The notes under the pieces: generated by a model
Seen by the model: only the letters and a program-made list of their open reading frames with translations
What the model was told of the DNA's origin: nothing
Database searches by the model: none
Made by a program: the position numbers and the translations under genes
Shown here: one piece after another, positions 1 through 20,000 of the stretch
Position numbering within the stretch: the first letter of the stretch is position 1
Layout: every line of letters starts with the position of its first letter
Assembly: GCA_048886525.1 (NCBI GenBank)
Contig: JBHLKP010000014.1
Coordinates: 9,460-29,459 of the forward strand
Origin: Candidatus Hodarchaeota archaeon
Lineage (GTDB): Archaea > Asgardarchaeota > Heimdallarchaeia > Hodarchaeales > Hodarchaeaceae
Direction of reading: 5' to 3'
DNA length: 20,000 nucleotides

Positions 1-343
1 TCGAAGGACGATAACTCGCACCAGTACCTATTTTTTGAGGAATATTGCCGAATCTTTCCACATGTGGACGACCATCAGGGCCTCGGGTCATTCTAAATCC
101 CCATACAAAACTAGGAAATTTAGACCCATCTGCGCTATCTCCCATCAAATTACGAGTTCCAAATTGCCTAAAAATATCTTCAAGGAAAATATTCATTTGA
201 TCAAAAATATTATCGAAGTTAAATCCACTGAATTGATTCATAAAATTGCTGAAAAACTCATCAAAAGGATTATCACTTCTTCTTCGGCGTGGGTGGCGTT
301 CATCATCATCAGAATTGTCACTAGTTGGATCTGACATTTTCAT
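1..343 (-). CDS. Hsp20/alpha-crystallin family small heat-shock protein, truncated at the left window edge (N-terminal part only)
   Basis: Not in the ORF track because it has no stop in the window. Reverse translation from ATG at 343 (or 337) gives MKMSDPTSDNSDDDERHPRRRRSDNPFDEFFSNF...FPSFVWGFRMTRGPDGRPHVERFGNIPQK, the (Y/W)GF-x-(M/I)T-x-GPDG(K/R)P-x-x-x-x-FGN block typical of archaeal Hsp20. AAAGGTGA ribosome-binding site immediately upstream. Confidence 0.8.
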   Translation of the reverse strand, partial: MKMSDPTSDNSDDDERHPRRRRSDNPFDEFFSNFMNQFSGFNFDNIFDQMNIFLEDIFRQFGTRNLMGDSADGSKFPSFVWGFRMTRGPDGRPHVERFGNIPQKIGTGASYRPS

Positions 344-390
344 TTTCACCTTTTTTTGTTCAATTATACTAAATAAAGTCTCTACATTCA

Positions 391-406
391 TACTTATAAA
401 TTTATT
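391..406 (-). promoter_or_regulatory. Probable TATA element for the Hsp20 gene
   Basis: Minus-strand AAATTTATAAGTA about 50 nt upstream of the start codon. Confidence 0.4.
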
Positions 407-784
407 TATGGTGTGAATTTATTTCTAATTATAATAATTCTATGAAAAAAGCCTATATTTTTCTTTTTTCTCACGATAATGGGACTCAATAATTTATTCA
501 TTTGATGTGAATATACAGCCTCAATGTTAAAAGTCCTTATATTCTAAAATATTGGTTTAATTCAACCCCTAGCAAAATTAAATGGTACTATAAAAAAATT
601 ATCAAAATAAAACCTATAATAGCTGTTAAAACAGGAAAATAACTGGGAAAGGTAATAAAATTAAATAAATCTCAAGAAATCCCTCTTTGTAGGGCAGATT
701 TTTATATCCGGAATTCAAAGAGAGATCGAACATAGATTATGAATTGTGTTTCAACTATTTACTTTTAATCAAGGAAAGAGAGAT

Positions 785-1552
785 ATGACAACTCCAAAAT
801 CAGCAGAAGAAATTCGTAAATTAGAACTTAGTCTAGAAGAAATAGTGGATAAATTTAGCAGTAGGATTCAGTTAATACGAGAAGACCTAAGATCACTCAT
901 AAGTGATATTGAATATTTAAAGAATCATATAGCGGAACGACGTCGTCTTTCTAACGATTATACGCGTGAAATTTCTGATCTTACAAATGATCTTCAGACA
1001 TTTCGTTCTGAAATAAAACAGATCGAGAGTGAAATTTCAACATTCCAAAATCAAAATGACTCCCTCTATGCACAAATCTCTGATATTCAATCTAATATTT
1101 CAGCAGTCCGAAGTGATTTAGGTATTTTGGATAATGACAAATCATCTCTTATAACAACTCAAAGATCTCTAGATGTAGAAATAGCTGCATTACAGAGTAT
1201 TCATGATGAATTACAACCAAAATTTGAATCAAAAATGCAAGCTATCACTAAAGAATATGAAATACTGAAGACTGAGAGAGATTTACTCACACATCGGTTT
1301 AAGGCAATTCGATTGTTATGCTTGAGAGATTACATTCAAAGTCCTGAAATTGGTTTAATTAAATTTCTAGCAAAAAAACCTAGTCCTGATTCCACTACAA
1401 CGGAAATACGCTCAGCTTTAGGCATGGATCCAGTTACAATAAAACGAGTATTAAACCAATTGACAAAACGACAAGTCCTTGACTTCAATGAGGCTGCAGA
1501 GACTGTTAAACTATTAATTAAGATTGATCTTTTCGAGAAGGAGGTATTCTAA
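785..1552 (+). CDS. Coiled-coil protein with C-terminal winged-helix-like domain (ORF open from GTG 746; ATG 785 preferred)
   Basis: Long heptad-rich segment followed by LIKFLAKKPSPDSTTTEIRSALGMDPVTIKRVLNQLTKRQVLDF, which has an HTH-like pattern. AAGGAAAGAG lies upstream of ATG 785. Confidence 0.7.
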   Translation: MTTPKSAEEIRKLELSLEEIVDKFSSRIQLIREDLRSLISDIEYLKNHIAERRRLSNDYTREISDLTNDLQTFRSEIKQIESEISTFQNQNDSLYAQISDIQSNISAVRSDLGILDNDKSSLITTQRSLDVEIAALQSIHDELQPKFESKMQAITKEYEILKTERDLLTHRFKAIRLLCLRDYIQSPEIGLIKFLAKKPSPDSTTTEIRSALGMDPVTIKRVLNQLTKRQVLDFNEAAETVKLLIKIDLFEKEVF

Positions 1553-2283
1553 TGAATACTGATACATTACGAGAAAAATTCTTACGAAGTGAGGAAGCTC
1601 TAAATCGTCTCGGTGATGACATAAAGGATCTTGTTTTTTCACGAGTTCAGGAATTAGGTGAATCTAAAGACTATCTTGAAACTTTAATTAAAGAAAAAGA
1701 AGCTGTAGACTCACAAATCATGGAACAAGAAGCAAAAATTGCATCTTACCAAGAGGAAATAAATAATCAATCAAATTTGAAGGCAGAAATGGCAAATAAA
1801 CGTTTTTCCTCTTCAGAAGAATCGCAAGCTAGAAAAGTCAGACTAGAAGCTTTACAAAATGAGAATATTGAGGTAAATAGCTCCTTTAAATCAATTAAAT
1901 CGGAGATAGAAAATTTAAAAATCGAATTAGCTCAAAAAAGGGAGAAAAAAGCATCTCTTACTAAATTAAACCAAGAACTCGAAACAAATCTTAAAATAGA
2001 AATTGAATCTAAAGAAGCTGAAAAAATAGAATTGGAAAATGACATTAATAAATTAAAAGCAGAAAATTCAGTCATTTCTTTCTTACTAGAAGAATCTGCT
2101 GAAGAGATTTACGAAGTAGACATCTTAGCAGGAATAATGAAGTTAGGTAAGACTTCGAAGGAACAATTGAAAGACACTTTAGCAGGAAGAATCTCCCCAG
2201 TTATCCTTACCCGAACTCTAGGACGGCTTGTAGAAAAAAATATGATAAATTATGACGAATCAAATGATATAATTTCGATGTAG
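1552..2283 (+). CDS. Coiled-coil protein with C-terminal winged-helix-like domain, same architecture as the upstream gene
   Basis: Overlaps the previous stop (TAATG). Shine-Dalgarno AGGAGGT upstream. Coiled coil, then ILAGIMKLGKTSKEQLKDTLAGRISPVILTRTLGRLVEKNMINYD. Confidence 0.75.
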   Translation: MNTDTLREKFLRSEEALNRLGDDIKDLVFSRVQELGESKDYLETLIKEKEAVDSQIMEQEAKIASYQEEINNQSNLKAEMANKRFSSSEESQARKVRLEALQNENIEVNSSFKSIKSEIENLKIELAQKREKKASLTKLNQELETNLKIEIESKEAEKIELENDINKLKAENSVISFLLEESAEEIYEVDILAGIMKLGKTSKEQLKDTLAGRISPVILTRTLGRLVEKNMINYDESNDIISM

Positions 2284-2314
2284 ATTAATAAGATCTTGAG
2301 GTGGTTTATCTTAT

Positions 2315-3346
2315 TTGTCAAAAACTATTGAAAAAGATACTGAATGGGATTTTTTCCGAACTCTGAAATCGAAGAAACTACAATGCTTAGCATGTCCCAG
2401 ATTCTGCCAACTTTCGGATAATGAGATTGGTTGGTGTGGTGCACGTGAAAACCAGGATGGTAGAATCATACCTCGTACTTATGGGTTGATTTCATCTCTA
2501 GCAATCGATCCCATCGAAAAAAAGCCTTTATATCATTTCCTTCCTGGAACAGGTATTTTATCAATAGGGTCTCATGGATGCAATCTAGGCTGCATACATT
2601 GTCAAAATCATTCAATTTCCATGGATCGCTCTATTTCATCTTTAAGAAGGATGACACCAGAGGAGCTTGTAGAAGCTGCACGTTCTAAAGGACTTCTATC
2701 AATTGCATCAACTTATAATGAGCCACTAATTGCTTTTGAATACGTTAGAGATATTGCAAATCTTGCCCATCAAAATAATATTAAAATGGTCGTTGTTGAT
2801 AATGGATATATAACAGAAAAGCTAGCTAGAATGATTGGAAGCTTACTTGATGGCGCCAATATAGATATCAAGGGATTTTCAAAAGAATTCTACAGAGAAA
2901 TATGTGATGCAAGAGGTTGGAAATCAATCTTAAGAACATGTGAGATTTTTTACCAGAAGGGTGTCCATTTGGAAATAACTAATCTTATAATCCCCACGAA
3001 GAATGATTCCATGGATATGATAAAAGATTTGTGTATTTGGATTCATGATAACCTTGATGCCAATATACCTTTACATTTCTCTCGATTCCATCCAGATCAC
3101 AAATTACTACATTTACCTCCCACACCACTTAAAACATTGGAATCAGCTTATGATATTGCGAAAAATGTTGGATTAAACCATGTATATATAGGTAATATAC
3201 GATCTCAGAAAGGGAATGATACTTATTGTCAGAAATGCAATAGTCTATTAATACAACGAAACGGATATTACACTAAAACCAAAAATATTCAAAATGGAAA
3301 ATGTAAAACTTGTCAAACTCCTATATATGGAGTTTTTTCTGATTGA
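2315..3346 (+). CDS. amrS: AmmeMemoRadiSam-system-type radical SAM enzyme
   Basis: LQCLACPRFCQLSDNEIGWCGARENQDGRI N-terminal cysteine module, radical SAM motif GCNLGCIHCQNHSIS, and a C-terminal CxxC...CxxC segment. TTG start with GAGGTGG about 10 nt upstream. Confidence 0.85.
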   Translation: MSKTIEKDTEWDFFRTLKSKKLQCLACPRFCQLSDNEIGWCGARENQDGRIIPRTYGLISSLAIDPIEKKPLYHFLPGTGILSIGSHGCNLGCIHCQNHSISMDRSISSLRRMTPEELVEAARSKGLLSIASTYNEPLIAFEYVRDIANLAHQNNIKMVVVDNGYITEKLARMIGSLLDGANIDIKGFSKEFYREICDARGWKSILRTCEIFYQKGVHLEITNLIIPTKNDSMDMIKDLCIWIHDNLDANIPLHFSRFHPDHKLLHLPPTPLKTLESAYDIAKNVGLNHVYIGNIRSQKGNDTYCQKCNSLLIQRNGYYTKTKNIQNGKCKTCQTPIYGVFSD

Positions 3347-3353
3347 GTTTAAT

Positions 3354-3833
3354 TTATGAACGCTTTTTCGATATACGAAACGGAATTTCTACAATCTTAC
3401 CTTTAAATAAGCTAAATATTCTTAGTTCTGGAAATTCTTCTACTCCTGCGATCATCCATATATATGGATATGGCCAAAAGTTCATATAATAGCGATCTTT
3501 CTCCGAAGGATAAATAGATGCTTTTTCAGGATGAGTATGAAAAAATCCAAGTAATCTAGCCCCCTTTTTTTCATGGATTTCAATTTCTTTTAACAAAATC
3601 TCATAATCGAGAGAAAAACTATACATTGAGTTATCTAAATTATCCATTAGTATAAAATTTCTCATTTGGATAATAGTTCCATCTTGGGTTCCAAATCCAA
3701 GTCCAACACTTTCAATCATTGAGGATTCGGCTGTTGTTTTTAGTATTTGTTTATATATACTAGAGTGCAGTAAGAGCATTAGTTCAGGATTATTATTGGA
3801 TCTAGATGTTTGGAAACCCAATTTATTAGCCAC
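3354..3833 (-). CDS. JAMM/MPN (JAB1-like) metalloprotease family protein
   Basis: GFFHTHPEKASIYPSEKD resembles the JAMM motif H-x-H...S-x-x-D, preceded by a MPN-like beta-rich region. Confidence 0.75.
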   Translation of the reverse strand: MANKLGFQTSRSNNNPELMLLLHSSIYKQILKTTAESSMIESVGLGFGTQDGTIIQMRNFILMDNLDNSMYSFSLDYEILLKEIEIHEKKGARLLGFFHTHPEKASIYPSEKDRYYMNFWPYPYIWMIAGVEEFPELRIFSLFKGKIVEIPFRISKKRS

Positions 3834-3864
3834 AATTTACCTTTAATTAAGTTTAAACATCAAT

Positions 3865-5334
3865 TTAAGGATATTGAGGTATTATATCATTCGATGTTAG
3901 TATTTCTGTATCATATCCGATTTTACTAATTAAACGAGCAAAATTCTCTTGAGCTTCTGGTTCTCCGTGAAGACTGTAGATTTTGGATGGTGATGAATAT
4001 CTTACTAATTGAATAAGTCCATCTAGAGATGAATGACCCGAGAATGGAAATTTTTTTACCTCTAAAGAAAGTGATATATCGTAGATCTGTCCAAATCCGT
4101 TATCTAAAGATAAATTAGTTTCACCAGTAATTATATCGTGCCCAGTTGTTCCTTCGACTTGATAACCGACTATATATAATCCATTTAGTGGATCATTTCC
4201 ACTATATCTAAGATAATCATAAACAGGTCCACCCTCAAGCATTCCAGAAGTAGTTATTATTATACTTGCTTTGTCTTGGGAACCTAGTTTCTCCCGTTTT
4301 TTTACTCGTTTCCCTGAAACTGGAACATCATCAATAGTTCTTATCCATTCATGTTCAAAAGGAGATCCTAAGCCCTTATCTTCTAATTCAATAAGCATCC
4401 GTGTAGAAATCCATTTTTCATTCATATAATTCCTATAAACCGCATTCATATCGAGGATCATTCCATCGGTATAGAGAGGATACTTTCTTAAGAAAGAGTC
4501 AAAATCAGAAACCAAGTATGCTTGAACCTCTTGCGCCCTTCCTAGGGCAAAAGATGGAATAATTGCTTTTCCTCCTCTTGAATAGCATTTTAACAGTGTT
4601 TTTGTTAAATCGGATTTAATCGTTTTTCGATTGTCCAATTTCTTATTAGCATTTGTTGTTTCAGTCAATAGCACATCAATAGGCTCATCTGGGTCAGGAT
4701 AAATCATGGGATCGTGATATGGAGTCTTAGCATCATTAAAGTCTCCAGTATAAAAGATTCGTGTTCCATCCCAATCAAGGAGAATCGCAGCACTTCCAAG
4801 AATGTGACTAGCATTGTTGAATTCAGCAGTGATGCCATTAGTGACTTTAAATTTCTGATAATAATTATGTAAACGAACCTTATCAAGAGCGGTGTGAAGA
4901 TGGGATATACCGTAATGGTGAGGCCCTTCGATTTTTAAATGATCTTTCCATAGAATCCTTACTATATCTTTCGTTGGAGTGGTCATATGAACTAGTCCGT
5001 CATATCCAGCCCTGTAGAGAGCTGGTATATATGCGGAATGATCTATATGAGCATGTGAAAGCAAAACAGAATCTACTTCGGCTATATATTTATCTATTCC
5101 TTCAGGGGGAGTAGAAAGTAGTCCTGTTTTCCTCGGATGTAGCTGTATACCTGCATCAAGTACGATTCGTCTATCTTTATCAGAAATCATAATACACGAT
5201 TTACCCACCGAGTCAGAGGCACCGAAAACTGAAATTTCTAACATTTTTTGAAACACTTGTCCATAGTTCGGAAGAATCAGCTTAATTGAGGTTAGAAGAG
5301 AAAGGAGATTTGTAGTTTTTCGTTCAGAATTCAA
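3865..5334 (-). CDS. Beta-CASP metallo-beta-lactamase RNase (archaeal CPSF/RNase J superfamily, no KH domains); internal ATG at 5244 (MLEISVFGASDSVGKSC) is the more likely start
   Basis: SHAHIDHSAYIPALY, HILGSAAI, YTGDFND, IIPSFALGRAQEV, IITTSGMLEGGP, FPFSGHSSLDGL and YSLHGE motifs. Confidence 0.85.
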   Translation of the reverse strand: MNSERKTTNLLSLLTSIKLILPNYGQVFQKMLEISVFGASDSVGKSCIMISDKDRRIVLDAGIQLHPRKTGLLSTPPEGIDKYIAEVDSVLLSHAHIDHSAYIPALYRAGYDGLVHMTTPTKDIVRILWKDHLKIEGPHHYGISHLHTALDKVRLHNYYQKFKVTNGITAEFNNASHILGSAAILLDWDGTRIFYTGDFNDAKTPYHDPMIYPDPDEPIDVLLTETTNANKKLDNRKTIKSDLTKTLLKCYSRGGKAIIPSFALGRAQEVQAYLVSDFDSFLRKYPLYTDGMILDMNAVYRNYMNEKWISTRMLIELEDKGLGSPFEHEWIRTIDDVPVSGKRVKKREKLGSQDKASIIITTSGMLEGGPVYDYLRYSGNDPLNGLYIVGYQVEGTTGHDIITGETNLSLDNGFGQIYDISLSLEVKKFPFSGHSSLDGLIQLVRYSSPSKIYSLHGEPEAQENFARLISKIGYDTEILTSNDIIPQYP

Positions 5335-5448
5335 AATATGAATTATTCATCTTAGAAATAGTAAGTAATTAAAATAAAAAATTATTATTTGTTCTTTCAT
5401 CGAAAAGCTAAAAAAGATATTTGAACAAAGAGATTGAATTGAATAAAG

Positions 5449-6159
5449 ATGGTAACAGATCCACAACAAATTACAATTTCTGGAATAGGGATTGGTATTT
5501 TTTTATTATTTATAGGTTCTCTTCTTAACATTCCTTTGATATATGACATTGGCTTCATTATTTTCTTAGGAGCGATTCTTATTACATTTATCCAATGGTT
5601 GACAACAGGTGGGGTTGTTGAAATGCTGAATTGGCTTCCCTTAATTTTGATCTTTGCTATTATAATGACTTTAGGCAGCGATTTAGTCTCACAGTCAGAA
5701 GAAACTAATTTTCTTACTTTGCCTTTGATAATCATTGTTTTAATTATTGTTCTTGGATTCTTTGGCTCCCAAGGAGGGGATCTCAGTTTTATAGTCCCAT
5801 TTTTACCTGTTCTTATCGGTATCGGTCTAATAGGGGTAGTTACTGGAGAAATACTATGGCACGATTCTCTTAGAGGATTAACATACGGCATAGGGGTATT
5901 AGGAATTTTAGTAATGCTTATTTGGATAAAAGTGCGAAAATCACAGCGATTAATCCCGATAGTAGGAGAACGAACCTCAATCATAGGACGCCGTGGAAAA
6001 GTTACAGCTGAGATCAGTCCAAAGCAAGAAGGAAGGGTTAAAATCGGAGGAGCTATTTGGAAAGCTCAATCTGATGTATTAATTGAGGAGAATGAAACAG
6101 TAGAAGTGATTGGAATATCAGAGAACCAATTAATTTTACAAGTCACTCGAATGAAATAG
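5449..6159 (+). CDS. NfeD-like membrane protein
   Basis: Several hydrophobic helices followed by an OB-like C-terminal domain (IIGRRGKVTAEISPKQEGRVKIGGAIWKAQSDVLIEENETVEVIGISENQLILQV). Confidence 0.8.
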   Translation: MVTDPQQITISGIGIGIFLLFIGSLLNIPLIYDIGFIIFLGAILITFIQWLTTGGVVEMLNWLPLILIFAIIMTLGSDLVSQSEETNFLTLPLIIIVLIIVLGFFGSQGGDLSFIVPFLPVLIGIGLIGVVTGEILWHDSLRGLTYGIGVLGILVMLIWIKVRKSQRLIPIVGERTSIIGRRGKVTAEISPKQEGRVKIGGAIWKAQSDVLIEENETVEVIGISENQLILQVTRMK

Positions 6160-6306
6160 AATTTTTGTCATAGACTCGTAAGAAAGTCAAATAACTCGAT
6201 TTTTTCTTTAATTTTCTTTGAAATTCAGTCCAAAAATTCTTATTAGAGTTTGACAAGATTTCTGGGATTAGCGGATATGCCCGCATTTTCTCCATAAAGT
6301 TACGAT

Positions 6307-6380
6307 GGGCCGGTGATCTAGCTCGGTATGATGCCAGTCTCACACACTGGATGTCGATGGTTCAAATCCGTCCCGGCCCA
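6307..6380 (+). tRNA. tRNA-Val (anticodon CAC), intronless, CCA not encoded
   Basis: Acceptor GGGCCGG/CCGGCCC (7 bp). D arm ATCTAGCTCGGTATGAT. Anticodon stem CCAGT/ACTGG with loop CTCACAC (anticodon CAC at 6341-6343). T arm GATGG-TTCAAAT-CCGTC. A73, then a T-run. Confidence 0.95.
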
Positions 6381-6434
6381 TTTTTATAACATTGAAAATC
6401 ATGTTAGATTACGATCTTGAAAGGGTGATAAATA

Positions 6435-7385
6435 GTGAAAGCCCGTTTCGGCATTCAAATAGAACCTCAATTAGGGTTTGACTATAAAACTGTAGAGAAA
6501 ATTGCATTGAACGCTGAAAAGGTAGGTTATGCATCAATCTGGTCTAGTGATCATTTTTTTCTTGATAACAAATCAGAAGAAAAAAACTGTATGGAAGCAT
6601 GGACTTTACTCGCTGCTCTGGCTTCAAAAACAAATACTTTACGGCTTGGTACATTAGTTACATGTAATAATTATCGTTACCCCGCTATTCTAGCGAAAAT
6701 AGCTGCAACTGTAGATATGATTTCAAATGGGCGATTAGAATTTGGTATTGGGGCGGGTTGGAAAAAAATTGAATACAACGCTTATGGTATCACTTTTCCC
6801 TCTGTAAAAGATAGAATGGATCAATTAGAGGAAGCAATCCAGATAATCAAAAGATTATGGACTGAACCTGAAGTTTCATTTAAAGGTAGACACTATCAAA
6901 TCAAAAGTGCTTTTTCAGCTCCTAAACCAATCCAGCGTTTACCGCCGATTTTTATCGGTGGGACTGGTAAAAAAAGGATTCTTAAAATGGTTGCTAAGTA
7001 TGGTGATTATTGTAACTTCGGCTTTTTTACTGATCCGAATGAAATTCCTGACCTGTTGCACACGTTAAAAGATCATTGCATTAAAGAATCTAGGGATTAC
7101 GAAACTATTGGAAAATCGTTTTTTGCATCAGTAATGATAGCAGAAACCGAGGAAGAGTTAGATAAATTAATGAATGAACGAGCAAAACTTCATAATATGA
7201 GTATAAAGGAATATAAGAAAAATATGGGTAAGGGGGTTTTTTATGGTATTCCTGAACATATCCAAGAAAAGTTTGAAAAATTAGTCAAACTTGGGTTTGA
7301 TTATTTTCAGGTTATGTTTCCCTATCCATTGGATTATGAGCAAAGTCATAAATTTGCTGAACTTATTTTACCAAAATTTAAATAG
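6435..7385 (+). CDS. LLM-class (luciferase-like, probably F420-dependent) oxidoreductase
   Basis: FGIQIEPQ...IWSSDHFF, TLVTCNNYRYPAILAKIAATVDMISNGRLEFGIGAGWKKIEYNAYGI and PPIFIGGTGKKR motifs. GTG start. Confidence 0.85.
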   Translation: MKARFGIQIEPQLGFDYKTVEKIALNAEKVGYASIWSSDHFFLDNKSEEKNCMEAWTLLAALASKTNTLRLGTLVTCNNYRYPAILAKIAATVDMISNGRLEFGIGAGWKKIEYNAYGITFPSVKDRMDQLEEAIQIIKRLWTEPEVSFKGRHYQIKSAFSAPKPIQRLPPIFIGGTGKKRILKMVAKYGDYCNFGFFTDPNEIPDLLHTLKDHCIKESRDYETIGKSFFASVMIAETEEELDKLMNERAKLHNMSIKEYKKNMGKGVFYGIPEHIQEKFEKLVKLGFDYFQVMFPYPLDYEQSHKFAELILPKFK

Positions 7386-7436
7386 TTAAAATAGAGAATA
7401 CTAACACTAAAAGAATTTATAATCTTTAATCTCCTA

Positions 7437-9635
7437 TTAACTATCTTCAAAGGCGTCGAGGATGTAAGTATAGATTTCTTTCTCGGTTCCGTGTGAAATT
7501 TGTTGTAATCTTCTTACTATTAATTCTGGAGTAGACTTTGCATATTTGTAGTATATTGGTGTTCGATTCACAATTAATTCCAAGTTCTCTGAAAGCCCTT
7601 GTGCTTCTATTCCATCTATTCGAATTTTTTCTTTAGCATATTTAGCAATTAATTGTGCCAGATGAGTCACAAACAAACCTACAGATTGCGGTGATTTCCC
7701 TAGCAGATCTAAAAAGGCTGCTATTACTCGAGCAGACGCCCCTGGTTCAGAAATACTTTCCATTTCATCCGCCAAGACTAATCGTGAGTTGGGACTGAGT
7801 ATCATCTGCGATAAAACACGTAATGTGCTTTCAAAGGCACCAGCATCCATATGCCCAGAAGATTTTCGATAATAATGAAGTTCCTCAAAACCACTAAGAA
7901 CAGCACGTTTACATGGTATTGGTAAACCCATTTGTCCTAGAATCACCATTATTGCCATGGATACTATTAATGTAGTTTTCCCTCCGCTATTAGCCCCTGA
8001 TAGAAGAATTATCCGTTCTCCATTAACTATTCCATTGATTTTACCAATTTCTCCAATTGCATATGTTACTGGATCTACCTGGATATTGCTTCTATGTTGT
8101 TCCCTCAGAAGAAATAAGTTTCGGGATTCTTCAACGATTAATCCCGTACCCTGATCTACAACAAGTTGGGGAATAATTAAATGATATTTCCCAGTGAATT
8201 TACCTATCATAAATAAATAATCTAACTCTAACATGCAATTAAGAGCGTTTTTAGCTAAGGATTCGAATTGGTTTAGAGATTTTGCTAACCCTACTTTTAA
8301 CTCAAAGGATTTCATCGCTCTTCGCTGACGCAAATATACTTTTACTCTTTCAGACACCTCCTCGACTGGATCTACTGGATAGCGAAGTTCCCTTGGAAAA
8401 ATACCAGAAATATAATCGGTTTCATCACTCTGTAGATTTAATTCATTAATTAAACGATCCTCGGCCTTAGTAATAATCTCTTCTACAACTAAATACAGTT
8501 CTTCGTCTAAATATTCACGTAATTCGGTTTTACCTCCATCTTTTGGATAAGGATGATCTTCTGTAGCCAAATCCTTTAACAATGCGAGGATTTTCTCACC
8601 TCCCAATTCAACAGTTGTTTCTTGAAATTTATTTTCTAATTCCTCATTCAAAGTCAATAGAATTTCAGCCAATTTTGTCTCAAAAATGCTCTCAGCTCTG
8701 AAAAGTCGTGAATATTCTTCATTTAAATTTTGATTTGGTTCTCCTGATTCATTTAGATTAATAAGTTCATTTCCCATTTTTACAAGCATATCTAGACTTA
8801 AATCACCTATAAAAGCTTCTAATTCCGAAGATGGAAGAGTTTGAAGCAGCTTGGCCAATCCTGATATTGACTCCAGAATTTTCTTATTTTGGGCAAAGAA
8901 ACTCAGAGTTTTCTCAGGTATTATTTGAAGTAGATTCTTACGTTGATTTTCTGGTAATACTACAACATTGGGAAATCCTTCATCAAGCATAATATCTGAG
9001 CCAATCCAAATAACCTCATCGTATCCACTAAAGATCTCCGATATTTGTTCCAAATTCTCAATATAAAGGATTTCAGAGTATCTATTAACTTCAGTTGAGC
9101 TAAGTTCTCCATATATTTCCTTATCAGCAGTTGCAATGACCCTAGACGCAGTATCAAGTTGAGTAATCTGATTTTTTAATGGTGAAAGGTTTCTAAATAG
9201 ATTATTGTAATCATTAAAAGAATGTGGAGATTTTTTGATTAACGAACTTAATCGATAACCGAGTCTTGAGGTTTGTTGACGATCTCTTATTTTTTCTATA
9301 GCGGAGAACGGTAATGGAAAGAATAAATACAATTTTGATCTGGAATACATTGTATTAGCAAATTTAGATATAATATCAATGGTTCGATTGTAGATCAGAA
9401 TAGCATCCTCAGTTTTCAAAAAATTTTGAATTTTTTCCCCAGTTTCTTGAAAATGTAAATTTCGACACAAATTCAGCGCAAATCGTTCACCTATCCCTTC
9501 CACTGAAGAAATTTCGGCAATCCGGGACTCTCTTAGGGCTGTTAACACCGCGTTTTCGCTCCCAAATGCTGATTTCAGTTTTTCTTCAACTGAAGGGCCT
9601 ATTCCACGTATTTCACGAAGATTGTTGACGATCAA
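7437..9635 (-). CDS. MutS-family ATPase with N-terminal helix-hairpin-helix region
   Basis: LREIRGIGPSVEEKL and ISSVEGIGERFALNL (HhH). C-terminal MutS ATPase with Walker A GANSGGKTTL, LVLADEMESISEPG and FVTHL. No Smr domain. Confidence 0.85.
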   Translation of the reverse strand: MIVNNLREIRGIGPSVEEKLKSAFGSENAVLTALRESRIAEISSVEGIGERFALNLCRNLHFQETGEKIQNFLKTEDAILIYNRTIDIISKFANTMYSRSKLYLFFPLPFSAIEKIRDRQQTSRLGYRLSSLIKKSPHSFNDYNNLFRNLSPLKNQITQLDTASRVIATADKEIYGELSSTEVNRYSEILYIENLEQISEIFSGYDEVIWIGSDIMLDEGFPNVVVLPENQRKNLLQIIPEKTLSFFAQNKKILESISGLAKLLQTLPSSELEAFIGDLSLDMLVKMGNELINLNESGEPNQNLNEEYSRLFRAESIFETKLAEILLTLNEELENKFQETTVELGGEKILALLKDLATEDHPYPKDGGKTELREYLDEELYLVVEEIITKAEDRLINELNLQSDETDYISGIFPRELRYPVDPVEEVSERVKVYLRQRRAMKSFELKVGLAKSLNQFESLAKNALNCMLELDYLFMIGKFTGKYHLIIPQLVVDQGTGLIVEESRNLFLLREQHRSNIQVDPVTYAIGEIGKINGIVNGERIILLSGANSGGKTTLIVSMAIMVILGQMGLPIPCKRAVLSGFEELHYYRKSSGHMDAGAFESTLRVLSQMILSPNSRLVLADEMESISEPGASARVIAAFLDLLGKSPQSVGLFVTHLAQLIAKYAKEKIRIDGIEAQGLSENLELIVNRTPIYYKYAKSTPELIVRRLQQISHGTEKEIYTYILDAFEDS

Positions 9636-9715
9636 AGTAATTTCCGTTCACTCTATATTATTGAAAAGGAAAATTAAATTTGACTTTTTGCTTTTTTTCT
9701 GATAAAAGTTTTTTA

Positions 9716-10627
9716 TTAGATTTTAGTAACTTTCTGTGCTGAAGTTAATTCTACGAACTTATTAACTTCGGAGTACGAACAATGGTCTGAGTACGGAAAG
9801 AAATGAACATCCATTCGTTTTTGTTTTATTTGTAATGCCCAACCAGTAGGAGAAATTCGTAATGCATCAGAAACTTTAGATTCTACAAGATTATCAATTC
9901 CATGAAGGTTCTCAACCATCCTTCGGCTTCCTACAAAGACGCCTGAATCAGCATTATTTGTAAAAAAATCCCATTCTCCTCCGATTTCTTTATAGATTTC
10001 CACTTTGTATTTTGGTGCCCAAATCTTTATTTTTAAGGCTTCACTTACAGTTTTTAAAAGTAATTCTTTCCCTATTTGATATGCAGCAATCCATACATCC
10101 CTTTCAGGATAATTGTTATTAGAGAGAATCAATGTAATTATTTCTGAAATTAATACCTGTCTTTCTGGAAACTGAAATTTTGGATTCCTTCCATATGTAT
10201 AATCTAGCCAAATATGATCAGCGTCTTTAATTAAGTCAATTTCATCCATAATTGGTGATCCGAGCCTAAAGTCTCCTGTATATACTTCTTTTAAGCCCCC
10301 TTCAGACTCGATAACGAACATTAGACTTCCCAGGCAATGATTAGCGTCTAAAGCATGTACTATATAAGAATCAAAATCTAATGACTGATTTGGTTTAATA
10401 ATTAGACACTTCTCTTTAGGAACCCCATGGAGAACTTTAATGACTGCAAAAGTTTCCTTAGAACACACAATTGTCGAATCAGGATCCGATAAGCTCAATT
10501 TTATACCTAACATGTGATCATTATGACCATGGGAGAGAAAAAAGTAGTTTGAAGATGGTTTACGATGATCTCTCCGTCTAAATGGAAACTCATCGAAGTA
10601 GCTTTTGGCAATCGAAGAGTAAACCAT
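9716..10627 (-). CDS. SNM1/Pso2/Artemis-like beta-CASP metallo-beta-lactamase nuclease
   Basis: LSHGHNDHMLG, ANHCLGSLMFVIE, VYTGDFRLG, WLDYTYG, WIAAYQIGKELLLKTVSEAL, ISPTGWAL and FFPYSDHCSYSEVNKFVELTSAQKV follow the SNM1-family motif order. Confidence 0.8.
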   Translation of the reverse strand: MVYSSIAKSYFDEFPFRRRDHRKPSSNYFFLSHGHNDHMLGIKLSLSDPDSTIVCSKETFAVIKVLHGVPKEKCLIIKPNQSLDFDSYIVHALDANHCLGSLMFVIESEGGLKEVYTGDFRLGSPIMDEIDLIKDADHIWLDYTYGRNPKFQFPERQVLISEIITLILSNNNYPERDVWIAAYQIGKELLLKTVSEALKIKIWAPKYKVEIYKEIGGEWDFFTNNADSGVFVGSRRMVENLHGIDNLVESKVSDALRISPTGWALQIKQKRMDVHFFPYSDHCSYSEVNKFVELTSAQKVTKI

Positions 10628-10819
10628 AAAATAACCTCAAAAATTTAAGTTTATTTGCTTTATATCAGTCTCAGTAAAATTCCGTCTTCTATCTTTAAAA
10701 AAGTTCCTTTCGGGATTTAAGGTGGTTAAAACTTACTAGGTACTTTTTTTAAAAAATTAATTAATGCTTTTAGCAATCAAAACATAGAAAAGAATCTTAT
10801 TGCGAATGATGTTCTTGGG

Positions 10820-10961
10820 GATTCTGTTTCCGGGTTCGGAACGAGACCGGGTGTAACTCAGGCCCTTTGGCCGGGCAATACCCAAGCTTTCCAATGTTCC
10901 CGTAGGCGCGAGCACAACAGTACAGATCAGAACGGAGCCTAACTTAACTTTCGGCAGAATC
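10820..10961 (-). rRNA. Circularly permuted 5S rRNA gene (permuted core 10950->10830, 121 nt; terminal stem 10961-10955/10826-10820)
   Basis: Minus strand reads GATTCTGCCGA|AAGTTAAG|TTAGGCTC|CG|TTCTGAT|CTGTA|CTGTTGTGC(TCGC)GCCTACGG|GAAC|ATTGGAA|AGCTTGGG(TATTG)CCCGG|CCAAA|GGGCCTGA|GTTACAC|CCGG|TCTCGTTCCGAAC|CCGG|AAA|CAGAATC. It contains the 5S loop B (AAGUUAAG), loop E/helix V and loop C (CUCGUUCCGAAC) signatures, but with the 3' half before the 5' half. Confidence 0.85.
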
Positions 10962-11023
10962 TCGCAAGATTTAACGCAACAGATTATTAGTGTTATTAGA
11001 CACCAATAGAAGCAAAATTAAAA

Positions 11024-11040
11024 GTCTTTATATACTTTTT
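11024..11040 (-). promoter_or_regulatory. Archaeal BRE/TATA promoter for the permuted 5S RNA
   Basis: Minus strand AAAAAGTATATAAAGAC. TATA centre at about 11030 would place the start site around 11003-11008, upstream of the RNA core. Confidence 0.65.
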
Positions 11041-11143
11041 TCATTTACCTTTTCCTTAATATTAAGTAGTGTTTTATAACTCGTGTAAGTTATTAAGAAT
11101 CAATATTCAAATTATCTTTAGAATCCGTTTTTTATGAACGTAT

Positions 11144-11968
11144 TTGGGTTTCAGTATGCTTTGGTCAGATTGGAAGAATTCTTACAATGAAATTGTTAAG
11201 GAATTAGGGCTCGATGCTAAAGCTGACGAAAAAACATCAAACTTATTAGACGAATTTTTTATTAAACTCAATTCTGATAAGAAAAAATATATTCAACAAC
11301 GATTAAATCAGGTTTTTCAAAAACCAGTAATTATTTTTGGGGCTGGCCCTTCCTTAGATCGGGATTTTAGTAACATATTAACATTAAATATAAACTCAAG
11401 ACTACAATTAGTCTCTATAAATGGCGCTACAACATTATTTCAATTGAAAAAGGTTATTCCATCTGTTGTGATATCTGATCTTGATGGTGATTTGTCCACG
11501 ATCAAGTGGGCAATAGAAAATGGTGCTTTAACCCTTATTCATGCCCATGGAGATAATCATGATCTCATCTATGAATTTTTAAAAGAACATCATGAAATCA
11601 TTTCAAGATTTGATGTTTGGGGGACAACACAATGCAAACCGAGAGATTCATTATTAAATTTTGGTGGGTTTACCGATGGAGACAGGGCTATTTTCATTGC
11701 ATTTCACTTCCAATCTCCTTTGATTGGTTTAGCTGGTTTTGATTTTGGAACCAAAATAGGACATTATAGTTTCGTAAACTCTTCTGTGCACAAAAATAAT
11801 GAATTAAAAATAAGAAAATTTGAAATTGCCTTAAATTTGATCGCAAGGTTCCATTCATTTCATAAAGGGCTTCGGTTCAATCTAACAACTCAAGGAAATG
11901 CCATACCAGGTTTTCCTAAATCAAATTTTCATACTTTTCTTGACCAATTGGCTGAATACTACAAGTAG
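11144..11968 (+). CDS. mptE: MptE-like 6-hydroxymethyl-7,8-dihydropterin pyrophosphokinase (ATG 11156 is an alternative start)
   Basis: VIIFGAGPSLDRDF, VVISDLDGDL, LIHAHGDNHDLI, WGTTQCKP, GGFTDGDRA and LAGFDFG motifs of the archaeal DUF115/MptE family. Confidence 0.8.
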   Translation: MGFSMLWSDWKNSYNEIVKELGLDAKADEKTSNLLDEFFIKLNSDKKKYIQQRLNQVFQKPVIIFGAGPSLDRDFSNILTLNINSRLQLVSINGATTLFQLKKVIPSVVISDLDGDLSTIKWAIENGALTLIHAHGDNHDLIYEFLKEHHEIISRFDVWGTTQCKPRDSLLNFGGFTDGDRAIFIAFHFQSPLIGLAGFDFGTKIGHYSFVNSSVHKNNELKIRKFEIALNLIARFHSFHKGLRFNLTTQGNAIPGFPKSNFHTFLDQLAEYYK

Positions 11969-12482
11969 CTCGATAACAAGAAGTTTCCCATATTGTAATA
12001 TTTATCTTCTCTATTCGCGGCCAGAATTTCTCTAATTTAAGTTTATCTTGAATTTTCTCTCCTAGAATTTTTGCTAAAGCCTCCGTAGTTACATTAGAAC
12101 ATTCTAATATACGTACTTCATCTTTTGGAATGGAATAGAATCGTACTCCGTATTCGATATCCAAGTTATTTTCATGTCTACCTATTTTTATATTTGGATT
12201 ATTTGAGGGAAGTAAAACGTAATGATCCCATTTTGAAAGAAGGTTATTCAACAGCTTTTCAAGATATAAGAAGTCAATGATTATTTCATTTGTATCAGTT
12301 TTTCCCTCAAGTTCAATTGCAACATGGTAGTTATGACCATGCAAGCCTTCTTCAATTCCATCTGAAATTAAAGCATGTGATGCGCTAAAATGAGCTGCAA
12401 TTTTATCGATTGCAACAGAAGTTGAATAATGGGGGTTTTTCCTCAAAAAATTCAACCATCGCCTGTTTCTTCCCCGTACCAA
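11916..12482 (-). CDS. 6-pyruvoyl-tetrahydropterin synthase-like protein with PTPS-III-type ExxHGH motif
   Basis: HFSASHAL, EEGLHGHNYHVAIELEG, IIIDFLYL, LSKWDHYVLLP and VTTEALAKIL...INITIWET are PTPS/QueD family motifs. The 3' end overlaps mptE by 53 bp (convergent). Confidence 0.8.
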   Translation of the reverse strand: MVRGRNRRWLNFLRKNPHYSTSVAIDKIAAHFSASHALISDGIEEGLHGHNYHVAIELEGKTDTNEIIIDFLYLEKLLNNLLSKWDHYVLLPSNNPNIKIGRHENNLDIEYGVRFYSIPKDEVRILECSNVTTEALAKILGEKIQDKLKLEKFWPRIEKINITIWETSCYRATCSIQPIGQEKYENLI

Positions 12483-13450
12483 TCCCCACCCCTCATATCT
12501 AGAAATGCAGAGATAGCTGCTGTTGTTCCTTCCCCAACCGCTACAGCGATTTGCCCTTGACCAGGAGTAATATCACCACAAGCATAAACTCGAGGAATAT
12601 TTGTGCGTTGATTTTTATCAACTTTGATAAGACCATCTTCGGTTAATTCGACACCAATTTTCTTAGCCAGCTCATTATTAGGAATGATACCAATAGCTAT
12701 AAAAACAGCTTTCACCCTAAGAGAACTTACTTCTCCAGTATTCACGTCTTCTAACGTAATCTTCTTTACTCCGGCCTCAGACCCGTGAATTTCTTTAACA
12801 ACTGTATTCCAGACAAAATTTACTTTGGAATTCTTAAGAATTTGATTTCGAAGTGATTCCTCAGCCCGTAACTGATCACGACGATGTATCAAGTATACAG
12901 GGGCGGCTCCAGCACCAAATGTGGTCCCAGGTATTATATTATCAAGGTATAAAGCTTCTGTTACCGCAGAATTGCCTCCACCTACGACAGCCACTTTTTT
13001 TCCTTTATATAAAGGACCATCGCAAGTAGCACAGTAAGAAACTCCCTTACCCTCATTTTCCTCTTCTCCAGGAACGTTAAGGTGACGATGATTTGTACCA
13101 GTCGCAAGAATGACAATTTTTGAAGTAAAAATACCTGAACTAGTGTGTACTTCGATTGGAAATTGATTTGGCTTAATATCTGTCACTTCTACCATATCTT
13201 TTACCTCAGCTCCAAATTTTTCGGCTTGTTTTCTCAATTTTTCAGCAAATTCGAGGCCAGATATTTCAGAAAAGCCAGGGTAGTTTTCAATGATAGGTGT
13301 TATAGCAGCTAGACCTCCTACCGCCCCTTTATCAATTACTAAGGTTTTCCATCCCATTCTAGAGCCATAAATCGCAGATGCCATACCTGCTGGTCCAGCG
13401 CCAACAATAATCATGTCATAATCAGGAGTAATTCCCATACTAGCGTACAC
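12452..13450 (-). CDS. trxB: Thioredoxin-reductase-like FAD/NAD(P) oxidoreductase
   Basis: DYDMIIVGAGPAGMASAIYGSR, redox-active CATCDGP, VAVVGGGNSAVTEALYL and VYACGDITPGQGQIAVAVGEG. Confidence 0.9.
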   Translation of the reverse strand: MYASMGITPDYDMIIVGAGPAGMASAIYGSRMGWKTLVIDKGAVGGLAAITPIIENYPGFSEISGLEFAEKLRKQAEKFGAEVKDMVEVTDIKPNQFPIEVHTSSGIFTSKIVILATGTNHRHLNVPGEEENEGKGVSYCATCDGPLYKGKKVAVVGGGNSAVTEALYLDNIIPGTTFGAGAAPVYLIHRRDQLRAEESLRNQILKNSKVNFVWNTVVKEIHGSEAGVKKITLEDVNTGEVSSLRVKAVFIAIGIIPNNELAKKIGVELTEDGLIKVDKNQRTNIPRVYACGDITPGQGQIAVAVGEGTTAAISAFLDMRGGDWYGEETGDG

Positions 13451-13799
13451 TCCATCTATATATGATCAAACTTAGGGTATCTATACAAATTATATCTGTT
13501 GTTATTAAAGTTTCGTGATTTTAGAAACCGTTGTAATAATTTTTCTGAAAAAAGTTGAGAGTAAATTAGAATAAAAAGAATGAGGTTTATTTTAATCACA
13601 ATCTTACCCTAAATCATATTAACCTATTCTAGAAATATAATAAAATGAATAATTTCTAATAGATGCTGTTTGTTGTATTGTTTCGTAAAATGGCCTCTCC
13701 ACATCAAGAGAATTTATTAAAGTAGATTAATGAGACTTTAAATAAGAACGTTAATAGTACATAGATCCCTTTATTATTGCGAGCAAAACATTTATTTTA

Positions 13800-16481
13800 G
13801 TGAGAAAACCAAAACAGACTTGGAATGGTTGTTATATAATGGAAGTAATACGATCCTCAACGTCAGAAATCACTTTTCTCATAGATGTAACAAAGGCATT
13901 GATTAATGAGCAAGATTTCATTTTAATATCAGATTCAACCATCACTCCATCAAAACAGTATTTAGCTCAAGTTTCAAATCTTGTACAGCAAAAAGATAAT
14001 GAAATTAAAGGTACTGCATCAATTCTAGGAGAAATCAATCTTGAGGATTCAACCCTAGAGCCTTGTAGATTCCCAATCGCCTTGAATGCTCAAATCAGTC
14101 AACCACCAAGAGGATTAGTATCAAAAATTATTTCGTATAGAGGGGAACAAGGAATTTATCTTGGAGATGTAATTACTTCTGATAAACAGAAAGAGCCATT
14201 TCTAATTTCTCCTAATTTCTTGGAAAGACATGTTCTGTGTGTTGCAAGTACGGGGGCAGGAAAATCATATACCGTTGGAGTTTTACTTGAAGAAATATTG
14301 ATGAAATTTAAATCCGCAGCGGTTCTGTTATTTGATATTCATAACGAATATTGGGGATTGGCTCAACCAAATGATGGATCTGAGATAGATTATCTAAACT
14401 TTGAAAACTACACCCCTAGAGGATTCATTGAAAATATTCTCCTTTTCGAAGAAGGATCACTAGGATTAGGCAAACAGTTTGACCTACCCAAATTGCGTCG
14501 ATTGATTGAATTGACACCAGCACAGGAGAATTCTCTTCTGAATATAATCAAGGAGCCTCTCGGGCTAGAAGAACTAGTTTCACGAATTCAAGATTCAAAT
14601 ATTCACACTTCCACAAGAGAGAATCTAATTTCAAAAATACACTCATTAAATAATTTAGATTTATTTAATAAAGATTTAGATTTCCATGCTTTAATAGTAC
14701 CGGGGCAGATCTCTATTATTCGATTAGATCAGTTTACTGATGAGCGAAGACGTAATTTACTAGTTAATGAGGTACTAGCTCAATTATTCGAGAAAAAATT
14801 ACAGGGAGAAATTTCACGAGAACATGAGATTGTTGTGATCATTGAGGAAGCCCACAGATTCGCAGCTTCTACAGAAATTCTACCTCAGATCGCCCGAGAA
14901 GGACGAAAATTTGGCCTATATGAGATACTTATCTCCCAAAGGCCTGGGGATTTGCCAGATAATATAATAGCCAATATGAATACATTAATAGCCTTAAGAA
15001 TCAAGTCTGATAAAGATATCAACAAAATTCGTTTAATGGAGGGAATAAGTATTGATACTGTTTCAGTTTTACCTCATCTCACTCGTGGAGAAGCATTAAT
15101 TGTCGGTCTACAAGGGAGTACTCATCGTCCAATAAAAATAAGTGTCCGTCCCCGTTTATCAAAACATGTAGATCCCCAAGAAGACATAATGATAAATAAT
15201 ATTTCACGATATGGCTATCTATTAAACCAGAAAGCTGATTCTGCTGAAATTGATACTCTTGAAGTGAATGACATTCATCAAGAGAAGGATATTCCTTCTA
15301 TAGATAGCGAACTGTTTGATTTTAGAGACTTAACAAATTTACTCTCATGCCAACATATTCTTGTCCTTCACAAAACCTCAGGAATATGTTTGTATGGTAT
15401 CGGAGTAACAATGTTCAAAATCGATCCGCAATTAGTATCAGGTTTTCTATCTGCAATTTCAGGACTTTTTAGCGAACTGAAAAGCCAAGATATTGTGAAA
15501 GGAAGAACTATTTTAAGAATGTTTAGAGAAGAAATTGGAGATCGTTCCTTTGAGATTATAACTGTTGAAGGTGCTTACTCTGCAACAGCTATAGTCCTAG
15601 ATCGAACTCCCAAGTATTTAGCCCGTCTCAAGAAGAAATTGAGAAATTTTGTATATGCCTTTGAAATAGAATTTAATGAATATCTGCGAAGATTTTCAGG
15701 TGTCCTTGATGATTTCGATTCTACAGCACAACTATTAGATAAACATCTTGGCTTAGCTTTAACAACTCCTCTTCAAATCAATCCTAACTATAGAAAAGAT
15801 AATATCTCCTCAGATATAGACATATTTGAGATCATTAGTAGAGAAATTGATCAGCTAGCAAGGGGTGAAGGACTTTTTATAGAGGAAATTGTAAATAAAT
15901 GTATTCTAGACTCAAATTATAACTATCGAGAAATTATAGAGGCAATAATTTCATTTCTTCAACAAGGAATTCTCATACTTGTGGATCAGAAAAGATTATT
16001 ACCGTCTTTGTCCTCCCAATTGTTACTTGATTATGAAAAGGAGAAAAAAAGAGAAAAAGAGGAACTTGAAGTAGATCTAGCGCAAGAAATGCCCACCGAT
16101 ATAGAACTGAAAGATGATCTAGAAAGAAGTTTTGAAGAAATAGATGAAATTAATATCGAGTGGTTTACAGAAATTCTAACTGAAATAACAGAAACAACTT
16201 TACCTGACTCTATAAAGCAAGATATTTTAGCAAGAGATATAATGTTTGAATCAAAATTCAGAATAAAATCAAGTTCAGTCCGAACAGAAGTGTTTTCAAA
16301 ATCAGATCTAATACGTTGGGCTCAACTGATGACTCAAAAAGGATTTATACTTCAAGATAAAACAAAGAATCCTTTAAATGGCTTAAAAATTACGATGAAA
16401 GCTGATTTCATAAGTATAGTGAGTTCAATAGCATTATTGAAGAATGGAGATTTTCTTACCATTCTAGCCGAGGTAGAGTAA
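13800..16481 (+). CDS. HerA/VirB4-like ATPase with N-terminal HAS-barrel-like region and additional C-terminal domains (ATG 13839 is an alternative start)
   Basis: Walker A CVASTGAGKSYTVG. LLFDIHNEYWG. Walker B IVVIIEEAHRFAA. QIAREGRKFGLYEILISQRPGDLPDNIIANMNTLIALRI is the HerA-family core. Confidence 0.85.
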   Translation: MRKPKQTWNGCYIMEVIRSSTSEITFLIDVTKALINEQDFILISDSTITPSKQYLAQVSNLVQQKDNEIKGTASILGEINLEDSTLEPCRFPIALNAQISQPPRGLVSKIISYRGEQGIYLGDVITSDKQKEPFLISPNFLERHVLCVASTGAGKSYTVGVLLEEILMKFKSAAVLLFDIHNEYWGLAQPNDGSEIDYLNFENYTPRGFIENILLFEEGSLGLGKQFDLPKLRRLIELTPAQENSLLNIIKEPLGLEELVSRIQDSNIHTSTRENLISKIHSLNNLDLFNKDLDFHALIVPGQISIIRLDQFTDERRRNLLVNEVLAQLFEKKLQGEISREHEIVVIIEEAHRFAASTEILPQIAREGRKFGLYEILISQRPGDLPDNIIANMNTLIALRIKSDKDINKIRLMEGISIDTVSVLPHLTRGEALIVGLQGSTHRPIKISVRPRLSKHVDPQEDIMINNISRYGYLLNQKADSAEIDTLEVNDIHQEKDIPSIDSELFDFRDLTNLLSCQHILVLHKTSGICLYGIGVTMFKIDPQLVSGFLSAISGLFSELKSQDIVKGRTILRMFREEIGDRSFEIITVEGAYSATAIVLDRTPKYLARLKKKLRNFVYAFEIEFNEYLRRFSGVLDDFDSTAQLLDKHLGLALTTPLQINPNYRKDNISSDIDIFEIISREIDQLARGEGLFIEEIVNKCILDSNYNYREIIEAIISFLQQGILILVDQKRLLPSLSSQLLLDYEKEKKREKEELEVDLAQEMPTDIELKDDLERSFEEIDEINIEWFTEILTEITETTLPDSIKQDILARDIMFESKFRIKSSSVRTEVFSKSDLIRWAQLMTQKGFILQDKTKNPLNGLKITMKADFISIVSSIALLKNGDFLTILAEVE

Positions 16482-16512
16482 TTTAATCCTGTTTTTCACT
16501 AAATTCTAGATT

Positions 16513-19122
16513 TTAGTCAACAGAAAAAACCTCTTCTATCACCATAATGTCATCTATAAAAACATCAAGATCGCCCAACCACATTGGAAGGATTTTTTCG
16601 TGTTTTTTCTCAAAATTTGTTAAGAAGCTTGAAAGCTTTTTTCGAAGCTCTGTTGATGTTGTATCTGCAAATATTGCAGCAAACACATACTTTGCGTATT
16701 CTATTGTTAGAACTACATCGCCATGATCGATTGTTTTCAATAATTGTTCACTCCTTACAGCTTCTTTAGCAAATGATGTGATAGCTGAAAAAAGACCAGC
16801 AACTAGAGCTGGTTCGACTTGTGATTCTGCAGCAAAAGTATGAGATAAAACAGCTCTTCCATCTAACATCATAATATGTAAAGAATCGATTGTGACTTCC
16901 TTAAATGAGTAGGAAAATTCTTTGTGAAGAATGGTTAAAACTTGCTTGAGAGGAACTTCCAAATCAAATGTTAGTTCATCTAATATCTCTTGGATTTGAG
17001 TTACTTTTAATCCAGTTTCACGGTTTAATTCTACCAAAGACTTTTCTTTTCCAGAGATTGCCTCATAAAGGTTAGATCCATTTCCAATGTTTTGCAGTTT
17101 TTCATCAATTTGCATTTTCAATGTAGCATCTGTAATACGAGGTGCACCAATCATAATTATATCAGCTTTTTTTAGCATTTCGTTTTTAGAGGGTAGTTGA
17201 GAGACTTCTGAAAAGATAGACTTGTATTGGGTTTTTCCTTCTCCAGATTGAGTTTTCACACGAAATTTTCGTCTAGCTAAGAAAAACATGGCTCCATATG
17301 TCATTAATATTGCTAATGGATGAAAAATATTATAGGGAATTGATAGATACCCCAGAAATTGTCCCCCAGTTCCTTTCCATATTACTTCTATTTGAATCAG
17401 TTGAGGAATTATAAACTGAAACTGATTAAAAGTGCCTTCTTTCCACACTGAAGACAGCCATGTTGACGTTACTCCTGTTCCCGTAAAGCCAGCAAAAAGA
17501 TTTGCTACCACTGTAATAAATGGGGCAATTAAACCAGTATAATTATAATGAGGAAAAGGATCAAATTCAGAAAATCCTAGTAGAATATACCATTTTTCTT
17601 TGTAGTAGGTGAAAATAAGAAGACTAACCAAAAACATTGTAACGTATACAATAACTGTTGTCCCAATCAGACTCCAATTCCATCTTCGGATGAATAAGAT
17701 CAAAGCAGCACAAAGAAGAAAACTAGCGAAATTTTGTGTTAACCAGAAGAATGTCCTATAATGAACAGTTTCTAAATATCTCCACATACCCAGCATAAAT
17801 ACACGATAGGTTAGAAAACCAAAGGCAAGTAAAAAGCCGAAAATTACGCCTATTAATGCTGATTTGGCTGTATTCATAAGATCTATACGCTTAAGTGATA
17901 TCTTTAGATTTTTAAAAGTTCCAATAAGTTTTAATAGCAAATAAACAGAAAAAGGTTCAAAAATATCAAGGTACATGACGAAAAAGACTGATACCATTAT
18001 AAAATATACAACAAAATATGAAATTACGAAAATTTGATCAGAGTATTGAACTAAGAACAGGATAACAGCTAATCCTGACATAAATGCTCCTACAGTCGAT
18101 AAACTTTGAACCATGGCAATATATAATTGATTTCCTAAAAATTTTCCTTTTAACGATAATTGACTCGCTTTAATAAGGTATACAGAGAAGACTATTGTTG
18201 CTATATATGCAAAGAAAATTTCTAAAAACCAACCCATTGTTGTCCCTTGCAATAAGCTAGGATTTTCAGTCTCTCCGAGTAGTTGAAGAATGGTCATAAG
18301 AAGAAATAGTGTAATGGGTAAAATTGCGATCAGTACTTTTAGTAGTTCTCGTTCATTTTCCCAATTTTTCGCTTTTACTCGTGTTATAATTTCTTGAAAT
18401 GGTGATACTTCCATCTCAAATTGTATCCCTTGAAGTCTCTGAGTTACTCCTCGTACCTCATTTAACTGTCTTTTTAAATCCTTAGTATCTCTTTCTAAAT
18501 CGTTAATATCATGAGTTTTATCTTGGGATGTTTCTTTCATTTGTTTTTGGAGTCTTTTAATCTCATCTTGATTATGTTTAATTAATCGCTTGATAGGCTT
18601 TCTGTCATTCCTTTTCGCACCCCAAGTTTGGTATAGCAAAATTCCCATTGATAAAAATGGTGAAATCCCAAAGACAAATCCTAAAACAATAATCGGATAG
18701 TTCAGGTAATTTACTATAGAAATAATGAAATGTTGTATTAAATACCGTATAATTATTGGTACTCCAGGAATTGTTGCATTATCAGGACTAGCTGTAGTAT
18801 CCCATTCAGTGCTGAATTGGTAGCCCTTGTAGCCAGGTACAGGATAATATTCTTGACTCAGATATTGTTGGGGATTTGGTACTAATGAATTTAAAATAGA
18901 AGGAAACACAAAATAACCAATATAGAAAATGATAAAACCTATATAGAAGCGATTGAAGATGATTGCTATGAGATTTTCGTCTTTTCTACGAGTAAAAAGG
19001 TAAGGGAAAAAGAAAATTATAAGAGGTAAGAAAGTTACAATAATGGAGAATAAAATATTTGTTGGATCGTCAAATAATGCCATTTCTTTCCATCCTGCTT
19101 CATCTAATCGAATATAAACCAA
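16513..19122 (-). CDS. Large multi-pass membrane protein with cytosolic coiled coil and C-terminal longin/roadblock-like domain (ATG 19083 is an alternative start)
   Basis: About a dozen hydrophobic segments and a coiled coil (KQMKETSQDKTHDINDLERDTKDLKRQLNEVRG). The soluble C-terminus (LHIMMLDGRAVLSHTF...EPALVAGLFSAITSFAKEAV...) resembles a segment of the convergent HerA-like protein. Confidence 0.65.
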   Translation of the reverse strand: MVYIRLDEAGWKEMALFDDPTNILFSIIVTFLPLIIFFFPYLFTRRKDENLIAIIFNRFYIGFIIFYIGYFVFPSILNSLVPNPQQYLSQEYYPVPGYKGYQFSTEWDTTASPDNATIPGVPIIIRYLIQHFIISIVNYLNYPIIVLGFVFGISPFLSMGILLYQTWGAKRNDRKPIKRLIKHNQDEIKRLQKQMKETSQDKTHDINDLERDTKDLKRQLNEVRGVTQRLQGIQFEMEVSPFQEIITRVKAKNWENERELLKVLIAILPITLFLLMTILQLLGETENPSLLQGTTMGWFLEIFFAYIATIVFSVYLIKASQLSLKGKFLGNQLYIAMVQSLSTVGAFMSGLAVILFLVQYSDQIFVISYFVVYFIMVSVFFVMYLDIFEPFSVYLLLKLIGTFKNLKISLKRIDLMNTAKSALIGVIFGFLLAFGFLTYRVFMLGMWRYLETVHYRTFFWLTQNFASFLLCAALILFIRRWNWSLIGTTVIVYVTMFLVSLLIFTYYKEKWYILLGFSEFDPFPHYNYTGLIAPFITVVANLFAGFTGTGVTSTWLSSVWKEGTFNQFQFIIPQLIQIEVIWKGTGGQFLGYLSIPYNIFHPLAILMTYGAMFFLARRKFRVKTQSGEGKTQYKSIFSEVSQLPSKNEMLKKADIIMIGAPRITDATLKMQIDEKLQNIGNGSNLYEAISGKEKSLVELNRETGLKVTQIQEILDELTFDLEVPLKQVLTILHKEFSYSFKEVTIDSLHIMMLDGRAVLSHTFAAESQVEPALVAGLFSAITSFAKEAVRSEQLLKTIDHGDVVLTIEYAKYVFAAIFADTTSTELRKKLSSFLTNFEKKHEKILPMWLGDLDVFIDDIMVIEEVFSVD

Positions 19123-19396
19123 TTCATTAATGGAGATTAATTATATTTTCTACTTTTTATACGTATCATTTAAAGCTTCATTTTCATTAGATTACAAATC
19201 ATTTTTATTATTATATTTGATTGGAGAAAAAGGAGAAACGGGTAATCCTAGATTCATATAGCAACCATAAAAGCGATTATCGGTATTATTTCTGAATTTT
19301 AACCAGTAACCATAAAAATTCTCGCAAAAAAAATCTACCTCAAAAGGTGATATTCACTTCTCCCTAGTATAAAAATAAAAAAGAAGAGAAAGACGA

Positions 19397-20000
19397 TTAA
19401 TGTCGTCTTTTTCGATATAGAGCGTAGAGGGGAGGTATTGCTAGTATTGCAGAGAGAAACTCAAATCCTGGAATACCAGTACCTGTGTCTGGAGGTCCTT
19501 CTGTATCAGAGCTCACAAAACCAGCCATTGCAGCCACGGCAGAGTAAGCAGGATCATGAAGAATTTCGCCACCATACCATTCAGGGAACTCTGTAAACGT
19601 GAAGTAAAGTACTGTTGTTACATAGACTTCAGCTGTTCCAGCTGGAATATCGAAGTATTGTGGCGTAAGCTCTTGAGCAATGAATCTGGTAAAACCAAAT
19701 GCGAGTGCGAACTCGACTGCAAAATACTCCTTCGCATAATTATGAATTGCCCATCCTGTTGGAATGAATGGAATGATATAAACAGGACGATCAACAGTTG
19801 GATCAATTCCAAGTAAATCTTGTAGTCCTAATAATTTATAGGTATCTTTACCTACAAAGTCCGTATGGAAAAATGTATTTCCACCCATTTGAAGGTCAAT
19901 AACTTTATCTGTTCCAGTTTTATCTTCATAACTCACATCTTCAGGATCTTCGATTGAAACACCGAATGTTGTTGTTGCGGTAGCAACAGTTAATCCGAAT
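19397..20000 (-). CDS. Secreted/surface protein with PGF-CTERM-like C-terminal anchor, truncated at the right window edge
   Basis: The frame stays open beyond the track's GTG at 19936 to position 20000 (FGLTVATATTTFGVSIEDPEDVSYEDKTG...). The C-terminus GIPGFEFLSAILAIPPLYALYRKRRH has a PGF triplet, a hydrophobic segment and a basic tail. Confidence 0.6.
   Translation of the reverse strand, partial: FGLTVATATTTFGVSIEDPEDVSYEDKTGTDKVIDLQMGGNTFFHTDFVGKDTYKLLGLQDLLGIDPTVDRPVYIIPFIPTGWAIHNYAKEYFAVEFALAFGFTRFIAQELTPQYFDIPAGTAEVYVTTVLYFTFTEFPEWYGGEILHDPAYSAVAAMAGFVSSDTEGPPDTGTGIPGFEFLSAILAIPPLYALYRKRRH

Follow-up and report, generated by a model that had tools for sequence, protein, structure and literature searches.

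A circularly permuted 5S rRNA gene in Asgard archaea with a predicted processing stem of the bulge-helix-bulge type

5S rRNA genes are among the most conserved and most easily annotated of all genes. We found that the 5S rRNA gene in a stretch of 20,000 nucleotides from a Hodarchaeales genome (hereafter the window) is circularly permuted. The gene lies on the minus strand (predicted mature part 10948-10828) and encodes the 3' part of the molecule before the 5' part, the former termini being joined by a linker, as follows from two partial Rfam matches and from the behaviour of two models (R1 and R2) described below. Leader and trailer of the predicted precursor pair in a 7-bp stem (H1). We put at about 0.6 the probability that H1 forms the outer helix of a processing stem, built from leader and trailer, in the precursor of the permuted 5S rRNA, from which the tRNA-splicing endonuclease EndA and the ligase RtcB would produce a circular 5S rRNA.

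A permuted 5S rRNA gene shared by many Asgard archaea

The Rfam 5S rRNA family (RF00001, with a curated threshold of 38 bits) gave no match that reached the gathering threshold, neither in the window nor in any of 13 homologous loci. Two partial matches were obtained in the window, one of model positions 37-120 at 10960-10878 (12.3 bits) and one of model positions 27-51 at 10852-10828 (19.6 bits), and since a normal 5S rRNA has these two parts in the opposite order, the gene is permuted. A permuted model (R1) matches the window locus over its full length with 135 bits. Model R2 was built from sequences that had been joined in silico at the predicted cut sites and opened again in the loop of helix I. 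This model matches a canonical archaeal 5S rRNA (locus L050, confirmed by Rfam) over the full length (positions 1-117, 92.1 bits, E 1.7e-26) and the annotated rrfH gene of E. coli with 42.3 bits (E 6e-11), whereas R1 reaches only 28.8 bits on the same canonical archaeal locus. The canonical topology, with five helices and loops A-E, is recovered once the ends are joined, as seen from the full-length homology of R2. An initial annotation of this DNA, made from the sequence, was therefore correct in its underlying claim that the 5S rRNA gene at this locus is circularly permuted.

The same permuted order was found in approximately 90 homologous loci (35 from genomes and 57 from metagenomes), which comprise 66 distinct sequences. 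The genome records that carry a homolog are almost all Asgard MAGs labelled Heimdall, Hod, Hermod, Thor or Promethearchaeia. Relatives share synteny at the locus. One decayed partial copy is present in L031.

Among the 66 distinct sequences, 96.0% of the cells of the core structure are paired versus 74.8% in shuffles, compensatory changes occur in 27 of the 35 core pairs, and all five 5S helices covary. The covariation score of the core is 0.592 versus 0.196 for shuffled alignments and at most 0.10 with the partners slid, the latter control being quoted because the core alignment is a covariance-model alignment and leans towards the structure of the model. Applied to a simple MAFFT alignment of the two clades, RNAalifold found 12 pairs only, because MAFFT misaligned the clades in helices I and II. 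Folding of the single sequence 10985-10780 was set aside as evidence (z-score only -1.27).

The gene appears to be equipped with transcription signals of its own (Table 1). Besides the TATA-box-like element in the window, a block (A/T)ATATTTAAAGACTCTTGA or AAGTATATAAAGACTTTTGA stands at the same upstream distance in the clade A homologs, and the usual archaeal spacing between TATA box and start site places the predicted transcription start near 11005 +/- 3. An equivalent of the leader hairpin, with changed pairs, was found in L020, L046 and L039. The two U4 runs likely represent an archaeal oligo-T terminator, and T-runs stand at the equivalent place in nearly all homologs. A scan for sigma-70 promoters and intrinsic terminators gave nothing useful and is irrelevant for an archaeon.

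Table 1. Features of the permuted 5S rRNA locus in the window, in the direction of transcription
Feature	Positions	Strand	Details and basis
TATA-box-like promoter element	11027..11034	-	UAUAUAAA; read from sequence
Leader hairpin	10985..11008	-	UAUUGGUGU 11008-11000, loop CUAAUA, ACACUAAUA 10993-10985; cofold MFE
Outer leader-trailer helix, 5' strand	10975..10984	-	AUCU (10984-10981) pairs with AGAU (10797-10794), GUUGCG (10980-10975) with CGCAAU (10804-10799)
Middle helix, 5' strand	10965..10969	-	UCUUG (10969-10965) pairs with CAAGA (10817-10813); MFE and energy evaluation
H1, 5' strand	10955..10961	-	GAUUCUG; exact complement of 10826-10820; covaries in 56 distinct flanks
Leader element, central helix 5' strand	10951..10954	-	CCGA; pairs with helix III 3' strand
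5' bulge/loop	10948..10950	-	AAG; predicted cut between 10949 and 10948; G10948 is the first mature nucleotide
Predicted mature 5S rRNA, permuted order	10828..10948	-	121 nt; Rfam partial matches, model R1, covariation, model R2
Loop B, 3' side	from 10948	-	GUUAAG; start of predicted mature 5S rRNA
Helix II, 3' strand	10942-10934	-	within predicted mature 5S rRNA
Helix V / loop E / helix IV / loop D	10931-10890	-	within predicted mature 5S rRNA
Capped helix I hairpin	10887-10870	-	within predicted mature 5S rRNA
Helix II, 5' strand	10865-10858	-	within predicted mature 5S rRNA
Helix III and loop C	10850-10830	-	followed by AA; within predicted mature 5S rRNA
Helix III 3' strand, also central helix 3' strand	10830..10833	-	CCGG; covariation
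3' bulge	10827..10829	-	AAA; exactly 3 nt between central helix and H1; predicted cut between 10828 and 10827
H1, 3' strand	10820..10826	-	CAGAAUC; exact complement; covariation
Trailer strands	10794..10817	-	CAAGA 10817-10813 (middle helix), CGCAAU 10804-10799 and AGAU 10797-10794 (outer helix); folding
U4 runs	10779..10791	-	10791-10788 and 10782-10779; directly after outer helix

The leader-trailer stem and its junction with the 5S core

The initial annotation described three nested complementarities between leader and trailer: H1, GCGA (10965-10962) with UCGC (10805-10802), and AAUCUU (10971-10966) with AAGAUU (10798-10793), the last two separated by an AAU bulge. All three are literally present on the minus strand, and so is the AAU bulge (10801-10799), but the same strand also contains a 14-nt bulge (10819-10806). 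With both bulges (14 nt and 3 nt) on one strand, we rejected the three pairings as a bulge-helix-bulge (BHB) motif. Taken as sequence alone the 7-bp stem is weak evidence, because a perfect 7-mer complement occurs anywhere between two 45-nt flanks of the same composition in ~12% of the shuffles; a 7-mer complement anchored exactly at the junction positions was found in 0 of 20000. Across 56 distinct homologous flanks the position of H1 is kept and the stem covaries, the three pairs nearest the junction being paired in 93-95% with 4-5 pair types each.

Comparison of homologs, which had been suggested as a check on these pairings, thus bears out the 7-bp stem but not the two outer pairings. Among 21 distinct clade A trailers, a complement to the tetramer G(C/U)GA was found in 3 only and a complement to the hexamer in 1, the window itself, and eight relatives carry GUGA without a compensating change. 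Homologs and energies both indicate that the nested outer pairings are in the wrong register. In an alternative register the same trailer bases pair with leader bases further upstream, forming the middle and outer helices of Table 1, and this register is ~7 kcal/mol better (-47.8 vs -40.7) and corresponds to the outer helix of the relatives (e.g. CUUGUUGUG/CGCGACAAG in L085, UGCGCC/GGCGCA in L014 and UGUGCU/AGCACA in L031). The middle helix is specific to the window; relatives show other short pairings at that place.

What the initial annotation had missed, and what appears to be the decisive element, is the 4-nt leader element between H1 and GUUAAG, which together with the AAA gives rise to a BHB-like core. 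By the published definition a BHB has a helix of 4 bp with a 3-nt bulge on at least one side (PMC4731332), and here a central helix is indeed flanked by a 3-nt bulge that is closed by an outer helix. In the window the central helix consists of C10954-G10830, C10953-G10831, G10952-C10832 and an A10951.C10833 mismatch; the subgroup with this mismatch counts 11 sequences, the window included, and has three central pairs only. The 5' strand of H1 is contiguous with the central helix and the 3' strand reads CCGG-AAA-CAGAAUC. The 3' bulge has 3 nt in 52 of the 56 distinct flanks, its third nucleotide varies (A/U/G/C), and the base after it has its partner immediately 5' of the leader element (pair 12-38, paired in 93%).

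Across the 56 distinct gapless-anchored flanks, 91% of the cells of the central helix are paired, with compensatory variants, and the covariation score of the motif is 0.511 versus 0.171 for shuffled flanks. Leader element and helix III 3' strand read CCGG/CCGG in 39 relatives, CUGG/CCAG in 3 and CUGA/UCAG in 1, next to a number of wobble variants. Wherever the 3' strand is non-palindromic (CUGG/CCAG three times, CUGA/UCAG, CUGG/UCAG and CUGG/UCGG), the leader element is always its complement and never a copy; the notion that the leader CCGG-AA is a duplicate left over from a tandem duplication was rejected on account of these CCAG, UCAG and UCGG lineages. The AA that follows in the leader is kept as well (the first A is invariant, the second is present in at least 90%), which counts for the motif because both would be discarded.

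Judged from its geometry in the sequence, the motif is best described as a relaxed BHB of the bulge-helix-loop form, because no closed 3-nt bulge is formed at the 5' cleavage site. For the strict hBHBh' form a second 3-nt bulge closed by a second outer helix is lacking (AAG is followed by UUAAG), and the sole candidate for a 5' closing helix, GUU/AAC (3 bp), would leave a 2-nt bulge and consists of bases that were fixed by the search patterns. Native helix III is a competitor of the BHB conformer, which in nearest-neighbour calculations on the window is 3.8 kcal/mol less stable (-31.6 vs -35.4). Loci of clade C carry ~36 extra nt between the motif and GUUAAG, which the simple model leaves unexplained; their proximal element was rejected as a BHB half, being without an adjacent H1, and the distal UCAG beside an H1 of 11-12 bp fits better.

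Proposed maturation and alternative explanations

Transcription of the minus strand from the gene's own TATA promoter would yield a transcript of ~220 nt, in which the leader is followed by the 3' side of loop B, the 3' strand of helix II and helix V / loop E / helix IV, and then by the 5' half, i.e. the capped helix I hairpin, the 5' strand of helix II, helix III with loop C, and the trailer. In the precursor, leader and trailer would form H1 (7 bp) and the four leader bases CCGA would occupy the 3' strand of helix III, leaving AAA and AAG over on the 3' and the 5' strand, respectively, in what would be a relaxed BHB. EndA would then cut two nucleotides into each bulge. The symmetric BHB rule, by which a cut falls two nucleotides beyond the central helix on its 3' side, puts these sites at 10949/10948 and 10828/10827. 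RtcB would join the ends, leader, trailer and stem would be discarded, and helix III would then form with its own 5' strand. The predicted product is a covalently closed 5S rRNA of 121 nt with a canonical loop B (...CCGGAA-GUUAAG...).

Symmetric cuts and ligation carried out in silico join ...CCGGAA to GUUAAG..., which is exactly the canonical loop B, in circles of 119-122 nt; the predicted ligated junctions are ...CCGAACCCGGAA joined to GUUAAG... and ...UCCGAACCCGGAA joined to GUUAAG(U/A).... A search for the clade A ligated junction in JGI metagenome contigs gave 0 matches, that is, no canonical-order relative and no transcript-derived contig, and is uninformative about the RNA. Of the fates that had been suggested earlier, the comparative data favour the one in which the tRNA-splicing machinery cleaves and circularises the RNA, as it does with permuted tRNAs; the enzymes, the exact cut sites, the ligation and the circular end state are inferred.

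The main picture of the initial annotation was a different one, in which the mature 5S rRNA is linear and permuted and the retained leader-trailer helix keeps its new ends joined at loop B. It is true that the stem protrudes from the junction of helix III and loop B and that the termini pair outside the core; moreover, H1 is conserved and covaries, nothing in the DNA proves cleavage, and the 5S rRNA of brown-algal mitochondria is permuted in its final product too (PMC4267664). Nevertheless, the length of H1 ranges from 3 to 12 bp, with a three-way junction after it in clade B and long variable helices in clade A, and such variation is typical of discarded processing stems. Retention would also leave CCGRAA and a long duplex inside loop B, and explains neither why the leader element changes in step with the 3' strand of helix III so as to remain its complement nor why this strand and H1 lie exactly 3 nt apart. 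The stem is thus unlikely to persist in the mature RNA, from which the predicted cuts would remove it. It is similarly improbable that the precursor is cleaved and not ligated, or is trimmed by other nucleases, leaving a nick in the 3' strand of loop B across which helices II and III and ribosomal proteins would hold the molecule together. Leader-trailer helices are general devices of rRNA processing (PMC11404451), and such a nick may be structurally tolerable with the 5' strand of loop B linking helices II and III, but the exact combination of a 4-bp helix and a 3-nt bulge points to EndA and not to a double-strand RNase. The products of EndA (a 2',3'-cyclic phosphate and a 5'-OH) are the standard substrates of RtcB and are circularised in every known archaeal case (PMC4731332), and the predicted ends abut without a missing or extra nucleotide.

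If circularisation does take place, the circle could still be an intermediate that is reopened in the loop of helix I to give a linear 5S rRNA of normal covalent order, as the initial annotation had suggested. Such a step would parallel the permuted tRNA genes (cited in PMC4267664) and the circular pre-rRNA intermediates of 16S and 23S rRNA (PMC12918454). Helix I, however, is not formed by free 5' and 3' ends: it is a conserved loop-closed hairpin of 7-8 bp, which in more than half of the 66 distinct sequences is capped by a loop of the UUCG/UNCG type, with closing pairs that covary, and this indicates selection for a stable cap rather than for a cleavage site. A second BHB or other conserved processing motif is not visible at helix I, and we know of no enzyme that would reopen a circular 5S rRNA in the helix I loop, so that a product of normal order seems quite unlikely. 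That we are dealing with a pseudogene or decaying relic left by a rearranged 5S rRNA gene, with accidental complementarity, has a practically negligible probability. The missing Rfam call and the decayed partial copy in L031 would fit such a reading, yet it is at odds with compensatory changes in all five helices among 66 distinct sequences, with the conservation of promoter, terminator and synteny, with the full-length match of the rebuilt molecule to canonical 5S rRNA and with closed Asgard genomes for which no canonical 5S rRNA is reported (PMC8813620).

Comparison with known systems and implications

The proposed maturation to a circular 5S rRNA resembles that of the permuted SRP RNA gene of Thermoproteus (Plagens et al. 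2015, eLife, PMC4731332), which likewise encodes a universal structured RNA, is missed by standard searches, has its own TATA promoter and gives rise to a leader and a trailer that fold into a BHB. The SRP RNA is cut by the tRNA-splicing endonuclease, RtcB is its proposed ligase and the mature RNA is a circle, the circularity that results from this BHB pathway having been shown experimentally (PMC4731332), whereas the corresponding steps for 5S rRNA are predicted only. The two cases also differ in the RNA, in the host (Asgard archaea instead of Thermoproteales), in the much wider distribution of the permuted 5S rRNA gene, and in the central helix, which in the 5S rRNA precursor would borrow the functional 3' strand of helix III, captured by a leader element that mimics the 5' strand. 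Because of this capture the BHB form and the native fold of 5S rRNA are mutually exclusive.

Permuted tRNA genes, which are reported for Thermofilum as well as for Cyanidioschyzon merolae, are organised in a comparable manner. In the latter, too, a 3' half, a linker and a 5' half succeed each other, and the BHB at the junction is processed via a circular RNA (PMC4267664). Circles of permuted tRNAs are opened again when RNase P and tRNase Z act on the acceptor ends, whereas the former ends of the 5S rRNA lie in a stable capped hairpin. The processing stems of archaeal 16S and 23S rRNA are also leader-trailer stems with a BHB, from which EndA and RtcB circularise the rRNA, and for circular 23S rRNA and the permuted 23S rRNA of the Thermococcales the circular or permuted form is found in ribosomes in some lineages (PMC12918454, PMC7758197, bioRxiv 10.64898/2026.03.23.713588). 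Those genes are colinear with the canonical rRNA and the permutation comes about in the RNA, unlike the 5S rRNA gene, which is itself permuted.

Permuted 5S rRNA has been described for the mitochondria of stramenopiles, brown algae in particular (mtPerm-5S; Valach et al. 2014, PMC4267664), with a closed hairpin in place of helix I, and it is likewise missed by the standard 5S rRNA model. That RNA is an organellar, linear permuted product formed with no BHB and no ligation, and its ends lie at the alpha/gamma three-way junction (loop A). At the window locus the predicted ends lie not at loop A but between the 3' strand of helix III and the 3' side of loop B, at a splicing-type motif. In the engineered 23S-cp5S (Huang et al. 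2020, PMC7283268) the native 5S rRNA ends are linked as well, by a 4-nt connector, and functional ribosomes assemble. This artificial construct was made in bacteria, is part of a fusion with 23S rRNA and has its opening in loop C or D; ribosomes of E. coli accept the linked ends (PMC7283268), which shows that a capped helix I is tolerated. In the literature we found only organellar, 23S, SRP or engineered cases and no prior report of a permuted or circular archaeal 5S rRNA.

The permuted gene explains the published failure to find 5S rRNA in closed Asgard genomes (Heimdall and Loki), in which 5S genes 'could not be predicted' (PMC8813620): standard pipelines (Rfam, RNAmmer-type HMMs) report Asgard genomes without 5S rRNA because the gene is permuted lineage-wide. 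The quality scores of MAGs that count rRNAs are affected too. Whether a large part of the Asgard archaea, spanning both Heimdall/Hodarchaeales-type and Loki-type lineages, carries a circular 5S rRNA in its ribosomes, made from a permuted gene by EndA and RtcB with a leader that transiently replaces the 5' strand of helix III, is to our judgement an even bet. If true, no circular 5S rRNA would have been known before, nor a permuted 5S rRNA gene in any cellular (non-organellar) genome, and the age of the trait would be such that the archaea most closely related to the eukaryotes have it in common. BHB-dependent circularisation would then extend to a third rRNA, against the current literature, which describes it for 16S and 23S 'but not 5S' (PMC12918454). 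The competition between the leader element and the 5' strand of helix III may act as a built-in order switch, with processing first and final folding second, and these archaea would offer a natural experiment on why the termini and the autonomy of 5S rRNA are conserved.

Identity of the permuted 5S locus and its homologs

The window is AT-rich archaeal DNA (34% GC) carrying MptE-like, PTPS, HerA, beta-CASP, archaeal MutS-like and tRNA-Val genes, with a GC-rich island in the 516-bp gap separating the ORFs at 10627 and 11144. No 5S was called in the window at the Rfam threshold; permissive settings gave two partial matches, both on the minus strand, and from their order it follows that the 3' part of the 5S is encoded upstream of the 5' part. 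An 869-aa ORF elsewhere in the window (16513-19122, minus strand) was without a Pfam match at E <= 0.001.

Features of the permuted 5S locus in the window
Feature	Position	Strand	Basis or remark
TATA-like box	11034-11027	minus	inside block conserved among clade A loci
Leader hairpin, 9 bp	11008-10985	minus	about at predicted transcription start
Outer helix, AUCU with AGAU	10984-10981 with 10797-10794	minus	cofolding
Outer helix, GUUGCG with CGCAAU	10980-10975 with 10804-10799	minus	cofolding
Variable short helix, UCUUG with CAAGA	10969-10965 with 10817-10813	minus	cofolding
Rfam 5S model positions 37-120 (helix III 3' strand to 3' end)	10960-10878	minus	permissive partial match
Hairpin joining former 5S termini (helix I)	10887-10870	minus	
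Rfam 5S model positions 27-51 (helix III / loop C)	10852-10828	minus	permissive partial match
Oligo-U runs, after outer helix	10791-10779	minus	

A genome scan (one genome per species, with a pattern requiring loop E ahead of loop C) yielded 40 loci, about 35 in Asgard MAGs labelled Heimdall-, Hod-, Hermod- or Thorarchaeota, Promethearchaeota or Promethearchaeia, the remainder being chance bacterial matches. Metagenome contigs, scanned with a looser pattern, gave a further 57 loci, plus one canonical archaeal 5S (L050) and one chance match. The predicted mature RNAs comprise 66 distinct sequences of 119-122 nt, which sort into clade A (the type found in the window, from Heimdall/Hod-labelled MAGs), clade B and a small clade C. 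Rfam called a 5S in none of the 13 permuted loci tested, in contrast to 98 bits for L050. The neighbourhood is conserved across Heimdall/Hod-type MAGs (window 7437-13450 and clade A loci), with MutS-like and DRMBL-type metallo-beta-lactamase genes on one flank and MptE-like, PTPS and pyridine-nucleotide-disulphide oxidoreductase genes on the other; the window shows synteny with these loci and 77% identity to a Hodarchaeota MAG across 7.7 kb. The TATA-like box and oligo-U runs have counterparts at corresponding positions in homologs, and the leader hairpin is kept with changed pairs in the nearest relatives (L020, L046 and L039); elsewhere in clade A another hairpin occupies this place.

Some loci showed peculiarities of their own. 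MAG YT1_021 holds two permuted copies on separate contigs (L012 and L037) with identical mature sequence. Locus L031 has, 225 nt upstream of its intact copy (3570-3691), a decayed partial second copy (3130-3290, plus strand; 29.4 bits with the covariance model R1 described below), in which the promoter block, leader, H1 strand, CTGG-AAG and the helix II/V/IV half are discernible and the 3' half is lost. The clade B Asgard copy L019 (DATKTW010000142.1, 724-819), identical to those of several Promethearchaeota MAGs, lies on a contig labelled Candidatus Nanopelagicaceae bacterium, which is probably mis-binned. About 260 nt from the permuted 5S of L062 we found a 100-nt tRNA match (5418-5517, minus strand), long enough to hold an intron.

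The core is a genuine, constrained 5S. R1, built from clade A predicted mature RNA in permuted order (35 pairs), matches every homolog full length, the window with 135 bits at 10948-10828. In the R1-based alignment 96.0% of cells are standard pairs (74.8% when shuffled), 27 of the 35 pairs show both-sided changes, and helices II, V, IV, I and III each contain compensatory changes. The covariation score was 0.592, against 0.196 shuffled and at most 0.10 with partners slid by 1-3 columns, the latter being the fairer comparison because the alignment was fitted to R1. A second model, R2, built after in-silico joining of the predicted ends and opening of the helix I loop, aligns with the canonical 5S of L050 from end to end (92.1 bits, E 1.7e-26) and matches annotated E. 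coli rrfH with 42.3 bits (E 6e-11), whereas R1 scored only 28.8 bits on L050.

Pairing between leader and trailer

The initial annotation proposed three nested pairings outside the core, and all three complementarities are exact on the minus strand: GAUUCUG (10961-10955) with CAGAAUC (10826-10820), here called H1 with 3' strand H1', GCGA (10965-10962) with UCGC (10805-10802) and AAUCUU (10971-10966) with AAGAUU (10798-10793). The sequence by itself gives them little weight. With two 45-nt flanks of the same composition, about 12% of shuffles contain a perfect 7-mer complement somewhere between them, and folding of the entire region is no better than that of shuffled sequences (z -1.27). The case depends on comparison of homologs. 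There H1 held up, its three junction-proximal pairs being paired in 93-95% of 56 distinct flanks with 4-5 pair types each, and we conclude that this 7-bp stem is genuine and conserved and that it matters for function.

The outer pairings did not survive the comparison: GCGA/UCGC is found in 3 of 21 clade A flanks (eight relatives have GUGA, with no compensation) and AAUCUU/AAGAUU in one of 21. Cofolding of leaders and trailers instead gave, beyond H1, a variable short helix followed by a conserved outer helix (GCGCC/GGCGC type) in which compensatory variants occur. Both registers are possible because of a near-repeat in the leader (AAUCU-GUUGCG and AAUCUU-GCGA); in the window the alternative is better by 7 kcal/mol, and the outer pairings proposed initially are mis-registered. 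All clade A leaders also keep UG(C/U)GAG just 5' of H1 (window 10962-10967, minus strand), opposite C(C/U)CC in the trailers, which may lengthen H1 to 9 bp (second position A.C or A-U) or serve as a protein contact.

A bulge-helix-bulge-like motif at the junction

Throughout clades A and B the leader runs H1, a 4-nt element and AA/G-UUAAR, and the 3' end runs GAAC, helix III 3' strand, AA/N and H1' (slashes at the predicted cuts). Among 56 distinct flanks, anchored without gaps at the junction, pairing between the element and the helix III 3' strand holds in 91% of cells, with a covariation of 0.511 (shuffled 0.171, slid no more than 0.17). Since CCGG is its own complement, copy and complement look alike in most sequences, and it is the variants that discriminate: CUGG/CCAG (three lineages), CUGA/UCAG, CUGG/UCAG, CUGG/UCGG and CUGG/CCGG (four lineages). 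Where the 3' strand is non-palindromic the element is never identical to it; it reads as the helix III 5' strand, either exactly or as a wobble variant. The window and ten relatives have CCGA, giving three pairs plus an A.C mismatch.

The helix III 3' strand is separated from H1' by exactly 3 nt, and on the other strand H1 is contiguous with the element. Across the 56 flanks this fits the definition of a bulge-helix-bulge (BHB), the substrate motif of the archaeal tRNA-splicing endonuclease EndA, that was applied to Thermoproteus SRP RNA, i.e. a 4-bp helix, a 3-nt bulge and an outer helix (PMC4731332). The second bulge is without a demonstrable closing helix, so the motif belongs to the relaxed bulge-helix-loop type. 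Conservation extends to the leader AA, though the predicted cuts would discard it. In clade C (L061, L066, L073 and L083) an 11-12 bp H1 is followed directly by UCAG, about 40 nt upstream of GUUAAG, and here too the element pairs perfectly with the helix III 3' strand (CUGA) and corresponds to its 5' partner; the intervening 36 nt or so contain a conserved covarying hairpin (UCUGGA-GGAAU-UCCAGA). Either this hairpin would be kept as an expansion in loop B of a circle of about 157 nt, or a second, proximal element would be used.

Predicted maturation and related systems

BHB motifs are usually cleaved symmetrically: on either strand the cut falls two nt 3' of the central helix. Joining the window sequence in silico at such cuts gives ...CCGAACCCGGAA-GUUAAGUUAGG..., which restores the canonical 5S loop B sequence (compare L050) with no base lost or gained; the predicted product has 121 nt in total. 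The most economical reading, with enzymes, cut sites and ligation as we infer them, is that the stem between leader and trailer forms first, with the helix III 3' strand captured by the leader element, after which EndA would cut both strands and the ligase RtcB would join the ends; the element would depart with the leader, rendering helix III formation irreversible and leaving a circular 5S as end product.

Literature searches turned up no permuted or circular 5S from archaea. A 2026 paper states that circularisation applies to 16S and 23S 'but not 5S' (PMC12918454), and the authors of closed Asgard genomes noted that 5S genes 'could not be predicted' (PMC8813620). The closest analogue is Thermoproteus SRP RNA, which is permuted, BHB-processed and circular (PMC4731332). 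Circularisation of 16S and 23S has the enzymes in common with the proposed route but not the gene permutation, and brown-algal mitochondrial 5S is permuted at another site and remains linear (PMC4267664). In E. coli, ribosomes function with an engineered 5S whose native ends are linked (PMC7283268).

Three other fates of the transcript rank lower: the leader-trailer stem could be retained in the mature 5S, the product could be nicked, or the circle, like those from the related permuted tRNA genes, could be re-opened, here at helix I. Helix I is a hairpin of 7-8 bp, and in more than half of the 66 sequences its loop is UUCG or otherwise of the UNCG type (closing pairs C-G, A-U and G-C), which argues for a permanent cap and against a second cleavage site there. 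By nearest-neighbour energies the BHB conformer of the window lies 3.8 kcal/mol above the native fold, a penalty that is small but not nothing, and a search of metagenome contigs for the ligated clade A junction gave no match. Our preferred interpretation is that the stem belongs to a BHB-like motif, as its outer helix, and is thrown away when the permuted 5S, widespread in Asgard archaea, is made circular.

Follow-up and report, generated by a model that had tools for sequence, protein, structure and literature searches.

The Hodarchaeales are the archaeal order usually placed closest to eukaryotes. In the window, the whole 20,000-nt stretch of DNA from this Asgard lineage that was analyzed here, the intergenic spacer between the DRMBL and MptE genes harbors a complete 5S rRNA on the minus strand, at 10948–10828, in which the gamma domain is followed by a capped helix I and then by the beta domain. 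The gene starts with the 3′ side of loop B and the 3′ strand of helix II, passes through the gamma domain (helices IV and V) into a helix I closed by a loop of 3–5 nt, and ends with loop A, the 5′ strand of helix II, helix III and loop C. With this permutation allowed for, all elements of a 5S rRNA are present: helices I–V, the three-way junction of loop A, loop C, a loop E-like region and the bulged U in helix V. An initial annotation of the window had proposed such a circularly permuted gene, and all the elements it listed lie on the minus strand where it had placed them, i.e. AAGTTAAG at 10950–10943, TTAGGCTC at 10942–10935, the helix V hairpin at 10920–10900, the cap TTGGG-TATTG-CCCGG at 10885–10871, GGGCCTGA at 10865–10858, and helix III with loop C ending at 10830. 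A further helix, formed between leader and trailer by GAGATTCTG (10963–10955) and CAGAATCCC (10826–10818), is absent from that list. The features of the locus, including a bulge-helix-bulge (BHB)-like junction, are as follows.

11027–11034, minus strand: TATA-box-like promoter element TATATAAA, read from the sequence; predicted start at ~11004, from the usual archaeal spacing between TATA box and start
10985–11008, minus strand: 5′-terminal leader hairpin (UAUUGGUGU / ACACUAAUA), predicted by cofolding
10964–10984, minus strand: distal leader-trailer processing stem, leader strand (AUCUGUUGCG at 10984–10975, UCUUG at 10969–10965), from cofolding
10955–10963, minus strand: leader strand of the 9-bp helix h (GAGAUUCUG), paired with 10826–10818
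10949–10954, minus strand: CCGA in the leader (proposed as helix H at the center of the BHB-like motif), then AA (proposed 5′ cleavage region)
10828–10948, minus strand: permuted 5S rRNA body of 121 nt, based on 80.2 bits over the full length of model R1 (see below), on covariation and, for helix III and loop C, on Rfam
10948–10934, minus strand: 3′ side of loop B and 3′ strand of helix II
10931–10927, paired with 10894–10890, minus strand: helix IV
10926–10895, minus strand: loop E-like region and helix V
10869–10887, minus strand: hairpin capping helix I, GC-UUGGG-UAUUG-CCCGG-CC, which links the 3′ terminus of a conventional 5S rRNA to its 5′ terminus
10865–10858, minus strand: 5′ strand of helix II
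10850–10830, minus strand: helix III and loop C
10818–10827, minus strand: third A of the AAA bulge on the trailer (10827), followed by CAGAAUCCC (10826–10818), the trailer strand of helix h
10794–10817, minus strand: distal processing stem, trailer strand (CAAGA at 10817–10813, CGCAAU at 10804–10799, AGAU at 10797–10794), from cofolding and lineage-specific compensatory changes
10778–10794, minus strand: T-rich tract (TTCTTTTCT...GTTTTG), a probable archaeal transcription terminator by its sequence

Relatives with enough upstream sequence have related TATA-like motifs (TATATAAAG, ATATTTAAAG or TTTTTAAAG) at matching positions, and those with enough downstream sequence have oligo-T runs after the trailer, which is consistent with the predicted promoter, terminator and single transcription unit. 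The hairpin at the leader 5′ end has lineage-specific equivalents in relatives; in the lineage of loci L128, L134 and L135, the corresponding segment is paired with the far trailer.

The permuted order was assessed with two covariance models built from the same 14 Rfam-verified canonical archaeal 5S rRNAs, none of them Hodarchaeal, which had come from a scan for the loop C motif CCGGTCTCRTTCCGAACCCGGAA. In model R1, these sequences were rotated at GGAA|G and their native ends joined by GAAA, whereas in model R2 they were left in native order. R1 matches 10948–10828 of the minus strand with 80.2 bits (E-values of 4e-18 to 5e-19) over model positions 1–125 of 125, the sole significant match in the window with filters off, whereas R2 yields two separate half matches of 31.4 and 20.8 bits. 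Held-out canonical 5S rRNAs, used as controls, show the opposite pattern (90–125 bits with R2, 38–57 bits with R1), and the permuted 5S rRNAs of relatives score 80–99 bits with R1. This rotation, applied to the model rather than to the sequence, thus separates the two arrangements at 80 bits for the rotated against 31 bits for the native order, and the comparison of the models also bears out the earlier proposal that the native ends were fused by a short loop while new ends were opened between helix III and loop B. A scan of genome contigs with the same loop C motif was set aside as a means of mapping the clade, as the matches listed were mostly from Actinomycetota and unrelated archaeal 5S genes, with one Hodarchaeota contig (L109) among them.

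As expected for a permuted gene, the native-order Rfam model RF00001 does not reach its gathering score of 38 bits anywhere in the window or in 15 related loci. In E-value mode, its best match has 19.6 bits and covers model positions 27–51 only, i.e. helix III and loop C. At E-values up to 10, RF00001 is the sole Rfam family to match the region, and mtPerm-5S, the family of permuted mitochondrial 5S rRNAs, gives no match.

About 18 other assemblies, with the labels Hodarchaeota, Hodarchaeales or Heimdallarchaeota, have the same permuted gene in the same spacer; they come from several projects and include three megabase records with CP accessions (CP070665.1, CP070760.1 and CP070695.1). Among these relatives, the 5S body is 83.5–100% identical, against 42–79% for the adjacent MptE-like protein, and we therefore consider the locus to be under strong purifying selection. 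When 14 distinct sequences are aligned, 95.8% of the pair cells are paired and 12 pairs have changed on both sides, values that none of 500 shuffles reached, while slid controls are 28–52% paired. Such double-sided changes affect two pairs in helix II, three in helix IV, one in helix V and three in the hairpin capping helix I. This last hairpin, with 98.8% of its cells paired, alternates between GC and AU at columns 84/92 and 85/91 and between GC, GU and AU at 79/96.

These comparative data, together with the model scores, leave little room for doubt that the locus is a genuine and functional circularly permuted 5S rRNA gene of a Hodarchaeales archaeon. That it is instead a rearranged relic, a pseudogene or an assembly artefact, with a working conventional 5S gene elsewhere in the genome, appears extremely improbable to us. 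The scope of our examination, 20 kb of this genome and about 100 kb of related loci, leaves such a reading some room, and individual variants are indeed damaged (L137 by a deletion, L006 by a 37-nt duplication). Against it stand the recurrence of the same order in assemblies from several projects and in the megabase records, which excludes a misassembly, the conservation of the 5S far above that of the neighboring proteins, the compensatory changes that keep every 5S helix intact, and the conserved promoter-like and terminator-like elements. Furthermore, no canonical 5S copy was seen in the window or in the 100 kb of related loci, so that the scenario of a canonical copy beside a degenerate locus finds no example there, and a lineage-specific pattern able to match either arrangement returned permuted copies only. 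Likewise, Wu et al. (2022) report that the 5S gene was not predictable in their Asgard genomes, including the closed genomes of Heimdallarchaeum. Other Asgard genera, namely Kariarchaeum, Borrarchaeum and Jordarchaeum, do have annotated 5S genes. The initial annotation had also held that neither half of the gene is duplicated. This is true in the main, with the exception of a 6-nt CCGRAA that is present at both ends, as CCGAAA in the leader (10954–10949) and as CCGGAA at the end of the body (10833–10828).

This short repeat forms part of a conserved structure around the new ends. Leader and trailer form the covarying 9-bp helix h, which continues into a relaxed BHB motif with the strands CCGR-AA and CCGG-AAA. 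Across the 14 sequences, three of the nine pairs of h have changed on both sides and 90.5% of the cells are paired, and in the distal helix compensatory changes distinguish the lineages (TTGCG/CGCAA in the window, GCGCC/GGCGC in L004 and GCGCT/AGCGC in L006). The leader CCG and AA are invariant in 14/14 sequences, with A or G as the fourth base, as is the AAA of the trailer; overall, leader UGCCG.AAG and trailer CCCGGAAACA do not change, while the remainder of helix h varies. The leader CCGR can pair with the trailer-side CCGG at 10833–10830, and when the two flanks are cofolded, 13 of 14 lineages are predicted to form h, the AAA bulge and CCG(G):C(C)GG, along with more distal helices. The initial annotation did not consider RNA maturation; the processing stem and the BHB-like junction were added in this follow-up, and the leader-trailer helix and junction are new here.

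At the junction, the leader reads h-CCGR-AA|G and the trailer AAC-CCGG-AA|A-h, with the palindromic CCGG tetramers as the central 4-bp helix H. Each strand runs from helix to H to bulge to helix, which matches the geometry of tRNA introns. In these, the A-I pair joins position 32 to intron position -3, and the anticodon stem lies directly next to the 3-nt bulge. Because this geometry gives the order helix, H, bulge, helix, we adopted it, and the junction fits; the opposite order of helix, bulge, H, helix was rejected, as it needs a leader bulge inside GAGAUUCUG, where there is none. By the logic of the sequence, if both strands were cut symmetrically, at 0, 1 or 2 nt past H, and then ligated, the canonical CCCGGAAGUUAAG would result. 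The restored junction, CCCGGAA-GUUAAG, would be identical to that of canonical archaeal 5S rRNAs and to the consensus of Rfam, CggAAguUAAG, and the junction k-mer CCGAACCCGGAAGTTAAGT[TC]AGG is absent from the DNA. As a check of the BHB geometry, intron-containing tRNAs were sought in the fetched loci with ARAGORN, which found none; by hand, the tRNA of L071 fits the geometry with 3/4 H pairs. The tRNAs of L019 and L015 have non-canonical introns. A BHB was also sought in the distal stem of L003, which proved to be an irregular helix with internal loops only.

The motif is nevertheless imperfect. The fourth pair of H is G-C in 4/14 sequences and A·C in the other 10/14, among them the window; the bulge on the leader side has 2 nt if G10948 pairs with C10834; and the inner helix, h′, has 3 bp only. 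As H and h′ lie in invariant columns, covariation speaks neither for nor against either of them. The junction satisfies the relaxed BHB definition quoted by Plagens et al. (PMC4731332), not the strict hBHBh′ form. By nearest-neighbor energies, the BHB conformer is 0.7–5.2 kcal/mol less stable than the native fold with h, and it competes with helix III. The full-length minimum free energy folds correspond neither to the BHB conformer nor to the native 5S fold, as they pair the leader CCG(G) with the helix III 5′ strand.

We propose that the gene would be transcribed alone from its TATA-box promoter into a precursor of ~210–230 nt that ends at the oligo-T tract, and that leader (about 55 nt) and trailer (about 35–50 nt) would pair as a long, irregular processing stem, whose innermost 9-bp helix would adjoin the relaxed BHB motif. 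The tRNA-splicing endonuclease (EndA) would then cut both strands at symmetric positions after the central 4-bp helix, and RtcB would ligate the ends into a closed 121-nt 5S rRNA with the canonical loop B sequence CCCGGAA-GUUAAG at the junction. Removal of the leader CCGR would free helix III to fold. The permuted order, its conservation, the covarying helices and the helix between leader and trailer are shown by the sequences, while the promoter and terminator, cleavage by EndA, ligation by RtcB, a circular product and its place in ribosomes are our inference. As a whole, the explanation of a functional permuted 5S rRNA that undergoes BHB-type EndA/RtcB maturation into a covalently closed 121-nt circle seems probable to us; for BHB-type cleavage and circularization of the precursor taken on their own, the sequence features tip the balance slightly in favor.

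The permuted RNA might alternatively be mature in linear form, with leader and trailer trimmed to or near helix h, so that a terminal stem emerging from loop B would hold the new ends. We regard this as a serious rival, if a rather unlikely one. The permuted 5S rRNAs of brown-algal mitochondria are linear and permuted in their final product (PMC4267664), helix h has good support from covariation and could act as a permanent closing stem, and the BHB-like motif has the imperfections described above. A linear product would, however, leave unexplained why the sequence and length of the leader CCGRAA and trailer AAA are invariant while h varies, why the two strands mirror each other such that symmetric cuts restore the canonical sequence, and why the stem runs on for another 20–30 nt per side, like an archaeal rRNA processing stem. 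Moreover, seven extra nucleotides and a helix would remain inside loop B.

A circle could also be an intermediate only, reopened in the loop capping helix I to give the conventional linear 5S order. There are precedents for this, as permuted tRNA genes pass through a circle that is opened at the mature ends (cited in PMC4267664; PMC3218864) and the 23S rRNA of Pyrococcus furiosus is circularized and then reopened elsewhere, at helix 98 (PMC7758197). Still, we deem it very improbable for the 5S: the capped helix I has 5–6 bp and a loop of 3–5 nt, against 9 bp in canonical helix I, so that the terminal helix would be very weak once the loop is opened. The loop is also too short for an excised spacer, and no processing signal, be it a tRNA-like element, a BHB or a flanking spacer, is visible there.

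In a sister lineage (L140 and L141), the same 5S RNA carries a 30-nt BHB-like insertion at the conserved bulge of helix III, the commonest and least obstructed expansion site of prokaryotic 5S rRNAs (Stepanov and Fox, 2021, PMC7812874). The insertion resembles known expansion segments in its position, but these have no complementarity to the core, whereas a core sequence, CAUUCCG, recurs in the L140 insert. As this insert can adopt a BHB-like fold in which symmetric cuts would restore the canonical sequence, it is possibly an intron. The combined view is that the 5S rRNA of Hodarchaeales ribosomes is a covalently closed circle, which EndA and RtcB produce from the transcript of a permuted gene, and that in at least one sublineage (L140 and L141) a BHB intron is spliced from helix III as well. 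This is possible, and we give it slightly less than even credence.

The closest counterpart of this gene is the permuted SRP RNA gene of Thermoproteus tenax and T. uzoniensis. The T. tenax RNA is circularized by the splicing endonuclease at a BHB formed between leader and trailer (Plagens et al., 2015, eLife, PMC4731332). In both cases, a universal, structured archaeal non-coding RNA has its 3′ part upstream of its 5′ part in one transcription unit (a predicted one for the 5S), standard searches failed to find a canonical gene, and the new ends adjoin a functionally important loop. At the SRP RNA junction, leader and trailer pair into a (relaxed) BHB, as we propose for the 5S. The differences are that circularization by the tRNA-splicing machinery is demonstrated for the SRP RNA and proposed for the 5S, that the RNA is a 5S rRNA of Asgard Hodarchaeales rather than an SRP RNA of Thermoproteales, which belong to a different phylum, and that most Hodarchaeal lineages have an A·C pair in the central helix of the motif, which competes with one of the RNA's native helices. 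Swapped halves are also found in permuted tRNA genes (Cyanidioschyzon merolae, Soma et al., 2007; Thermofilum pendens, Chan et al., 2011, PMC3218864), in which a BHB forms between leader and trailer and cleavage by EndA with ligation produces a circle, as we propose for the 5S. Their circle is reopened at the acceptor ends, whereas the 5S linker is a hairpin loop of 3–5 nt without a visible reopening signal.

With the permuted mitochondrial 5S rRNAs of brown algae and other stramenopiles (Valach et al., 2014, PMC4267664; Rfam mtPerm-5S), the Hodarchaeal gene shares a helix I that is a closed hairpin and ends that lie elsewhere. In mtPerm-5S, the alpha domain alone is rearranged and replaced by a 5′ hairpin, the three-way junction is open, with the ends where alpha meets gamma, the order of beta before gamma is kept and the product is linear (PMC4267664). 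The Hodarchaeal gene, by contrast, is broken within the beta domain, at the 3′ side of loop B, has the order gamma-alpha-beta and is flanked by a processing stem with a BHB-like motif, and by its ends and domain order it falls outside mtPerm-5S.

The enzymes of the proposed pathway, EndA and RtcB, are present in all archaeal genomes surveyed (PMC12918454). Circular transcripts of both 16S and 23S are known from Asgard archaea, and mature ribosomes contain 23S rRNA in circular form (PMC12918454). As in these 16S and 23S pre-rRNAs (PMC12918454; P. furiosus 23S, PMC7758197), where EndA cuts a BHB-bearing leader-trailer stem and RtcB ligates the ends, the same steps are proposed here for the 5S. 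Unlike the permuted 5S gene, the 16S and 23S genes are collinear with the mature RNA, so that no circularization is required to restore their domain order. According to the literature on archaeal pre-rRNA (PMC7758197), 5S rRNA is not known to undergo EndA/RtcB circularization. In open-access papers and bioRxiv, we found no archaeal or Asgard precedent for a permuted or circular 5S rRNA, in agreement with the initial annotation, to which no established archaeal example was known.

The permutation appears to solve the puzzle of the unpredictable 5S gene in the Asgard genomes of Wu et al. (2022), closed Heimdallarchaeum genomes included. Standard tools miss the gene, namely RF00001 in our analysis and RNAmmer in that of Wu et al. 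(2022). As a consequence, metagenome-assembled genomes from this clade do not qualify as ‘high-quality’ by the 5S criterion, and gene callers place spurious ORFs over the locus. The finding extends gene-level permutation in archaea, known for tRNA and SRP RNA, to rRNA, and provides a natural counterpart to engineered circularly permuted 5S rRNAs. If both the circular 5S rRNA and the L140/L141 intron hold true, they would constitute the first circular 5S rRNA, the first archaeal rRNA gene permuted at the DNA level and the first 5S rRNA intron. 5S rRNA, which was thought exempt from EndA/RtcB circularization, may depend on this pathway in the Hodarchaeales, and the permutation is likely a synapomorphy for a lineage that is central to models of eukaryogenesis.

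The permuted 5S rRNA element occupies a 516-nt spacer, on the minus strand, between a DRMBL metallo-beta-lactamase gene and a gene for an MptE-like protein. The latter protein has a 100% identical entry at NCBI, labelled 'Candidatus Hodarchaeota archaeon'; its closest relatives are labelled Hodarchaeales, Hodarchaeota or Heimdallarchaeota, and the organism is an Asgard archaeon. In a 3 kb profile, the spacer is the peak in G+C content (0.49, versus about 0.26-0.40 elsewhere), and it is surrounded by housekeeping genes (MutS-like, PTPS, thioredoxin-reductase-like and HerA-like).

Features of the 5S locus
9716-10627: DRMBL metallo-beta-lactamase gene, flanking the spacer
About 10794-10778, minus strand: oligo-T tract, read from the sequence
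10826-10818, minus strand: trailer strand CAGAAUCCC of the outer helix h
10948-10828, minus strand: permuted 5S body, 121 nt
10963-10955, minus strand: leader strand GAGAUUCUG, pairing with the trailer strand of helix h
11034-11027, minus strand: conserved TATA-like box, TATATAAAG, ATATTTAAAG or TTTTTAAAG in relatives with enough upstream sequence
11144-11968: MptE-like gene, flanking the spacer

Further out, a tRNA-Val(CAC) gene (6306-6381, plus strand) upstream of the luciferase-like/MutS-like/DRMBL/5S block is syntenic in two related loci (L002 1155-1228; L004 1040-1113), and about 5.5 kb separate the 5S gene from one for a beta-CASP/RMMBL metallo-beta-lactamase ribonuclease (aCPSF-like; 3865-5334, minus strand). 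Where the window has an 869-aa ORF without a Pfam match (16513-19122, minus strand), several relatives have a gene of 786-882 aa (L003, L004, L006). In L003, two IS605 OrfB/TnpB-like (Cas12f-like) genes (3127-4368 and 8369-9529) flank the conserved DRMBL/5S/MptE/PTPS/TrxR block on both sides.

By inspection, all the 5S motifs listed in the initial annotation are found where it had placed them. No 5S rRNA in the window matches Rfam at the gathering score, and in permissive mode the RF00001 match is confined to helix III and loop C (10852-10828; 19.6 bits over model positions 27-51). The rotation proposed as a check was applied to the model. GTDB genomes were scanned for a loop C pattern, and canonical archaeal 5S genes among the matches listed were verified with Rfam (63-103 bits); 14 of them, none Hodarchaeal, were built into one covariance model after rotation at GGAA/G with the native ends linked by GAAA (R1), and into a second in native order (R2). 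R1 aligns end to end (positions 1-125 of 125) with 10948-10828 on the minus strand and scores 80.2 bits there (E about 1e-18). This is the sole significant match within the window with filters off; R2 yields two half matches of 31.4 and 20.8 bits. Held-out canonical genes reach 90-125 bits under R2 and 38-57 under R1, so that the comparison discriminates both ways. The 23-nt helix III/loop C motif CCGGTCTCRTTCCGAACCCGGAA also occurs exactly, among the matches listed (L008-L127), in 5S genes of many Actinomycetota and of diverse archaea (Nitrososphaerota, Thermoplasmata, Woesearchaeota and Bathyarchaeia among them).

Syntenic loci were reached by way of MptE-like homologues, and additional ones with a DNA pattern specific to the lineage; the set includes three megabase records (CP070665.1, CP070760.1 and CP070695.1) as well as JGI, ENA, NCBI and Logan contigs. 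The search of related genomes suggested earlier returned the same permuted order in every one of these loci (L002-L007, L109, L128-L136 and L138-L142), with R1 scores of 80-99 bits. Between lineages, the 121-nt body is 83.5-100% identical, the adjoining MptE-like proteins 42-79%, and 30 of the 42 variable columns of the body fall within helices. In A3, an alignment of 14 distinct permuted sequences, the 5S fold and outer helix are 95.8% paired, with changes on both sides in 12 pairs: two in helix II, three in helix IV, one in helix V, three in the hairpin capping helix I and three in helix h (U-A to C-G, U-A to A-U and C-G to U-A). None of 500 shuffles equalled the observed pairing or two-sided changes, and slid controls were 28-52% paired. 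Given the shared order, the conservation of the body and the compensatory changes, misassembly and a pseudogene are excluded for practical purposes. Together with the R1 and R2 scores, these observations bear out the claim of a permuted 5S gene in an archaeal genome.

Several relatives carry variants or damaged copies. In a divergent lineage (L140 2662-2810 and L141 1-135, both plus strand; MptE-like protein 48% identical to that of the window), the permuted gene is flipped with respect to the flanking genes, and it contains an extra 30 nt (AGATATGAAGGAATATCTTCATTCCGGGAA) at the helix III bulge, which is conserved and is where 5S rRNAs most often carry expansions (PMC7812874). The insert, in which the core motif CATTCCG recurs, has a possible BHB-like fold lying within 1.1 kcal/mol of the MFE and made up of a central helix UCCG:CGGG, bulges AAA and AAC and a hairpin of 8 bp; symmetric cuts would give back canonical CAUUCCGAA-CCCGG; it may be a BHB (bulge-helix-bulge) intron of 5S or an expansion segment. 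In L006, 37 nt spanning the 5S 3' end and trailer are duplicated in tandem (about 4575-4648, minus strand; CCGGTCTCATTCCGAACCCGGAAACAATATCCCCTGG, two copies); the duplication is absent from L007, a locus from another sample with an identical MptE-like protein, and is either a real polymorphism or an assembly artefact. In L137 (about 2740-2870, minus strand; R1 59.7 bits), the TATA box region is joined straight to GTACTG, so that the whole leader is missing, as are ~27 nt from the start of the body; L138 and L139, with the same MptE-like protein, have an intact gene. Public gene calls place ORFs of 60-125 aa, without a Pfam match on record, over the unannotated 5S gene (L006 4662-4904, L138 301-678, L139 1561-1938, L141 1-249 and L142 2-184); these are probably spurious.

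Cofolding of leader and trailer alone predicts helix h in 13 of 14 lineages, as well as distal helices that are compensatory between lineages (TTGCG/CGCAA, GCGCC/GGCGC and GCGCT/AGCGC), so that leader and trailer are predicted to form a long, irregular processing stem. In the window lineage, a 9-bp hairpin is predicted at the 5' end of the leader (10985-11008, minus strand); the corresponding segment of L128, L134 and L135 (GGUUUGUAAUCUC...) complements the far 3' trailer, a pairing that would carry the stem almost to the transcript ends. The linkers between helix h and the body, CCGRAA in the leader and AAA in the trailer, are invariant in A3.

In tRNA introns, each strand runs from a helix through a 4-bp central helix H and a 3-nt bulge into another helix; the bulge with the 3' splice site lies next to the anticodon stem, closed by the A-I pair between position 32 and intron position -3. 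By hand, a tRNA in L071 fits this geometry. Laid out likewise, the 5S leader reads h, H (CCGR), AA/G and UU, and the trailer AAC, H' (CCGG), AA/A and h; H can form from the palindromic CCGG tetramers and a short inner helix h' from GUU:AAC. By sequence logic, symmetric cuts 0, 1 or 2 nt past H followed by ligation all give CCCGGAA-GUUAAG, the sequence of canonical archaeal 5S rRNAs and of the Rfam consensus, and the exact cleavage position is therefore immaterial to the conclusion. As the leader CCGR ties up the 3' strand of helix III, its removal would free helix III to fold. The motif would be a BHB in the relaxed sense quoted by Plagens et al. (PMC4731332) and departs from the strict hBHBh' form. 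Position four of H is an A.C pair in 10 of the 14 sequences, and there may be just 2 nt in the leader-side bulge. Covariation is uninformative on H and h', both of which are invariant. By nearest-neighbour energies, the BHB conformer lies 0.7-5.2 kcal/mol above the native fold with h, and full-length MFE folds show yet another pairing.

We lean towards circularization of the precursor. Leader and trailer would form the stem, the tRNA-splicing endonuclease EndA would cleave both strands at the junction motif, and the ligase RtcB would seal the cut ends to give a circular RNA of 121 nt, in which helix I is capped and loop B canonical and which would be taken into the ribosome. In mechanism, what is here a proposal comes closest to Thermoproteus tenax, whose permuted SRP RNA is circular (PMC4731332). 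Further precedents are permuted tRNA genes (PMC3218864, PMC4267664) and EndA/RtcB-dependent circular 16S and 23S rRNAs, which occur in archaea, Asgard archaea included, circular 23S rRNA being present in ribosomes; the same paper states that no such processing is known for 5S rRNA (PMC12918454). The main rival, a linear permuted product with its ends held by helix h, seems rather doubtful to us. It is plausible because the loop B/helix III region tolerates expansion segments (PMC7812874) and brown-algal mitochondrial 5S rRNAs are permuted in their final form (PMC4267664), but it gives no account of the invariant, mirror-symmetric CCGRAA and CCGGAAA. It is very unlikely that the circle is reopened in the loop capping helix I, since the capped stem has just 5-6 bp. 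The permuted 5S rRNA of stramenopile mitochondria, the nearest analogue in molecule (PMC4267664), differs in domain order, is broken at the alpha/gamma junction rather than in loop B, and lacks the processing-stem logic. Our searches of about 8 million open-access papers and preprints turned up no permuted or circular archaeal 5S rRNA.

A conventional 5S gene was found neither in the window nor in about 100 kb of related loci, and the pattern AAGTTAAGTYAGGYTCCGTTYYG, able to match canonical or permuted 5S of this lineage, retrieved permuted copies only. In closed Heimdallarchaeum genomes, Wu et al. 2022 reported that 5S genes could not be predicted. For the type MAG of Ca. Hodarchaeum mangrovi, only a 23S gene is listed, and 5S genes are listed for Ca. 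Kariarchaeum, Borrarchaeum and Jordarchaeum. This pattern among Asgard genomes fits a clade-specific permutation that hides the 5S gene from standard tools.
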